Shown: positions 1 through 64,000 of the stretch, piece by piece | Position numbering within the stretch: position 1 is the stretch's first letter | Layout: each line of letters begins with the position of its first letter | From: a bacterium | GTDB lineage: Bacteria > Patescibacteriota > Minisyncoccia > Phycocordibacterales > UBA2100 | Assembly (NCBI GenBank): GCA_030647655.1 | Contig: JAUSJH010000002.1 | Span: forward strand, 43,711 to 107,710 | Length of the DNA stretch: 64,000 nucleotides | Reading direction: 5' to 3' | Notes under the pieces: generated by a model | Told to the model about the DNA's origin: nothing | Databases searched by the model: none | What the model saw: the letters and a program-made list of their open reading frames with translations, nothing else | Made by a program: the position numbers and the translations under genes

Positions 1-91
1 TGCGCGTGGAACCTTTTTCAGGGAAACTTCGAATGCGCGCACCAAACATCTTACTAACCGCTCGTAATCCGTCGGCGCAATTTAAGACACT

Positions 92-2599
92 ATGGCAAAG
101 TCTAGTGACGGGGCACGCGGAAAAGATGACCCAATACCTGTTCCGAAGGCACGACCCGAAGGGGTCGTATCGCGTAGCATCTCGACCGAAATGCGCGAGT
201 CGTATCTCGACTATGCGATGTCGGTCATCACCGCCAGAGCACTTCCCGACGTGCGCGATGGGCTGAAGCCTGTGCACCGTCGTATTCTCTTTGCGATGCA
301 AGAGGCGGGCCTCTCCGTCTCCGCGAAGACGCGGAAATCGGCGACCGTCGTCGGAGATGTCTTGGGCAAATACCATCCGCATGGCGACGCATCGGTCTAC
401 GACGCGATGGTAAAAATGGCGCAAGATTTCACCATGCGTTATCCGCTCATCGTCGGGCAGGGCAACTTTGGCTCTATCGATGGCGATGGCGCCGCCGCGT
501 ATCGGTATACGGAAGCCAAGATGTCGCGTCTCGCTGGTGAGATGATGAAGGACATCGAAAAAGAGACCGTTGACTTCGTTCCGAATTACGACAACACCAA
601 ACAAGAGCCCGCTGTATTACCGTCCGCGACGCCTAATCTGCTCCTGAACGGCACTTTGGGCATTGCAGTCGGTATGGCAACGAATATCCCGCCCCACAAC
701 CTGCGCGAAGTGTGCGAAGCGGCGGTGCATCTTATCGAAAACAGTTCAGCGACGACCGAAGACCTTCTGCACTTCGTACAGGGTCCGGATTTTCCGACCG
801 GCTGTATCGCGTTCAACCAGAAGGACATTGCGCACGCGTACGCGACCGGCCGTGGCGGGGTCGTGGTGCGCGGAGACGCAGAAATAGTCGAAGGCAAGAA
901 GGGCGATTATCAAATAGTCATCACCTCGATACCGTTCCGTGTCAACAAATCCGATTTGCTGACCAAGATCGCCGACCTTGTGCATGAAAAGAAGCTCGAA
1001 GGAGTGCGCGATATCCGTGATGAGTCCACCAAAGACATCCGCGTCGTCGTCGAATTGAAGAACAATGCAAATGCCCAGACAGTATTAAACTATCTCTACA
1101 AACACACACAGCTCGAAGAGACCTTCCATTACAACGTCGTCGCACTCGTCGATGGCGTGCCGCAGACGCTTTCCCTGAAGGCACTCCTCGAATACTTCAT
1201 CGCGCATCGCAAGGAAGTAGTCACGCGCCGCACAAGGTACGACCTCAAAGTGGCGACTGCGCGCGAGCACATCTTGCTTGGTCTCAAAAAAGCGCTCGAC
1301 CACATCGACGAGATAATCGCCCTCATAAAGAAATCAAAGGATGTAGACGATGCGCGGGCGGGCCTCATGTCGAAGTTCAAGTTCTCCGTCTTGCAGGCCA
1401 ATGCCATTCTCGAGATGCGCCTCTCCAAGCTCGCCGGTCTCGAGCGCAAAAAGGTAGAAGACGAACTGAAAGAAATCCAAGCGCTCATCGAGGAATTGAC
1501 GGCGCTCTTGAAGAGCGAGAAGAAGCTCATGGGCCTTATCACCAAAGAGATACGCGAGGTTATCGAGAAATACGGCGATGACCGTCGCACCAAGATAGTG
1601 AAGCGCGGAGCGACGATACTCTCTGCTGAAGACCTTATCGCGGACGAGGATTCGGTCCTCGTCCTCACACAGGGCGGCTACATCAAGCGCACGAATCCTG
1701 CGGAATATCGCCGACAAAAGCGCGGCGGAGTGGGCGTCGTCGACCTCGATACCAAAGAAGAGGACTTCGTCACGCAATTTCTGACCGCCTCCGCGCACAG
1801 CGACCTCCTTTTCTTCTCTGACCGCGGCAAAGTGTATCAATTGAAAATGTACGACCTGCCGGAAGGCAAGCGCGCGACCAAAGGCAAATCCATCATGAAC
1901 TTCATTTCGCTCGAACAGGGTGAGCAGATAACCTCCATCCTAGCGATGCCGAAAGAAAAGAAAGCGGTCGAGGGCCTCTCGCTCATCATGGCGACGCGAA
2001 ATGGCACGGTAAAGCGCATCGCCGCCAAAAGTTTCTACGAAGTCCGCCGAAGTGGCCTTATCGCAATCGGTCTGGATAAGGGTGATGCGCTTATTTCCGC
2101 GCAATTTGTATATACCGGTGACGATGCGGTCCTAGTGACCTCGAAAGGACAGGCGATACGATTTGCCGCAAAGCAAGTACGCGAGATGGGGCGGCAGGCG
2201 GCGGGTGTGCGCGGCATGAAGCTCCGAAGCGGGGATTCGATAGTTGGCGCGGGTATCGTGCCCAAGGGCGCGAAAGACGCCCAACTCCTCGTTCTCTCCT
2301 CGACCGGCTATGGAAAAAAGACCAAACTGACCGAATACAAGACACAAGGCAGAGGCGGCTCGGGCATTAAGACAATGTCTATTACTCCGAAGACCAAACA
2401 GCTCGTGGGCGCGGCGGTCGTTCTCGCAAGGGGCGGGGAGCTTGTCGCGATGTCCAAGAAGAGCCAGACCATTCGCACGGGTCTTGATGAGATTTCCACG
2501 CTCTCGCGCGCGACCCAAGGCGTGCGCGTCATGAAAATGCGTGAAGGGGATTCGGTCGCGTCATTCGTGGTGTTCGAGGCACAAGTAGCTGGAGAGTAG
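92..2599 (+). CDS. gyrA: DNA gyrase subunit A
   Basis: 835 aa ORF. N-terminal region [28 protein letters not shown] with the active-site Tyr region YHPHGD, and the C-terminal beta-pinwheel repeats typical of GyrA. Confidence 0.95.
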
Positions 2600-2650
2600 T
2601 TTCCCCACGTATGCGGCACGCGGGCTCGAAGCCCTAACGTCCGCGGTATA

Positions 2651-3241
2651 ATGAACGCAATGCAACATGTGCAAACGCATGGTCCTTTGTCCGCACACGG
2701 GTTTGCGCATCCGCGGCGCAATGTCGCGGCACTCGGCGTCGAGCCGGGGATGTCGGTTGCTGATTTTGGTTCGGGGAGCGGCATTTATGTTCTCCATATC
2801 GCCGAAGCACTCGAAAATTTCGGGCATGTGTATGCGATAGACGTGCAACGCGATTTGCTTCAGCGTGTCAAGAACGAAGCGCACCGGCGCGGATTCAAAA
2901 ACGTCGAAGTTATCTGGACCGATCTTGAACACGAAGGCGCTTCAAAGATTGCCGATGGAAAGCTTGACCTCGTCCTCATTTCCAACCTTCTATTTCAGAT
3001 AGACAACAAGGCAGCGCTCTTCCATGAGGCGGCGCGGATACTGCGCCCTACGGGCAGGCTTGCTGTCATTGATTGGCGCGAGTCATATGGCGGCATGGGG
3101 CCACAGAAGGCGGATGTCGTCACGCAAGAGAAAGCACTCGCGCTCGCCCACGAACATGGATTTGAATTACAGCGTGAATTTCCCGCGGGCGCTCACCACT
3201 ACGGGCTTATTTTCCGATTAACAGTCCACCCCAAAACATGA
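2651..3241 (+). CDS. class I SAM-dependent methyltransferase
   Basis: Motif I VADFGSGSGIYVLHIA, an acidic post-I residue (AIDVQ), and a motif II-like LDLVLISN. Small 196 aa Rossmann-fold methyltransferase. Confidence 0.7.
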   Translation: MNAMQHVQTHGPLSAHGFAHPRRNVAALGVEPGMSVADFGSGSGIYVLHIAEALENFGHVYAIDVQRDLLQRVKNEAHRRGFKNVEVIWTDLEHEGASKIADGKLDLVLISNLLFQIDNKAALFHEAARILRPTGRLAVIDWRESYGGMGPQKADVVTQEKALALAHEHGFELQREFPAGAHHYGLIFRLTVHPKT

Positions 3242-4536
3242 GAAAACTTTCGATGTTCCAGATCATGCTTCTCGTCATCTTCGGCGGTCTTGCCGTATCT
3301 GGTGTCTTGATATTCGCACTTGCCATAGGCGGCGGCGACACGAACACGATCGGTGCCGTCAAGATTTGGGGCACGCTTGACCAAGGGGCGTTTTCCATCG
3401 TCATCCGACAGGCGACAGAACGCGATGGACAATTGAGCCAAGTCACCTACGAGCAAAAAGACCCGGCGACCTACGAGAGCGAGCTCACCAATGCGCTTGC
3501 AAGCGGCACGGGGCCAGACCTCTTCCTGATGCGGCAGGATTACGCACTTAAAGACGCCGGCAAGGTTGCCCTCATTCCGTTCTCGGCGCTTTCGCAGGCG
3601 CAATTCGAGAACGCTTTCATCGAAGCGGCAAGTCCATTCCTTACGCAAAAAGGTGTTACTGCAGTCCCCCTCTTAGCCGATCCTCTCATTTTGTATTGGA
3701 ACAAAGATATGTTGGCTGCAGGTGGATTCGCACAGCCACCGAAATATTGGGACGAGCTTTTCAACATGGCGCAGAAGATAACGACGAAAGACGACACAGG
3801 CTCTATCCGCAAATCCACGGTTGCATTCGGTGAATATCAGAACGTAACGAATGCCAAAGATATCGTCGCGACCATGATACTCCAATCCGGTAGCACCATC
3901 ACAGCGTACGACAACGGAGGGCACCTCACTCCCGCGCTCGCGCCGCGCGCTGGGGGCGCCACACAAGCAAGCGTGTCGGCCCTGCGTTTCTACACGGAAT
4001 TCGCGGACCCTTCCAAGAACAGTTACTCATGGAACCGCTCGCTTCCGGAAGCGCAAAAAGCATTCGCTTCGGGCGATGTAGCGCTCTACATCGGGTATGC
4101 AAGCGAGGCACCACTTATCGCGCGCACGAATCCAAACCTTAATTTTACCGCCTCGCCTATGCCGCAAATACGCACCGGCGGTAAGACACTCACCGCCGCG
4201 CGTGTCTATGCACTCGGAGCTTCCCGCGCAGGCAAGAATCCGACCGCTGCCATTACCGCGGCGTTCCTTCTGGCATCGTCCGAGAATGCGAAAGCGCTCT
4301 CGAGTGCGCTCGGGATACCGAGTGCACGCCGCGACGTCGTGGGGCAATCTGCGCAAGGCACTGACGACCTCTTCAACAAACAAGCCATTCTTGCCAACTC
4401 ATGGCTTGATCCTGATCCTGAAAAGACAGCTACGCTCTTTCGCGCTATGATCGAAGGTACGACAAGCGGAACCTTGCAGGTAAGCGAAGCAATCCAGCGC
4501 GCGGACCAGCAATTGGCACAAATTCTTGGCCTATGA
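3238..4536 (+). CDS. extracellular solute-binding protein (SBP family 1-like), membrane-anchored
   Basis: N-terminal transmembrane/signal anchor (MFQIMLLVIFGGLAVSGVLIF). About 430 aa periplasmic-type binding-protein composition. Start overlaps the upstream stop (ATGA). No adjacent permease genes. Confidence 0.55.
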   Translation: MRKLSMFQIMLLVIFGGLAVSGVLIFALAIGGGDTNTIGAVKIWGTLDQGAFSIVIRQATERDGQLSQVTYEQKDPATYESELTNALASGTGPDLFLMRQDYALKDAGKVALIPFSALSQAQFENAFIEAASPFLTQKGVTAVPLLADPLILYWNKDMLAAGGFAQPPKYWDELFNMAQKITTKDDTGSIRKSTVAFGEYQNVTNAKDIVATMILQSGSTITAYDNGGHLTPALAPRAGGATQASVSALRFYTEFADPSKNSYSWNRSLPEAQKAFASGDVALYIGYASEAPLIARTNPNLNFTASPMPQIRTGGKTLTAARVYALGASRAGKNPTAAITAAFLLASSENAKALSSALGIPSARRDVVGQSAQGTDDLFNKQAILANSWLDPDPEKTATLFRAMIEGTTSGTLQVSEAIQRADQQLAQILGL

Positions 4537-4991
4537 GCAAAACCGACAAACCGACCCCATCTGCGTCGTTGCAGGGCCCCAGCAGCTTTCTCGCCGTACA
4601 TGTACGTACGACTCGTTCGCTGCTCTCCCCGCGCCTCGCATCTCGGGCCGTCTTGTCACTTTTGTCTGTTATTGCATTTTATATACTCACCACCGCTGTT
4701 GCCCACGCACAAAGCACCGGTCTGGAAAATCCACTCAACAGTAATTTCAGCACCATCCCCGCCTTTATCGCGGGAGCTTTGAAGGTCCTCGTCATCGTGG
4801 CGCTACCTGTCATAGCGCTCTTCATCGTCTATTCCGGATTTTTGTTTATCTTTGCCCGCGGCGATCCTACAAAACTCACGAAAGCAAAAGAAAATTTCGT
4901 CTACGTTATTATTGGGGCGCTCCTCATTCTCGGGGCATGGGTCATCGCGACTCTCATCGGAGGGACCGTAACTCAATTAGTTGGGAATTAA
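4533..4991 (+). CDS. TrbC/VirB2-like pilin family small membrane protein (paralog A)
   Basis: Signal/TM segment AVLSLLSVIAFYILTTAVAHA-QS, then two hydrophobic helices separated by a short K/E loop (ARGDPTKLTKAKENF). This architecture is typical of the TrbC/VirB2 pilin-like proteins abundant in CPR genomes. The N-terminal extension may be over-called. Confidence 0.5.
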   Translation: MSKTDKPTPSASLQGPSSFLAVHVRTTRSLLSPRLASRAVLSLLSVIAFYILTTAVAHAQSTGLENPLNSNFSTIPAFIAGALKVLVIVALPVIALFIVYSGFLFIFARGDPTKLTKAKENFVYVIIGALLILGAWVIATLIGGTVTQLVGN

Positions 4992-4992
4992 T

Positions 4993-5379
4993 ATGCGACA
5001 TGCTCGGACCATATTACCTATACTATTGCTCGCGGCGCCAGCGGTCGCCAGCGCCGCCGCACCACGCACATTTCAGGAGCTTGCGAGCCTCATCGTCCTC
5101 ATACTCGACAATGCTACGGCAGTCCTCATTGTCGCCGGTATCGTTATCTACTTCTGGGGCATCTCGACCAACATCCTAAAACTCAGCGACGAAGGCGGAG
5201 CAAAACTCAAACTATATCTTTTCTGGGGGATCATCGTGCTTTTTGTGATGGTATCCATTTGGGGAATTCTGCGGCTTCTACAAAGTACGATTTTTGGTAG
5301 TAGTGCATATAGTCAATCGTCGGAATTGACCGAGAGCAGGTCACCGGATCTTTTCCAGCCTCCGGTCTTTAGCGAATAA
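4993..5379 (+). CDS. TrbC/VirB2-like pilin family small membrane protein (paralog B)
   Basis: ATG lies 1 nt after paralog A's stop. Signal peptide ILPILLLAAPAVASA, two TM helices, and the motif FVMVSIWGILRLLQST shared with paralog D. Confidence 0.55.
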   Translation: MRHARTILPILLLAAPAVASAAAPRTFQELASLIVLILDNATAVLIVAGIVIYFWGISTNILKLSDEGGAKLKLYLFWGIIVLFVMVSIWGILRLLQSTIFGSSAYSQSSELTESRSPDLFQPPVFSE

Positions 5380-5386
5380 CATTACT

Positions 5387-5830
5387 ATGCAAAGCCCACG
5401 ACTTCTTCCGCGCGCGCTCATGCTGGAAACGGCGGGACTTGCGTTTCTCACGACAGTGGCTCCGATGATGGCCTCGGCACAGGCGCTCACAAAAGCTGTC
5501 GGAACCTTCAACGTCTTTGTCGGGCTAATGCTCACTGCCTCCATCTTGGTATTTGGCACCGGATTCGTAGTCTGGTCCGTGCGTCTCGGGACGTGGCCGA
5601 CCTACCGCACGGAAGGCGTAAGGATAATGGAGTGGGGGGTCGTGATACTGTTTGTGCTTGTAGTAATCCTCGCTATCGTGCAGTTCTTCCAGAGTCATGC
5701 GCGGGCGGCCGCATATATCGTATCAACCATTGTTCTCATACTCGTCGCGGCCGCTATACTGGTGATGGCGGCCAAGGGCGAGAAAAAGAAGGAAGAGAGA
5801 AGGCCCCCGAGTCAGCAGGGGTTCCCATAG
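5387..5830 (+). CDS. hypothetical polytopic membrane protein
   Basis: Signal-like N-terminus (LAFLTTVAPMMASAQA), four predicted hydrophobic helices, and a lysine/glutamate-rich C-terminal tail. Confidence 0.45.
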   Translation: MQSPRLLPRALMLETAGLAFLTTVAPMMASAQALTKAVGTFNVFVGLMLTASILVFGTGFVVWSVRLGTWPTYRTEGVRIMEWGVVILFVLVVILAIVQFFQSHARAAAYIVSTIVLILVAAAILVMAAKGEKKKEERRPPSQQGFP

Positions 5831-6072
5831 GCCCGTCCGTCTGCGAGCTTGGCACACACGTACTCGTGCGTGCACCACCACTCTCATATCGGCTTCGCCA
5901 ACATTCGAGCCCTTCGGGCGCCTCGCGGCGGGGTCGGTTATCCACATCAAGTTTATGTTGTCTATTGTGTTTTCTGCTCCTATCTATACCATTGAAGTAC
6001 TCCCGCCTGCGCCGAAGGCTTCGGCGGGCAGGTAGAAATAGCGTCCACATTTATATATAGAATAAACAGAAT

Positions 6073-6435
6073 ATGCGGAAAATCATTGTTTCGTCCGGTT
6101 TTGGCGCAGCTCTCATCGCGCTCCCCGCACTTGCTTCTGCGGCGACACTGCTCGATACACTCGCTCTTTTCAATACCTTCCTGAATGCCCTCATTGGGCT
6201 TTTCATCACACTTGCCATCGTGGTCTTCTTCTGGGGCCTCATTGAGTACCTCGTGAACGCGGGGGAAGAAAAGTCCAAAGGCCTGCAAACTATGTTCTAC
6301 GGCGTTATTTGCATCTTCGTCATGGTTTCCATCTGGGGTATCATCCGGCTTCTGCAGACTACCTTCAAAGTCACTTCGACCGATCCTGTAATCCCGAAAG
6401 GTATACAGATAAATACCGGAGGCACCTATTACTAA
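6073..6435 (+). CDS. TrbC/VirB2-like pilin family small membrane protein (paralog D)
   Basis: Signal peptide ALIALPALASAAT, two TM helices with loop GEEKSKG, and the motif FVMVSIWGIIRLLQTT nearly identical to paralog B. Confidence 0.55.
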   Translation: MRKIIVSSGFGAALIALPALASAATLLDTLALFNTFLNALIGLFITLAIVVFFWGLIEYLVNAGEEKSKGLQTMFYGVICIFVMVSIWGIIRLLQTTFKVTSTDPVIPKGIQINTGGTYY

Positions 6436-6484
6436 TGGGTCTCATGGCCGCGTCTTAAAAGGCTGAACGAAACGGCCGCGCTCT

Positions 6485-6793
6485 ATGGATGCTCTCGGAA
6501 ACGTAATGGATAAGTTCTGGGCCTATATCATCTCTCCGGCCATTCTTGTCATTTTCGCCTGCGGGTTCTTTCTGTTCGTTTTTGGACTCGTTGAGTTTCT
6601 CTGGAAGTTGAACGAAGGGGGAGATAATAAAGATGGGAAACAACACATGGTGTGGGGCATCGTCGGAATGCTCATCATGGTATCAGTGTGGGGTATTCTC
6701 GACCTACTCGACAACACCTTCGGCCTCGACTATAAGAATCCCGATGTCGGCCGCGCGCAGAACGTGCAAATCCCCGTCAATTTCGGGAATTGA
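6485..6793 (+). CDS. TrbC/VirB2-like pilin family small membrane protein (paralog E)
   Basis: Two TM helices with loop NEGGDNKDGK and the motif LIMVSVWGILDLL related to paralogs B and D. No obvious cleavable signal. An alternative start is possible at the internal Met, 6506. Confidence 0.5.
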   Translation: MDALGNVMDKFWAYIISPAILVIFACGFFLFVFGLVEFLWKLNEGGDNKDGKQHMVWGIVGMLIMVSVWGILDLLDNTFGLDYKNPDVGRAQNVQIPVNFGN

Positions 6794-6818
6794 GAAATAT
6801 TGTTAGGATACGCGAGTA

Positions 6819-6900
6819 GGGCAGGTGGCGTAATTGGTAGCCGCGCTAGGCTTAGGACCTAGTCCCGCAAGGGGTGCGAGTTCGAGTCTCGCCCTGCCCA
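6819..6900 (+). tRNA. tRNA-Leu (anticodon TAG)
   Basis: Acceptor stem GGGCAGG/CCTGCCC. Anticodon stem CTAGG/CCTAG with loop CTTAGGA. Long variable arm and T-loop GTTCGAGTC. CCA is not encoded. Confidence 0.8.
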
Positions 6901-6960
6901 CTGACGATTTCTAGGAGCGACGATGTTTCCAAATGGTGAAAGTTATGTACAATCGTTGAA

Positions 6961-7033
6961 CCGCCTATAGCTCAGCTGGTAGAGCAACTGCCTCTTAAGC
7001 AGTGGGTCCCTGGTTCGAATCCAGGTGGGCGGA
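6961..7033 (+). tRNA. tRNA-Lys (anticodon CTT)
   Basis: D-arm GCTCAGCTGGTAGAGC. Anticodon stem ACTGC/GCAGT with loop CTCTTAA. T-arm CCTGGTTCGAATCCAGG. Confidence 0.8.
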
Positions 7034-7100
7034 CTAACAAGGAATCGGTAGTGGGCAAAAGCGAACGAATCAATGAGTGATTACCCTCCCGTTATTTTTT

Positions 7101-7880
7101 CTAGAGCTTCTTCGAAAAATAGTGCGATTCTCGAACTTTCCAATTCCTTTTAAGAGGGTCTAGTACTTTTTCCCCGTATTTCTCTATTACTTCATCTGCC
7201 GTTTTGTTCTTAACCTCGTCATCTTCATTAGCCATGCCTTTAACAAGTTCCTCAAGGTGTGGATCCCTCTTTTTTAATTCGTATAATGTCCAAGTGGAAT
7301 CAAGGCCAGCTTTTCTTTCTATTTTTGCCAACGATGAATCGTTTGCTCTCGCACACTCCCAATAGACTACCGTAGCCTCAAAATAGTCGCGAAGTAAATC
7401 AGGAATGCTCATCGTCTTGAGTTTGTTTTCCATTTTTATAGTGAAGAGCAAATGTTGAACAGCGAGGATGAACATTGGGACAGAGAGCACCGTAATGAGC
7501 ACGTCCAACGACAATGTAGTTACTAAGTATGGTTCAGCTTGGATTAGCGAGAGTCCTAGATTCTCCACCCACAAATAAATCAGAAAGACTGTCGCGAAAA
7601 AGGCTACAAGCGCATATAATGCGATGAAGGTGTACGCAAGTTTGCCTCGCCATCGTAGGAAAGAGAGCAAAGCCACGAGACCAATTATTTCGACAGCCAG
7701 TGAAGTCAGGATGTCTATCGCTCCGTCATGATTGTGAAAATTGCCATATTGAGTCCGAATGGTGGTCGTTAGCCAGAGTCCAATCACGATCCAGAGGAGC
7801 CGATTTCGACTCTTCAAAAGTAGCAGAATCTCGTTCCACAGAAACGCATGGTAATTCTTCAGTTTTTCTTTTTCAGCCAT
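7101..7880 (-). CDS. hypothetical membrane protein (low-GC)
   Basis: 259 aa ORF with about 5 hydrophobic helices and a charged C-terminal domain. The local GC is markedly lower than the flanks. It lies between tRNA-Lys and tRNA-Leu. Confidence 0.5.
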   Translation of the reverse strand: MAEKEKLKNYHAFLWNEILLLLKSRNRLLWIVIGLWLTTTIRTQYGNFHNHDGAIDILTSLAVEIIGLVALLSFLRWRGKLAYTFIALYALVAFFATVFLIYLWVENLGLSLIQAEPYLVTTLSLDVLITVLSVPMFILAVQHLLFTIKMENKLKTMSIPDLLRDYFEATVVYWECARANDSSLAKIERKAGLDSTWTLYELKKRDPHLEELVKGMANEDDEVKNKTADEVIEKYGEKVLDPLKRNWKVRESHYFSKKL

Positions 7881-7911
7881 ACTGAGATTTTAACAACAAT
7901 ATATTGTTTTG

Positions 7912-7995
7912 TGCCGGGGGTGGGAGTCGAACCCACAAACCTGTTTAAGGTCAAAGATTTTAAGTCTTCTGCGTAAACCATTCCGCCACCCCGGC
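7912..7995 (-). tRNA. tRNA-Leu (anticodon TAA)
   Basis: The reverse complement reads GCCGGGGTGGCGGAATGG...CTTAAAA (anticodon TAA), a long variable arm, T-arm GGTTCGACTCC, and acceptor CCCCGGC. Confidence 0.8.
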
Positions 7996-8001
7996 AGATC
8001 C

Positions 8002-8586
8002 CTATGTCGCAGGATTTCTGCGCACTATGAGTATACACACGGTTGAGGCATAGGCGAGAAATAAGTACACAGGGTAGAGGATATTCTGAAGCTCTAGGTT
8101 GTTTGAGGAAAGTAGCCCGAATAGAGCACCAGCTGAGAGCAAGACATAGGTCATCATAGTTTCGCTGTGTGGTAATCGGTACGACTTGATGGATGTCGGC
8201 AAAAGGAATAGGATATCGGCGATAATCGAAATGATAATTGCTGAAAGGGGTTCTTTGGTCGCAATCCAACTGATAATTGCTACTACGCCAAGCACGAAAC
8301 ACACTTTGTCGAGCGTATTGAATTTCGCATACCCATACCGGATGCCTAACACAGCAATAGTGGCGGTGCCGATCGTAGAGGCAATAGGCACAACTAGTGA
8401 GAGATTGGTGCCTTTCGCGAACTGAGCAACTATGGTTATTGTCGTCAGTAACGACCAGCCGACCCAAGAAACAATATTAGGATGAGTAGTGCGTGACAAA
8501 ACATCCCGTATATAGGGAATAGTCCCGGCAACCAGAAGAAGTCCAGATAAAATCGCGCATCCTATACGGATCGCATCTATGCTCAT
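8002..8586 (-). CDS. hypothetical 6-TM membrane protein
   Basis: Hydrophobic throughout (MSIDAIRIGCAILSGLLLVAG...). Start chosen at the Met immediately next to tRNA-Cys; the upstream extension in the ORF track would overlap the tRNA. Confidence 0.45.
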   Translation of the reverse strand: MSIDAIRIGCAILSGLLLVAGTIPYIRDVLSRTTHPNIVSWVGWSLLTTITIVAQFAKGTNLSLVVPIASTIGTATIAVLGIRYGYAKFNTLDKVCFVLGVVAIISWIATKEPLSAIIISIIADILFLLPTSIKSYRLPHSETMMTYVLLSAGALFGLLSSNNLELQNILYPVYLFLAYASTVCILIVRRNPAT

Positions 8587-8587
8587 G

Positions 8588-8659
8588 AGGCCACGGCGGG
8601 ACTCGAACCCGCGCATAAGAGTTTTGCAGACTCCCGTGTTACCCCTTCACCACGTGGCC
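8588..8659 (-). tRNA. tRNA-Cys (anticodon GCA)
   Basis: The reverse complement reads GGCCACGTGGTGAAGGGGTAACAC-GGAGT-CTGCAAA-ACTCT...GCGGGTTCGAGTCCCGC-CGTGGCC. Confidence 0.8.
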
Positions 8660-8692
8660 ACGTGTCGAACGCCCAACGGGGCAACTATAGCA

Positions 8693-9016
8693 TCAGTTTC
8701 TCGTTAATTCATCGACCCGTTGGCGGTTCTTTTCGCCGATGTCGAGGAGGAAATCAACGACAGGAATCGGGTGGAGACGGCTGTGGTTTTTTATGTACGC
8801 GCGGAAGTCTGTGCGGCTACGCTTTGCGAATTTGAGGGCTTGTGCTTCCATCGTCTGCGGCAGGACGGAGAAAAATATCTTCACCTCTTTGAAACTTGGG
8901 GAGACATCCGCATGCGTCACGGTGATGAGTGCTTTGACGGCTGATTCGCGCGCGAGAAAATCTCCCGCCATATGCGCGATTACTTCTGAAACCTGTGTTT
9001 GTCTCCGTGATTCCAT
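8693..9016 (-). CDS. rbfA: ribosome-binding factor A
   Basis: 107 aa. KH-like RbfA signature (VKALITVTHADVSPSFKEVKIFFSV) and the classic position immediately downstream of infB with a 4-nt overlap. Confidence 0.8.
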   Translation of the reverse strand: MESRRQTQVSEVIAHMAGDFLARESAVKALITVTHADVSPSFKEVKIFFSVLPQTMEAQALKFAKRSRTDFRAYIKNHSRLHPIPVVDFLLDIGEKNRQRVDELTRN

Positions 9017-9019
9017 GGG

Positions 9020-10516
9020 TTATTGCATAGAGCTTGTGAATGCCTCTATGACGTCGCCTTCGGCTATCTCGCACTCGCAAGCAACCTGTGCCCCGAATTC
9101 GCGGCCCTCCTCGATTCTGTCTACATCTTGTTTGTTAGCTTGGACATTCTTCAACTTTCCTGTCCCAACGAGCTCGTTGCGTCTCATGATGCGGACTGTG
9201 GCACCTCGCGAGAGAAATCCGTCGACGACTTTGCCACCGACGACCTGCGCATCTTTGCGGCTTGAGAAATGTTTCAGGATGCGGGCGCGCCCCGTGGTAT
9301 TTTCGACGAGTCTCTTGGGCGCACGCTCTCCCAAAAGTTCCTCGAGACGCTCGGTGAGTTTGTAAATGATGGTAAAAGTCTCGATTTTGATACCGTGCTG
9401 AAGCGCGAGCGCAAAGGCCGGCGCGTCGATTACTACGTTGAACCCGACGACCACCGATCCATTACTTGCGATTGCGGCCTTCACGTCATTTTCCGACACA
9501 GCGCCGATGCCCGATTGTACGATGCTCACACGCGCATGTTCATCTCCCAGCTTCTCGGTCTCTTGTGCGATAGCTTCGAGTGAGCCGGAGACGTCTGCGC
9601 GCACTATTACAGGCATGGTAAATGGACCCACTTCTCCTTCGGCAAGTAGATGAGGGGCCGCGTGCGTGCTTCCGGCAGGCGCTTCCGCAGGGCGGGCGTC
9701 TTCAGCCTCGTGCTTTGTCTCATACGCGTAAAATTCTTCACCAACATTCGGTAGCTCGTCGAATCCTATGAGCTGTACTGGCGAGGAGAAGCTCGCTTCT
9801 TCAAGGGCCACTCCCGAATAATCTTCCATAATACGCACAGGAGCGATAGCGCGCCCCGCACGTACCGACATGCCGGAGTGCAGAGTTCCGTTCTTTACGA
9901 TGAGTGTCGCGGCGAGTCCGCGCTTTTGGTCTCGATGAGACTCAATGACATAGCCTTGCGCCGCGGCGCTTGGGTCTCCGGTGAATCCCTCCATCTCCGC
10001 TACCAAGAGGATGAGGTCCAAAAGCTCTTCGACACCGGTCCCCACCTTGGCCGAAACGGCGGCCCACGGCACGTCGCCGCCGAATTTTTCGAGGTACACA
10101 TTCTGCTCCAAAAGCATCCTCTGTGTGCGCGCGATATCCGCTGTCGGCTTGTCTATCTTGTTGAGGGCGACGATGAAAGGGGTGTTTGTATCGCGGATGC
10201 TTTTCAGAGCTTCGAGCGTCTGCGCTTTCACCCCATCGTCCGCGGCAACGACGAGTATGGCGATGTCGGCGGCCGAGGCACCGCGTGCGCGTATCGCGGA
10301 GAATGCTGCGTGTCCGGGAGTATCAATAAAAGTGATGCGCTTGTTTTTGTGCACTACTTCGTACGCCGCGACGTGCTGTGTGATGCCGCCCGCTTCAGTG
10401 GCGACCACGTTTGATTTGCGGATGAAATCGAGGAGCGTGGATTTACCGTGATCAACGTGTCCCAAAACTGCCACAATAGGCGGACGCTCTGTTGAATTGT
10501 TCGGTTTTGGGGTCAT
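9020..10516 (-). CDS. infB: translation initiation factor IF-2 (N-terminally short form)
   Basis: G domain AVLGHVDHGKSTLLD...DTPGH...NKID, followed by the IF-2 domain II/C-terminal beta-barrel. Only 498 aa, so it lacks the long N-terminal region. Confidence 0.95.
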   Translation of the reverse strand: MTPKPNNSTERPPIVAVLGHVDHGKSTLLDFIRKSNVVATEAGGITQHVAAYEVVHKNKRITFIDTPGHAAFSAIRARGASAADIAILVVAADDGVKAQTLEALKSIRDTNTPFIVALNKIDKPTADIARTQRMLLEQNVYLEKFGGDVPWAAVSAKVGTGVEELLDLILLVAEMEGFTGDPSAAAQGYVIESHRDQKRGLAATLIVKNGTLHSGMSVRAGRAIAPVRIMEDYSGVALEEASFSSPVQLIGFDELPNVGEEFYAYETKHEAEDARPAEAPAGSTHAAPHLLAEGEVGPFTMPVIVRADVSGSLEAIAQETEKLGDEHARVSIVQSGIGAVSENDVKAAIASNGSVVVGFNVVIDAPAFALALQHGIKIETFTIIYKLTERLEELLGERAPKRLVENTTGRARILKHFSSRKDAQVVGGKVVDGFLSRGATVRIMRRNELVGTGKLKNVQANKQDVDRIEEGREFGAQVACECEIAEGDVIEAFTSSMQ

Positions 10517-10601
10517 ACTGGTTCATATAAATCGTGCCACCCGCCACCGCCTTGGCTTCGGCGGGCAACGGTAGGGCAATTTTCCGCAGTATACTCCTTC
10601 C

Positions 10602-11789
10602 ATGTGGGGATTCAAGAAACGTATTTACCTCGATTATGCGAGTGCCACACCCGTTCTTCCGAAGGCCGCGTCCTCTATGGAGGACGCGGCCTCGGCTTTC
10701 GCAAATCCCGGCGGGCTTCACGCGGAATCTGTAGTAGCCAAACGAGTACTTGAACATTCGCGAGATAAGATAGCGGCACATCTAGGATGCAAAGCGCGAG
10801 AGCTCATTTTTACTTCAGGACTCACGGAAGCGAACAATCTGGGAATAGTCGGCGCCGCGCGCGCTCTCGAGCGCACGCGGCGCACGCTCAAAGGAACGGA
10901 TTGGATTGTCAGCTCTATCGAGCATTCGTCCGTGCTCGAATGTTTTGCCGAAGTCGAGCGCATGGGCGGCAAGGTGACGCATGTGGAACCGGAGCCAAGT
11001 GGAATTATTCCTGCCGAGAAAATCGCGGCTCTGTTGCGGCCCGAGACGGTGTTCGTGTCAGTAGGATGGGGGAACAACGAAATTGGCACTATCCAGCCAC
11101 TTTCCACTATCGCACGCATTCTGCGCGAGCACGAAAGAAAACACCTCTCGACAAGCTCGGGGCAAGCGCGACATATTATTTTTCACAGCGACGCAGGACA
11201 GGCCCCGCTATATCGTTCGCCGCAGGTCCATACGCTCGGCGTTGATATCCTCGCGCTCGGAAGCGGCAAACTCTACGGGCCGCGCGGTATCGGTGCTTTA
11301 TACATTTCCAACAAAGTATCTCTTTTGCCGGTTATGTTTGGCGGAGGACAGGAGCGGGGCTTGCGAAGTGGCACAGAAGATGTGGCGCTCGCGGCAGGAT
11401 TCGCCGAAGCACTCGATATCATTACCCGCGAGCGCGAAAGCGAGTCGAAGCGATTGCAGAAACTGCGCGACGATTTCGCGCGTAAAATTGTTGCACACGT
11501 CCCCGACGTCGTCATCAATGGCGATCTGCGTCACGCACTTCCGCACATGCTCAATGTCTCGATACCGGGCGATAAAACAGGCGAGTATCTTGCATTACAA
11601 CTTGACCACGCAGGTATCGCACTTTCGACCAAAAGCGCCTGCAACGAAGGGCAGCAATCCTCGCACGTTGTCGAAGCGTTGGGAGTGGAGGGGTGGCGCG
11701 CAAAAAACACCCTCCGTTTCTCTCTCGGCCGCGAAACTACCGCGCGCGATATCGCTCGCACGTTGAAGGCACTCATACAACTCTCATGA
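10602..11789 (+). CDS. cysteine desulfurase (NifS/IscS family, class V aminotransferase)
   Basis: N-terminal IYLDYASATP, the PLP-lysine region HSDAGQ...ALGSGKLYGPRGIGALY, and the C-terminal active-site Cys loop STKSAC. Confidence 0.9.
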   Translation: MWGFKKRIYLDYASATPVLPKAASSMEDAASAFANPGGLHAESVVAKRVLEHSRDKIAAHLGCKARELIFTSGLTEANNLGIVGAARALERTRRTLKGTDWIVSSIEHSSVLECFAEVERMGGKVTHVEPEPSGIIPAEKIAALLRPETVFVSVGWGNNEIGTIQPLSTIARILREHERKHLSTSSGQARHIIFHSDAGQAPLYRSPQVHTLGVDILALGSGKLYGPRGIGALYISNKVSLLPVMFGGGQERGLRSGTEDVALAAGFAEALDIITRERESESKRLQKLRDDFARKIVAHVPDVVINGDLRHALPHMLNVSIPGDKTGEYLALQLDHAGIALSTKSACNEGQQSSHVVEALGVEGWRAKNTLRFSLGRETTARDIARTLKALIQLS

Positions 11790-11798
11790 GCTTGCTTT

Positions 11799-12638
11799 TT
11801 GGAGGTTTCGTACTATAAAGATGGCATGGACATGGAACAACTCTCAAAATCGCAAATTGTTCTTCTCACACTCCTCGTTTCTTTCGTTACCTCCATCGCT
11901 ACCGGCATCGTCACCGTCTCACTCATGGACCAGGCGCCGCCTGTAGTCGCACAAACGGTCAATCGCATTATAGAGCGCACGGTCGAGAAGGTGACGCCCG
12001 CGGGCCTCGCCGCGGCGACCGCCGTCACCCAAGAAAAGACCGTCATCGTCAAAGAAACCGACCTCATTTCGGCGGCTGTACTGCGGGCCAATCCTTCGAT
12101 TGTGCGGCTCTATACGACGAGCACCGACACCCCCGCATTCTTAGGGCTCGGGGTCGTGATGGATACATCGGGTACCATCGTGAGTGATGCGGGCGTGTTC
12201 AAAGACGGAGATGTGGCAATCGCAGAACAATCGAGCGGCTCTCGCGTGCGCGCGTCGCTTACTTCGCAAGACGCGACGTCTTCGCTAGCGTTCTTCGCTT
12301 CGGCAACATCTTCAATCGATGGGAAGCCGGTCACGTGGAGTCCGATTGCGATTGCCGGTACACACCCCACGTTGGGCACAACCGTCATCGCGCTTGCTGG
12401 TAAATCGGTTGCTCGTATTGCCGCGGGGATCGTTACTACATTGATTGCGCTTAGCGAAGGGGGGCCACAGGTCATCGATACCGACATAGGGCCCGAGGCC
12501 ATTCTTCCCGGCTCTCCTTTGATAACGACCGAAGGCAATCTTCTGGGCATACGAACCGAAGCGGCGCGCACGAGCTCGGCTTCGGGTTTTATATCGGCGA
12601 GCGTCCTCATAAAGCCCGACGAAAAGAAAGCTGAATAA
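11799..12638 (+). CDS. membrane-anchored trypsin-like (S1C/HtrA-fold) domain protein, probably catalytically inactive
   Basis: N-terminal TM anchor. The C-terminal region LPGSPLITTEGNLLGI resembles the GNSGGPL substrate-binding strand of HtrA-type proteases, but no catalytic His/Ser context is present. Confidence 0.35.
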   Translation: MEVSYYKDGMDMEQLSKSQIVLLTLLVSFVTSIATGIVTVSLMDQAPPVVAQTVNRIIERTVEKVTPAGLAAATAVTQEKTVIVKETDLISAAVLRANPSIVRLYTTSTDTPAFLGLGVVMDTSGTIVSDAGVFKDGDVAIAEQSSGSRVRASLTSQDATSSLAFFASATSSIDGKPVTWSPIAIAGTHPTLGTTVIALAGKSVARIAAGIVTTLIALSEGGPQVIDTDIGPEAILPGSPLITTEGNLLGIRTEAARTSSASGFISASVLIKPDEKKAE

Positions 12639-12725
12639 GCAGCCGGATTAGGGTATTTTTCCCCTTCATTTTTTGTACCCGATGCGCTATACTGCGCTTA
12701 GGATTATGCACATCAAATAGTACGT

Positions 12726-15431
12726 ATGGCACCATTCAATAATTACACAACCAAGGCGAAGGAAGCTATCCATCGCTCGCACCAGCTCGCGGTCGAGCGT
12801 GGCCACAATCAGGTATCCACGCTGCACCTTTTTGCCGCACTTTTGATGCAGGAAGAGACGATGGTTGTCCCCATGCTCGAGCAGATCGAGACAGATGTCG
12901 CGCACCTTTCCGATTCGATATTGGAATTGATCGAAGGCACGAGCGGGAACACCGCAGTATCTCCTTCCTTCCAGCTCTATCTCACGCCGGAATTGGTGCG
13001 AGTATTCGAAGCGGCGCCACGCATCGCGGCAAGTTTCAACGACCAGTTCGTCTCGCCCGAGCACCTTTTGCTCGGAATCGCAGAACACCCTGGACCTGCG
13101 TCCGATATCCTTAGCCGTTTCCGGATCGATCGCACCGCACTCGCGCGTGTGCTGACCGATATCAAAGAAGGAAAAATACGAGATACCGACACACCAGCAA
13201 AGCCCCGTGCGCTCGCGCGCTTCGCGCGCTCGCTCACTGACCGCGCGCGCGAGAACAAGCTCGATCCGGTCATCGGTCGCGACGCCGAGATTACGCGCGT
13301 CATTCAGATACTCTCCCGCCGCACCAAGAATAATCCCGTCCTCATCGGCGAAGCCGGCGTGGGCAAGACTGCGGTTGCCGAGGGGCTCGCACAGCGTATC
13401 GCCTCGAGCGACGTTCCGGAGTCACTCCGCGGCAAAGAGCTCATCCAACTTGATCTGGGGCTCCTAATCGCCGGCACGAAATACCGCGGGGAATTTGAAG
13501 AGCGTCTCAAGGCAGTCATGAAAGAAGTTGAGCGTTCGGAAGGCAAGATAATTCTTTTCATAGATGAAATGCATACGCTCGTGGGCGCCGGCGCCGCCGA
13601 AGGCTCGATGGATGCCTCCAATATGTTGAAGCCGGCGCTCGCGCGAGGGGACATCCGCGTCATCGGCGCGACTACACTCAAGGAATATCAAAAGCACATC
13701 GAGCACGACGCCGCGCTCACTCGCCGCTTCCAGCCGGTGTACGTCAACGAGCCTTCTATTGAGGACGCCATCGCCATCCTGCGAGGTCTCAAAGAGCGCT
13801 ATGAGCTCTACCACGGGGTGCATATTACCGATGACGCGATGATTTCTGCGGTCCAGCTTTCCGCGCGTTACATCACCGAGCGTTTTTTGCCGGACAAAGC
13901 CATCGACCTCATCGACGAAGCCTCTTCGGCACTGCGTCTCTCGCTCGAGAACAAACCACCGGCGCTCGAGGAAGCGCATCGTAAGGTAACGCGTCTCGAG
14001 ATAGAGCGCGAAGCTCTGAAAAAAGAATCAGAAGCTGGTGAAGGCAAGGCGCGCACGCGCGTGAAATCGATAGACAAGGAAATCGCAGACCTCCGCGATG
14101 GGACCCGTGAGCTCGAAATGAAGTGGAAGAATGAAAAAGAAACACTTACCGAGATCAGGCGCGCGAAAGGCGAGCTGGAATCGGCACGCATCGAATCTGA
14201 CGCGGCCGAGGCGATAGCGGATTTCACAAAGACCGCTGAGTTGCGCTACGGCAAAATACCGCTTTTGGAAAAGGAAATCGAAACGGCCACGAAGCGCCTA
14301 AAGAAATTACAGCAGACGCGTCGTGTACTCAAGGAGGAAATCACAGAAGAAGACATCGCCGGTGTAGTCTCACGATGGACGGGCGTACCAGTCTCGCGCA
14401 TGCTAGAGGAAGAGGCGGAAAAGCTCTCACGTATGGAGGAGGAGCTCAAAAAGCGGATTGTGGGGCAGGATGAGGCGGTCTCCAAAATCTCCGACGCTAT
14501 TAAGAGAAGCCGTGCTGGCATAAGTGATCCCAATCGTCCGGTCGGCTCCTTTCTCTTCCTAGGGCCCACGGGCGTAGGCAAGACAGAATTGACACGCGCA
14601 CTTGCAGAATTCCTCTTCAACAGCGAGAAGGCGCTCATACGCGTCGACATGTCGGAATACATGGAGAAGCACTCTGTGTCAAAGATGATAGGCTCGCCAC
14701 CAGGATACGTGGGATATGACGAGGGGGGCGGCCTCACGGAGCTCGTACGACACCGGCCGTACTCGGTCATCCTTTTCGATGAGATAGAAAAGGCGCATCC
14801 GGAAGTATTTAATATCCTCCTGCAGGTCCTCGACAACGGCCGTCTCACCGACGCCAAAGGTCGCGTCATCAATTTCAAAAACACAGTCGTCATCATGACC
14901 TCCAACATCGGCTCGGAACACATCGACAAGATGTCGGGTCTCGGATTCGGGAGCGGCTTGAGCAAGACCGAAGGCGAGCGTTATGAGCAGGTCAAGGAGA
15001 AGGTCATGAGCTCTCTCAAAGAGTTTTTCCGCCCAGAATTCTTGAACCGCTTGGATGAGATAATTCTCTTCAACATCCTTTCGACGGATGCCATCAAAGA
15101 TATCGTGCGGATGCAGATAAGTATCGTAGCGAAGCGTTTGGAGGAAAAACAGATAAAACTCTCGCTCACCGACGCGGCACTTGCTCACCTCGCCAAAGAA
15201 GGCTACAGCCCGCAATACGGTGCGCGGCCTCTCAAGCGCCTCATTCAGACCAAAATACTCACTCCTATCGCCAACATGATGGTCGCGCGCGGGGTGATGG
15301 AGGGCGGGTCTGTGGCGGTGGATTTCGACGCGGAAGGCGGTGCGGACAAAAAAGGCGACTTCAAATTCGACGTACGCAAAGGGCCGGAGCGGCACCGCAG
15401 CGCTCGCGTGCGAGCCGCAGTAAGGGCTTAA
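12726..15431 (+). CDS. clpB: ATP-dependent chaperone ClpB
   Basis: 901 aa. Clp N-domain, two AAA+ modules (Walker A GEAGVGKT and GPTGVGKT) and the long coiled-coil middle domain specific to ClpB. Confidence 0.95.
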
Positions 15432-15457
15432 ATCTTCTGCGCAATGAGCAAGATGAT

Positions 15458-16507
15458 CTAGTTATCTCGGTTTGCTGTTTGGTTAATTCTGAAAGAGCTT
15501 AAGATTGATTGAACGTCTGCGTCGTACCGCATAGAACCCTTTGGCACATCAGCTGTTAGTCTCCAAAAGAAATAAGCGGAATCTGATGTCTGCCTGCTCC
15601 ACGCACGGTCGTAAATGTAATAAACATACCTCTTCGGCCCATCTAGTTCCGTATAGACAACACGCGCCTCATTGACACTTGAAGGACCTGTCATTTCTAC
15701 CGTTTCGACCGTGAGATTGTTCTCAGTGCCGTACGTTGCCGCTTCATCACTCGCCATTTTTAGGAAGGCATCTTGGTTGAATAGTGCAGTAGGTGCAATG
15801 CTCCATGGTTGCCATCGCTCAATCTGAACCGTTACGTTTGAATCATCTCTTGGATTCAACGTCACGTTGCCGTATTGAAGGGGCGGCTGGTCGTACATCC
15901 AATCTTTCGGAAACTCGAAAGTGTATTTATCCAGTGGCTCGTAGTATTCAATGAGGGTGCCCTTCTCAGTTAACGTCACTTCGTTTCTGGTGTGATTCCA
16001 AAAATGGACTGGTGGAAGGAGAAAACCAGCAAGCGTCAAAATGAATATTGCCACCAAAGCCCACATAACCCATTTGGACCGCGGCAGTTTTTCGTTGTTC
16101 TTTTGCCAGTCATAGGTCTTGAAGACCACTAGAGCGATTTGCAGTGCAACGACAGCCAGAATCAGTCCCATGGCAGGTGGAGTAACGTTACCTGTATAAG
16201 AAACCTTCATCATCCATGTTGAGATGAGTCCATATGCAGCGACGATTAAGAGTAAGACTGCGATAATACGAGAATTGAAAAAATACAGAATCACCGCGAA
16301 GATGAGAAGTAATAGACCGTCAAAATTCGGCCATGTGAGTATGGGAACAGAGAGCGCATTACTGCTTACACTTATCCACCAAAAAAATAAAAGTCCTGCT
16401 GCTTGAATCCCAGTCACAACGCATAGGCCGAGTAACGCAGACCTCTTCGCCTTAACAGTCTCTTCGGCAGACTTGTAAGGTTCTCCAAGCAGAAATATTG
16501 AAGCCAT
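15458..16507 (-). CDS. hypothetical membrane protein with large extracytoplasmic domain
   Basis: 349 aa with 4-5 N-terminal TM helices, then a Trp/Tyr-rich soluble domain. Lower GC than the flanks. Confidence 0.5.
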   Translation of the reverse strand: MASIFLLGEPYKSAEETVKAKRSALLGLCVVTGIQAAGLLFFWWISVSSNALSVPILTWPNFDGLLLLIFAVILYFFNSRIIAVLLLIVAAYGLISTWMMKVSYTGNVTPPAMGLILAVVALQIALVVFKTYDWQKNNEKLPRSKWVMWALVAIFILTLAGFLLPPVHFWNHTRNEVTLTEKGTLIEYYEPLDKYTFEFPKDWMYDQPPLQYGNVTLNPRDDSNVTVQIERWQPWSIAPTALFNQDAFLKMASDEAATYGTENNLTVETVEMTGPSSVNEARVVYTELDGPKRYVYYIYDRAWSRQTSDSAYFFWRLTADVPKGSMRYDADVQSILSSFRINQTANRDN

Positions 16508-16563
16508 AAGATTTCTTCATAATCCTAACACCTAATCACGCGGTTATTAATTCAGCTCAATTT

Positions 16564-16646
16564 TGCGTCGGGAGGGATTCGAACCCCCGAAGACCGAAGT
16601 CGCGTGGTCTACAGCCACGTGCATTTGACCACTCTGCCACCGACGC
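16564..16646 (-). tRNA. tRNA-Tyr (anticodon GTA)
   Basis: The reverse complement reads GCGTCGGTGGCAGAGTGG...CGTGG-CTGTAGA-CCACG, a long variable arm, T-arm GGGGGTTCGAATCCCTC, and acceptor CCGACGC. Confidence 0.8.
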
Positions 16647-16692
16647 AACAGCGTACAGTATGCCGTATTTTCCTGCATGCTACAATATTTGC

Positions 16693-17133
16693 ATGACCCG
16701 CAGGCAGGTGGTTCGATTGGCCGTACTCTTCCTCCTAGTCTTTATAGTGGCGCCCTCGCTTGTGCTTGCGCAGGGCAATATTTTGCCCGGCCAAATCGTG
16801 CCCCAACAGTGCAACGACCCCGGTGGCTGTAAATCAATATGCGACTTGGCACAGGTCGCGCAGAATGTTCTCAATACCGGCATCTACATCGCTGTTTTTC
16901 TCTCCGCAGTCCTTTTCGCGTGGGCAGGATTCTTATATCTCACGAATTCCGCGAATTCAAGCGGCATATCGAAGGCCAAGGAAGTATTCCTCAACGTGGG
17001 GATTGGACTCGTCATCATCCTTGCCGGCTGGCTTCTCGTAGACACGCTCATCAAGGTCCTTGCGGGAGGGAAGTTCGGCACATGGAATAAAGTGTGCGAG
17101 CTTCTTCTGCATCACGTATCGGCTTTCGTATAA
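16693..17133 (+). CDS. TrbC/VirB2-like pilin family small membrane protein (paralog F, Cys-containing)
   Basis: Signal peptide RLAVLFLLVFIVAPSLVLAQG, a Cys-rich loop (QQCNDPGGCKSICD), then two TM helices with loop NSANSSGISKAKE. Start moved to the internal Met to avoid tRNA-Tyr. Confidence 0.5.
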   Translation: MTRRQVVRLAVLFLLVFIVAPSLVLAQGNILPGQIVPQQCNDPGGCKSICDLAQVAQNVLNTGIYIAVFLSAVLFAWAGFLYLTNSANSSGISKAKEVFLNVGIGLVIILAGWLLVDTLIKVLAGGKFGTWNKVCELLLHHVSAFV

Positions 17134-17174
17134 AAGGTTGCGAAATACAAGGCTTTCGGCTATAGTCTCGCGGT

Positions 17175-17333
17175 ATGTCACAGAATCAACTCATAAAAAT
17201 CGCCTGCTCGAAGTGCGACCGCACCAATTATTGGTCGCGCAAGAACAAGAAGCTCGTTACCCGCAAGATCGAATTGAAGAAATATTGCAAGTGGTGCCGC
17301 AAACACACACCGCACAAAGAGGCTAAGAAGTAG
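17175..17333 (+). CDS. rpmG: 50S ribosomal protein L33
   Basis: 52 aa (MSQNQLIKIACSKCDRTNYWSRKNKKLVTRKIELKKYCKWCRKHTPHKEAKK) with the two CxxC zinc-ribbon pairs of L33. Below the ORF-track size cutoff. Confidence 0.8.
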   Translation: MSQNQLIKIACSKCDRTNYWSRKNKKLVTRKIELKKYCKWCRKHTPHKEAKK

Positions 17334-17350
17334 CGCGTACGAACGAAATC

Positions 17351-17377
17351 AAAGAGCCTGCGCATAGCAGGCTCTTT
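17351..17377 (+). terminator. stem-loop terminator downstream of rpmG
   Basis: Arms AAAGAGCCTGC and GCAGGCTCTTT around the loop GCATA, with a T-rich 3' arm. Confidence 0.6.
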
Positions 17378-17424
17378 TGACGTATACCTTGATATGATGT
17401 ATGTAACCACTAACGAAGGTTCAT

Positions 17425-18093
17425 ATGTTGCCCAAAAAACCAGAAAAGAAGAAAGCGATTCGTTTGCGTGAGCAAGGTCGTTCTCTGAACGAAATCGCAA
17501 GGCAACTTAAAGTCTCAAAGGCATCTGTCTCTATTTGGGTACGGGACACAGTTTTGTCGAAACGTGCGCAGGAAAGAATTGAAAGGAAGAAGCTCGAGGC
17601 GCGCATGAAGGCCGCGAAGACTAATCGCGAACGGACAGAGCGCCTTCTACAGAACGCCGCCGCGAATGCTGATGCCGCGGTATCTAGCCTCAAACTTGAT
17701 GTCGAACTTATGCAAGTAATGTGCGCACTTATTTACTGGTGCGAGGGAGAGAAGGCGAAAAATGATAAAACGCTGACGTTCGCGAATTCCGACCCACGTC
17801 TTGTGACGACATTCCTGTTCCTATTACGCAAAAGCTTCGAGTTAGATGAGGGAAAACTCAGAGTCTGCCTACACTTACACGACTATCACAAAGAAAAGGT
17901 TCAGGTGCAGTTTTGGTCGCGGGTAACGAGGATACCGCCCACTCAGTTTCTAAAAACTTACCACAAGCAACACACGGGAAAACGTACGCGAGAAGGATAT
18001 GCAGGATGCGCGAGTATACGGTATTATGACACTCGGATTGCTCGGCAACTGCAAGCGCTCGCCCGGGCATTCCTAAAGAAAACGGGTCCATAG
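17425..18093 (+). CDS. HTH-domain protein with single-motif LAGLIDADG-like (homing endonuclease-like) domain
   Basis: N-terminal HTH (RSLNEIARQLKVSKASVSIWV). Central ALIYWCEGEK followed by LTFANSDP...LLRKSF...GK, which matches the LAGLIDADG motif and the downstream scaffold of I-CreI-like enzymes. The stop codon overlaps the first 10 nt of tRNA-Trp. Confidence 0.45.
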   Translation: MLPKKPEKKKAIRLREQGRSLNEIARQLKVSKASVSIWVRDTVLSKRAQERIERKKLEARMKAAKTNRERTERLLQNAAANADAAVSSLKLDVELMQVMCALIYWCEGEKAKNDKTLTFANSDPRLVTTFLFLLRKSFELDEGKLRVCLHLHDYHKEKVQVQFWSRVTRIPPTQFLKTYHKQHTGKRTREGYAGCASIRYYDTRIARQLQALARAFLKKTGP

Positions 18094-18157
18094 TTCAATG
18101 GTAGAATATCTCTCTCCAAAAGAGCAGACCTAGGTTCGATTCCTAGTGGGCCCGCCA
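18084..18157 (+). tRNA. tRNA-Trp (anticodon CCA), CCA end encoded
   Basis: GGGTCCATAGTTCAATGGTAGAAT; anticodon loop CTCCAAA; T-arm CTAGGTTCGATTCCTAG; acceptor TGGGCCC-G-CCA. Confidence 0.75.
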
Positions 18158-18167
18158 ACAAAGCGAT

Positions 18168-18656
18168 ATGCAAGAAACGCCTAATGAATTCGGAGATATC
18201 TCAGTAATTCCGGATGTCTCTTCAGGTGATTCCAGATTTGCAGAATATTGGAATATAGTCTTATCAGAGTTTCGCGGCAAGATTCCATGGGTCGAAGAGG
18301 TAGACATCTCACAAGTGAGCGCCCACCTTGTAGTAGAAAATCAGAAAGTCATTGGAGGTCTGGCGCTATTTAAACAGTCTCCTGAAAGTAAACCGCTTAT
18401 TGAGGACAAAGAAGCTAAATTTGGGAAAGGTGGCTTATATGTCAGTTGCTTCGTAATGGATAAAGAACATAAAGGGAAAATCACGCAAACAATTTTTAAC
18501 ACAACCTTGAACTCGATATTGCACGCACATGGACCAATATGGTTCGTAGCTGATTCGAAGATGGCACCGTACTATGAGAGATTCGGTGCAAAGCATACCG
18601 CAACAATAAACAACCTAGAAATTTACTCCATACGGGACAAGGAAATTACTTCTTAA
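18168..18656 (+). CDS. GNAT-fold acetyltransferase-like protein (tentative)
   Basis: 162 aa with lower GC. VIGGLAL...GGLYVSCFVMDKEHKGKKIT resembles the GNAT beta4/motif A. Weak similarity only. Confidence 0.35.
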   Translation: MQETPNEFGDISVIPDVSSGDSRFAEYWNIVLSEFRGKIPWVEEVDISQVSAHLVVENQKVIGGLALFKQSPESKPLIEDKEAKFGKGGLYVSCFVMDKEHKGKITQTIFNTTLNSILHAHGPIWFVADSKMAPYYERFGAKHTATINNLEIYSIRDKEITS

Positions 18657-19560
18657 GCCACTCCCGGACCGTTTTCGACATACGCTGCCTCTCTGACGGC
18701 TTAAACCACAGAATATCATTATTTCGTTTCCAATATGTGAGTTGGCGCTTCGCATAGCGGCGGATGTCGCGATTAAGCTTCTCTATCATCTGGGGTCTAG
18801 TCGTCTTGTTTTGGAGCAGGGAAGCGAGGGCTCGGTATTCAAGCCCGAGCTCCTCCATACGCTTGTATGAAAGTCCCTGTTTATGCAACCGTTTCGCCTC
18901 TGCAATCATTCCGAGCCTTATACGATGTGTCAGTCGCTCATGTATCCTACGTTCCAACACTTTACTTTGTAAAGCGACACCGAGCCAGCAGACATCGAAA
19001 TATGGAAACTGGAGTGACTGATTTCGTAAATCAATCATCGGAACTCGGCCGATGGAGTCGACTATTTCTAGCGCTCTAATAAGGCGGCGCTTGTTGTGAC
19101 GGTCAATATTTCTTGCACGTCGCGGGTCGCTTTTTTGCAACATGGCAAAAAGTTCGGTGGTCGACTTGTTCTCGAGCAGTGCGCGAAGCTTTTTGTTGGG
19201 CGGGACGTTGGGCAATACGATGCGGCCAACAAGTGCGTCGATATAGAATCCCGTGCCGCCGGTTACTATCGGCAATTTGCCGCGCGACGAAATATCCTCG
19301 ATCGCAGTACGGCCATGCCTCACAAAATCGTCGGCGCTAAAGTCCTTCTTTGGTGATGCGATATCAAGCAGGTGGTGGGGCACGCCTTTCATTTCACGCT
19401 TTGTGATTTTACCCGTGCCGATATCGAGACCTCGATACACCTGCCGCGAATCCGCGGAAATTATCTCTCCATCAAAGCGGCGCGCGAGCTCGACCGCGAG
19501 CGCGCTTTTGCCAGAGCTGGTCGGGCCGACGATTATTAACACCTTTTGTTTCTTGTTCAT
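18646..19560 (-). CDS. miaA: tRNA dimethylallyltransferase
   Basis: P-loop LIIVGPTSSGKSALAVELA, SADSRQVYRGLDIGTGK, and the HHLLDI motif. Confidence 0.9.
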   Translation of the reverse strand: MNKKQKVLIIVGPTSSGKSALAVELARRFDGEIISADSRQVYRGLDIGTGKITKREMKGVPHHLLDIASPKKDFSADDFVRHGRTAIEDISSRGKLPIVTGGTGFYIDALVGRIVLPNVPPNKKLRALLENKSTTELFAMLQKSDPRRARNIDRHNKRRLIRALEIVDSIGRVPMIDLRNQSLQFPYFDVCWLGVALQSKVLERRIHERLTHRIRLGMIAEAKRLHKQGLSYKRMEELGLEYRALASLLQNKTTRPQMIEKLNRDIRRYAKRQLTYWKRNNDILWFKPSERQRMSKTVREWLKK

Positions 19561-19593
19561 TGCTGGCGTATTATAGACGCTCTGCCCGCCTCT

Positions 19594-19607
19594 CCGCCAA
19601 TTGGCGG
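19594..19607. promoter_or_regulatory. perfect 14-bp palindrome CCGCCAATTGGCGG upstream of parB
   Basis: A perfect inverted repeat. It shares CCGCCA/TGGCGG arms with the two other sites at 20771 and 20846. Confidence 0.3.
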
Positions 19608-19622
19608 ATTCGGCGCGGCAAT

Positions 19623-19644
19623 GCTGGGATGGCGGAATTGGTAG
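19623..19644 (+). repeat. 22-nt near-identical copy (21/22) of the 5' end of tRNA-Leu(CAA), not part of a foldable tRNA
   Basis: GCTGGGATGGCGGAATTGGTAG here against GCCGGGATGGCGGAATTGGTAG at 19702-19723. No complementary 3' acceptor strand lies downstream. Confidence 0.6.
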
Positions 19645-19701
19645 TGCTGGGACATCGGTGCCATGATAGCGAAGGTCATTACAGGTTAAGATTCACAATA
19701 A

Positions 19702-19783
19702 GCCGGGATGGCGGAATTGGTAGACGCGCACGACTCAAAATCGTGTATCGCAAGATGTGAGAGTTCGAGTCTCTCTCCCGGCA
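19702..19783 (+). tRNA. tRNA-Leu (anticodon CAA)
   Basis: Acceptor GCCGGGA/TCCCGGC. Anticodon stem CACGA/TCGTG with loop CTCAAAA. Long variable arm. T-arm GAGAGTTCGAGTCTCTC. Confidence 0.85.
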
Positions 19784-19804
19784 CAATGGTATAATTCTTT
19801 TCAT

Positions 19805-20830
19805 ATGGACAGTCCGTATCAAGGCGATTCGATTTTCTGGGTGGAGGTGGAGCGCATAAAGCCTAATCCGTTTCAGCCACGCAAAATCTTCGATGAAGCG
19901 GCACTTTCATCGCTCGCGGAATCCATCCGCCAGTACGGCGTCCTCCAGCCACTCACTGTGACGCGCAAGGAGATAGAGCGGCCCGGTGAGGGTATATACG
20001 TCGAATACGAGCTTATAGCAGGCGAGCGGCGTCTACGCGCCGCTCGCATCGCTGGCATCGTTCAGGTGCCCGTTGTCATCCGCCATGGCGAGGATTCAGA
20101 CCGGATGAAGCTCGAGCTCGCGATCATCGAGAATTTGCAGAGAGAAGATCTCAATGTCGTGGACCGTGCTATCGCGTTCGAGCGATTGACCAAAGAATTC
20201 GGGCTCAAGCACATCGAGGTGGGGAAACGCGTGGGCAAAAGCCGAGAATACGTCTCCAACACCCTGCGCATCCTCCTTCTTCCGCAGTACATGCGAGACG
20301 CACTTGCCGCGGGCGAGATCAGCGAGGGCCACACCCGCCCCCTCCTCATGCTTATAGATCGCCCAGCGGAACAAAAGACATTCTTCCAAGAAATAATCAC
20401 GCGTCGTATGACGGTGCGCGATGCAGAACAATTCGCGCGCCGGATAGCGACAGAACGTACAAGAAAGCCTGACCTCACCCCAGAGCTATTGCTCCTCGAA
20501 CGCGAGTTTACCGAGAAATTGGGCACGCGGGTGCGCATCGAGAAGAAGGACCAAGGCGGCAAAGTCCTCATTGATTTCTTTTCGGTGGACGACCTCGCAC
20601 ACATTAGGGACGTCTTGAATCGGGAACATGAAGTACGCGCGCCATCCGCGCCTGCAGAAGCACCGTCTTCAGCGCAAGTACAGAATGAAAGTCCGATAGC
20701 AGAAGCGGCTCCTTCGGAGCCGGAGGAGAAGAAAAATACTCCTTCTGTCTCCGGACAAGAAACGGGTTCTCCGCCAGCTGGCGGATCACCGCAAGACGAC
20801 CTCTATTCGATAAATAATTTCAGCGTTTAG
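19805..20830 (+). CDS. parB: ParB/Spo0J-like partition protein
   Basis: ParB N-terminal box (VERIKPNPFQPRK...LAESIRQYGVLQPL...YELIAGERRLRAA), an HTH region, and a low-complexity Pro/Ala/Ser/Glu C-terminal tail. ATG start chosen just after tRNA-Leu; the track's GTG start overlaps the tRNA. Confidence 0.85.
   Translation: MDSPYQGDSIFWVEVERIKPNPFQPRKIFDEAALSSLAESIRQYGVLQPLTVTRKEIERPGEGIYVEYELIAGERRLRAARIAGIVQVPVVIRHGEDSDRMKLELAIIENLQREDLNVVDRAIAFERLTKEFGLKHIEVGKRVGKSREYVSNTLRILLLPQYMRDALAAGEISEGHTRPLLMLIDRPAEQKTFFQEIITRRMTVRDAEQFARRIATERTRKPDLTPELLLLEREFTEKLGTRVRIEKKDQGGKVLIDFFSVDDLAHIRDVLNREHEVRAPSAPAEAPSSAQVQNESPIAEAAPSEPEEKKNTPSVSGQETGSPPAGGSPQDDLYSINNFSV
20771..20784. promoter_or_regulatory. 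perfect 14-bp palindrome CCGCCAGCTGGCGG in the 3' end of parB
   Basis: Same arm sequence as the 19594 site, and followed by GAT. Confidence 0.3.
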
Positions 20831-22398
20831 CCGGATTTCTTTTTTCCGCCAAAGGCGGATCCGCCTTTGGCGGATGCTTCCATAGCGGCGAGCGCCGCGC
20901 GGATATGTTTCTTTGCCATATTGGTCTTTGCGATATCGTGCCATTTTCGGGAGGGTTTTGCCGACGGCTTGGTGATTATTTCGACCATATCTCCGTTGCG
21001 CAAAGCGGTCTCGAGCGAAACCATTTTGCCGTTCACGCGTGCGCCAGACATTCTGTTGCCCAAATCGGAATGGACCGCGTAGGCGAAATCAATGGGCGTT
21101 GCCGCGACGGGCAGGTCTATGACATCTCCTTTGGGAGTGAAAACGAACACTCGATGACTGAAGAAATCGGACTTGAGAGTATCGAGATACTCTTCGGAGG
21201 CCTCTCCCCCTTGATGTACGCGTGCTAGTTCCTGAAGCCACTCAGGAGTATTCTCTTTGAGAGTTACGGGCTCACTCGGTTTGGGGCCTGCGCGTCTCGG
21301 GAAAAACTGCCGCATCCATTCGAGTCCGCCGCGTTTGCCTTCTTGCCCTCCTTCCCGCATCTCCTTGTAGGTCAGGTGCGACGCGATGCCGTAGAGCGCC
21401 TCGCGGTGCTGTGCCTCGGTACGGAGTTGCATTTCCAAGGCACTCCCGTCGCCGGTATAAACCGTCGTGTGGATGCTCTGGTATCCGTTTGGCTTCGGGA
21501 AGGCAATATAATCCTTGATTTTTCCAGGTACCGGCCGCCAGTGGCCATGAATGATACCAAGGGCCGAATAACAGTCGGCGACTGACGGGAAGATAACGCG
21601 GAGTGCGAGAATGTCGTATATCTTGCTAATGTCCCGCCGACCGAGCTTCAGATAGAGGCTGTAGATACCCTTGATACGAGCCTCGGTGCGGAAGTTGCGC
21701 AGTCCCGCTTCAGCAAGCTCACGCTTGAGGTCGTGCTCGACTTTTTCGAGCCGTTTCTCGTTCTCTTTCCTGCGCTCTTTGAGAAGTTCGCGCGTTTTCT
21801 CGTATTCTTTTGGGAACGCATGGGGGAATGCCGCGTCTTCCAATTCTTGTTTGGTAACGCTCATACCGAGCCTATCGGCGATGGGAGCGTATATCTCGAG
21901 CGTCTCTTGCGCGATGCGCGTGCGTTTTTCCACTTTGGGCACGTGCCCGAGCGTGCGCGCGTTGTGGAGACGATCCATCAGTTTGATAATAAGTACGCGG
22001 ATGTCTTTGGCAGTTGCTGCAAAAAGCTTGCGGAGAGATTCTGTGTGCCGCTCGAGACCGCGATAGCGAAGCGTTCCTAATTTTGTAACACCTTCGACGA
22101 GCGAAAGGACCTCGTGCCCGAATTGTTCCTCCATTATTTTTGGCTTTATACCGGCATCCTCAATGGTGTCATGCAAAAGTCCGGCGGCTATTGCTTGCGC
22201 GTCCATACCGGCTTGCGCCAATAGGCACCCTACTTCCGCGGGATGGATGAAATATGCATCGCCCGAATAACGTTTTTGCTCTTTATGGGCCTCTTTCGAG
22301 AATTCGTACGCCTTTGTAACGAGCGCGATATCCGCCGCGCTTTTTCCCGACATTGCGGCGAGGATTTCGGAGAGGGGGCGGGGATTGACGGGACCCAT
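20827..22398 (-). CDS. bifunctional (p)ppGpp synthetase/hydrolase, RelA/SpoT family (short form)
   Basis: HD hydrolase domain (HPAEVGCLL...HDTIEDAG), the synthetase domain (RVIFP...YQSIHTTV), and a TGS domain. 523 aa, so no ACT domain. Confidence 0.9.
   Translation of the reverse strand: MGPVNPRPLSEILAAMSGKSAADIALVTKAYEFSKEAHKEQKRYSGDAYFIHPAEVGCLLAQAGMDAQAIAAGLLHDTIEDAGIKPKIMEEQFGHEVLSLVEGVTKLGTLRYRGLERHTESLRKLFAATAKDIRVLIIKLMDRLHNARTLGHVPKVEKRTRIAQETLEIYAPIADRLGMSVTKQELEDAAFPHAFPKEYEKTRELLKERRKENEKRLEKVEHDLKRELAEAGLRNFRTEARIKGIYSLYLKLGRRDISKIYDILALRVIFPSVADCYSALGIIHGHWRPVPGKIKDYIAFPKPNGYQSIHTTVYTGDGSALEMQLRTEAQHREALYGIASHLTYKEMREGGQEGKRGGLEWMRQFFPRRAGPKPSEPVTLKENTPEWLQELARVHQGGEASEEYLDTLKSDFFSHRVFVFTPKGDVIDLPVAATPIDFAYAVHSDLGNRMSGARVNGKMVSLETALRNGDMVEIITKPSAKPSRKWHDIAKTNMAKKHIRAALAAMEASAKGGSAFGGKKKSG
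20846..20873. promoter_or_regulatory. perfect 28-bp palindrome CCGCCAAAGGCGGATCCGCCTTTGGCGG just downstream of parB
   Basis: A perfect 28-nt inverted repeat lying in the convergent parB/relA junction (it codes the GGSAFGG tail of relA). Same CCGCC/GGCGG arms as the other two sites. Confidence 0.3.
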
Positions 22399-22451
22399 AT
22401 AAAAGGATAATACTGCGTGTTAGGAAGTTGGCAATGAAGGAAAACACCATG

Positions 22452-24632
22452 CTACTTTTTCAGTTTGTGAGGATTGTGATTTGGACAACTTTTATTACTG
22501 CAACGCTCAGGAATCGTCTTTGTGCCTTCCATCATGAGCGAATTGCACATTTCACACATGCGCCCAGTCGGCTTTGCTTTGATGGCATTTTTGCATTCCG
22601 GATAATTTGAGCAGGAAAAGAAAATACCGAAACGGCCACGACGCTCTACCATTTCGCCATTCCGCCGGCCGGCGGATGCACAATCGGGGCAGGCGACGCC
22701 GGTTTTCGTACGCGCTTCTTCCAAGGCATCCTTTCGCACGAATTTGCACTTCGGAAAATTCGAGCATGCAATGAATCTCCCGAAGCGGCCTTCGCGCTCC
22801 ATCAGCTTGCCGTTCTTGCACTGCGGGCATGCCTCGCCGATGTCTTTTGGTGGAGCTATTTCAGTTCCGTCTTCTTTGCGTGCGCCGAGGCATTCGGGGA
22901 ATTTGGCACAGCTCATAAAGCGGCCGTTTTTAGACAATTTGTAGACCATTGGTCCGCCGCACAGCGGGCAAGGAAATTCTTTTGGCGCGTCGCCCATATT
23001 GGTTATTTTCTCTATTTTATTCTTGCTTTTAATCGCCTTATTGAATGGGCCGTAAAAATCTTTGAGCGTCTTTTCATACTTGCGCTTTCCCTCGGCTATC
23101 TCGTCAAGCTCATTCTCCATTTCTGCGGTGAAGGTATCGCTTATGTACTCTGCGAAGTTGCCTTCGATGAATGTGGAAACGACATCGCCGGTTGCTGTCG
23201 GGAGAAGTGTGCGCCCCTGTTTGTCTACGTAGCCGCGCGTCTCGAGCGTCCTGATTATCGAGGCGTAGGTCGAGGGTCGGCCGATGCCGCGCTTCTCCAG
23301 CTCTTTCACCAAGCCCGCTTCGGAATATCTGCTTGGCGGTTGCGTCTCTTTGCCTTCTGAACGCGCTTCGACAAGCGTGAGCGCCTCACCCGCAACTGCT
23401 TTTGGCAATTCAACATCTTCTCCGCGCGCGTCGGGGTCGGCCGCGAGCCAGCCGTCGAACATCACGCGTGAGCCATTCGCGGCGAAGTCGGGAATGGAGC
23501 CATCTGTAATATTCGCGCGTATCTTCGTGCGCATTATCTTTGCATCTGCCATCTGTGAGGCGAGGGCACGGGCGCGAATGAGCGCGTACAATTTTTTCTG
23601 CTCCTCATTGTGGCCGAGACTGCGCTTGCTCGGGTCGGTCGGGCGCACCGCTTCGTGCGCCTCCTGTGCGCTTTTGCTCTTTGTCTTGTACACGCGCGCT
23701 TCGACGTACTTGTCGCCGAATTCGCTACGTGCGGCACTAATCAAATTATCCTGCGCTTCCTTTCCGAGATTCGTGCTGTCGGTGCGCATGTAGGTGATGA
23801 ATCCCGCTTCGTACAATTTTTGCGCTATGCCCATCGTGCGCGATGGCGAGAGGCCTAGGCGCGTGGATGCTGCCTGCTGGAGAGTTGAGGTCGTGAAGGG
23901 GGCTTTTGGGGTTCTCGATTGCTCCGATTCCTCGACGCCTGTCACATTCCATTTTCCGCTTTTCGCCGCTGTGAGAATTCGTTCAGCTTCTTTCTCCGTC
24001 TTCGGCTCCTCGGTGCAAATCACAGTGAATTGTTCGTTCTTCCGCGTCTTCACGTCAGCGCTTATCACCCAGAATGGCTCCGGTATGAATGCGCGTATCT
24101 CACGTTCGCGCTCCATAATGATGCGCAGTGCTGGGGATTGGACACGGCCGGCCGAAAGACCGTAGCGCACCTTTTTCCAAATGAGACCGGAGAGGTCGTA
24201 GCCGAAGAGGCGGTCCAAAACGCGCCGTGCCTCTTGAGCGTGCACAAGCTCTTCATCTATCAGGCGGGGGTGAGCTAGCGCTTCTTGCATCGCCTTCTCG
24301 GTAATCTCGTGGAATACGATGCGTTTAGGCTTTTTGAGGCCTATGGTTTCCGCCAAATGCCACGCTATCGCCTCGCCCTCGCGGTCGGGGTCGGTCGCGA
24401 GGATGACCTCATCTGCGCGCGCCGCTACTTCGTGGAGTTCGTCTATTATCTTCTGCTTCTCTTTGACGACGATATAGCGCGGGACGAACCCGTTCGCCAC
24501 ATCGACGGCGTCTTTGTTGCTCTTGGGCAAGTCGCGAATGTGGCCGACGGATGCGCGCACGGTAAAACCCTTCCCGAGATATTTCTCGATGGTCTTCGCT
24601 TTTGCGGGTGATTCAACTATTACAAGCTTCAT
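22452..24632 (-). CDS. topA: DNA topoisomerase I
   Basis: Canonical start MKLVIVESPAKAKTIEKYLG, the TOPRIM and catalytic Tyr domains, and multiple C-terminal Cys4 zinc ribbons. The upstream extension in the track was trimmed. Confidence 0.95.
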   Translation of the reverse strand: MKLVIVESPAKAKTIEKYLGKGFTVRASVGHIRDLPKSNKDAVDVANGFVPRYIVVKEKQKIIDELHEVAARADEVILATDPDREGEAIAWHLAETIGLKKPKRIVFHEITEKAMQEALAHPRLIDEELVHAQEARRVLDRLFGYDLSGLIWKKVRYGLSAGRVQSPALRIIMEREREIRAFIPEPFWVISADVKTRKNEQFTVICTEEPKTEKEAERILTAAKSGKWNVTGVEESEQSRTPKAPFTTSTLQQAASTRLGLSPSRTMGIAQKLYEAGFITYMRTDSTNLGKEAQDNLISAARSEFGDKYVEARVYKTKSKSAQEAHEAVRPTDPSKRSLGHNEEQKKLYALIRARALASQMADAKIMRTKIRANITDGSIPDFAANGSRVMFDGWLAADPDARGEDVELPKAVAGEALTLVEARSEGKETQPPSRYSEAGLVKELEKRGIGRPSTYASIIRTLETRGYVDKQGRTLLPTATGDVVSTFIEGNFAEYISDTFTAEMENELDEIAEGKRKYEKTLKDFYGPFNKAIKSKNKIEKITNMGDAPKEFPCPLCGGPMVYKLSKNGRFMSCAKFPECLGARKEDGTEIAPPKDIGEACPQCKNGKLMEREGRFGRFIACSNFPKCKFVRKDALEEARTKTGVACPDCASAGRRNGEMVERRGRFGIFFSCSNYPECKNAIKAKPTGRMCEMCNSLMMEGTKTIPERCSNKSCPNHNPHKLKK

Positions 24633-24704
24633 ATTATTGAACGCCTCTGCGTTTGAGGCGTAGTCATACTCCAGAAGACTACCACATGTCAAATCACTAA
24701 AGGA

Positions 24705-24731
24705 AAATGCTCGGCGCAAGGCCGAGCATTT
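24705..24731 (-). terminator. 11-bp stem-loop between small ORF and topA
   Basis: AAATGCTCGGC-GCAAG-GCCGAGCATTT. A weak T tract follows on the minus strand. Confidence 0.4.
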
Positions 24732-24752
24732 CAAAGGCAGCGTCCGCCTGAA

Positions 24753-24974
24753 CTACTCACGGACGAACTCCGCTGGAGCGTTGAACCGATGATCGAAGAC
24801 GTGTGTTCGATCGCCACGGTTAAGTCGAACGGCGAAGCCGTTGTACCAATCGACAATCAGCTCGAATGGCGCGTCGACACTATCGGCTTTTTCACCGGCA
24901 TGAGCAATCAGGATGCCCAGTGTCCGCAGTTGCCCAGCGCTCATCGCTATCCGTATGGGTGTATTCAATTGCAC
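24753..24974 (-). CDS. small hypothetical protein (uncertain)
   Basis: A 73-aa ORF with ordinary composition in the topA-dprA gap. A strong hairpin (24705-24731) lies just downstream on the same strand. No recognisable family. Confidence 0.25.
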   Translation of the reverse strand: MQLNTPIRIAMSAGQLRTLGILIAHAGEKADSVDAPFELIVDWYNGFAVRLNRGDRTHVFDHRFNAPAEFVRE

Positions 24975-25041
24975 GGGACTCTCCCTCGGTTAGCCGAATC
25001 AACTTCGGCGAAATGCCACTATGTATCTTTTTATACTTCTG

Positions 25042-25908
25042 TCAACGCACTCGCACCACACCCAACTCCTCCACTATCAATCCCTTTATTTCCATCGTAC
25101 TAAGCAGCACGTTGGCTTCGGAAATTGGGAGTTCGAGCTCCGTTATCAGTTCGTCGCGAGAGACTGGCGAATGGATTATCTCGAAGACACGCAATTCATC
25201 GGGAGAGAGGTCGTCGCGCAATTCTGCCCATGAAGCAGGACCTTCGCGCTTCGCGATGCCGAGCGCCACGAGGATATCTTCCGCAGATGTGGCCGCCGTG
25301 GCGCCGAGCCGCAGGAATTGGTGTGTGCCTTTGCTCTCCGCGCTGAAGATAGAGCCGGGGACGACCAGTAAGTCGCGGTTGTATTCGGTGACGAGCTTGG
25401 CCGTAATGAGCGAGCCGGATTTTTCTTTCGCCTCGATGATGAGTGTGGCATGCGAAAGCCCCGCCATTATTCTGTTGCGCTTGGGGAACATATAATCCAT
25501 CGTCTTTGCATCGGGTTTTTCTTCCGAAATGAGTGCGCCACCGGCTTTGAGTATCTCGCGTGCGAGGCCTACATTTGCCTTCGGGTACACAACATTCCAA
25601 TCCAATCCCGAGCCTGGGACGCCGACCGTCGTAAGGCCGGCATCGAGCGCGCATCGATGCGCCTCGGCATCAACTCCATACGCGAGCCCCGAAACGATCA
25701 CGATAGGGTAGCCGCGCAAGCCTTCTATCAGATGCCGGCACGCCTGTTTGCCGTAGGTACTCATCGCGCGGCTTCCGACGACCGCGAGCCATTTCTTCTC
25801 GAAGCTTGGCCACTCCCCACGCATACACAACTGCTTCGGCGCGTCAGGAATTTCCCGCAGAAGAGGCGGAAAATCAGCGGGGGAAAGCAGTTTGAGCGCA
25901 TCGTCCAT
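25042..25908 (-). CDS. dprA: DNA processing protein DprA (Smf)
   Basis: Rossmann-like DprA core (AVVGSRAMSTYG...IVSGLAYGVDAEAHRCAL...KRNRIMAGLSHATLIIEA) and a C-terminal winged helix. Start placed at MDDALKLL; the longer track ORF would run antisense through serS. Confidence 0.85.
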   Translation of the reverse strand: MDDALKLLSPADFPPLLREIPDAPKQLCMRGEWPSFEKKWLAVVGSRAMSTYGKQACRHLIEGLRGYPIVIVSGLAYGVDAEAHRCALDAGLTTVGVPGSGLDWNVVYPKANVGLAREILKAGGALISEEKPDAKTMDYMFPKRNRIMAGLSHATLIIEAKEKSGSLITAKLVTEYNRDLLVVPGSIFSAESKGTHQFLRLGATAATSAEDILVALGIAKREGPASWAELRDDLSPDELRVFEIIHSPVSRDELITELELPISEANVLLSTMEIKGLIVEELGVVRVR

Positions 25909-25930
25909 ATAATGGTATGATTTTAACATC

Positions 25931-27205
25931 ATGTTGGACATCAAATTTATACGAGAGAATAAGGACATCGTCGCGGCGGGGGCGAAGAAGAAGCGCGTCA
26001 CGGTGGATATCGACAGACTCCTTGTGGTGGACGACAAGCGACGGGAGCTCCAACTTACCATCGACCAGAAGCGCGCCGAGCAAAATACGGCTTCCGATTC
26101 GATAGCGAGCGCAAAAAATGATACGGAGAGAAAGGAGATAATAACGCGCATGCAGGGAGTGAAAGAGGTGCTTAAATCCGAAGAAGAATCAATGCAGGAA
26201 ATCATGAAAGAGTGGCGCTCTCTCATGGTGATGGTGCCGAATGTGCCCGATATGTCAGTGCCGGATGGGGAGTCTGACGCAGATAACAAGGAAGTGCGTC
26301 AATGGGGTAAGGTACCAAAATTTGATTTCGAGCCCAAGAGCCATAGTGAGCTTCTGCTCGCGAACGATATGGCCGATTACGAGCGCGGGGCCAAGGTCGC
26401 GGGCTTTCGCGGCTACTTCCTCAAGAACGATGGTGCGCGTTTGGTATGGGCGCTCGAGCGCTTTGTGCAGGACAGATTCATGACGCGCGATGGTTTTACG
26501 CCGATGATAGTACCGAGTCTTGTACGGCGAGAAAGTTTCGTCGGCACGGGATATCTGCCGCAGAGCGAGGAGGATCTCTACAAGACGCAGGACGGCGAGT
26601 ACCTCGCGGGCACCGCCGAAGTCGCCTCGATGGGGTACTACATGGGGGAGATAGTGGATAAAAAAGATCTTCCCATCAAATTTTTCTCGTTCTCGCCCTG
26701 TTTCCGTCGCGAAGCGGGGAGTCACGGCAAAGATACTAAAGGCATATTCCGAATACATGAATTTGTGAAATATGAACAGGTCGTGCTTTGCGAAGCGAGC
26801 CACGAAGAATCGGTTCGATTACATGAAGAGCTCACCACGAACGCCGAGACGCTTTTACAGGAATTGAAATTGCCCTATCGCGTTGTTGTGAATTGCGGCG
26901 GAGACCTAGGATTAGGGCAAGTGAAAAAGTATGATATCGAAGCGTGGATGCCGAGCGAGAAAAAATATCGCGAGACGCACTCATCTTCATATTTTCATGA
27001 TTTCCAGACGCGGCGGCTCAATATCCGCTATCGCGGAGAGGATGGTGTGGTCCGATACGTACACTCACTCAACAACACCGCGCTCGCGATGCCGCGTATT
27101 CTCTGTCAGATAGTAGAGAACAACCAACGCGCGGAGGGCTCGATTGCAATCCCGGAGGCACTTCGGGCGTACATGGGCAAAGATGTCATCACGAGGACTC
27201 ATTGA
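25931..27205 (+). CDS. serS: serine--tRNA ligase
   Basis: N-terminal coiled-coil arm (MLDIKFIREN...) and class II motifs (FRRE...GLGQ...). 424 aa. Confidence 0.95.
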   Translation: MLDIKFIRENKDIVAAGAKKKRVTVDIDRLLVVDDKRRELQLTIDQKRAEQNTASDSIASAKNDTERKEIITRMQGVKEVLKSEEESMQEIMKEWRSLMVMVPNVPDMSVPDGESDADNKEVRQWGKVPKFDFEPKSHSELLLANDMADYERGAKVAGFRGYFLKNDGARLVWALERFVQDRFMTRDGFTPMIVPSLVRRESFVGTGYLPQSEEDLYKTQDGEYLAGTAEVASMGYYMGEIVDKKDLPIKFFSFSPCFRREAGSHGKDTKGIFRIHEFVKYEQVVLCEASHEESVRLHEELTTNAETLLQELKLPYRVVVNCGGDLGLGQVKKYDIEAWMPSEKKYRETHSSSYFHDFQTRRLNIRYRGEDGVVRYVHSLNNTALAMPRILCQIVENNQRAEGSIAIPEALRAYMGKDVITRTH

Positions 27206-28139
27206 TCTACGGAAGCGGTCGCCGCAGGGGCAGCAGCGACTTTTTACGCCCCTGCCACGGCGGGGTGAACCGGAAAGTCCGAAACGTCCTATGCCACTGC
27301 GCGCGCGCCGTCGGCGACGGTACGCGCTTATCGCGTTTGCAGCCCTCATACTCATCGTGGTGGCAGTCTATGGCGTGAGCTTCATCTCATACCTTCCACG
27401 CTACACTATTCAGTCCATATCTATCGAGGGGGCACGTGAGGTGCCCGAGGAGCTTATCCGCCGCTATACCGAGACCATTCTCAACGACGGCTCATACACA
27501 ATACTCTCCCGCGAAAATATCTTCCTCTATTCGCGCACTGAAATAGAAAAAGGGCTCGAAAGTTTCTTGCCTCGCATAGAATCTGCGCACGTCGTGGCTC
27601 AGTCTGTGCTTTCAACTGATCTTCATATCGTCGTGGAAGAACGCGAGCCGTATGCCCTCTGGTGTCTCGTAGAAGGAGGAGCGTGTTATCTGATGGACAA
27701 AAACGGATTCATTTTTTCTGCGATGGCCTCATCGAGTCCTGGAGAGCGCACAACGCAGTACATCTTCGGGGGTTCGATTTTAAGCAGCACGGATTCGACG
27801 GGCTCACAGCAGGTAAATCCGATAGGACAGAAATTCATCCCCGCCCATCTCCCCGGACTTCTTTCGCTTCTTGAAATATTGGGCCAGTCCGGATTCGAAC
27901 CAAAAGGAGCCGTGGTAGACAACGACCAAGATTTCTTTGTGTCGCTCCGAAAAGGCTTCACGTTAAAAGCGTCGTTTGGTCAGGATACGAATACACTCAC
28001 CAAAAATCTCGAGCTCGTATTGTCTTCCGATGCGTTGCGCGGAAAGGAAAAAAGTATCGAATACATCGACCTGCGTTTTGGAAATCGCGTATATTACAAA
28101 TTGAAAGGAGAGGCGGAGGTATCAAACACCAGGCCATGA
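27183..28139 (+). CDS. FtsQ/DivIB-like cell division protein (POTRA domain)
   Basis: Basic cytoplasmic N-terminus, a single TM helix (YALIAFAALILIVVAVYGVSF), then a POTRA-like region (YTIQSISIEGAREVPEELIRRY). The start is uncertain: 27183 or 27291. Confidence 0.5.
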   Translation: MSSRGLIDLRKRSPQGQQRLFTPLPRRGEPESPKRPMPLRARRRRRYALIAFAALILIVVAVYGVSFISYLPRYTIQSISIEGAREVPEELIRRYTETILNDGSYTILSRENIFLYSRTEIEKGLESFLPRIESAHVVAQSVLSTDLHIVVEEREPYALWCLVEGGACYLMDKNGFIFSAMASSSPGERTTQYIFGGSILSSTDSTGSQQVNPIGQKFIPAHLPGLLSLLEILGQSGFEPKGAVVDNDQDFFVSLRKGFTLKASFGQDTNTLTKNLELVLSSDALRGKEKSIEYIDLRFGNRVYYKLKGEAEVSNTRP

Positions 28140-28214
28140 AAATATGAGAGGAGTTGCGAGTGACAGGAAGTGCGGCGTGAATGCTACTATGTTCAGAGTC
28201 GGACCGTATAACTC

Positions 28215-29570
28215 ATGCCCCGCCACGACCATCTTATGATAATAGAGCAGATTAACCAGAACATCAGGGAAAATAGGCAAAATTCTACGCTCGATTTTGT
28301 CTATCAGCGAATGTCGACATCCTTGCCCGTAGACAGAAAACTTGTCGCCGGATTCCTCCAGAAAGAAGGTGGACTATCTGAGGGTTTTTTATTGTTCGTT
28401 GAAGCACTCAGCGACAGACGAAAACGCTACTCTCCCGAAGATCTCGAAGAACGAGATGCAAAGGCTGTAGAACAGGCGAGTCCGTATGTGCCGAATGAAA
28501 GTGCGAGCAGGAATGTCGTACTCCGACGCGAGGATGAGGGAATACCGAGTGCCCTCGAGCTATTCTTCTTGATGCTCCTGTCGAGCAAGGAATGGGAGCA
28601 GATCTGCACTACGAAAGAAGAGGGAACTGCTCTCGGAGAGATGTCGACGCGCAATGTCATCGAGAATGTATTGGGTGACACGCCTCGCACCAAGAAATTC
28701 ACCCATGCGGTACAAGCAGAAGTGCGAAAATTCGCGGAGTCCGCTTCTGTCGTATGCGACGCAGGTTGCGGACCGTTTCCAATCTTAGGTCTTTCGGCTG
28801 CGCTCGCATCTCCACGAGCTGCAGTAACGTGTATAGAATTGAACCCGCTTTCTGCAAGGATAGCGCAGGCAATCGTGGATAAATTCGTTGCGAACGGCAG
28901 CATCGCGGCGGGACAGATCCTCGTAAAAAGCGGCGATGCATTGACCGAACCCCTTCCTCCTGAAGGAAGTATCGACCTCTTTATTTCCGAGACGCTCGGT
29001 GCCGGACTTATGGATGAGCCGGGACCCGATATATTTTCGCGTTTTGCCCCGTGCATTAATCGAGATCGTGGTTCGACTATTCCATACCGCGCCAAACTTT
29101 CTGCGGCAGTCGTCCCGGTAAATAAAGGCATATCGCACGGCAAAGATGGGAGAAAGATTACGAGGTATCCGAACTTCGTTCTCAATACGAATGGTACAGA
29201 ATTACCGGTCGTTCCTGCAGGTGAGTGGGTCCCGCTCGAAGGCGGAAAAGAGTTGCCGCTTACCGATATTCCCAAATGCATCAATGGCGTTATCGACCTT
29301 CCGTCCGGGTTGAGCCGCGCTGAGTTTGATGGGAACTATGATGTTGCGATATCCACGGAGTTTGTTATTAATCAAGATAGGCGAGAAGCCGTGGCCCGAT
29401 ACGAAACATTCATCACATCACCCGTAATGTTAGGAGTGGGTTTCGTTACGATTCCACAAAAGCTACAGAAGTCCGCTCTCGCATCTCTTAGGATTAAATT
29501 TTCGTTCGTACCGGGAGGTAACTCGCGTTTAGCATCAAAAGTCGAGGTGGTGCGGAGAGGCGATATTTGA
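28215..29570 (+). CDS. PRMT-like (protein arginine N-methyltransferase-type) class I SAM methyltransferase with N-terminal extension
   Basis: Motif I VVCDAGCGPFPILGL, post-I AAVTCIELN, the motif II/double-E region ILVKSGDALTEPLPPEGSIDLFISETLGAGLMDEPGP (compare PRMT [26 protein letters not shown]), then a beta-barrel-like C-terminus. Confidence 0.55.
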   Translation: MPRHDHLMIIEQINQNIRENRQNSTLDFVYQRMSTSLPVDRKLVAGFLQKEGGLSEGFLLFVEALSDRRKRYSPEDLEERDAKAVEQASPYVPNESASRNVVLRREDEGIPSALELFFLMLLSSKEWEQICTTKEEGTALGEMSTRNVIENVLGDTPRTKKFTHAVQAEVRKFAESASVVCDAGCGPFPILGLSAALASPRAAVTCIELNPLSARIAQAIVDKFVANGSIAAGQILVKSGDALTEPLPPEGSIDLFISETLGAGLMDEPGPDIFSRFAPCINRDRGSTIPYRAKLSAAVVPVNKGISHGKDGRKITRYPNFVLNTNGTELPVVPAGEWVPLEGGKELPLTDIPKCINGVIDLPSGLSRAEFDGNYDVAISTEFVINQDRREAVARYETFITSPVMLGVGFVTIPQKLQKSALASLRIKFSFVPGGNSRLASKVEVVRRGDI

Positions 29571-29574
29571 TACG

Positions 29575-30543
29575 GTGCCGAAAACCGGTATGCAATCGTT
29601 TTGGGGAAAATTGCCGAAGCCGTTTTTTGCGCTTGCGCCGATGGAAGATGTGACGGATGCCGCGTTTCGCCGCCTCATCGCGAAGTACGGCAAACCGGAT
29701 GTGATGTTCACAGAATTCACTTCGGCCGACGGTCTTGCGCGCGCGGATGAAGAAGGGAAAAAGAAACTCTTGAAAAAGCTCGAATATTCTGAATCCGAGC
29801 GTCCCATCGTCGCACAGCTTTTCACATCTAATCCCGAATACATGGAAGCGGGCGCGAAGCTTTGTGCGGAACTCGGCTTTGATGGCTTTGATATCAACAT
29901 GGGTTGTCCCGACAGGGCGGTGGAGAAAAGCGGCTGCGGTGCGGCGCTCATAAAGAATCCTGCGCTCGCGCGCGAGCTCATCCGTGCGGCGAAGAAGAGC
30001 GGCCTGCCTGTGTCGGTGAAGACGCGTATCGGGTACAACAGTGATGAACTTGATACATGGCTTCCTGAATTGCTTGCCGAAGAGCCCGCGGCAATAATCA
30101 TCCACGCACGTACGCGCAAGGAAATGTCGGACGTACCTGCGCGGTGGGACACGATTGCGCGCGCGGTCGCAATTCGCGACTCATCGAAATCAAAGACACT
30201 CATCATTGGTAATGGTGACGTGAAAGATATCGCCGAGGCGCGCGCCAAAGCGGCAGAAACAAAATGCGACGGTGTCATGCTCGGCTGTGCGATTTTCGGC
30301 AACCCGTGGCTGTTTGTGGGGCGCACAGAGCCGCCATCGCGCGAAGAAAAGATACAAGCACTTATCGAGCACCTTGTGCTTTTCGATGAGTTGCTCGGCG
30401 ACACGACCAATTACGCGACGATGAAAAAGCATTTCAAAGCATACGTTTCAGGCTGGGACGGAGCAAAAGAATTACGTGTGAAATTGATGGAAACCCAATT
30501 TGCAAAAGAGGCTCAACAGGTTATTCAAAGTGTTGTTTTTTAA
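29575..30543 (+). CDS. tRNA-dihydrouridine synthase
   Basis: FMN TIM-barrel Dus signature (LAPMEDVTDAAFRRL...VAQLF...DINMGCP...VSVKTRIG). Confidence 0.9.
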   Translation: MPKTGMQSFWGKLPKPFFALAPMEDVTDAAFRRLIAKYGKPDVMFTEFTSADGLARADEEGKKKLLKKLEYSESERPIVAQLFTSNPEYMEAGAKLCAELGFDGFDINMGCPDRAVEKSGCGAALIKNPALARELIRAAKKSGLPVSVKTRIGYNSDELDTWLPELLAEEPAAIIIHARTRKEMSDVPARWDTIARAVAIRDSSKSKTLIIGNGDVKDIAEARAKAAETKCDGVMLGCAIFGNPWLFVGRTEPPSREEKIQALIEHLVLFDELLGDTTNYATMKKHFKAYVSGWDGAKELRVKLMETQFAKEAQQVIQSVVF

Positions 30544-30625
30544 GACGAACAAGAGTATCGTCTGCATCGGACGGCACATTCACGTAACCCATATCCTATA
30601 CCCATGCAGGAAAGAAAGGCTCCAA

Positions 30626-31243
30626 ATGAAAGAACCCAAGCTAATATGGCGGCCTTATGCGCCGAAGGACATTGCTCGGCCGATGCCCCCACAAGTGGTG
30701 GCCAAAGCAAGTCCAGAGAAGAGTGCCTTAACCACTGGTGCTCGTGCGCCTCTGCCGCTACCCCCGAAACCGGCGGTTCGCGTAGAAGACAAAGCAGCAC
30801 CAGCCGGACAAAGAACGCGAAGTACAGTCAAGGCTCCGGTTATTCGTGGTGGAGCTTTGCTCGACATGATGGCGGAAATCAAACGACAGCACAAACTCGT
30901 TCTTAATCTAGCCTATATTGCTAGGCAGATGGGCATGCCGGTCCAGCTTGTACGTAAGCTGTACTTAGCTGGGAACTTCACTCCCGAAATGGAGGCGCTC
31001 ATTAGAACCGAAGATCTTTGGCTCGAAATAGCGTTTGCTATCCAGCAGTATCCACCAGCGCTTCGTGCTCCGATTGCAAAGACCTTCAAGTCGGCTGGGC
31101 GAACGCCAAGGAATCTCGGTCGCATCCTACGCGATGCGGAATCTGACGGCATGCAGATGAAGACTCTTCGGTTTCGGCTCGAAAGCCTAGGAGTCGTGTG
31201 GCCGAAAGGTCTGAATAATGACGGTACGCCGAAACAGGTGTAA
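30626..31243 (+). CDS. hypothetical protein (Pro-rich N-terminus, HTH-like C-terminus)
   Basis: Start trimmed to MKEPKLIW. A Pro/Ala-rich linker, then LAYIARQMGMPVQLVRKL, a helix-turn-helix-like segment. No confident family. Confidence 0.4.
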   Translation: MKEPKLIWRPYAPKDIARPMPPQVVAKASPEKSALTTGARAPLPLPPKPAVRVEDKAAPAGQRTRSTVKAPVIRGGALLDMMAEIKRQHKLVLNLAYIARQMGMPVQLVRKLYLAGNFTPEMEALIRTEDLWLEIAFAIQQYPPALRAPIAKTFKSAGRTPRNLGRILRDAESDGMQMKTLRFRLESLGVVWPKGLNNDGTPKQV

Positions 31244-31309
31244 CGGGATAATGGGAGGGTAGGCCGGCCGCTATGCGACCGGCCTCTCTTCTTTCTGTAT
31301 AATGCTTTC

Positions 31310-32350
31310 ATGTCAAAAGAAGCTCGGCACGCGACGCTCTATCGCACGTATCGACCGGCCACGTTTGCCGAAGTGCGCGGGCAAGCACATGTGGTAGACG
31401 TGCTCGAGAAGGCAATCAAGAATAACAAGCCCGCGCATGCGTACCTCTTTTCCGGAGGGCGGGGGACGGGGAAAACCTCTGTCGCGCGTATCCTTGCACG
31501 TGAGCTCGGTGTCACCGACAAAGACCTATACGAGATAGACGCCGCTTCCAATACCGGTGTCGACGACATCCGCGAATTGCGCGAAGGCGTTCACACCGTG
31601 CCGTTCGAATCGCCGTACAAGTTTTACATAATCGACGAAGCACACATGCTTTCGCGTGCCGCGTGGAACGCATTTCTTAAAACACTCGAAGAGCCGCCCG
31701 CGCACGTGATTTTTGTCCTCGCGACGACCGCGCTCGAGAAAGTGCCCGATACCATCCAATCGCGCTGCGAGGTCTATGCCTTCAAGCAGCCGACGAGGGT
31801 GATGCTTGCGGAGGCGGTTGCCGATATTGCGAAAAAAGAGGGATATGCGCTCGAACGCTCCGCGGCGGAACTGGTCGCACTTCTTGCCGAAGGCTCGTTC
31901 CGCGACGCGCTTTCTATTTTACAGAAAGTGCTTTCGGTTTCGGACAACAAAAAAATAGAGGTCACAGAGGTGGAGATGGTCTCCGGCGCTCCGCGCAGTG
32001 AGATGATACGGCAGTTGCTTTCGGCAATCGCGAAGAAGGATTGCACGAACGCGCTCGGGGTGATACAGCAAGCTGTATCGGAAAACATGGACGCGCGTAC
32101 GCTCATGAAACTTCTCATTCATCGTATGCGCGTCGTGCTCCTTCTGCGCTCCGCGCCCGATCTAGGGCATCAGCTCTCGCACGAACTCACCGAAGCCGAC
32201 TTGGCACTTGCACTTGAGCTCTCCAAGGAAGCCGGTGTGAATTCCAATACATTACGAACACTGCTCGAAGCGTACTCGCAGACAGCTTATGCCGCCGTGC
32301 CGCACTTGCCGCTTGAGCTTGCGCTCATCGATATATGCGCCGCGAAGTAA
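31310..32350 (+). CDS. dnaX: DNA polymerase III subunit gamma/tau (short form)
   Basis: AAA+ clamp-loader motifs (YRPATFAEVRGQ, GGRGTGKTS, YIIDEAHML, the SRC motif in QSRCEVY) and domain III. Confidence 0.85.
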   Translation: MSKEARHATLYRTYRPATFAEVRGQAHVVDVLEKAIKNNKPAHAYLFSGGRGTGKTSVARILARELGVTDKDLYEIDAASNTGVDDIRELREGVHTVPFESPYKFYIIDEAHMLSRAAWNAFLKTLEEPPAHVIFVLATTALEKVPDTIQSRCEVYAFKQPTRVMLAEAVADIAKKEGYALERSAAELVALLAEGSFRDALSILQKVLSVSDNKKIEVTEVEMVSGAPRSEMIRQLLSAIAKKDCTNALGVIQQAVSENMDARTLMKLLIHRMRVVLLLRSAPDLGHQLSHELTEADLALALELSKEAGVNSNTLRTLLEAYSQTAYAAVPHLPLELALIDICAAK

Positions 32351-33144
32351 AGAAAGGCAGGCCCGCGCCTGCGCGCGGGCCGGCTAAGTCGCCCAAAAAA
32401 GAGACTTCGTGGGGACACGTGGCCAATTGGTATCACGAACACGTGAGCGAATCCGGCGATACGTATCACGAGAAGGTTATCAAGCCCAATCTGCTCCGCG
32501 TGCTCGGCGACGTGCAGGGAAAATTGATCTTGGACGTTGCCTGCGGACAGGGTTTTTTCTCCCGAGCGCTTGCGGCGAAGGGCGCTCGAGTGACAGGCGT
32601 CGATATCGCGCCGGAGCTCATCGCTATCGCGCGTCAACTCGGCCCTGCCGACATTTCCTACATCGCCGCTTCCGCCTCGCGCATGCCGCTACCGGATTCG
32701 TCATTCAATGCGGCACTGTGCGTACTCGCACTCCAAAACATCAAAGACCTTTCAGGCGCGCTCGCACAAGTCGCGCATCTCTTGAAAAAAGACGGTTCGT
32801 TCGTAATCGTGCTCAATCATCCATGTTTTCGTATACCGCGGCATTCCGAGTGGGGATTTGACCCGGATGCCTCCGTACAATTCCGCCGCATCGACAGGTA
32901 TCTCTCCGAGAGTTCATATGCTATCCAGATGCACCCGGGGAAGAATCCCGACGTGACGACGCTCTCGTACCACCGCCCGCTCCAGCTCTATATGAAAGAA
33001 CTCGCGAAACACGGCTTCGTCCTCGCGGGCCTCGAAGAATGGATATCACATCGCGTGAGCGAAAAAGGGCCGCGCGCGGGGGCGGAAGACCGCGCGCGCA
33101 AGGAGTTCCCATTGTTCCTGATGCTCAACGCGCGTAAACAATAA
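32335..33144 (+). CDS. class I SAM-dependent methyltransferase (Methyltransf_11-like)
   Basis: Motif I ILDVACGQGFFS and post-I VTGVDIAPE. The start overlaps the dnaX stop. Confidence 0.7.
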   Translation: MRREVKKGRPAPARGPAKSPKKETSWGHVANWYHEHVSESGDTYHEKVIKPNLLRVLGDVQGKLILDVACGQGFFSRALAAKGARVTGVDIAPELIAIARQLGPADISYIAASASRMPLPDSSFNAALCVLALQNIKDLSGALAQVAHLLKKDGSFVIVLNHPCFRIPRHSEWGFDPDASVQFRRIDRYLSESSYAIQMHPGKNPDVTTLSYHRPLQLYMKELAKHGFVLAGLEEWISHRVSEKGPRAGAEDRARKEFPLFLMLNARKQ

Positions 33145-33150
33145 TTTTTA

Positions 33151-33168
33151 CTGGGGGACTTGGAATCG
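33151..33168 (-). repeat. 18-nt exact copy of the 3' end (T-arm/acceptor) of tRNA-Gln
   Basis: CTGGGGGACTTGGAATCG occurs at 33151-33168 and again at 33270-33287, the true tRNA 3' end. The copy at 33151 is not part of a foldable tRNA. Confidence 0.6.
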
Positions 33169-33269
33169 CCTCTCGTTGCTGCTGCAACTCGAAACCTTCG
33201 CTCCCTCGTCGGGAGCTGCGGCCCGCGGTTCGTATTCAAGTCTACCCCACTTTTCCGCTTCGCTTCAAA

Positions 33270-33340
33270 CTGGGGGACTTGGAATCGAACCAAGATTCAC
33301 AGCTCCAAAGGCTGCTGTCCTACCGTTAGACGATCCCCCA
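33270..33340 (-). tRNA. tRNA-Gln (anticodon TTG)
   Basis: The reverse complement reads TGGGGGATCGTCTAACGGTAGGAC-A-GCAGC-CTTTGGA-GCTGT-GAAT-CTTGGTTCGATTCCAAG-TCCCCCA-G, with a U1-A72 pair as in E. coli tRNA-Gln. Confidence 0.75.
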
Positions 33341-33399
33341 ATGTTTGTCGATACTACGGATTATATCCTCTTTTAGCAACCGGAAGGAGGTGTGGTAGC

Positions 33400-33792
33400 A
33401 TGGGCCACATGAACAAACTATTAGGCATCGCAGTCCTTATTATTCTCATCGGCGGGGGTTTTTGGTATATGCAATCTAACAAGCAGTCTAACAAATTTGT
33501 GAATACTGCAGATATGTGGGGCAAATACCCATATGAATGTGATGAGCATGTAACCTTTACAATGACACCAGCATCAGACATGAGTTCCATTCAGGTCGCG
33601 CCTTCCAACAATGGAACGTATCCGCCTGCGAGTACGCTTATGAAAAAGGAGAGCGCCTCGGGGGTTCGCTATGAGGGCAACGGCATCGTCTTTGCGGGAA
33701 GAGGAGAGACGGTAACGCTCGGAGAGGGGGACTCGGCCATCAACTGCTCTCCTATCCCGCAAGAGTGGGGGTCATTTAATTTTGGCGACTAG
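33400..33792 (+). CDS. small secreted/membrane-anchored hypothetical protein
   Basis: Strong RBS GGAAGGAGG 8 nt upstream. Signal anchor LLGIAVLIILIGGGFWY. 130 aa. Confidence 0.5.
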   Translation: MGHMNKLLGIAVLIILIGGGFWYMQSNKQSNKFVNTADMWGKYPYECDEHVTFTMTPASDMSSIQVAPSNNGTYPPASTLMKKESASGVRYEGNGIVFAGRGETVTLGEGDSAINCSPIPQEWGSFNFGD

Positions 33793-33889
33793 TTTGGAAA
33801 AGAAAAAACGTCGCGATTTTCTGTGAGGGAAATGGTGCTGGGCACCATTTCCCTCTATCGGCGATTGGTCAAGGAGTCACCTGCGAGAA

Positions 33890-34420
33890 TCAGGAGCCTG
33901 CGGAGAATTTCACGTACGTCGGGATAACGAAGAACTTCACGTCCTTTGCCCAGTCGTGACAGTCCCAGCCGACGTTATCGGCGCTCACACCGAAGTTTGC
34001 TCCGCTCGTGAGGTCGTTGGGGATGACTTGAGGAAGTTCAGAGATAGATTTGATGCTCGACTTCTTACCGACCGTCGCGCCCTCCTTCCAACTGTAGAGA
34101 AAGCCGCCGTCGTATATCATGAGGTTTGCCGAAGTTTCGTTGCTTGATACCGTCCGGAACTCGCCGCGCATTTTTCCGTCGGCGATATATACCCTGCTAC
34201 TACTTTTCCCGGACGAGCTGACCTGCTCGTACAAGCATTCGTGATTTCCGGATTGAGTAAAGATGCTACGGAACGTGTTGGAGCCTGTTGGTTTTACGGC
34301 TGTGTTGCCGGTAGTGCCTTGTGTTTCAGTTACGTCGTTGTTTGAAGGTGAGAAATACCAAATACCAAGCGCGGCGATAATGATGACGACAATGCCTCCG
34401 ATGAGTATATTCTTGTTCAT
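33890..34420 (-). CDS. secreted hypothetical protein
   Basis: Start trimmed to MNKNILIGGIVVIIIAALGIWYF (a signal anchor). Thr/Ser/Gly-rich mature domain. Confidence 0.45.
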   Translation of the reverse strand: MNKNILIGGIVVIIIAALGIWYFSPSNNDVTETQGTTGNTAVKPTGSNTFRSIFTQSGNHECLYEQVSSSGKSSSRVYIADGKMRGEFRTVSSNETSANLMIYDGGFLYSWKEGATVGKKSSIKSISELPQVIPNDLTSGANFGVSADNVGWDCHDWAKDVKFFVIPTYVKFSAGS

Positions 34421-34566
34421 AGATTGATTTGAGAATAGATTATGTCTTTTACACGGTGACGAGGATGAGATCCAGCGACCTTTCGCGTGGATTATAGCAC
34501 ACATGTGGAGATATCGGAAGGTGGGAGGTACGTCGGTCCGCTTACGTGCGCCGCTCTCGCATCCCT

Positions 34567-35271
34567 CTAGAATCCGAGAGACTTGAGGAAGGCAGATAGT
34601 TCCGCGCCTTCTATCGCGCGGTGTTCACCCGCCTTCAGGCCGCCGAGTTTGATATTCATTATACGTGTCCGTTGCAGGTCAATTGCATCGTTGTGCAAGG
34701 CCGCGCACATGCGGCGTATCTGGTGTTTCTTACCTTCGGTCAGCACTATCGAGAATAGCCGAGGACCAAGTAGAGTAACCGAGCATTTTTTGGTGGTGTA
34801 GTCGCCGATATCAACACCTTTTTCCATGTGCTCCTTGAAACTCGGACGCATTTTTGTCGCGGTTTCCACGCGATACTCTTTTTCGTGCTCGTACTCTGGA
34901 TTAAGAAGCTTGTCGGTAATGCGTCCGTCGTCGGTCAGAATGATGAGGCCGTAGGAATCCTTGTCGAGCCTCCCTACAGGGAAAACTCCTTTCAGAGGAA
35001 TACTGCCCACGATATCCTCTTCGTCATCTTGCGAAGAATGCGTGGTAATGCCGCGGGGTTTGTTGTATGCATAATAGCGATACTTCGGAGCTCGCCATTT
35101 CACGTCCACGACATCACTCTCGGAGACCTTGTCGCCGAGGATCGCACGTTTGCCGTTGATGAAAACTTTGCCCTCAGAGATTATGTCGTCCGCCTCGCGG
35201 CGCGTGCAGTACCTCTTGGAAGCGAGGTACTTGTTGATGCGCATCGGATATTGTGGTTTTTCTATGGTCAT
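34567..35271 (-). CDS. pseudouridine synthase, RsuA/RluB family
   Basis: S4 domain (MRINKYLASKRYCTRREADDII) and the catalytic motif VGRLDKDSYGLIILTDDG. Confidence 0.85.
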   Translation of the reverse strand: MTIEKPQYPMRINKYLASKRYCTRREADDIISEGKVFINGKRAILGDKVSESDVVDVKWRAPKYRYYAYNKPRGITTHSSQDDEEDIVGSIPLKGVFPVGRLDKDSYGLIILTDDGRITDKLLNPEYEHEKEYRVETATKMRPSFKEHMEKGVDIGDYTTKKCSVTLLGPRLFSIVLTEGKKHQIRRMCAALHNDAIDLQRTRIMNIKLGGLKAGEHRAIEGAELSAFLKSLGF

Positions 35272-35365
35272 AGATAGAGAGAATAGTACACCCCGTGAGA
35301 TAAAGAAGTTTTGTGTTTGTTGCTAAAGCCAAAAGTAGCTATCTCACGGGGTACACTAGCACTGT

Positions 35366-35659
35366 ATGCACCATTTCGTCTACATTCTTGAATGCGCCGA
35401 CACAACGCTCTACGTAGGATGCACGAATGATTTGAATAAAAGATTGAAAGAGCACAACGGCGCAAAAGCGGGAGCTCATTACACCAAAATCCGCCGGCCC
35501 GTCGTTCTTAAGTACTCTGAAAGGTTTGTGACACTTGGAGAAGCTCGGGCACGAGAATATGAAATAAAAGGCTGGCGACGAGAGAAAAAAATTGCCTTAT
35601 TCACTCGAGGAGCTAGTCCTGAACGCAGTGAAGGACGCGCGCCCGAGAGGCGGAGATAA
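35366..35659 (+). CDS. GIY-YIG nuclease domain protein (UPF0213 family)
   Basis: [28 protein letters not shown], with the GIY-YIG motif and the conserved Arg/Glu. Confidence 0.7.
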
Positions 35660-35740
35660 AATGCTTGACGCGAGCGGAGAAACTGGAGCTGATAAAAGCC
35701 TGATAGGGCAGTTTGTCCACGTCTGCATGTGTGGTTGCGC

Positions 35741-35758
35741 ATACCCCCTAGGGGGTAT
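35741..35758. promoter_or_regulatory. CsoR-type operator (inverted repeat ATACCCCCTAGGGGGTAT) overlapping the csoR promoter
   Basis: A perfect 18-bp palindrome matching the ATACCC-N-GGGTAT consensus of copper-sensing CsoR operators. It sits 12 nt upstream of the csoR ATG, next to a TATATACT -10-like box. Confidence 0.6.
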
Positions 35759-35769
35759 ATACTGCCGCC

Positions 35770-36045
35770 ATGGCACACACGCATGACGCGAGCAAGAAGA
35801 GGCTGATGCGGCGCCTCAAGATTATCGAAGGTCAGATAAGGGGCCTTCAGAACATGATTAAGAAAGACATCTACTGTGTTGATGTCATTACACAAACATC
35901 GGCGGTAAAGCAGGGACTCTCCAATGTGGAGAATATGATTTTGGAGAACCACCTTTCGACCTGTGTCGTGAAGCAGATACAAGGCGGCAATTCGAAAAAG
36001 GCGGTTGACGAAGTACTCAAGGTCTACAAACTCAAGAGAAAATAG
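35770..36045 (+). CDS. csoR: copper-sensing transcriptional repressor, CsoR/RcnR family
   Basis: 91 aa. RLKIIEGQIRGLQNMIKKDIYCVDVITQTSAVKQGL...LENHLSTCV with the conserved Cys/His metal ligands, immediately upstream of copA. Confidence 0.8.
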   Translation: MAHTHDASKKRLMRRLKIIEGQIRGLQNMIKKDIYCVDVITQTSAVKQGLSNVENMILENHLSTCVVKQIQGGNSKKAVDEVLKVYKLKRK

Positions 36046-36046
36046 T

Positions 36047-38350
36047 ATGGCGCACGACACGTACAGGGTAAAAGGCATGCACTGCGCGTCGTGCGCGAGC
36101 ATTATTGAGAAGACGCTCAAGAAGGTGAACGGCGTGCAGAGCGTCGAGGTCAATTACGGGACCGAGACGGCCAAGGTGACTTTTGATGAAGCAAAAACAA
36201 ATCCACGCCACCTTTCACAAAAAATAGAACCGCTTGGATATTCTCTCTCGCTCTCGGCGCCGGCGTCCGCAGAGCCCACAGCGGCGTCCATGGGCATGTC
36301 GGAGAACGAACACGCAGCGCACCTCGGGCTCAATCAGACAAAAGAAGAAAAACTGGCCGAGCTTGCAGGAATGAAGCGCATGCTTATGAGTGCTTTGCCG
36401 CTTGCGGCACTCGCCGCCGCGGGAATGATGTGGGGGATAGCGGTACGACTCGCGTTTCTGCCAAATTCTTCTGCACTTACCTCCGCGCTCGGGTTCTTCA
36501 CGCCGCTTGCGGCTACGTACATGCTTTTCGTTGTGGGCAGGCCCTACCTCTTGGGTTTCTACCGCTTTTTGCGCTATGGGCATGCAAATATGGATACCCT
36601 CATCGGTATCGGCACATCCGCCGCCTATATCTACAGCGTTGCAGTATCAATATTCGCGAAAGAGCTGACCCCATTCATCAACGTGGACAGTACCTACTAC
36701 GACGTCACCATCATTGTGATAGCGTTCATTACTCTCGGGAAATATCTTGAAGCGCAGTCAAAATTGAAAACAGGGGACGCGATAGAGAAGCTTTTGAATC
36801 TGCAAGCGAAAACGGCCCTCATCATCCGCGATGGTAAGGAGCTAGAAATTCCGGTAGACCAAGTTGTGCAGGGAGATCTTATCGTCGTGAAGCCAGCGGG
36901 GAGAATACCCGTGGACGGAATACTCACCGAAGGTTCGTCATATGTCGATGAGTCAATGATCACGGGAGAGCCCATGCCGGTAAAAAAGGCGGCGGGGGAT
37001 ACGGTAGTTGCGGGAACGCTCAATACGAGTGGGTCGTTCACATTTAAGGCGACGAAGGTTGGTTCAGAAACGATGCTCGCGCACATCGTCAAGATGGTGG
37101 AAGAGGCGCAGGGCTCTCGTGCCCCTATTCAGGCGCTTGCCGACAAGATTTCAGGCGTTTTCGTGCCCATCGTGCTCATCGTCGCGTTTCTCGCGCTGGC
37201 GAGCTGGCTTGTCGTCGGCTCGCAGTACCTCGGCTTCGCGCAGGCGCTTTCTTTCGGGCTCGTGTCATTTGTGGGCGTTCTTGTCATCGCATGCCCGTGC
37301 GCTCTCGGCCTCGCGACGCCGACTGCGATTATTGTTGGCGTAGGCAAAGGCGCGAGGGAGGGTATCCTCATCAAAGACGCGGCAACGCTGGAGAAACTTC
37401 ACAAGGTGGACGTCATTCTCGTGGATAAGACTGGCACCATCACGCGAGGTAGGCCGGAACTTATGTCAATAAAGAATCTGTCCGAGAAAAGCGATACAGA
37501 TATCATCGCGATACTTTCATCTCTTGAAAACAGGTCTGAGCATCCTATAGCGCATGCGGTTGTGAATTATGCAAAAGAGAAAGATATTGCGCTTTTACCC
37601 GTAGAGCAATTTGAAATAATCAAAGGAAAAGGACTCGGCGGTGTCATAAACGGCGTAGAATATCGGGTTGGGAGTGAGAAGCTCGCCCGTGAACTAGGAG
37701 CCACGTTCGCTTCACTTGAGAAAGACACATCAGAGGGAAAAACACCGGTCATTTTGGCAGCGAGCGGGAAAGCGCTCGCGGTCGTAATGGTAGCCGACCA
37801 AGTGAAGCCGGAGTCAGTACAGGCTGTGAAGGATTTGCACGTACTCGGAATTAAAATAGTGATGTTGACGGGAGACGACAAGAACACCGCACGATTCATT
37901 GCGGACCAAGTCGGCATCGACGAAGTAGTCGCGGAGGTCTTGCCGGAAGATAAGCTGAAAAAAATACAGGCGCTTCAGGCAAGTGGTCTCGTAGTCGCCA
38001 TGGCAGGCGATGGCGTTAATGACGCGCCTGCTTTGGCACAGGCGGATGTGGGCATCGCGATGGCGACAGGGACCGACGTTGCCATTGAATCTGCGGGCAT
38101 CACTCTCTTGCATGGCGATATCTCAAAGTTGGTGAAGGCTGTCCGCCTTTCAAAAATGACGATGCGCGGCATCAAGCAGAATCTCTTTTGGGCATTCATC
38201 TACAACATCGTCGGCATCCCGCTTGCGTCGGGAGTATTTTTCCCATTCTTCGGATGGCTCTTGAGCCCTGTCTTTGCGGGACTTGCCATGGCTTTCAGTA
38301 GTGTTAGTGTTGTAGTGAACTCCCTTCGTCTTAAGGCAAAAGCACTATGA
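36047..38350 (+). CDS. copA: copper-translocating P1B-type ATPase
   Basis: N-terminal HMA domain (GMHCASCASIIEKTL), TM CPC motif (IACPCALGLATP), and the DKTGT, TGD and GDGVNDAPAL motifs. Confidence 0.95.
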   Translation: MAHDTYRVKGMHCASCASIIEKTLKKVNGVQSVEVNYGTETAKVTFDEAKTNPRHLSQKIEPLGYSLSLSAPASAEPTAASMGMSENEHAAHLGLNQTKEEKLAELAGMKRMLMSALPLAALAAAGMMWGIAVRLAFLPNSSALTSALGFFTPLAATYMLFVVGRPYLLGFYRFLRYGHANMDTLIGIGTSAAYIYSVAVSIFAKELTPFINVDSTYYDVTIIVIAFITLGKYLEAQSKLKTGDAIEKLLNLQAKTALIIRDGKELEIPVDQVVQGDLIVVKPAGRIPVDGILTEGSSYVDESMITGEPMPVKKAAGDTVVAGTLNTSGSFTFKATKVGSETMLAHIVKMVEEAQGSRAPIQALADKISGVFVPIVLIVAFLALASWLVVGSQYLGFAQALSFGLVSFVGVLVIACPCALGLATPTAIIVGVGKGAREGILIKDAATLEKLHKVDVILVDKTGTITRGRPELMSIKNLSEKSDTDIIAILSSLENRSEHPIAHAVVNYAKEKDIALLPVEQFEIIKGKGLGGVINGVEYRVGSEKLARELGATFASLEKDTSEGKTPVILAASGKALAVVMVADQVKPESVQAVKDLHVLGIKIVMLTGDDKNTARFIADQVGIDEVVAEVLPEDKLKKIQALQASGLVVAMAGDGVNDAPALAQADVGIAMATGTDVAIESAGITLLHGDISKLVKAVRLSKMTMRGIKQNLFWAFIYNIVGIPLASGVFFPFFGWLLSPVFAGLAMAFSSVSVVVNSLRLKAKAL

Positions 38351-38763
38351 ATACATTCTCACAAAGAAATATCCTAGCGGCGCTCATGCTGGTGTCGTTT
38401 CTCGCGGTCGTACTTTTCAGTTTTGCCGCCATGGCGCATGGGGAGGAAGGAGGCATGCAGGGTGACTGCCCGTTTTCCGCCATGGGATTACCACTGTGTC
38501 CACAAAACATAGATGCCGCCGTTGTCCACCATATATCGGCATATCAATCATTTCTCGCGGTGTTCGTGGGCCCGAGCATAACGGTCGCTATAATCTCCTT
38601 GCTCTCCGGTCTGTTTGCCGCATTTCTACTCTCGACCGGACCGCCTTTATACAGGTCATATGTGTTTAAGACACGTTTCCACAGCATTTCGTCCCCAGCT
38701 CCGCGAGATAGAAAGACAGCTCGCTGGCTCTCGCTTTTAGAGAACAGTCCCTCCGTCGCCTAG
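38347..38763 (+). CDS. small membrane protein with CPF/LCP Cys motif (hypothetical, copA-linked)
   Basis: Signal anchor plus a second TM. GDCPFSAMGLPLCPQN between the helices. Overlaps the copA stop (ATGA). Confidence 0.45.
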   Translation: MNTFSQRNILAALMLVSFLAVVLFSFAAMAHGEEGGMQGDCPFSAMGLPLCPQNIDAAVVHHISAYQSFLAVFVGPSITVAIISLLSGLFAAFLLSTGPPLYRSYVFKTRFHSISSPAPRDRKTARWLSLLENSPSVA

Positions 38764-38793
38764 AACACCCAAAAGCAGAGGCTTTTGGGTGTT
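38764..38793 (+). terminator. 12-bp stem-loop after the copA-linked small gene
   Basis: AACACCCAAAAG-CAGAGG-CTTTTGGGTGTT. Confidence 0.55.
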
Positions 38794-38851
38794 CACGCTC
38801 GCCAAACCGGCGGGACGTGTATTTCTTTATCTATCTATAAATCTAAAAACT

Positions 38852-39352
38852 ATGAAAAACAAAACATTAATCTACTCTGTCGTTTTCTTCCTTGCGATCA
38901 TGGGCCTCTTCGCATGGGGCAATGCCGCAAAGGGCGGGGATACATCAGGATCGAATAGTCAAAAAAGCGCTCTTGTCGCGCCGGAAGTTCTCTACGACTT
39001 CGGCATAATCTCAATGAAAAACGGCAATGTCACCAAAGAGTTCACCGTGACCAACCCCACGCAAGAGGACATCACCGTAAAGACCGTGTTCACTTCCTGC
39101 ATGTGCACGGAGGCCTTCATCGTGGAGTCAGACGGGAGCGCCAAGGGGCCATTCGGCATGCCGGGTCATGGCGGCGCAGTTCCGCCTGCCAACGAACTCA
39201 TTAAGGCGGGCGAGAGCCGCTCCATCCGTGTTGTCTACGACCCGAATGCGCACGGCCCGGCCGGAGTAGGCGTTATTGACAGGTTCGTAACGCTCACTGA
39301 CACATCTGGTAATACGGTCGAACTAGAAATCAAGGCAAACGTGACCCCTTAG
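38852..39352 (+). CDS. DUF1573-like secreted protein
   Basis: Signal peptide MKNKTLIYSVVFFLAIMGLFAWG. YDFGIISMKNGNVTKEFTVTNPTQEDITV...SCMCT...SIRVVYDP matches the DUF1573 Ig-like fold pattern. Confidence 0.55.
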   Translation: MKNKTLIYSVVFFLAIMGLFAWGNAAKGGDTSGSNSQKSALVAPEVLYDFGIISMKNGNVTKEFTVTNPTQEDITVKTVFTSCMCTEAFIVESDGSAKGPFGMPGHGGAVPPANELIKAGESRSIRVVYDPNAHGPAGVGVIDRFVTLTDTSGNTVELEIKANVTP

Positions 39353-39354
39353 TT

Positions 39355-40134
39355 ATGAAGCGAATCCTTATCATCGCGGGTGTCATAGGCGCATTCATTC
39401 TTGCCGTCATTGTCCTCAAATTCAGTCCCGCAACATCAACACTCATCTGGAGCGCGAGCCAGGGCGGCGCGTGGCTTTTGCCGCTCGTGCTCATATCGTC
39501 GCTTCTCGACAGCGTACATCCGTGCTCGTTCTCCATCCTCCTTATCACGATAGCGTTCTTGTTCGGACTGCAGTTGACGCGCGAGAAAATCCTGCAAATT
39601 GGAGGCGTCTACATCGCCGGCATATTCGCGGCGTATCTCGCGATAGGGCTCGGCTTACTCAAGGTCTTGCACCTCTTCAATACTCCGCACTTCATGGGGA
39701 AGCTGGGCGCCTCGCTTCTCATCCTCTTCGGCATCATCAACTTGCTGAACCGGTTCTTCCCGAATATGCCGATCAAACTCAAAATGCCGTCCCTAGTAAA
39801 TCGGCCTATGGCGAAACTCTTGGAGCAGACGTCTATCGCTGCGGCATTCGGGCTCGGTATCTTGGTCGGCATATGTCAGTTCCCCTGCATGGGCGGGCCG
39901 TACCTAATGGTCATCGGGCTTCTGCGCGACAGCCAGACGTATCTCGCAGGGTTCTGGTATCTACTCTTGTACAATGTAATCCTCATCGTGCCGCTCGTCC
40001 TCGTCTTGTGGTTCTCTGCCGATAAAACCGTGGTAGACAAGATGCAGGAATGGAAACGCGAGAACCTCTCGCACGTACGGCTCATAGCCGGCATCACCAT
40101 GATCGTACTCGGCGCGCTTATTCTCATCGTCTGA
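39355..40134 (+). CDS. CcdA/DsbD-like thiol-disulfide transporter membrane protein
   Basis: Six TM helices with Cys in TM1 (HPCSFSILLITIAF) and TM4 (CQFPCMGGPYLM), as in the cytochrome c biogenesis CcdA/DsbD_2 family. Confidence 0.6.
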   Translation: MKRILIIAGVIGAFILAVIVLKFSPATSTLIWSASQGGAWLLPLVLISSLLDSVHPCSFSILLITIAFLFGLQLTREKILQIGGVYIAGIFAAYLAIGLGLLKVLHLFNTPHFMGKLGASLLILFGIINLLNRFFPNMPIKLKMPSLVNRPMAKLLEQTSIAAAFGLGILVGICQFPCMGGPYLMVIGLLRDSQTYLAGFWYLLLYNVILIVPLVLVLWFSADKTVVDKMQEWKRENLSHVRLIAGITMIVLGALILIV

Positions 40135-40141
40135 TAACGCT

Positions 40142-40591
40142 ATGCTCATTACTATCACCGTCGTCTCAATTCTGGCCGTTACTGTACTGGTATGGCTCGC
40201 CAACAGGATACTGCCGTTCAAGGTTTGTCCGGTATGCGCCGGAGTATTTCTCACGTGGGTGTGGCTTCTCGGCGCATACTTCTTGGGCTACCAGATTGCT
40301 CTCGTGGTCCCCGCGCTTCTCATGGGCGGGTCGGTTGTCGGCATCGTGTATCAGGTGGAGAAGAAATTGCGGAACGTATCGGCCGGTGCGTTTCTGCTCT
40401 GGAAAGCGTTCTTTATCCCGGCTGGATTTGTCGCCGCGTACGCCGTTCTCGAACAATTGTGGACCGGACTCTTTCTCGCGGTCGCTTTTCTCGTGGCGAT
40501 ATCAGCTTGGTTCTTGTCTTCAAACAGTAGACCAGACTCGCGCAAAGAAACCGCCGAGGAAATTGAGAAGAAAATGAAAGATTGCTGCTAA
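40142..40591 (+). CDS. membrane protein with TM CPVC motif and C-terminal CC
   Basis: Four TM helices, KVCPVCAG in TM1/2, and a charged tail ending in DCC. Confidence 0.45.
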   Translation: MLITITVVSILAVTVLVWLANRILPFKVCPVCAGVFLTWVWLLGAYFLGYQIALVVPALLMGGSVVGIVYQVEKKLRNVSAGAFLLWKAFFIPAGFVAAYAVLEQLWTGLFLAVAFLVAISAWFLSSNSRPDSRKETAEEIEKKMKDCC

Positions 40592-40604
40592 TTAAAATTA
40601 AATT

Positions 40605-41585
40605 ATGGAACAACAAACACTCATAAAGAAAATAGATGTTGCATATCGCGAGTACGGCACTCCCGTTAGCATTGTGATTGCGGCAGTTATTATTGCGAAC
40701 GCGATGTCCCTGACACAGGGTAGCGGCACCGCTGGATTTCTCGGAGGTAATCTTTCGGGAGCGGATGCAAAGCTCTCGGCGTTGGAGGAGGCGGTACTTC
40801 CCGCGGAAGGCGTGAAGTTGCCGATTGTGTGGGGCGACCTCGGTGCCCAGCTTGTAGAAGCGGGAGCAATTGACCCAGTAGCGTTCAAAAAGATATATCA
40901 GTCTCGCGGAACATTTTCTGCCGAGTACGAGAAGCTTCTCTCCGGACGCACGAATGGCCCGCTCACGATTACGGCAGACAATGCCGGATATCTCCTCAAT
41001 TTGCTCTGGGCTTTCGGACTTGCCAACAAAAATCCGATACTCGAAGACAAAAAGGAAATGATGAACCCGGAGTACGGTGAAGTGGGCAACTTCGCCTCGA
41101 CTGGCGGGTGGACAATCGCCAAAGGAAACGCGATGGACCACTACAGCAAGCACGCGCTCGTTACGCTTACCGCAGAGCAACAGAAGCTTGTCGATGAGGT
41201 ATCACGCAACATCTACCGGCCGTGTTGCGGCAATTCGGTACACTTTCCCGACTGCAATCATGGCATGGCGATGCTCGGACTCCTTGAGCTCATGGCCTCG
41301 CAAGGTGTAAGCGAGAAAGACATGTACAAAACAGCGCTCGTGGTCAATTCCTATTGGTTCCCGGACACATATCTTACGATTGCGATGTACATGCAAAGCA
41401 AGGGTGTTTCGTGGGGAGCTGTGTCACCGAAGGAAATGCTCGGTGCCGATTATTCGAGCGCGGCGGGTTTCCAGAACATCTCGTCGCAAGTCAACGTTCC
41501 TTCGGGTAATGGCGGAGGAGGCGGCTGTGGCGTAGATACAGGAGCGTCGGCTGCGCCGCAGCAGCAAAGCGGGTGTGGGGTGTAG
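40605..41585 (+). CDS. membrane-anchored hypothetical protein with Cys cluster
   Basis: N-terminal TM anchor. YRPCCGNSVHFPDCNHG Cys/His cluster. Gly-rich C-terminus ending in CGV. Confidence 0.45.
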   Translation: MEQQTLIKKIDVAYREYGTPVSIVIAAVIIANAMSLTQGSGTAGFLGGNLSGADAKLSALEEAVLPAEGVKLPIVWGDLGAQLVEAGAIDPVAFKKIYQSRGTFSAEYEKLLSGRTNGPLTITADNAGYLLNLLWAFGLANKNPILEDKKEMMNPEYGEVGNFASTGGWTIAKGNAMDHYSKHALVTLTAEQQKLVDEVSRNIYRPCCGNSVHFPDCNHGMAMLGLLELMASQGVSEKDMYKTALVVNSYWFPDTYLTIAMYMQSKGVSWGAVSPKEMLGADYSSAAGFQNISSQVNVPSGNGGGGGCGVDTGASAAPQQQSGCGV

Positions 41586-41625
41586 AATTAGAAGTCAACA
41601 CTTATTACGTAACAAAATAACAAGT

Positions 41626-42282
41626 ATGAAAACAAACACATTGGTATCAGTGCGAAACGCCTTACTCATTCTGGTGTTTGCGAGTGCGTTGCCGATCTTG
41701 GCCTTCGGACAAACTACGTCGACCGACACCACTACAGATGAAGTCGCCGCCGGTCAGCAACTCTGGCAGAAGCTCGGAGCGAAGCAAATCTCGTGCAATA
41801 AGCTGACGGACTCCGATTACGAACACCTCGGCGAGTACTTCATGAGCCAAATGATGGGAAGTTCCCACGAGGCTATGAACGAGACACTCAAAAGCCGTTT
41901 GGGAGCGAGTGGTGAAGAGCAAATGCATCTCGCTATGGGGAAGCGCTTGAGCGGTTGTGACACGCAGGCCGCGTATCCTTCTGGCTTCCAGGGCTTCATG
42001 CCAATGATGGGCGGAGGGTCAGGTTATTACGGGTCTAACAATGGAACTTCTATGATGGGAGGATATGGCGGTTGGCTGATGGGATTAGGCGGTATCTGGA
42101 TGCTCTTCAATGTTCTGTGGTGGGTTGTTGTAGTAGCCGCAATCATCTGGCTAGTGAGGCGATTCTTTGGTACGTCTAGAAGTGGAGGAGGTTCGCCGCT
42201 CGATATACTCAAAGGTCGCTATGCGAAAGGGGAGATAGACAAGGAAGAATTCGAGTCAAAGAAAAAGGACCTCACTGCATAA
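41626..42282 (+). CDS. membrane protein with C-terminal SHOCT domain
   Basis: Signal peptide, a Met/Gly-rich region, a TM helix, then DILKGRYAKGEIDKEEFESKKKDL, the SHOCT motif. Confidence 0.5.
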   Translation: MKTNTLVSVRNALLILVFASALPILAFGQTTSTDTTTDEVAAGQQLWQKLGAKQISCNKLTDSDYEHLGEYFMSQMMGSSHEAMNETLKSRLGASGEEQMHLAMGKRLSGCDTQAAYPSGFQGFMPMMGGGSGYYGSNNGTSMMGGYGGWLMGLGGIWMLFNVLWWVVVVAAIIWLVRRFFGTSRSGGGSPLDILKGRYAKGEIDKEEFESKKKDLTA

Positions 42283-42291
42283 CAACAAACT

Positions 42292-42393
42292 ATGCACAAC
42301 CATAACGGCAAGGGGGATAATTCAATGATGTGGATGACGGTGCTCTGCTGCGCACTGCCGCTCGTTGTCCTCCTTGTCCTGGCGCTTCGATGA
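42292..42393 (+). CDS. 33-aa hydrophobic peptide (tentative)
   Basis: MHNHNGKGDNSMMWMTVLCCALPLVVLLVLALR. A His-rich N-terminus plus one TM helix. Below the ORF-track cutoff. Confidence 0.25.
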   Translation: MHNHNGKGDNSMMWMTVLCCALPLVVLLVLALR

Positions 42394-42423
42394 CACAGTC
42401 GTAATTACTAACGAACAATCTCT

Positions 42424-42678
42424 ATGATTAATACAACTCATCTTCTCAAAGTTACGGCGGCGTGGATAAGCATCGTGTATGCCGTTTGCTTTCTTGGCGT
42501 AGCGCTCTTCCCCGGAATCAGGTCAGCGTTCATGTATTACGGGCTTCATACGACGGCAAGCGTGGGCGAGAACATAATGACGCTCACTACATTCCTCTCC
42601 GGCCTCGTGGTATGGAACGTAGTCGCACTTCTGGCGGTTGGCCTGTTCGCCGCGCTCTTCAACAAAATCAAGGCGTAA
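42424..42678 (+). CDS. small 2-TM membrane protein
   Basis: 84 aa with two hydrophobic helices. Confidence 0.35.
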   Translation: MINTTHLLKVTAAWISIVYAVCFLGVALFPGIRSAFMYYGLHTTASVGENIMTLTTFLSGLVVWNVVALLAVGLFAALFNKIKA

Positions 42679-42761
42679 AGAAGGCGGGTGTGATAGGATG
42701 GTCGCTTACATGCCGGATTCGGGTCAAAAGACATGGACACTTATCGACTATTTAGGAATCT

Positions 42762-43178
42762 ATGAAAACAGGATTTATCATTGCCGGCATCGTGGCGGTG
42801 CTCCTAATCGGTGGCGTATGGTGGACAAACAGTCTCCAAAACAATGATTCGGACGTTATAGCCAGAAGCGGCTTACACTGGCATCCGACCCTTGCTATCT
42901 ACGTGAAAGGAGAGAAAGTTGAAATTCCGCAGAACGTCGGGCTGGGCGCGGTGCATAAGCCGATGCATACGCATGAGGACCTGCCGCTCATACATCTCGA
43001 ATTTAGTGGTGTCGTAAAGAGAGAGGACCTCATGCTCGGGCAGTTCTTCAAGAATTGGGAACGTGACATGCGCTCGTTCGGAGAGAACATGCGCATGACG
43101 GTAAATGGAGTCGAAAATACAGAATATGATAGTTATGTCATGAAGGATAAGGATGCAATAGAATTACATTTTGACTAA
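42762..43178 (+). CDS. secreted hypothetical protein
   Basis: Signal anchor MKTGFIIAGIVAVLLIGGVWW. His-rich segment LHWHP...HKPMHTHEDLP, a possible metal-binding site. Confidence 0.45.
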   Translation: MKTGFIIAGIVAVLLIGGVWWTNSLQNNDSDVIARSGLHWHPTLAIYVKGEKVEIPQNVGLGAVHKPMHTHEDLPLIHLEFSGVVKREDLMLGQFFKNWERDMRSFGENMRMTVNGVENTEYDSYVMKDKDAIELHFD

Positions 43179-43202
43179 AACGGACATAATCATCATCCCG
43201 GC

Positions 43203-44036
43203 TCAATCCCGCACGATGACGGGCGTGCCCACATCGGCCCACAGGTAGAGCGTGTGCGCTTGCTCAAGCGGAAGGTTCACACATCCATGCGACCATCGTT
43301 TCCCGAACTTATCGTGCCAGTACGCACCATGGATGACGCCGCCCTCACGGGTGAAATATAAATTCCACGGCACGCCGGGGAGATCGTAGTATTGGGCGCT
43401 CACGCCGGGCAGGGGCCCCTGCATATAGCGGGTCGGAGTCTTTTTGTAGACGGTGAATGTGCCGCGCGGCGTGGGCGTGAATGCGAGTCCGGAAGATATT
43501 CGCTCCTGCATGAACAGCGTGTCGCCTTCGTATGCATAGAGCATTTGTGCGGAGCGATCGACGAGAATGCGCTTTGTGCTCGAAGCTCTTGTGCCTCCCG
43601 CCAAGTTGATGATGCCTTCGTCGCTGAACGGGCGGACGAATTCTCCAGCCACATACCAATTTCTGCTCACGCGCTCGGGGTAACGGACGGGTTCGTCAAA
43701 TGCGATTTTGTACCACGTGCGCCCATCACGCTCGAGCGTTTCCCCTACCTTGAGCACCACGCCCGTGCGCAACCGCGTGACCACGGGATATTTTTCGCCG
43801 GGACCGGAGCGGACATGTACGCATGTTCCCTCAAAGTACGGCCCGCAGCTGTCCATTACCTCAATGTATTGAAAGAGTGGCGGTGCGACGATGGGCTCTG
43901 TTTGTTCTATTGGCGCCGTTGCGACTGCCGGCACGGCACTTCGCGTGATTTCTTGCAGGGTCAGGTCGGTTACGAGGACAATCGCTACTGTGGCCAAGAG
44001 CACAAGAAATATCCTCTGTCGCACAAGCACGCTCAT
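43203..44036 (-). CDS. L,D-transpeptidase (YkuD domain)
   Basis: Catalytic motif HGAYWHDKFGKRWSHGCVNL and an N-terminal signal anchor. Confidence 0.8.
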   Translation of the reverse strand: MSVLVRQRIFLVLLATVAIVLVTDLTLQEITRSAVPAVATAPIEQTEPIVAPPLFQYIEVMDSCGPYFEGTCVHVRSGPGEKYPVVTRLRTGVVLKVGETLERDGRTWYKIAFDEPVRYPERVSRNWYVAGEFVRPFSDEGIINLAGGTRASSTKRILVDRSAQMLYAYEGDTLFMQERISSGLAFTPTPRGTFTVYKKTPTRYMQGPLPGVSAQYYDLPGVPWNLYFTREGGVIHGAYWHDKFGKRWSHGCVNLPLEQAHTLYLWADVGTPVIVRD

Positions 44037-44108
44037 GGGGGCATTCTATGTATTTTTTGAAAGCGCACAATCAGGACTCAATACATATGATTGTGCTAGC
44101 ATGCCCCC

Positions 44109-45077
44109 ATGCTGGTAGATGAAATAACCATAACGACCAAAGCGGGCGATGGCGGCAAAGGCTGCGTTGCTTTCAATAAGGTCAAGCTCTCGCGGGGCCC
44201 CACGGGGGCAGATGGAGGGCTCGGTGGAAGCGTCTACTTCGAGGGCACCTCGGATATCAATGCGCTCATGAACTACGCCAGCCAGAAAGAAGTGGCGGGA
44301 GAGAAGGGGCATGATGGCCGCGGGCAATTCCTCGACGGTCGTCGCGGGGAAGATCTCGTCGTGAAAATCCCGACGGGGACCACTATCACCAATATAGAAA
44401 CGAACTATACCCAAGAGATAACAAAAGTGGGTGAGCGCATCCTTGCCGCAGGCGGGGGCATCGGCGGGCGGGGGAATTTCAAATTCCGTTCAGCTATAAA
44501 TACAACGCCGATGGAATCGGAAGAAGGCACGCCGGGCGACCGCGCGACTTACCGACTCGAGCTCCGGCTCATCGCCGACGTGGGCCTCGTTGGCTTGCCC
44601 AATGCAGGCAAATCGAGCCTGCTCAATGAGCTCACCGCCGCCAAAAGCCGTGTGGCTAATTACGCCTTCACCACGCTTGAGCCGCACCTTGGCTCGTACT
44701 ACGGAATTATCCTCGCCGATATCCCCGGCATCATCGAAGGGGCGTCGGGCGGCAAGGGGCTCGGCGTCAAATTCCTCAAACACATTGAGCGCACCAAGGT
44801 ACTCTTTCATCTCATCGATGCAGAATCCGACGACGTCGTGCGCGACTACAAAGTCATTCGCAACGAATTGCAGACGTATAACCCAGAGCTCACCAAGAAA
44901 ATCGAACATATCCTCCTTACGAAGACTGATGCAGTGCCTCCCGAGGAGTTAAAAGAAAAGATTGCGGCACTAAAAAAAGCCAAACTCAAGCCACTTCCGA
45001 TATCCATCCTCGAACCAGCAAGCCTCGAAGAAGTGAAAAAAATCCTCAACAAGATCAAGGACGAGAAAGGGTTGTAG
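44109..45077 (+). CDS. obg: GTPase Obg (short form)
   Basis: Gly-rich Obg fold (DGGKGCVAF...GGLGGSV) and G domain (GLPNAGKSSLL, DIPG, TKTD). Confidence 0.9.
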   Translation: MLVDEITITTKAGDGGKGCVAFNKVKLSRGPTGADGGLGGSVYFEGTSDINALMNYASQKEVAGEKGHDGRGQFLDGRRGEDLVVKIPTGTTITNIETNYTQEITKVGERILAAGGGIGGRGNFKFRSAINTTPMESEEGTPGDRATYRLELRLIADVGLVGLPNAGKSSLLNELTAAKSRVANYAFTTLEPHLGSYYGIILADIPGIIEGASGGKGLGVKFLKHIERTKVLFHLIDAESDDVVRDYKVIRNELQTYNPELTKKIEHILLTKTDAVPPEELKEKIAALKKAKLKPLPISILEPASLEEVKKILNKIKDEKGL

Positions 45078-45152
45078 GTCCGAGCTTCGAGAAAGGGTTC
45101 CTGACACCCTTCCTCCCACAGCAAAATCAAGACGATTTATCGGATCGGTAGC

Positions 45153-45179
45153 CGACACCAAGGTCCGGCCTTGGTGTCG
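45153..45179 (+). terminator. 11-bp stem-loop after obg
   Basis: CGACACCAAGG-TCCGG-CCTTGGTGTCG. No clear U tract. Confidence 0.4.
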
Positions 45180-45266
45180 TAAGCCACTTCACAATCAGGT
45201 GCCAATCCCGTCGTATACTTGCAACAATGAGGTTCGAACCGCTGGTTTATCTGATACACTTATCCT

Positions 45267-45986
45267 ATGAGTTACAGTAAAAAATTATTTGTAATTGCAA
45301 CAATTATTGCATTAAGCGGAATAGTCGGGGCTTTATTATTGACCGTTTTTATACCTGGGTTTTATCTTTGGTACATAGGTATCCCTTTAATGCTCATAGT
45401 TTTTTTATTTGCATTAAGAAAACTTTTTCAATCTACAACAGTACAGAAAGATAAAATATATATTGTAATCACGCTTGTTATCAGCATTTTATATTTACTT
45501 CCTACTAGTAGTACTTTGTGGTCTCGGTTTAATTATAATCTTAGAAATTACGGAATGGAAAAAGTGCAAAACTTTGAGCAATGTGGAAGCATTCCCTATG
45601 TATCTCAAAAGGATGAGTGTATTACTCACGTTGCAAAAGTAAAAGGTGATGCTGACGGATGTAATCAAATATCAGATATACATACTCAGAATTCATGTAA
45701 ACGATTTGCCACAGCAACACTAGCAGGGATTATGAATGATGTCTCCCTATGCTTTAAGATAGAAGATTATATTGAAAAAGATTATGAACGTATTCAACGT
45801 CTTATAATCCCTATTTGTATAGGAGAAGTCGCTAGGATCAATAATAACCAGGACGCATGCAATGCATTTCGTGATGTTGAAGGATTTGTAAAAGAACATG
45901 GTGAAGTAGAAGTGAAGCAATATATTGATGAATGTAAATCCAGAGCCGCTGGAACCCCTGTTCAACTTCCAATTATCTCACGGTAA
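45267..45986 (+). CDS. low-GC Cys-rich membrane-anchored hypothetical protein (likely foreign)
   Basis: 239 aa with GC far below the window average. Two N-terminal TM helices and 12 Cys in the soluble domain. Confidence 0.5.
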   Translation: MSYSKKLFVIATIIALSGIVGALLLTVFIPGFYLWYIGIPLMLIVFLFALRKLFQSTTVQKDKIYIVITLVISILYLLPTSSTLWSRFNYNLRNYGMEKVQNFEQCGSIPYVSQKDECITHVAKVKGDADGCNQISDIHTQNSCKRFATATLAGIMNDVSLCFKIEDYIEKDYERIQRLIIPICIGEVARINNNQDACNAFRDVEGFVKEHGEVEVKQYIDECKSRAAGTPVQLPIISR

Positions 45987-46032
45987 ATAAATGGGGACAA
46001 TAAACGGGTATAAACGGGGATATAAACGGGGA
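45986..46032. repeat. four tandem copies of an 11-12 bp unit ATAAAYGGGGA
   Basis: AATAAATGGGGAC / AATAAACGGGT / ATAAACGGGGAT / ATAAACGGGGAC, directly after the stop of the low-GC gene. Confidence 0.7.
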
Positions 46033-46089
46033 CAGGCACAGTTTATCTCCCTTTTTTGTGGCGTGAAAAGCACAAAGGTCGGTTCTTTG

Positions 46090-46200
46090 TGCTTCGAGGA
46101 CTTTTAGACGCTGTTTCCGGCGACGAAGCCGGTGGTCCAGCAGAGCTGGAGCGAGTAACCTCCCGATGGGCGATTGATGTGGAGCACGTCGTCCGTGAGA
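46090..46200 (-). pseudogene. orphan duplicated 3'-end fragment of the HI0933-like flavoprotein gene
   Basis: About 100 nt that are roughly 90% identical to 46910-47010, including a 59-nt exact core. The minus strand translates to DDVLHINRPSGGYSLQLCWTTGFVAGNS, which equals the C-terminus of the 46914-48161 gene. Confidence 0.7.
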
Positions 46201-46273
46201 AAAGGATAGGCGCAGTTTATTTCACTTTTCTGGGGTGTAATGTTTTTCGGTGGGCGACCCGCGATGAAGGAGG

Positions 46274-46612
46274 TTACTTAATGAGGGTTACAGTGCGCAT
46301 GAGACTGTTGAGCGCTCGCCGGTCTTTCGCTCCGAGAGTGCCAATGCATTTGAGAAGGCGCCGCGAGTCGAGAGCGCGCAGTTGAAACACAAGAGCTACG
46401 GATGGTTTGGTAAGCTTGTTAGTCGCGTCGGGCAAAATGCGCAGGGTGGCATTGAACCGCAAGCGGGCAGTATTTGAAGAAAGTGGAATAATGAGAGAAA
46501 CGCCCCCTTCTCCATACAAAAATATCCCCGGCCGGATGCCTGCCTGTTCGCGCCCCGAGGGAATAGTGCCGAGATCTACGAGGACAATGTCCCCCGGCAC
46601 CACGCTGGTCAT
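46274..46612 (-). CDS. MazF/PemK-family toxin (mRNA interferase)
   Basis: GDIVLVDLGTIPSGREQAGIRPGIFL...LIIPLSS matches the PemK/MazF fold signature. 4-nt overlap with the upstream antitoxin. Confidence 0.75.
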   Translation of the reverse strand: MTSVVPGDIVLVDLGTIPSGREQAGIRPGIFLYGEGGVSLIIPLSSNTARLRFNATLRILPDATNKLTKPSVALVFQLRALDSRRLLKCIGTLGAKDRRALNSLMRTVTLIK

Positions 46613-46809
46613 AGGTTGCGGGCTTTTGCGAATTGCGCGAAATCTCTCAAGGACGTCTCGTCCCAGAGACGCATCTCCGCGGCCATATCATTCTCCGCCT
46701 CAATGGCTTGTTTGAGTGCGGTACGGACATACTCTGTCTGCGTCACACCGTGCCTCTGCGCACGCTGGCGAACTTGTTTTTCGAGGCTCTTTGGGATGAC
46801 TACGTTCAT
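46609..46809 (-). CDS. antitoxin (RHH/MazE-like)
   Basis: 66 aa. MNVVIPKSLEKQVRQRAQRHGVTQTEYVRTALKQAIE is a ribbon-helix-helix. Translationally coupled to the toxin. Confidence 0.6.
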   Translation of the reverse strand: MNVVIPKSLEKQVRQRAQRHGVTQTEYVRTALKQAIEAENDMAAEMRLWDETSLRDFAQFAKARNL

Positions 46810-46913
46810 GCGATTAGTATAGCGCTATAAATCCTTCAATGCCACTCATAGATAAACGGAGATTCTCCTTCGCCAAGGCTACGCAAGGGCGCAGCAGGCG
46901 CAGTTTGCCTCTT

Positions 46914-48161
46914 TTAGACACTGTTACCGGCGACAAATCCGGTGGTCCAGCAGAGCTGGAGCGAGTAACCTCCCGATGGGCGATTGATGTGGAGCACATC
47001 GCCGATGAGGTAGAGATTGGGGACTTTTAGGGAGCGCATGGTGCGCGTGTCTACTTCAGTGAGCGGCACGCCGCCGTCGGAGATGACCGCTCTATCGAAC
47101 CCCATGAGTCCCGAGATTGTGAGTGGCGCGCCTTTTAAGAGATGAACGAGTCGTTTGCGCTCTTCTTTTGTCACGTTGTGGGCTTTGAGATTTACATCGG
47201 GAAGCGCAAGCAGAATGAGAATTCCTTTTGCCATTCCATTCGGAAGAATCTCTGCCAGTACATTTTTAAAATCCTTATTCTTGTTGGCATCCATCTTGGC
47301 AATTATCTGCCGCTCGAGGGCGGCGAAGTCTGTATCGGGATACATGTCGATGGTCGCGGTAACCTCGGCATTCTTGAGCAATTCCGCAACGGCGCTCGCG
47401 CTGTTCAATATGAGGGGTCCCGAGAGTCCGAAGTGGGTGAAGAGTAGCCCGCCCGTCTTTGAGAATGCGCGTTTGCCGTCGGAGAAGAAGGTGATTTTCA
47501 TACGCTCGAGCGAGATGCCCGCGAGCGACTTTACCCAGCTCTCGCTTACTTTCAAGGGCACGATAGTCGGAGTTGGCTCCTGCACGGTATGTCCAAGCTC
47601 TGTGAGCCATTTGAATCCATCGCCCGTCGAGCCCGTCTCGGGATGCGAGACGCCGCCGGTTGCGATTATGAACGTATCAGCACGATAGGTGCCGTGTTCG
47701 GTCTTTGCCTCCGCGATGCGATTGCCGACGGCGGAGAGATTCTTCACAGACGTTTTCATCATCACGGTAACGCCTGCGTCGGTAAGATATTTTTTCATGA
47801 CGCGCGTTACGTCGGGAGATTTTTGCGTCTCGGGGAAAGCCCGCCTGCGCGCTTCTACGACGAGCGGGAGCCCGCGTACGCCAAAAAAGTCGAACGTATT
47901 CTGCACTCCGAATTGTGAGAGCGGGGAATAGAGGAATTGCTCCGCTGAGCCGTAGTGTTTGGCAAATGCATGTCGGTCAAACTCGGCATTAGTGATGTTG
48001 CAACGGCCGCCACCAGTGATATCAAGTTTCTTCCCGAGCGTCGCATTTTTCTCGAGCAGCAAGACCGATCTGCCGCGCTCGGCCGCACGCCCCGCCGCCA
48101 TCATTCCCGAAGCTCCGCCGCCGATGACGATGACCTCGTATTTTTTGGTCTCTGCGCTCAT
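46914..48161 (-). CDS. HI0933-like FAD-dependent flavoprotein (YhiN/aminoacetone oxidase family)
   Basis: YEVIVIGGGASGMMAAG Rossmann motif. ...GGGRCNITN and the C-terminal GGYSLQLCWTTGFVAG are typical of the family. Start trimmed to MSAETKKYEV. Confidence 0.85.
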   Translation of the reverse strand: MSAETKKYEVIVIGGGASGMMAAGRAAERGRSVLLLEKNATLGKKLDITGGGRCNITNAEFDRHAFAKHYGSAEQFLYSPLSQFGVQNTFDFFGVRGLPLVVEARRRAFPETQKSPDVTRVMKKYLTDAGVTVMMKTSVKNLSAVGNRIAEAKTEHGTYRADTFIIATGGVSHPETGSTGDGFKWLTELGHTVQEPTPTIVPLKVSESWVKSLAGISLERMKITFFSDGKRAFSKTGGLLFTHFGLSGPLILNSASAVAELLKNAEVTATIDMYPDTDFAALERQIIAKMDANKNKDFKNVLAEILPNGMAKGILILLALPDVNLKAHNVTKEERKRLVHLLKGAPLTISGLMGFDRAVISDGGVPLTEVDTRTMRSLKVPNLYLIGDVLHINRPSGGYSLQLCWTTGFVAGNSV

Positions 48162-48436
48162 AAAAGATGTATAACAGGCTTCCGTGGCTCGTGCGAGTTG
48201 AAATTTGATTTTTTGGCCGAGTGTGTTATTATCACTAGATGAACCTGCCCTCCAAGACATTTCATCGCAATGGCAGGTGGATAGAAAAACCGGATACGAC
48301 CAAAGTGGCGGTCTGTGCCTGTGAGAATAAGTACATCAAAACGCGTCCGGAGCAGAGCCAGTGCCTCAAGTGTATCTACAGGCGACCCGCGACCCGCTAG
48401 TACCTCGTCTGGTAGAATTATAGTTTCTATACCTGC

Positions 48437-49150
48437 GTGAGCCGGAATTGCATGAATGATATTAAGAACTTCATAAAATATATCGAGCCCGGTGCTTTTT
48501 ATTTTGCGCTCGCGGCTGTCTTTACCATAGTTACGCTTGTGCGAGAGCCGCTGGGCCTGCCCGGTGTCGACACGCTTGCGAATATCGCTACGGGATTCTT
48601 CGAACGATACGGTCTCATGGCGCTCTACGTAGCCGCGCTCATCGAGAGCCTTTTTATGATAAGTTTTTATTTTCCCGGCTCGCTCGTTGTCATTCTCGCG
48701 ATACTCGTCTCAGACCGCAGTTTTTTGGCGCTTACCATTATCATCGCGATCGGCTGGGCGAGCGTTATGACGGCGACCGTCATCAATTACTGGCTCGGCA
48801 AAGAAGGATTTTATCGTCTGCTTCTGTACCTCGGAAGCGAGGACGGCGTGCATGACATGCAAAAGTGGCTCGAAAAGCGCGGGAAATGGGCCATATTTCT
48901 CTCTGCGGTGCATCCCAACATTCTCGCCATCACGAATATTTGTATGGGCATTGCTAGGGCCGGTCTCGCAAAGACGCTCGCATTTTCTTTTGTCGCTATT
49001 GCCTTCTGGATACCGGTCCAAGTCTATGTTCTCGGTTTCCTGCTCCCTGATCCGAAAGAAAGTGCCGCGTTCTTGCAGTGGATAATCGTGGTAGGCATTT
49101 TCGTCCTCGGCGTGCGCGCCGTGCGCAAAAAAAGCGCAGAATTGGTGTAA
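48437..49150 (+). CDS. DedA/TVP38-family membrane protein
   Basis: A polytopic membrane protein with DedA-like re-entrant helix composition (FPGSLVVILAILVSD...). Confidence 0.6.
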   Translation: MSRNCMNDIKNFIKYIEPGAFYFALAAVFTIVTLVREPLGLPGVDTLANIATGFFERYGLMALYVAALIESLFMISFYFPGSLVVILAILVSDRSFLALTIIIAIGWASVMTATVINYWLGKEGFYRLLLYLGSEDGVHDMQKWLEKRGKWAIFLSAVHPNILAITNICMGIARAGLAKTLAFSFVAIAFWIPVQVYVLGFLLPDPKESAAFLQWIIVVGIFVLGVRAVRKKSAELV

Positions 49151-49167
49151 AATATTGGGAAACCTTT

Positions 49168-49443
49168 ATGAACAAAGAAATCAAACGGATACTGGTCGTC
49201 AGTGCGGGCGTTGCATTTATCGTGCTCGGCCTTATCGGCCTCGCATTGCCCTTCTTGCAGGGATTTCTTTTCATGGCCATCGGCCTTATCTTGCTTTCCA
49301 TGTCATCCACCCGCGTGCGCACGTGGATGAAAGTGCGCACCACACCTTATCCCAAACTTCATGCAGGGGTTGAGAAAATAGAAGCGTGGATGTTGCGCAT
49401 TATCGGACGGGTGGACGAGGAGGATGGTCAGCCTCACGCCTAA
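49168..49443 (+). CDS. small 2-TM membrane protein (YbaN/DUF454-like)
   Basis: MNKEIKRILVVSAGVAFIVLGLIGLALPFLQGFLFMAIGLILL. Confidence 0.45.
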   Translation: MNKEIKRILVVSAGVAFIVLGLIGLALPFLQGFLFMAIGLILLSMSSTRVRTWMKVRTTPYPKLHAGVEKIEAWMLRIIGRVDEEDGQPHA

Positions 49444-49458
49444 CTGCGTATTACGCTC

Positions 49459-50739
49459 ATGGAGATAATAAAAGAATTCGGCTCAAAGACATTTTCTTCG
49501 CTCAAGATACGAAATTACAGGCTCTATTTTCTGGGGCAGGGGCTCTCCCAGTGCGGCAATTGGATGCATATCGTCGCTTTGGGCTGGCTCGTCCTCGAAT
49601 TGACCGGCTCGGGAGCGGCGCTCGGTAGCGTTCTTGCGTTCCGTTTTGCGCCGATGCTTCTCGGAGGTCTGTTCGCAGGCATCATTGTAGATAGATTCGA
49701 CAAGCGGCGCATTCTGTATGTAACACAATCCCTTTTTTCACTTCTCGCGCTCTGCTTAAGTATTTTGGTCTACACGGACACAATCCAGATTTGGATGCTT
49801 TTTGCGAACGCACTCATCATCGGTCTCATCGATGTCGTCGATAATCCGACGCGCCAGACCTTCGTCCACGGAATGGTGGGGAGGGACAATGTGCGCAACG
49901 CGGTCACATTGAGCTCGACGCAGGCGAATCTCGCCCGCGCACTGGGACCTTTGATCGCCGGCTCGCTTATCGCAAGCGTCGGCATCGCCTTCTGCTTTTT
50001 TGTTAACGCTGTTTCTTTTGGCGCGGTACTCATCGTCCTCTCTCTCATGCGGGAGAGCGAATTTCACAGGGAACACAGTGAGCACAAAGCGCTCGGGCAT
50101 ATCTTGGAGGTCCTCTCGTATGTCGCGTCGATGCCTATCATCCGTACCGTCCTTCTCGTCATGGCGGCAATCGGGGCCTTTTCCTATGAATTTCAAGTCA
50201 GCTTGCCCTTGCTTGCACAGCAGACTTTCTCCGGCGCCGCCGCTGATTATGCGGCACTTCTCTCGGCGATGGGCGCGGGCTCGGTCGCGGGCGGCCTTTT
50301 TGCCGCAAGCCGGCACAGGATCGCCCCGCATGAATTCGTCATCTCGGCTTTGCTTTTTGGACTTTCCATTGTGCTCACTTCCATCATGCCGACCCTTTCG
50401 CTTGCGATAGTCGGAATGATGTTTGTGGGATTCTTTTCCATCAATCTCACATCGCTCGGAAATACGATGATACAGCTCGATGCGGCCGCGCATATGCGCG
50501 GCCGCGTTATGTCGCTGTGGGCCATGAGCATCTTCGGATCGACGCTTATCGGCGGACCAATAATCGGTCTCATCGGGCAATATGCGGGCGCGCGATGGGG
50601 GCTCGCCTTGGGCGGTGTCGTAGCCATTTTTGCCGGCCTCTATGCGGCGCGGACACTTCTTAAAAAAGACGAGACACAGCCGCTACCCGATGTCGAATTT
50701 GAGAGTGAGGACAGCACAGCAGAAAATCTGAAACTTTAA
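49459..50739 (+). CDS. MFS transporter
   Basis: 12 TM helices and the MFS motif GIIVDRFDKRR between TM2 and TM3. Confidence 0.85.
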   Translation: MEIIKEFGSKTFSSLKIRNYRLYFLGQGLSQCGNWMHIVALGWLVLELTGSGAALGSVLAFRFAPMLLGGLFAGIIVDRFDKRRILYVTQSLFSLLALCLSILVYTDTIQIWMLFANALIIGLIDVVDNPTRQTFVHGMVGRDNVRNAVTLSSTQANLARALGPLIAGSLIASVGIAFCFFVNAVSFGAVLIVLSLMRESEFHREHSEHKALGHILEVLSYVASMPIIRTVLLVMAAIGAFSYEFQVSLPLLAQQTFSGAAADYAALLSAMGAGSVAGGLFAASRHRIAPHEFVISALLFGLSIVLTSIMPTLSLAIVGMMFVGFFSINLTSLGNTMIQLDAAAHMRGRVMSLWAMSIFGSTLIGGPIIGLIGQYAGARWGLALGGVVAIFAGLYAARTLLKKDETQPLPDVEFESEDSTAENLKL

Positions 50740-51198
50740 TATTTCTGTCAGGCGGAGGCGGATTACGAAACAAACCTTGCGGCGAAGAGGGAAATCGAAG
50801 AATTACAAATCAGGCCTGCACGCATCGAGGACGAGAAACTTGAAAAGATTTTGAAGATTTTGGAAAGTAAATAAATCACTCTGGCCGGCGACCTTCCAGC
50901 TCCTCTTGTTCCTCTCTGGTAGCTTTTTCTAATTCCGTTTCATTTTCGACTTGCGCGGCGCTTTTCTTTGGGATAGTTTCGTACAAATCGGCACGCGTAT
51001 CAGACTCCGTGCCCTTTTTCTCTTCTTGACGCTCTATTTCGGCATCCCTTTCGGCGCCATACAGCCGCCTGCGCACTTCTTCGGGGGATATGCGCTTATC
51101 TTTTTCTGCATCTTCAGGCATGTGTGGATTCTAACATATCCACACATGTAGCGGGTGCTTTACTTGACTAAATCGCTGCACTTTGGTAAAGTGGATGC

Positions 51199-51507
51199 AT
51201 GAACTGGAATTTGCCGCAAAATAAGGCTTTAATAAAGGCGATTTTGTCGCTCGAAAACTCTGACGAAGCGCGGCGCTTTTTACGCGATCTTCTTACCGAA
51301 GGGGAGATAGAGGAGTTCACACGACGTTTCGAGACGGCCGAGCTACTTACCGAAAAGGTTCCGTATTCAATGATAGAGAAACAAACCGGGCTTAGCTCAA
51401 CGACCGTAGCGAGAGTTTCGAAATGGCTCAACGGCAAGGAGGGCGGCTACCGCCAAGTCATCAGCAAACTCCATCACCACTCAACATCTCTGGCGAGAGG
51501 GAGTTGA
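51199..51507 (+). CDS. TrpR-like (YerC/YecD family) DNA-binding protein
   Basis: 102 aa. LLTEGEIEEFTRRFETAELL...SMIEKQTGLSSTTVARVSKWL, a Trp-repressor-fold HTH. Confidence 0.6.
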   Translation: MNWNLPQNKALIKAILSLENSDEARRFLRDLLTEGEIEEFTRRFETAELLTEKVPYSMIEKQTGLSSTTVARVSKWLNGKEGGYRQVISKLHHHSTSLARGS

Positions 51508-51537
51508 GTTGATATTTCATTTCAGATTTTCAAACCA

Positions 51538-51561
51538 ACCCCCTCTCGCGAGGGGGTTTTT
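51538..51561 (+). terminator. rho-independent terminator
   Basis: ACCCCCTC-TCGC-GAGGGGGT followed by TTTT. Confidence 0.75.
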
Positions 51562-51895
51562 GCTACGTGCCTCGGCCTCTGTGGCCGGAAAGAAAATCTG
51601 CTCTTTGAGGTACGAAAATGGCTCAGGAACGACCGAATAGGATCTTGGATGAAGAGGATCTTTCTGAGTGGAGGCCGCTAATTGGGCCCGCTTGGACGGC
51701 ATATGTGCTCGAATCGGTGAAAGCTCGCGTTGAAGTTTGGCTGTTTGGTCCGAATGACGATGTCAACGCCTGTTGCGAGCTCTAGAACTCCGATCAAGAG
51801 AGGCTCAAAGAACTACTTCAAGACGGCATGGGTGTTGCCGGATTGTTCCTCCACCCACCATTGAACGACGAACCACCACTCTGAAAGGAAATGTC

Positions 51896-52783
51896 ATGTC
51901 TTCCATCCTCCTGCCTTCAAGCAAGAGCGTCAACCAACGTACGTTGGACATTCTTAGTTCTGCCGGCATCGCATTGGACCGAATGGGTTCAAAACGCGAT
52001 ACCAACATCCTCCTGACTGGCATCAAGTGGCCGATGACGGCGGCGCTCGTTCATCAGTCACGTATTCCGCAACTAGTCGCAGACGGTGCGTATACGCTCG
52101 GTATCGTCGGCCTCGATTCCGTTAAAGAGAGCGGCGTCGATGTGGAAGTGTGTGCCGACCTTCTGTTCAACCGTTCGACGTGGAACAAGGCAAAAATTGT
52201 CCTCGTTACGAAAGAAGGCGGTCTGACTGATGCGACCAGCGTTCCGAACGGCGCGCAAGTCCTGACGGAATATCCGCGTCTTACGCGTCAGTTCTTCGGG
52301 AAACTCGGCCGCAAGGTGGTTATCGTACCCTCGCGCGGCTCCATTGAGGCGGAGATTCCGAATCCGTATCCGTTTGGCGTCTGCCTTACGGAAACCGGAC
52401 AAAGCCTCCGGGCCAACGGTCTTCGTGTCATCAGGACTCTGATGGAGACCAGCACTGTCCTAATCGCCAACAAGAAGGAGTACAGGGATCCGGAAACGCA
52501 ACGAAGTATCCGGGCCTTTAAAACAATCCTGCTCGGCGTCATCGCCGCACGGGAAAAGGTTATGCTCGCGGCAAACGTGCCTGTAACGAATCTTAACGAA
52601 GTGCTTGCCGCTTTGCCGGCACTTCGGAGCCCGACCGTCACAAAACTTGCCAACGAACGATACGTCTCGGTGAGCGTTGTCGTATCGCGTGACAAGCTCA
52701 ATGATCTGCAAGAGCGGCTTCTGGTTCTTGAAGCGGAAGGACTTGTCGTGATGCCGCTCTTTTCACTCATCCAATCCCGGTAA
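51896..52783 (+). CDS. hisG: ATP phosphoribosyltransferase (long form with C-terminal regulatory domain)
   Basis: Catalytic core with CLTETGQSLRANGL (the PRPP-binding signature) and a C-terminal HisG_C domain. Start at MSSILLPS. Confidence 0.85.
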   Translation: MSSILLPSSKSVNQRTLDILSSAGIALDRMGSKRDTNILLTGIKWPMTAALVHQSRIPQLVADGAYTLGIVGLDSVKESGVDVEVCADLLFNRSTWNKAKIVLVTKEGGLTDATSVPNGAQVLTEYPRLTRQFFGKLGRKVVIVPSRGSIEAEIPNPYPFGVCLTETGQSLRANGLRVIRTLMETSTVLIANKKEYRDPETQRSIRAFKTILLGVIAAREKVMLAANVPVTNLNEVLAALPALRSPTVTKLANERYVSVSVVVSRDKLNDLQERLLVLEAEGLVVMPLFSLIQSR

Positions 52784-52801
52784 ACCTGAAAGGAGACAGG
52801 A

Positions 52802-53122
52802 ATGGAATGGAGTATCCGAACTTTGGAGAACCGACTCGAGGAGCGGGCGAAGGCTCCGGCGAGCGAATCGTACACGCGGCAGTTGATCGACAAGGGGGTT
52901 CGCGAATGTGCCAAGAAGTTCGGCGAAGAAGCCGTCGAGGTCGTCGTTTCCGCGACGAGTGAAGATGGTCCACAAATCATCGCCGAATCGGCCGACATGA
53001 TATATCACCTGCTCGTGTTGCTCATGTCGCACGGCCTTACCTTTGCGATGGTTGAAGAAGAACTTAAACGTCGCGAAGGGCAATCGGGGTTGGCTGAGAA
53101 AGCTGCACGCAAACCGACGTAG
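52802..53122 (+). CDS. hisE: phosphoribosyl-ATP pyrophosphohydrolase
   Basis: MazG-like all-alpha domain (LENRLEERAKAPASESYTRQLIDKG...EEAVEVV...ESADMIYHLLVLL). Confidence 0.85.
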   Translation: MEWSIRTLENRLEERAKAPASESYTRQLIDKGVRECAKKFGEEAVEVVVSATSEDGPQIIAESADMIYHLLVLLMSHGLTFAMVEEELKRREGQSGLAEKAARKPT

Positions 53123-53167
53123 GGCGGCAGTCGCTTTCCGCCAAAAGGGTAACTGTTCTTTTCAACG

Positions 53168-53196
53168 GGCGCGCTTCGGCGCGCCCGCAATCTTTT
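53168..53196 (+). terminator. GC-rich stem-loop terminator after hisE
   Basis: GGGCGCGC-TTCG-GCGCGCCC followed by a T-rich stretch. Confidence 0.6.
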
Positions 53197-53375
53197 AGTT
53201 GCGCGAAATGGGGGATATGATATTGTGTACGTACATGCTTTCAATGACACATAACATCCGACGAACAGCTTCATTTGAGGCTGTTTAGAGTGTTTGTACC
53301 CCCACACGAACTTTCCAAAACGGCCTCAATCAGGGCCGTTTTTCGTTAGATGCAACCGAAAGAACGCATCTGACG

Positions 53376-53765
53376 ATGCGTTCTTTCACAATGGAGGAAA
53401 TGAAGATGTCAAAGTGGAAAGAAAAACCCGCTATGACTGCGAAAGATGCGCTGCTTGAACGTATCGAACAGTGGAAACGTGCTTCAGTCACACACGTGGT
53501 CAACGATCTCTACCTGACCATCGGCAAAAAGGTTAGCGACCGACTACAAACCAGTCTCATGACCAGCAAGTTTTCGGCGGTGTGGATCGATCCCATCTTG
53601 GCGTTCATCGAGTCTTCGGCGAAGCAGCTTTACGAGTCGGGCAGTACGGCCGATGACCTCAACGCCAACCTAATCGCCGAAGTTGCTGCACTTCGCTTTG
53701 AGAGTCTGGAATTCGAAGCGAGGATTCGAACTCTCGAACGCGCACGTAGTCGCACCGAGAAGTAA
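53376..53765 (+). CDS. hypothetical protein
   Basis: A 129-aa ORF that is predicted helical with no TM. Possible internal starts. Confidence 0.35.
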   Translation: MRSFTMEEMKMSKWKEKPAMTAKDALLERIEQWKRASVTHVVNDLYLTIGKKVSDRLQTSLMTSKFSAVWIDPILAFIESSAKQLYESGSTADDLNANLIAEVAALRFESLEFEARIRTLERARSRTEK

Positions 53766-53792
53766 GCACACCACACCCAGCAGGAGATTCCG

Positions 53793-54305
53793 ATGAACTT
53801 GAATTGGAATGCCTTAGTGGCGAAAATGAAGGTCACTGGGGAGTTCGATCCCGATGGTCTCGAGGCAGATTCGCTTGAACATGACTACAACGAAGGTCGG
53901 ACTGTCATCCGCACCTACGGCTCTCGGATCACGGCACATGCTTCGGTTGGGGGCGGCGGGTACTTTCCTTGGTACCCGGAGTACGAAATTCGACGCATCT
54001 ACGTTGCCTCTGGAGCCAACGGCAAGGGCAAGGGTCGGGAAATTGTGACGGAGCTGATGGAGCGATTCACGCGGATCGAACTCGGACTTCCGAGGAAGGT
54101 TCCCACCTTCTTTCTCATCAGCAAGAATCCGGCTGTCTGGCACATTGCAAAATCGCTTGACTTTGCGGCCGTAACGATACACTCGATGCCGTATGTCGTA
54201 GATTGGGCGAACAGAGGGGGGCTTTACTATCGACTACCTGAATCCGCGCGTTGCGACGAGCCGTGGAAGCTGAAGGAGCCGCAGCGGTGGTTGTACCTCA
54301 AATGA
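53793..54305 (+). CDS. hypothetical protein, possible GNAT-like acetyltransferase
   Basis: IRRIYVASGANGKGKGREIV resembles GNAT motif A. Weak. Confidence 0.35.
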   Translation: MNLNWNALVAKMKVTGEFDPDGLEADSLEHDYNEGRTVIRTYGSRITAHASVGGGGYFPWYPEYEIRRIYVASGANGKGKGREIVTELMERFTRIELGLPRKVPTFFLISKNPAVWHIAKSLDFAAVTIHSMPYVVDWANRGGLYYRLPESARCDEPWKLKEPQRWLYLK

Positions 54306-54310
54306 CGACG

Positions 54311-54349
54311 GGCGCACGCGGATGATTCCGCGTGCGCCTGTACTTTTTT
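54311..54349 (+). terminator. rho-independent terminator
   Basis: GGCGCACGCGGA-TGAT-TCCGCGTGCGCC followed by TGTACTTTTTT. Confidence 0.8.
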
Positions 54350-54355
54350 AATTGT

Positions 54356-54372
54356 GTAATACAATGGTAGCC
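54356..54372 (+). repeat. 17-mer GTAATACAATGGTAGCC (copy 1)
   Basis: Shares 16 of 17 positions with 55341-55357. Both lie just upstream of a biosynthetic gene start. Confidence 0.4.
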
Positions 54373-54377
54373 ACCGT

Positions 54378-55325
54378 ATGAGACACCTTATATCGCTCAA
54401 AGAACAGAGTGCGGATGATATCCGCGATATTATTGCGCTCGCGGCGCGTATCAAGAAAAAATATCGTGCGGGGGAAACGACGGATATTTTGCACGACAAG
54501 ACGCTCCTAATGTTCTTCCAGAAGGGTTCGACTCGGACGCGAATTTCATTTGAAGCGGGAATGACGGAGCTTGGCGGTCACGCCATCTACCTCGATGCCG
54601 CGAAGACGCAATTTGCTCTCGCCGATTTCCGTGACGAGATACGGGCCGCGATGCGTTTCGGGGATATCCTGATGATGCGCCTTATGCGTGTAGAAGACGT
54701 CGCGCTCGCGGCTTCGTTTGATCAGGTTCCTGTTATCGATGGCTGTAGCGAGAAATATCATCCCTGCCAAGCGCTTGGGGATATTTTCACGATGGCGGAG
54801 CACTCTAAGGGGTTGAAAAATGTCAAAAAGGTCGCATGGCTTGGTATTGAGAACAACATGTCAAATACTCTCAAGCTTGCGTGCGCTAAGCTCGGGATAG
54901 AGGTGGCCCTTGTCACTCCTGAGGTGAATGCCGCGAGCGTGGATAAGGAACTAAATACAATGGCAAATGCGACCGGAAAAGTGAAAAAAGTCCTTGATAT
55001 CAAAGAAGCACTTCACGGGGCTGATTATGTGCACACCGATACGTGGATGGATACGGAATACTTTAAATCGGGGAAACCACTCCCCGAATTTGCCGCGGAA
55101 TTCGAGCGTCGCATGAAGGTCTTTATGCCATACCAACTTAATGCCGCGCTCATCGAGAAATACGCTCCAAAGGCCGGCATTATGCATTGCATGCCTATGC
55201 ACGTAGGATACGAAATTACTCGCGACGCCATTGAGCACAAGAACTCGGTCATCTTCGATCAGGCGGAGAATCGCAAGCATGTCCAAAAGGCGATTTTACT
55301 CTGGCTGTTGGAGAAGGGCCTGTAA
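54378..55325 (+). CDS. ornithine/aspartate carbamoyltransferase-family enzyme (OTC-like; substrate uncertain)
   Basis: STRTR carbamoyl-phosphate motif, HPCQALGD, and the C-terminal HCMPMH (compare HCLP). The second-substrate loop reads DTWMD rather than the canonical DVWxSMG. Confidence 0.75.
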   Translation: MRHLISLKEQSADDIRDIIALAARIKKKYRAGETTDILHDKTLLMFFQKGSTRTRISFEAGMTELGGHAIYLDAAKTQFALADFRDEIRAAMRFGDILMMRLMRVEDVALAASFDQVPVIDGCSEKYHPCQALGDIFTMAEHSKGLKNVKKVAWLGIENNMSNTLKLACAKLGIEVALVTPEVNAASVDKELNTMANATGKVKKVLDIKEALHGADYVHTDTWMDTEYFKSGKPLPEFAAEFERRMKVFMPYQLNAALIEKYAPKAGIMHCMPMHVGYEITRDAIEHKNSVIFDQAENRKHVQKAILLWLLEKGL

Positions 55326-55340
55326 TATACCAATGCCGCG

Positions 55341-55357
55341 GTAATACAACGGTAGCC
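55341..55357 (+). repeat. 17-mer GTAATACAACGGTAGCC (copy 2)
   Basis: See copy 1. Located 43 nt upstream of the purF ATG. Confidence 0.4.
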
Positions 55358-55399
55358 CATACCGTCTTTTGTTTTTTCTGGTACAATTCCACTTTAGAT

Positions 55400-56869
55400 A
55401 TGCTAACCCTTGGAGAAAAATGTGCGGTCTTCGGAGTCTATGGAAAAGGATTCGACGTCGCGCGGCTCTCTTTCTTCGGACTTTTCGCACTCCAGCATCG
55501 CGGGCAGGAGAGCTCCGGAATTGCAACGGGAAATGGAGAGACGGTGTGTCTTCACAAGGGAATGGGACTTGTCTCACAGGTGTTCAATGAGGATGTCATG
55601 GAGTCGCTCAAGGGTCACATAGCGGTCGGACACAATCGGTATTCGACGACCGGCGGCTCCAAGGTGAAGCATGCCCAGCCGATGCTCGCCGCTGGCGCTC
55701 GCTCGCTCCAGCGAATCGTCTACGACGACGCCAATCCAAGCCTTCATGATTCCGTTTCGCTCTGTTCCACACCTGACGACGGCGCAATCGCGCTTGTGCA
55801 TAACGGTAATCTTCCCTCGACCACAGTGCTTCTCGAATTTCTCAAAGAGAAGGGAGTCGACTCGTCCGAATTCTCGGACTCCCGCATGATCGTTGAGGCC
55901 ATTGCGGCATCCATGCGCGAGGGCGTTGGCCTCGAGGGGGCTATCAAGAATATCTATCCGCTCCTCACCGGTGCATTCTCAATTCTCATCATGTCCAAGG
56001 ATAAGCTCATCGCCATTCGCGACGTATGCGGCATTCGCCCGCTCTCCATCGCAAGCTTGAATGGCGGGTACATCATCGCTTCGGAGACATGTGCCTATCC
56101 GCCGATTGGTGCAGTGTATCTGCGCGATGTGGCTCCGGGGGAGATGGTGGTGATAGACGAAGGAGGTATTCACGCGCAGGAGCTAGCCACTCCGAATCCC
56201 AAGCTCGACATATTCGAGTTCGTCTACTTCGCACGACCCGACAGTGAGCTCCTCGGTAAGTCTGTCTATGAAGTGCGGCGCAATTTCGGCGTTCAGCTTG
56301 CGAAGGAATATCCGCTTGAAGCCGACGTCGTGATACCCGTGCCGGAAACAGCGATTGCTTCGGCCATCGGCTACGCCCAGACTCTCGGCATTCCTTTCGA
56401 AATGGGGCTTACCAAGAATCGCTACATCCATCGCACTTTCATCACACCCGAACAGCACATACGCGAACAAGGGGTCAAAGCGAAACTCACGCCGATACCG
56501 GAAGTCGTTCGGGGGAAGCGTGTTGTCGTGTTCGATGATTCCATCGTACGCGGTACGACCTCTCGCCAGATAGTGAAAATGCTTTTTGAAGCCGGCGCAA
56601 AAGAAGTACACTTCCTCGTCGCTTCGCCGCCCGTGAAATACCCAGATTTTTACGGCATCGACACACCTAGACAGTCAGACCTCATCGCGGCCACGAAATC
56701 CGTGGAAGAGATGCAGGCATATCTCGGTGCTACATCGTTGCGATTTCTCTCATACGAAGGAATGATAAAAGCCACGGGGCTTCCGGAGGGCCGTTTTTGC
56801 ACCTCGTGTTTTACCGGCGTCTATCCGATAGATATCAAAGAACGCGCGAAGGAGGTGAAAAAGGTGTAA
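55400..56869 (+). CDS. purF: amidophosphoribosyltransferase (with short propeptide)
   Basis: Propeptide MLTLGEK, then the Ntn Cys in CAVFGVYG. Glutaminase domain followed by the PRTase motif VVVFDDSIVRGTTS. Confidence 0.9.
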   Translation: MLTLGEKCAVFGVYGKGFDVARLSFFGLFALQHRGQESSGIATGNGETVCLHKGMGLVSQVFNEDVMESLKGHIAVGHNRYSTTGGSKVKHAQPMLAAGARSLQRIVYDDANPSLHDSVSLCSTPDDGAIALVHNGNLPSTTVLLEFLKEKGVDSSEFSDSRMIVEAIAASMREGVGLEGAIKNIYPLLTGAFSILIMSKDKLIAIRDVCGIRPLSIASLNGGYIIASETCAYPPIGAVYLRDVAPGEMVVIDEGGIHAQELATPNPKLDIFEFVYFARPDSELLGKSVYEVRRNFGVQLAKEYPLEADVVIPVPETAIASAIGYAQTLGIPFEMGLTKNRYIHRTFITPEQHIREQGVKAKLTPIPEVVRGKRVVVFDDSIVRGTTSRQIVKMLFEAGAKEVHFLVASPPVKYPDFYGIDTPRQSDLIAATKSVEEMQAYLGATSLRFLSYEGMIKATGLPEGRFCTSCFTGVYPIDIKERAKEVKKV

Positions 56870-56977
56870 ATGTAAGCAGATGTGGGATAATGCGTCTTCA
56901 TGATGAGGGTCGTAACTCGAGTAGCGAGAATATGGCTTTGAATCAAGACTTTATAAGTATTAACTGTATAATCCATT

Positions 56978-57679
56978 ATGAACATCATTCGTAACTCGGC
57001 GGTCATGGCCGCACTCGTTCTTTCTCTCGGGTTCGCACTGCCTGCTTTTGCTCAAGGAGCTTATGGGACAATTGATTCGAAAACGCAGGGCACTGTCGAT
57101 GTGGGGACTGCTCGCGTCGGCGCTGACGCCGACATCAATGTGAAGGTTAACGCAAACGTTAAGGCCTCCAGCAGCCCGGCTTCCGGCTCGTCAGACATCC
57201 GCGTCCAAGGGGGCGATGTCAACGGTGACGGAGTGGCGGGTATAGCCGCTACGGGAACCTCCATGGGTGACCCCGATTTCGATCTCGCCGCCATGCAGGC
57301 GGAGAGCGCCGAAGACCACGTCGCACTTACCTCCAAGCAATCAGTAAAGCTCTTCGGATTCATTCCGGTCACGGTGAAAATGAAGGTGAACGTGGATGCG
57401 AACGGCGACGTTACAGTCTCATATCCGTGGTGGACGTTTCTCGCAGTGACCAACAGGGATAATCTTGAATCAAAGATAGAAGCACAAACCAAAGTGATTA
57501 CAGCGCGTGAAGCTGGCTCGGGCATGGCAACGGGCCGTGTCGCAGCCGGCGATGTGAGTGGAGACGGCGTCGAGGCTTCAGTGAAGCTCTCGGCAGACAT
57601 ACAGGCGCGTCTCATCGAATCGGTACAAGCGGCATTACAGTTCCAGTGGAAGGTAGACACACAGGGACCGACGATCTAA
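56978..57679 (+). CDS. secreted hypothetical protein with internal VNANVKA/GDVNGDG repeats
   Basis: Signal peptide AALVLSLGFALPAFA-QG. Repeated Val/Asn/Gly/Asp-rich beta-like segments. Confidence 0.5.
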   Translation: MNIIRNSAVMAALVLSLGFALPAFAQGAYGTIDSKTQGTVDVGTARVGADADINVKVNANVKASSSPASGSSDIRVQGGDVNGDGVAGIAATGTSMGDPDFDLAAMQAESAEDHVALTSKQSVKLFGFIPVTVKMKVNVDANGDVTVSYPWWTFLAVTNRDNLESKIEAQTKVITAREAGSGMATGRVAAGDVSGDGVEASVKLSADIQARLIESVQAALQFQWKVDTQGPTI

Positions 57680-57695
57680 AATTATTCACAACCTC

Positions 57696-57719
57696 AAAAC
57701 GCCCCGCACGGGGCGTTTT
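57696..57719 (+). terminator. rho-independent terminator
   Basis: AAAACGCCCCG-CA-CGGGGCGTTTT. Confidence 0.8.
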
Positions 57720-57757
57720 GTGTACTAGACAAACATACCGTCGGCGAGTAGTCTGGG

Positions 57758-59011
57758 ATGATGTCATTCAACAAACCATATTTACCGAGCGAGAAGATAT
57801 TAAAAAACTACGCGGATGTGCTCGTGAATTTCGCGCTCGGAGGCGGGAAGGGAATTAAAAAAGGGGACGTCGTGCGCGTTTCCGCGTCGGAGTCCACCAA
57901 GCCGCTTTTTATGGCCGTGTGCAATGCTGTTGTGGACGCCGGAGGTCACGTGCTTTCGCACTACGGGCCGGACGATGAAAAAGGTGACAAGCGCCGGAAT
58001 ATCAGCGTTTCGCGGTATTTTTATGAACACGCACAGCCGCACCAACTATCGTTTTTCCCCAAAAAATATTTGAAGGGACTTGTGGAGCAAATGGACCATT
58101 CAGTCTTCCTCCTTGCAGAGAAGGACCCGAAGGCGCTTGCGGGCGTGGACGGCAAAAAGATAATGCAGAGAGGACTTGCCATGAAGCCTTTCATGGACTG
58201 GCGGCATGAAAAAGAATGGAAAGGAAAGTTCACGTGGACCATCGCGCTCTACGGCACTCCCGCTATGGCGCGTGAGGCAGGGCTTTCCGAGAAAGAATAT
58301 TGGGACCAGATAATCAAGGCATGCTTCCTGAATGAGAAGAATCCGATAGCGAAATGGAAGGCCGTGTATCGCGATATCGAGAAATATCGTAGCCGTCTTA
58401 ATAAACTCTCGCCAAAGATAGACAGGCTGCACGCCAAAGGCCCCGACATGGACATTTGGTACAAGCTCGGCGAAAAACGTGCGTGGCACGCGGGCTCCGG
58501 AAGGAACATTCCAAGCTTTGAGATATTCACGTCGCCGGATTGGCGGGGGACCAACGGTTGGATACGCGTCAATCAGCCGCTCTATCGCTACAGCAACAAG
58601 ATTACGGGCATTCAATTATGGTTCAAGAACGGTCGTGTGATAAAAAGCTCGGCGAAGACCAACGAGAAATTATTGAAGGAAATGATAGCGACGAAAAACG
58701 CCGACAAGATAGGCGAGTATTCGCTCACCGACAAACGTCACTCGCGCATCACTAAATTCATGGCGGAGACGCTTTTCGACGAGAACATGGGCGGTCCCTA
58801 TGGCAATTCGCACATCGCGCTCGGTATGAGCTACCGCGACACCTATGCCGGTGACGTTTCGAAGCTTACCGACAAAGAGGCAAAGCGTCTCGGCTTCAAC
58901 GACTCATCGGTACACACCGATGTCGTCTCGACGACGGACAGGACGGTCACAGCGCACCTCAAAGACGGCTCGAAGAAAGTTATCTACAAAGCCGGCAAGT
59001 TCGTACTGTAA
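57758..59011 (+). CDS. M29-family aminopeptidase (AmpS/PepS-like)
   Basis: 417 aa. N-terminal YADVLVNFALGGGKGIKKGDVVRV and overall M29 (thermophilic metalloprotease) architecture. Confidence 0.8.
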   Translation: MMSFNKPYLPSEKILKNYADVLVNFALGGGKGIKKGDVVRVSASESTKPLFMAVCNAVVDAGGHVLSHYGPDDEKGDKRRNISVSRYFYEHAQPHQLSFFPKKYLKGLVEQMDHSVFLLAEKDPKALAGVDGKKIMQRGLAMKPFMDWRHEKEWKGKFTWTIALYGTPAMAREAGLSEKEYWDQIIKACFLNEKNPIAKWKAVYRDIEKYRSRLNKLSPKIDRLHAKGPDMDIWYKLGEKRAWHAGSGRNIPSFEIFTSPDWRGTNGWIRVNQPLYRYSNKITGIQLWFKNGRVIKSSAKTNEKLLKEMIATKNADKIGEYSLTDKRHSRITKFMAETLFDENMGGPYGNSHIALGMSYRDTYAGDVSKLTDKEAKRLGFNDSSVHTDVVSTTDRTVTAHLKDGSKKVIYKAGKFVL

Positions 59012-59020
59012 ACTAGAGGA

Positions 59021-59668
59021 ATGAAAACGGTTTACTTCGTACGGCACGGGGAGAGCGAGGATAATGCGGCCAAGCGCTACAATGCGTTCGATACACATCT
59101 CTCGCAGAAAGGTGAGCGGCAAGCCATCGGAATCACCAAACGTTGCTCGTACCTTCCCGTCGAGATCATTATTTCGAGCGATATGGAGCGGGCGCGGCAG
59201 ACAGCCCATGTCATCGCAGAACACGTTCCACACACCATCACGGAGAGTGCCTTGTTCAGGGAAAGAATCACCGCAGCACGCCTTTTGGGCAAGTCGCATG
59301 ATGACCCCGAAGCAATTAAAATTGTAGAAGAGTCGCGAAAAAATTTCCACGTCCCTGGATGGAGGCATGAGGGCGGAGAGAATTTTGAGGACTTGAAGGC
59401 CCGTGCGCTACAAGGTCTCGCGTACCTCACGGGACGGACAGAAGACTCAATACTTGTTGTGACCCACGGTTTTTTCATGCGCGTCATTGTCTCCGCCGTG
59501 CTCTTTGGAAAAGAACTCACCTCACATGAGTGTCTGGACGTAATCGACGGACTCGGAGAACTTGAAAATACCGGATTGACGGTAATTCATAGCAAAGAAG
59601 GAAAAAAACTCCGCGGTCGCTCTCCGTGGCGGCTTGCAGTATGGAACGACCACGCGCACCTCGGGTAA
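59021..59668 (+). CDS. histidine phosphatase family protein (phosphoglycerate mutase-like)
   Basis: The RHGE catalytic motif (VYFVRHGESEDN) and a downstream His (VVTHGFFMR). Confidence 0.8.
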   Translation: MKTVYFVRHGESEDNAAKRYNAFDTHLSQKGERQAIGITKRCSYLPVEIIISSDMERARQTAHVIAEHVPHTITESALFRERITAARLLGKSHDDPEAIKIVEESRKNFHVPGWRHEGGENFEDLKARALQGLAYLTGRTEDSILVVTHGFFMRVIVSAVLFGKELTSHECLDVIDGLGELENTGLTVIHSKEGKKLRGRSPWRLAVWNDHAHLG

Positions 59669-59718
59669 CGCACCGGAAGATATTGCAGTTGCAAGGGAAT
59701 AGTCTACACTGACTTTCG

Positions 59719-60630
59719 ATGGAACATCTTGTTGAGACCCAGCAGTTTGATAGGAAGTCACTCAAGAAGCTTTTCGAACTTGCCACATCTATCGAAGGCA
59801 AGCGCGACGAGTCACTCAAAGGAAAAATATTAGTTTCTCTTTTTTTCGCCCCTTCAACTCGTACGCGCCTTTCTTTTGAATCCGCCATGTTTCGTCTCGG
59901 CGGTGACGTGATAACAATGGAAAGCGGAGAGTCATCGTCGCAATCGAAAGGCGAGACTCTTGAGGATTCCATACGGGTTGTCTCTCAGTACGGAGATATC
60001 ATTGTCATGCGTCATGGGGAAGTCGGCACCGCCGCGCGCGCCGCGGCTGTTTCAAAAGTCCCAATCATCAACGCTGGGGATGGCAACATGGGCCAGCACC
60101 CCACGCAAGCATTGCTCGATCTCTACACGATTCAGCGAGAGCTCGGGTGCGAGGATGGCATACACGTTGCGATAGTCGGCAATCTGAAATATTACCGCTC
60201 GCCGCGCTCTCTTGCGTATCTCTTGAGTAAATATAAAGACATGCATGTGACGTTTATTTCATCACCCGAGCTGCGAATGGAGGGGGACGTAAAGGAGCAT
60301 TTGAAAGAGAGCGGAGTCCAATTTATCGAGACCGAAGACATGATTGAGGGTATACGTGACGCCGATGTCGTGTATCAAACGCGAATTGCAAAGGAGTGGA
60401 TAAAGAACGACGAAGAATATGAGCGGCAGCGGGGCCGCTACATCATCACGCGTGCGGTAGCCGATTCTATGAAGAAAGGTGCCATCATTATTCACGCCTT
60501 GCCTCGCGTCGGTGAAATAGAAGCGGAGGTGGATGATTCACCGCATGCTGTGTACTTCAAACAGGTCGGTTACGGCCTCATCGTGCGCATGGCGCTTTTG
60601 AAGACGATGCTCGGAGGAAAGAAAATTTAA
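59719..60630 (+). CDS. pyrB: aspartate carbamoyltransferase catalytic subunit
   Basis: STRTR, HPTQALLD, and the ATCase-type HALPRV motif. 303 aa. Confidence 0.9.
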   Translation: MEHLVETQQFDRKSLKKLFELATSIEGKRDESLKGKILVSLFFAPSTRTRLSFESAMFRLGGDVITMESGESSSQSKGETLEDSIRVVSQYGDIIVMRHGEVGTAARAAAVSKVPIINAGDGNMGQHPTQALLDLYTIQRELGCEDGIHVAIVGNLKYYRSPRSLAYLLSKYKDMHVTFISSPELRMEGDVKEHLKESGVQFIETEDMIEGIRDADVVYQTRIAKEWIKNDEEYERQRGRYIITRAVADSMKKGAIIIHALPRVGEIEAEVDDSPHAVYFKQVGYGLIVRMALLKTMLGGKKI

Positions 60631-61178
60631 TCTCGTTGTTCGAGTTTTTTGACGACCACGCTTCCTATCCACGCAAAGAGGCCCCCCAATACCAGCCCCG
60701 CGAGAACGTCGGTCATATAGTGTACGCCAAGATACATGCGACTGAAAGCGATGGCCGCAATGAGGACGGCGAGTAGTATCGTTGCCGCGATACGCCACGG
60801 ACCCGCGGGTATCGTGCGCCACGCGAGATAGATACAAAATCCGTAGAGCACCGAGGCGAGAGTCGCATGCGCGCTGGGGAAAGAAAATCCCGTTTCGGTA
60901 TATGCCTGAAAAACGAGGTCAGGTCGCGCACGATGCACAAGAGATTTTATTGCGAGTACAGCGCCGGCACTTCCAACGACACTTACAACAAGACCCGCGA
61001 GGTAGACGTATCTGCATCGTAGCAACAAGTACAGGCCTACGCACACGGCAAGCCCGAAGATGAAAAACGCACCGCCCAATTCACTGATGCTGATGAATAT
61101 CTTAGTCGTCGCAAGAGCGCGATGCGCGTAGAGTGTTTCGAGTACGGAGGCGTCGAGCGATGCTAGGAACGTCGTCAT
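60627..61178 (-). CDS. PAP2-family phosphatase (undecaprenyl-diphosphatase-like)
   Basis: KxxxxxxRP (KSLVHRARPDL), PSAH (FSFPSAHAT) and SRxxxxxHxxxD (SRMYLGVHYMTDV) motifs. Start at the Met directly after the dgkA stop. Confidence 0.75.
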   Translation of the reverse strand: MTTFLASLDASVLETLYAHRALATTKIFISISELGGAFFIFGLAVCVGLYLLLRCRYVYLAGLVVSVVGSAGAVLAIKSLVHRARPDLVFQAYTETGFSFPSAHATLASVLYGFCIYLAWRTIPAGPWRIAATILLAVLIAAIAFSRMYLGVHYMTDVLAGLVLGGLFAWIGSVVVKKLEQRD

Positions 61179-61537
61179 ATGAGGCGAACGATGTACGGTA
61201 TAAAAATAACGAGACCGATTATGGTCGCCGTGATACCCATCAAAAGCGCCGCTCCAGACCCGAGGTCTTTCACTTTCCCAATGCTTGGATGTTCTTCGGG
61301 CGTGACGTGATCGCAAAGCTCCTCGATAGCGGTATTGAGTGCCTCTACCGCCAGCACCGCGCCGATGGTAAGTAGCACTATAAGAAATTCCGTCGTCGAA
61401 ATCTGGAGTGCGTACGAAAGGGCAAGTATCACGACGGCAGTAACAGTCTGTACCCTAAAACTAAATTCTTCCCGCCACAGCGTCACAATTGCCAGCCACG
61501 ACGGCCGTATATTTTGTATCTTCTTCCTGAACGACAT
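61175..61537 (-). CDS. dgkA: diacylglycerol/undecaprenol kinase DgkA family
   Basis: 120 aa with 3 TM helices and the motif LAVEALNTAIEELCDHV. Confidence 0.8.
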   Translation of the reverse strand: MSFRKKIQNIRPSWLAIVTLWREEFSFRVQTVTAVVILALSYALQISTTEFLIVLLTIGAVLAVEALNTAIEELCDHVTPEEHPSIGKVKDLGSGAALLMGITATIIGLVIFIPYIVRLI

Positions 61538-61556
61538 ACTCCCAAGTATACGTCAC

Positions 61557-62270
61557 TTAAAGTCCAGCCAGAGATACTGCAACGTAGAGGACCCCGATAC
61601 CGAGCACGGTCGCACAACTCGTCCACATGGTCGGGTGGCGGTGGTGGCTTTCGGGCAAGAGGTCAGAAGCGCCGATGTAGAGGAAAAATCCGCAGAATGA
61701 AGCGAGCATGACTCCGAGCGCTTGCTCCGGCAGTACAAACAGGAAAGTTGAGAGGATACCGACGGCGGGCGCCACGGCATCAAGAAGAAGCCAGCGGAAA
61801 GCATTGTGCCGCGAGCCGCCGCTTTTCAATATCATGTTGACTGTGTTGATGCCGTCGGAGAAATCATGCGTGAGGACCGCGACGGCGACTATCGCACCCA
61901 CGGCGGGTGATACCTGAAAGGCGAAGCCGATGCCGACACCGTCAAGAAAACTGTGGAATGAGAGCGAGCCGGCACCCAATATGCCGCGACTTCCATGCCC
62001 CTCCTCGTCGGTATGCGCGTGCAATAGGACGATACGGTCGAGGAAGAGATAGATGACAAATGCGAGCGCGACGATGCTCGTGACCGTCGATATATCAAAA
62101 TAAGTACTCCCGAGCTTGAGCGCCTCCGGCAGAAGATCAAAGAAGGCAACTCCGATAACCGCGCCCGCGCTAAAGCCAAGTATGAGATGCAGTTTATCTT
62201 TAAATCGGAGCGCAAAAAGTCCGCCCAAGAGCGTGGCCACGAACGTGGCTGCGGCAACTGCGAACAACAT
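61557..62270 (-). CDS. ZIP-family metal (Zn/Fe) transporter
   Basis: His-rich cytoplasmic loop (HAHTDEEGHGSRG) and the ZIP signature HSFLDGVGIG...HDFSDG. The upstream extension in the track was trimmed. Confidence 0.75.
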   Translation of the reverse strand: MLFAVAAATFVATLLGGLFALRFKDKLHLILGFSAGAVIGVAFFDLLPEALKLGSTYFDISTVTSIVALAFVIYLFLDRIVLLHAHTDEEGHGSRGILGAGSLSFHSFLDGVGIGFAFQVSPAVGAIVAVAVLTHDFSDGINTVNMILKSGGSRHNAFRWLLLDAVAPAVGILSTFLFVLPEQALGVMLASFCGFFLYIGASDLLPESHHRHPTMWTSCATVLGIGVLYVAVSLAGL

Positions 62271-62613
62271 GCCATGAACTATATCGCATGATGCCAAAAT
62301 TGACACGTGCGTAGGATGCGTGCGTAGAATATGCAAGAAGAGATGAATCTGATAAACTTCTCCGATGCCGGAAGATGATTCGTACGACAAGAACAACCCG
62401 TGGATTCTCAATAAGATGATAGCTTTTTCAGAACGCCTGTTTGAGTCTGACAAAAGCGCAAACCTCGTCGTCATCGCCTTCGTTGTGCTTTTTGTCCTTA
62501 TGGCCCTTGGAATCGGGATTACACTCACGCGCGCTACCGCTCCTGTTCATCAGGTCGAGGCCAGCAATTGATGGCTCTTTATTGTGCCGCAAATTTGCTA
62601 CTATTAAGGCACT

Positions 62614-64000
62614 ATGAGTGAGCAAGATATCCGGCAAGAGCGTCTGAAGAAGCTTGAGATGCTGAAAGCCGCGGGGATGGAAGGCTATCCGGCCGATTCG
62701 CACCGCGACACGAGAAACGCAGACGTCGTCACCGGTTTCGATGAGTTGGAGAAAAATGGCCGCAAGGTTCATATAGGGGGGCGTGTTATGTCTCTGCGTG
62801 GACAGGGCGGCATTATCTTCGCCGATCTGTACGACGGGACCGGACGCATTCAAATTGTATTGCAACAAGAAGAAGTGGAGGAAAAGCTCTTCGGCCTTTT
62901 CGCGAACACAGTAGACATAGGCGATTTTGTCGAGGCTTCGGGCACGATGTTCAAGACAAAGCGCGGGGAACGCTCTCTGAAAGTGCAGAAATGGCGTATG
63001 CTCGCAAAATCACTCCTACCCATTCCGACCGAACATTTTGGTCTCAAAGACGAAGAATTGGTCTTGCGCCAGCGATATCTCAATATCCTTCTCAATCCGG
63101 ATGTACGCGCAATGTTCGAGCGGCGCGCACGATTTTGGCAGGCCGCGCGCTCGTTTTATCTCGCGCGCGGATTTCTCGAAGTAGAAACTCCTGTACTAGA
63201 AACAACGCCGGGAGGGGCTGACGCGCGGCCTTTCAAGACGCATCACAACGCGCTCGACATCGATATATATTTGCGCATCGCTCTCGAATTGTGGCACAAG
63301 CGACTTTTGGTCGCCGGATTTCCCAAAGTATTCGAGATAGGACGCGTCTTTCGCAACGAAGGCCAATCACGCGAGCACTTGCAGGATTTTACGTTCCTCG
63401 AGTCATACGAGGCATACAGCGACCTCGAGAAGGGAAGTGAGTTTCTCAAAGAGCTGTATCGACATATCGTGAAAGAGGTCTACGGAAAATATACGTTCGA
63501 TATCAACGGACACACGGTGGATTTCGCAGAAGAGTGGCCAACTATCGATTTCAGCACGGTCATCAAGAAAGAATTTGGTATTGACCCTATTTCATGCCCC
63601 GAAAAAGAGGCCATTAAAGCCGCGAAGGATGCTGGCGTAACGTTCGGTGATTCACCGAACAAAGCACGTGCGGTGGATCATCTCTGGAAGCAGGTCAGGA
63701 AATCTATCGCCGGCCCTGCGTTTCTCGTCGGTGTTCCGGCATATCTCGAACCACTCGCGAAAAGATCAATCGAGAATCCGGATATCGTCGAGCGGCTACA
63801 GGTCATTCTCGCAGGCTCGGAAATGGGCAAGGGTTTCAGCGAGCTTAATGACCCGCAAGACCAGCGTGCACGATTTGAAGAACAGCAAAAATTACGCGAT
63901 GCCGGCGATGATGAGGCACAACGGCTCGACGAAGACTACATTCGTGCGATGGAGTACGGCATGCCGCCCGCCTTCGGTTTCGGTGTCTCCGAACGCCTCT
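62614..64000 (+). CDS. lysS: lysine--tRNA ligase, class II (3' partial, runs off window)
   Basis: OB-fold anticodon-binding domain (RVMSLRGQGGIIFADL), then class II motifs 1-2 (FEIGRVFRNEG...) and the motif 3 region. No stop before the window end. Confidence 0.9.
   Translation, partial: MSEQDIRQERLKKLEMLKAAGMEGYPADSHRDTRNADVVTGFDELEKNGRKVHIGGRVMSLRGQGGIIFADLYDGTGRIQIVLQQEEVEEKLFGLFANTVDIGDFVEASGTMFKTKRGERSLKVQKWRMLAKSLLPIPTEHFGLKDEELVLRQRYLNILLNPDVRAMFERRARFWQAARSFYLARGFLEVETPVLETTPGGADARPFKTHHNALDIDIYLRIALELWHKRLLVAGFPKVFEIGRVFRNEGQSREHLQDFTFLESYEAYSDLEKGSEFLKELYRHIVKEVYGKYTFDINGHTVDFAEEWPTIDFSTVIKKEFGIDPISCPEKEAIKAAKDAGVTFGDSPNKARAVDHLWKQVRKSIAGPAFLVGVPAYLEPLAKRSIENPDIVERLQVILAGSEMGKGFSELNDPQDQRARFEEQQKLRDAGDDEAQRLDEDYIRAMEYGMPPAFGFGVSERL

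What the first reader, a model, noticed from the sequence alone, without database searches (positions are those of the whole stretch)
51562..53122. Orphan hisG-hisE pair with a 330-nt untranslated leader
Only the first step (HisG) and the pyrophosphohydrolase step (HisE) of histidine biosynthesis are present, with no other his genes nearby. A 330-nt leader sits between an upstream terminator and the hisG start. It contains several hairpins and a CCACCCACCA tract, but no obvious His-codon leader peptide or canonical T-box core. In a reduced genome this pair may produce PR-ATP or PR-AMP for a non-canonical purpose, or the pathway is split across the chromosome. The leader may be a novel regulatory RNA.
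Basis: partly seen in the sequence, partly recalled or inferred. Interest (0 to 1): 0.5.

Follow-up and report, generated by a model that had tools for sequence, protein, structure and literature searches.

The report
Histidine attenuator hidden in repressor gene
The "leader" before an isolated hisG-hisE pair in this small-genome Patescibacteria bacterium is not a new RNA switch: it is the downstream half of a histidine-sensing attenuator whose three histidine codons lie at the end of the upstream histidine-repressor gene, followed by a small, recently broken protein-coding gene.

Summary
The genes are real. hisG (long form) is at 51896-52783 and hisE at 52802-53122, and no other his gene was found in the 64 kb. 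The 334 nt before hisG are not an untranslated riboswitch-like leader.

The upstream ORF (51199-51507) is HisR, the YerC/TrpR-family histidine repressor. Its promoter carries a HisR-type operator. Its last 11 codons read HHH-STSLARGS-stop.

The end of that ORF (51493-51510) can pair with 51533-49, forming an antiterminator of -29.6 kcal/mol. This is a ribosome-mediated His attenuator.

The same layout recurs upstream of hisG in about 20 Patescibacteria loci. Some carry a free 19-30-aa leader peptide and others carry the His codons fused to hisR. Of the 120 best HisR homologues, 118 have the His run at a fixed distance from the stop.

The rest of the "leader" (51618-51884) is an 88-codon ORF shared with one relative and interrupted here by an in-frame TAG. 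Overall it is no more structured than shuffled sequence (z -0.05).

Across 358 kb of related loci only hisG, hisE and hisI occur, so the pathway looks truncated. Genome-wide absence could not be tested.

The parts
51156..51175 (.). HisR-type operator (gtgCTTTA-cttgac-TAAAtcg) overlapping the -35 hexamer of the hisR promoter
   Evidence: This is the only match to CTTTA-N6-TAAAG (<=1 mismatch) in the 64 kb. The published consensus is cacTTTA-N6-TAAAgtg (PMC9413887). Perfect sites lie at the same place in L005, L077 and L079, and there are several in L009/L011/L013.
51164..51192 (+). Sigma-70-like promoter TTGACT-17-TAAAGT. The -10 ends 6 nt before the hisR ATG, so the mRNA is probably leaderless.
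   Evidence: Promoter scan. The same TTGAC..TAAAGT-N6-ATG layout is seen in 8 relatives. No other + strand promoter-like site lies between here and hisE.
51199..51507 (+). hisR: YerC/YecD TrpR-family histidine repressor, 102 aa, ending ...KL-HHH-STSLARGS-stop. Its 3' end doubles as the attenuator's leader ORF.
   Evidence: Pfam Trp_repressor 8e-20. TIGR02531 scores 62.8 bits against a cut-off of 42.2. 118 of the 120 best homologues carry a His run at a fixed distance from the C-terminus.
51472..51480 (+). Regulatory codons CAT CAC CAC. These are the only His residues in HisR. The first His codon is 33 nt before the stop.
   Evidence: Read from the sequence. The 33-nt spacing is identical in 9 group-A loci, whether the leader is fused or free-standing. 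The combined signature (3 His codons, a stop within 60 nt, then a terminator) occurs once in the window and in 0 of 100 shuffles.
51493..51510 (+). Segment 1, the 5' arm of the antiterminator. It contains the hisR stop codon TGA at 51505-51507.
   Evidence: The 51488-51552 fold is -29.6 kcal/mol, z -5.2. 92% of cells are paired across 9 sequences, against <=51% in slid controls. Third-codon positions and the bases after the stop are invariant.
51533..51549 (+). Segment 2. It pairs either with segment 1 (antiterminator) or with segment 3 (terminator).
   Evidence: Alignment column 101 changes C>U together with both of its partners (col 41 G>A, col 112 G>A) in L080/L081.
51537..51561 (+). Intrinsic terminator: a 9-bp stem (51537-45 / 51550-58), loop UCGC, then UUUUU (51557-61).
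   Evidence: Terminator scan. Fold -17.2 kcal/mol, z -3.8. 99% of cells are paired across 9 sequences.
51566..51614 (+). Post-terminator three-way structure. CCUC (51570-73) pairs with the Shine-Dalgarno GAGG (51607-10) of the next ORF.
   Evidence: Fold -21.8 kcal/mol, z -3.7. The hairpin is conserved in L077, L005 and L002, and a different hairpin occupies this position in L003, L004 and L079. SD sequestration is not universal. Its function is inferred only.
51618..51884 (+). Small ORF of 88 codons with an in-frame TAG at 51783-85, so the product is 55 aa if the stop is not read through. It starts at the conserved TCTTTGAGG-N-ATG, which in most relatives is hisG's own start. It contains the CCACCCACCA tract (coding LHPP).
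   Evidence: It is collinear with the 88-aa ORF of L077/L078. tblastn gives 3e-15 across the TAG. blastp gives 1e-21 with 34/87 identical residues. No other homologue was found in the 5.8-billion-protein index. An independent Logan contig (L001) is identical.
51896..52783 (+). hisG: long-form ATP phosphoribosyltransferase with the C-terminal regulatory domain.
   Evidence: Against L077, differences by codon position are 59/42/150, indicating purifying selection.
52802..53122 (+). hisE: phosphoribosyl-ATP diphosphatase. There is no HisI domain.
   Evidence: It is 69% identical to the C-terminal half of the HisIE fusion in L077.
53166..53197 (+). Operon-end terminator: a 9-bp all-GC stem followed by a T-rich tail.

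Best explanation
The locus is one histidine-controlled operon: P(hisR)-hisR-attenuator-small ORF-hisG-hisE. It has two layers of control, both of known kinds.

1. Repression. HisR (YerC/TrpR family, histidine as co-repressor in characterised members) binds the palindrome over the -35 hexamer and represses the whole unit. This is inferred from the motif.

2. Ribosome-mediated attenuation. The leader ORF is the 3' tail of hisR itself.
- When His-tRNA is scarce, the ribosome stalls on CAU-CAC-CAC (51472-80). Its front edge stops at about 51493, so segment 1 (51493-51510) stays free. Segment 1 pairs with segment 2 (51533-49), the terminator cannot form, and RNA polymerase reads into the small ORF, hisG and hisE.
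- When histidine is plentiful, the ribosome runs on to the UGA inside segment 1 and covers it. Segment 2 then pairs with segment 3 (51550-58), and transcription stops at the U-run (51557-61).

What is shown and what is inferred: the anatomy, the mutually exclusive structures, and their conservation and spacing are shown. The stalling mechanism, termination efficiency and HisR binding are inferred by analogy.

In this genome it carries a nonsense codon.

The operon most likely raises HisG and HisE when histidine is scarce. Whether that feeds a complete histidine pathway is unknown.
For: Identity of the genes:
- HisR, HisG and HisE were identified by Pfam and NCBIfam.

Operator and promoter:
- The window has a single operator match, and it lies on the hisR promoter.
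- The motif and its position are conserved in relatives.
- It agrees with the published HisR consensus, and histidine-dependent DNA binding has been shown for a characterised member (PMC9413887).
- No promoter-like site lies between the terminator and hisG.
- In most relatives only ~45 nt separate the terminator from the hisG ATG. hisG must therefore be transcribed through the terminator.

Structures in the window:
- The antiterminator folds at -29.6 kcal/mol (z -5.2) and the terminator at -17.2 kcal/mol (z -3.8). They share segment 2.

Conservation of the design:
- The same three-segment design, with 2-3 His codons just upstream and the stop codon inside segment 1, is found in about 20 distinct Patescibacteria hisG loci.
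- It occurs in four sequence-unrelated versions, all with significant fold energies.
- The leader is a free 19-30-aa peptide in L002, L004, L006, L009, L011, L013, L084, L085, L091, L093, L094 and L096. It is fused to hisR in the window and in L003, L005, L077, L079, L080, L081, L087 and L103.
- The spacing from the first His codon to the stop is fixed: 33 nt in 9/9 group-A loci, and 11 or 13 residues in 108 of 120 HisR homologues.
- Base pairs are maintained at 92-99%, against <=74% in slid controls. There is one three-way compensatory change.
- Between the window and L080/L081 the attenuator core is 80% identical at the nucleotide level, while the flanking hisR and hisG coding DNA is 58-62% identical.
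- The combined signature occurs once in the 64 kb and in 0 of 100 shuffles.

Small ORF:
-.
Against: - Everything here is computational. No transcript or reporter data were available.
- Covariation within each sequence group is modest, because the element is highly conserved. 7-10 pairs per helix never vary, and shuffle controls give 16-36/500.
- There are only three His codons, against seven in E. coli hisL.
- With a 102-codon leader ORF, coupling of the ribosome to the polymerase at the right moment is assumed, not shown.
- With no translation at all, this three-segment design predicts read-through. That is the opposite of the E. coli trp and his leaders.
- Several relatives have mismatches in the antiterminator (L002, L077, L003, L004).
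- L087 has the HHH tail but no obvious U-run.
- The window's operator has weak outer positions, and the second, -10-overlapping site is degenerate here.
- Regulating hisG by histidine makes sense only if its product is linked to histidine. No other pathway genes were seen.
Confidence: 0.8

Rival explanations
1. The 334-nt stretch 51562-51895 is an untranslated, structured regulatory RNA of a new class (a riboswitch or similar) controlling hisG.
For: - There is a long gap before hisG, and no Rfam family matches it.
- The first ~52 nt form a stable structure that sequesters a Shine-Dalgarno sequence.
Against: - The whole region folds no better than shuffles (z -0.05, 44/100 shuffles as good).
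- About 267 of the 334 nt are an ORF conserved at the protein level with L077/L078.
- Most relatives have only ~45 nt here, so the bulk is a lineage-specific insertion and not a conserved RNA.
- blastn finds conservation only in the first ~80-100 nt.
Confidence: 0.03
2. The hairpin is simply hisR's own terminator, and the HHH tail is a protein feature of HisR such as metal or histidine binding. On this view hisG-hisE are transcribed separately and there is no attenuation.
For: - The hairpin plus U-run directly follows a complete gene.
- The His run is conserved in the protein family.
Against: - L002, L004, L006, L009 and others have the same His codons, spacing, segment 1 and terminator in a free 19-30-aa ORF with no HisR domain.
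- Tail residues vary (STSLARGS, SIPIARGS, LILVARED) while the nucleotides of segment 1, including third-codon positions and bases after the stop, are invariant.
- Segment 1 is complementary to the terminator's 5' arm in four sequence-unrelated versions.
- There is neither a promoter-like site nor room for a promoter before hisG in relatives.
Confidence: 0.08
3. A histidine-specific T-box, or a proteobacterial-type His leader (Rfam RF00514), regulates hisG.
For: Both are the usual RNA controls of his genes in other phyla (PMC9413887).
Against: No T-box or His_leader hit appears in 51100-52000 even at E<=10 with permissive filters, and none appears at gathering thresholds in the window.
Confidence: 0.01
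4. hisG-hisE and their controls are decaying remnants of a lost histidine operon, and the regulation is vestigial.
For: - The partners of hisG vary between lineages: none, hisE, hisI or hisIE.
- The small ORF carries a nonsense codon.
- One relative (L107) has only a 164-aa ORF with faint HisG N-terminal similarity after the same cassette.
- No other his genes occur in 358 kb of relatives.
Against: - hisG is intact and passes equivalog cut-offs.
- It shows a strong third-position bias in substitutions (59/42/150).
- It is retained with its attenuator across lineages whose HisG is only 35-50% identical.
Confidence: 0.08

Closest known systems
his operon leader / attenuator of E. coli and Salmonella (hisL; Rfam His_leader RF00514)
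   Same: It shares a translated ORF with tandem His codons, alternative antiterminator and terminator hairpins that share a strand, and a U-run directly before hisG. The predicted logic is the same: a stalled ribosome gives read-through.
   Different: - There is no sequence or covariance-model similarity.
- It has 3 His codons rather than 7, and three pairing segments rather than the six (A-F) of hisL (the hisL figures are from my own knowledge).
- The stop codon lies inside segment 1.
- Here the leader ORF is the tail of a 102-aa regulator gene, on a probably leaderless mRNA.
- It occurs in Patescibacteria and controls an incomplete set of his genes.
Candidate His attenuators of Firmicutes (B. 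cereus group, Peptostreptococcaceae, Erysipelotrichales; Ashniev et al. 2022, PMC9413887)
   Same: These are non-RF00514 attenuators with leader peptides carrying 3-5 consecutive His codons immediately upstream of terminator/antiterminator hairpins.
   Different: Those were found only in genomes lacking HisR and precede complete his operons. Here the attenuator and HisR act on the same transcript and are physically fused.
HisR (YerC) histidine repressor regulon (PMC9413887)
   Same: It is a TrpR-family protein of about 100 aa that passes TIGR02531. It has the 20-bp palindrome cacTTTA-N6-TAAAgtg, sits as the first gene before his genes, and has an autoregulatory site.
   Different: The phyla listed in that study do not include Patescibacteria. 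The C-terminal HHH extension and downstream attenuator are not described there.
Dual control of the E. coli trp operon by TrpR and attenuation (my own knowledge)
   Same: A TrpR-family repressor and a ribosome-mediated attenuator sense the free amino acid and the charged tRNA respectively, for one operon.
   Different: In E. coli trpR is unlinked and the leader peptide TrpL is a separate 14-aa ORF. Here the repressor gene itself carries the regulatory codons.
rph-pyrE attenuator of E. coli (my own knowledge)
   Same: A full-length upstream gene (rph) acts as the 'leader'. Ribosomes finishing its 3' end close behind the polymerase decide termination at an intercistronic attenuator.
   Different: That system senses UTP through polymerase speed, not codon-specific stalling. 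It has no regulatory codon run and no link to the pathway's repressor.
Histidine-specific T-box riboswitches
   Same: They control the same target genes in Firmicutes and Actinobacteria, and also have a terminator/antiterminator output.
   Different: They bind tRNA directly and involve no translation. No T-box features are present here.

Membership tests
Ribosome-mediated amino-acid attenuator (His type) | Translated ORF with tandem codons for the regulating amino acid, just upstream of the structures | tested here: met
   CAT CAC CAC lies at 51472-80, in frame and 33 nt before the stop. This is conserved in about 20 loci and in 118 of 120 HisR homologues.
Ribosome-mediated amino-acid attenuator (His type) | Mutually exclusive antiterminator and terminator sharing one strand | tested here: met
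   Segment 2 (51533-49) pairs with segment 1 or segment 3. The same holds in L110, L112, L009 and L006, which have unrelated sequences.
Ribosome-mediated amino-acid attenuator (His type) | Intrinsic terminator (GC stem plus U-run) between the leader ORF and the regulated genes, with no separate promoter | tested here: met
   In relatives ~45 nt separate the terminator from hisG.
Ribosome-mediated amino-acid attenuator (His type) | Short, free-standing leader peptide | tested here: not met
   In the window the leader is the tail of the 102-aa hisR ORF. It is free-standing in L002, L004, L006, L009 and others.
Ribosome-mediated amino-acid attenuator (His type) | Read-through increases on histidine / His-tRNA limitation | not testable with these tools
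   This needs an expression or reporter experiment.
Rfam His_leader RF00514 | Covariance-model match | tested here: not met
   There is no hit at the gathering score or at E<=10.
T-box riboswitch RF00230 | Covariance-model match (specifier loop, T-box sequence) | tested here: not met
   There is no hit at E<=10 in 51100-52000.
HisR / YerC-YecD TrpR-family repressor | Family model above cut-off | tested here: met
   TIGR02531 scores 62.8 bits against a cut-off of 42.2. Pfam PF01371 gives 8e-20.
HisR / YerC-YecD TrpR-family repressor | Cognate 20-bp palindrome cacTTTA-N6-TAAAgtg in regulated promoters | tested here: met
   51156-51175 is the only such site in the 64 kb. Perfect sites occur in relatives. 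The consensus is from PMC9413887.
HisR / YerC-YecD TrpR-family repressor | Histidine-dependent DNA binding | not testable with these tools
   This has been shown only for the R. gnavus HisR in PMC9413887.
Long-form ATP phosphoribosyltransferase HisG | Catalytic domains plus the C-terminal regulatory domain, above equivalog cut-offs | tested here: met
   TIGR00070 scores 103.7 against 75.75. TIGR03455 scores 78.9 against 40.05. Full-length alignment to 2VD3 gives 7e-32.
Long-form ATP phosphoribosyltransferase HisG | Enzyme activity and histidine feedback inhibition | not testable with these tools
   The variant PRPP-loop motif GVCLTETG is shared with archaeal homologues that sit in full his clusters. 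That suggests it is compatible with activity, but does not prove it.
HisE phosphoribosyl-ATP diphosphatase | Family model above cut-off | tested here: met
   NF001613 scores 125.6 against 120. TIGR03188 scores 92.4 against 42.7.
Complete histidine biosynthesis pathway | hisA, hisB, hisC, hisD, hisF, hisH and hisI present in the genome | tested here: inconclusive
   None is found in the 64-kb window or in 358 kb of 39 related loci. The same queries find them beside hisG in most archaeal loci. The rest of the genome is not available to these tools.
Untranslated 5' leader RNA | No conserved coding potential, but conserved structure | tested here: not met
   An 88-codon ORF is conserved with L077/L078. 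The fold z-score is -0.05.

The most novel reading that the evidence does not exclude
Patescibacteria may keep only the front end of the histidine pathway: HisG, with or without HisE and HisI. It would be under tight histidine-starvation control through a hisR gene whose own tail is the attenuator leader.

Under this reading the products (PR-ATP, PR-AMP or ProFAR) serve something other than de novo histidine synthesis. Candidates are a starvation signal, an exchange with the host, or re-routing of adenine-ring and PRPP carbon.

The fused hisR-attenuator cassette would then be a general histidine-starvation switch. In other lineages it drives unrelated cargo with no Pfam match: 295-aa and 301-aa proteins, a HAD hydrolase, a LOG-like TIGR00725 protein and zinc-ribbon ORFs.
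Probability: 0.3. Interest if true: 0.8.

Novelty: new variant of a known kind. Interest (0 to 1): 0.6.

Why it matters
1. This is comparative evidence that ultra-small Patescibacteria (CPR) use classical transcription-translation-coupled attenuation. I found no literature on this in the searchable library.

2. The regulatory codons sit inside the repressor's own reading frame. Histidine shortage would therefore both stall completion of HisR and open the antiterminator. That is a compact, unusual coupling of the two control layers, and it is conserved in over a hundred homologue clusters.

3. The switch controls an apparently truncated pathway in organisms generally regarded as amino-acid auxotrophs (my own knowledge). 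A vague annotation oddity becomes a testable question: what do these cells make from ATP and PRPP when histidine runs out?

4. In practical terms, automatic annotation would call this a plain hisR gene plus its terminator and miss the regulation.

Tried and rejected
- Rfam scans found only tRNAs and sub-threshold chance hits (miRNA and CRISPR-DR models picking up the hairpin). I used the gathering threshold on the whole window and E<=10 on 51100-52000.
- Folding the 334-nt 'leader' gave no excess stability.
- A database search for the small ORF returned only itself, from L077. NCBIfam and Pfam found nothing for it.
- I asked whether the no-Pfam cargo proteins behind other hisR cassettes are cryptic HisG. 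hhalign vs the HisG profile gave E 0.5 and 0.3 for the 295-aa and 301-aa proteins, so this was rejected. It gave E 0.02 over 28 columns for the 164-aa ORF of L107, which is only suggestive. PDB sequence searches for the two larger proteins found nothing.
- The second palindrome in the window promoter (CACTTTGGTAAAGTG, 51181-51195) has the wrong half-site spacing for a HisR site. I treated it as a degenerate copy of the -10-overlapping operator seen in L005, L087 and L079.
- Column-wise pair counting for the group-B terminator was abandoned because indels in the 3' arm make the alignment unreliable.
- Literature searches for Patescibacteria/CPR combined with hisG, histidine biosynthesis or attenuation found nothing relevant.
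- I did not build a covariance model. Known members would match by construction, and the divergent versions share no sequence.
Full report
**What is there**

The window is from a Patescibacteria (CPR) genome close to Candidatus Kaiserbacteria.
- The HisG protein is 100% identical to a 'MAG: bacterium' entry and 72-74% identical to Kaiserbacteria proteins.
- The gene content is typical of the group: T4SS-type pilins, DprA, RelA/SpoT and few biosynthetic genes.

The two genes are confirmed.
- hisG is at 51896-52783, 295 aa. It hits Pfam HisG and HisG_C and passes the TIGR00070 and TIGR03455 cut-offs. The best solved relative is the long-form enzyme 2VD3, aligned end to end.
- hisE is at 52802-53122, 106 aa. 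It hits PRA-PH and passes NF001613.
- A strong terminator follows at 53166-53187.

No other his gene is present in the window. About 50 ORFs were scanned with Pfam. tblastn with E. coli HisD/C/B/H/A/F, taken from NC_000913.3, found nothing in the 64 kb.

**The upstream gene is the histidine repressor**

ORF 51199-51507 is a YerC/YecD TrpR-family protein (PF01371 8e-20; TIGR02531 above cut-off). This family was identified as HisR, the histidine-responsive repressor of his genes. Its operator consensus is cacTTTA-N6-TAAAgtg, and histidine-stimulated DNA binding was shown in vitro (Ashniev et al. 2022, PMC9413887).

- The window has exactly one match to CTTTA-N6-TAAAG (<=1 mismatch). It lies at 51158-51173, on the -35 hexamer of the only + strand promoter-like site in 50700-53500.
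- Perfect sites occupy the same position in L005, L077 and L079. Multiple perfect sites flank hisR and the leader in L009, L011 and L013.
- In all of these promoters the -10 (TAAAGT) ends 6 nt before the ATG, so the transcripts are probably leaderless.

**The 'upstream terminator' is an attenuator**

HisR ends ...KL-HHH-STSLARGS-stop. The three His codons (51472-80) are the only histidines in the protein.

- The last codons plus the stop and five following bases (51493-51510) are complementary to 51533-51549. This hairpin folds at -29.6 kcal/mol, z -5.2.
- 51537-45 alternatively pairs with 51550-58 and is followed by UUUUU. This hairpin folds at -17.2 kcal/mol, z -3.8.
- The two structures are mutually exclusive.
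- A ribosome stalled on the His codons would reach to about 51493 and leave segment 1 free, favouring the antiterminator.
- A ribosome at the UGA (51505-07) would cover segment 1, favouring the terminator.

The stalling geometry is inference. The structures are computed.

**Comparative evidence**

I retrieved hisG loci from genomes and metagenomes.

- In relatives the terminator is followed within ~45 nt by the hisG start, which is preceded by the conserved motif TCTTTGAGG. hisG must therefore be transcribed through the terminator.
- Upstream there is always a short reading frame with 2-3 His codons.
  - It is a free 19-30-aa leader in some loci. Examples are L002 MEVPINNSAHHHSIPIARGS, L004 MQKISNIIHHHLILVARED, L009 MQNKQEQFSKTHHHGAETGESVCV and L006 ...MFHHDTFFSKAGFCHD.
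  - It is the tail of hisR in the window and in L003, L005, L077, L079, L080, L081, L087 and L103.
- The distance from the first His codon to the stop is exactly 33 nt in all nine group-A loci, whether fused or free.
- Across nine sequences the antiterminator is 92% paired and the terminator 99% paired, against <=51% and <=74% in slid controls. One position changes together with both of its alternative partners.
- A second sequence group gives 92% paired against <=61%.
- Four sequence-unrelated versions (window type, L110/L112 type, L009 type, L006 type) all fold into the same pair of alternatives, with z between -2.3 and -5.0.
- The attenuator core is better conserved at the DNA level than the flanking coding regions. 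Against L080/L081 it is 80% identical, while hisR and hisG are 58-62% identical.
- Within-group covariation is modest because the element is so conserved. The strongest argument is the repeated architecture.
- The signature (three His codons, a nearby stop, then a terminator) occurs once in the window and in none of 100 shuffles.

**The rest of the 'leader'**

The conserved RBS and ATG after the terminator (51618) does not start hisG here. It starts an 88-codon frame ending at 51884. This frame is collinear with an 88-aa ORF at the same place in L077/L078, the closest hisG relative that has one.

- tblastn gives 3e-15 and blastp gives 1e-21, with 34/87 residues identical. The alignment continues past an in-frame TAG at 51783.
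- The CCACCCACCA tract encodes part of its C-terminus.
- An independently assembled Logan contig is identical.
- The ORF has no other homologues.
- The full 334 nt fold no better than shuffles (z -0.05).
- Only 51566-51614 is notably stable (z -3.7). That structure pairs CCUC with the ORF's GAGG.
- Rfam finds no T-box, His_leader or other family.

**The wider pattern**

With E. coli His proteins as queries, 39 Patescibacteria loci (358 kb, including the window) contain only hisG plus a variable partner:
- hisE in the window, L080 and L081;
- hisI in L091, L094, L095, L096 and L099;
- a hisIE fusion in L077;
- nothing in L002-L005 and L079.

Most archaeal loci recovered by the same HisG search carry hisD/C/B/H/A/F next to hisG. 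This is a positive control for sensitivity.

- hisG is under purifying selection. Differences by codon position against L077 are 59/42/150.
- Variable small genes sit between the attenuator and hisG. They are the 88-aa ORF, a LOG-like TIGR00725 protein, a zinc-ribbon ORF and a 160-aa ORF.
- A search with HisR found 1017 homologues. 118 of the best 120 have the His run 11 or 13 residues (mostly) from the C-terminus.
- In three HisR clusters examined, the identical promoter-hisR(HHH)-terminator cassette precedes non-hisG cargo with no Pfam match.

So the fused cassette is widespread, and hisG is only one of its cargoes.

**Conclusion**

- The interpretation of a novel untranslated regulatory RNA does not.
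- The region is a HisR-repressed, His-codon-attenuated operon with an inserted small gene that carries a nonsense codon.
- The attenuator is of a known kind but a new variant. It has no Rfam match, it lies in a phylum where I found no report of attenuation, and its leader codons are embedded in the repressor gene.
- Whether the pathway is truly truncated genome-wide could not be tested here.

Noticed in passing
L107-L114 (hisR at about 5001-5315 in L107, L110 and L112): The same promoter/operator-hisR(HHH tail)-terminator cassette precedes unrelated cargo in other CPR lineages. The cargo is a 295-aa and a 301-aa protein with no Pfam, PDB or HisG similarity, a HAD hydrolase, and in L107 a 164-aa ORF with faint HisG N-terminal similarity. 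HisR homologues (1017) greatly outnumber the HisG relatives found (14), although the two searches differ in sensitivity.
   Followed up: partly
window 54378-55325, 55400-56869, 59719-60630: An OTC-like carbamoyltransferase (below the equivalog cut-offs), purF (passes TIGR01134) and pyrB (passes TIGR00670) lie near hisG. No other purine, pyrimidine or arginine pathway genes were seen in the 64 kb. As with hisG, these are 'first-step' enzymes. purF is syntenic 1-3 kb downstream of hisG in L003, L004, L005 and L079.
   Followed up: partly
L009 9044-9811; L103 3445-3957; L091 3607-3780; L011 1431-1913: In other Patescibacteria, genes are inserted between the His attenuator and hisG. They include a LOG-like TIGR00725-related protein (possible nucleotide phosphoribohydrolase, below cut-off), a 63-aa zinc-ribbon ORF and a 160-aa ORF with no family. 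This could hint at a non-canonical fate for HisG products.
   Followed up: partly
window 51783-51785: There is an in-frame TAG in the 88-codon small ORF. The homology to L077/L078 continues after it. It could be a recent nonsense mutation, a read-through site or a population variant. The independent Logan contig L001 has the same base.
   Followed up: partly
window 51187-51201 and the hisR / leader-peptide promoters in L002, L004, L005, L077, L079, L080, L081, L087: The -10 element (TAAAGT or similar) ends 6-9 nt before the ATG, with no Shine-Dalgarno sequence. This suggests leaderless mRNAs for hisR and for the free-standing leader peptides.
   Followed up: no
L009 10813-10838; L011 3026-3051: An extended perfect palindrome containing a HisR site (GCTCCACTTT-N6-AAAGTGGAGC) lies just after the hisG terminator, between convergent genes. 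No obvious downstream target gene was found.
   Followed up: no
window 51566-51614: The post-terminator structure pairs CCUC with the Shine-Dalgarno GAGG of the next ORF. An analogous anti-SD pairing is visible in L002 but not in L003 or L004. It may be a translational layer, or an RNA stability element.
   Followed up: partly
L079 9900-9945: The terminator region is duplicated or extended (CCCCCTCTCGCGAGGGGGCTGCCTTTTTGCGAGAGAGGTTTTT), giving two alternative 3' arms.
   Followed up: no
window 4533-6793 and 16660-17133: There are several small tandem ORFs with T4SS-pilin/TrbC-like domains, and eight tRNA genes are scattered across 6.8-33.3 kb.
   Followed up: no
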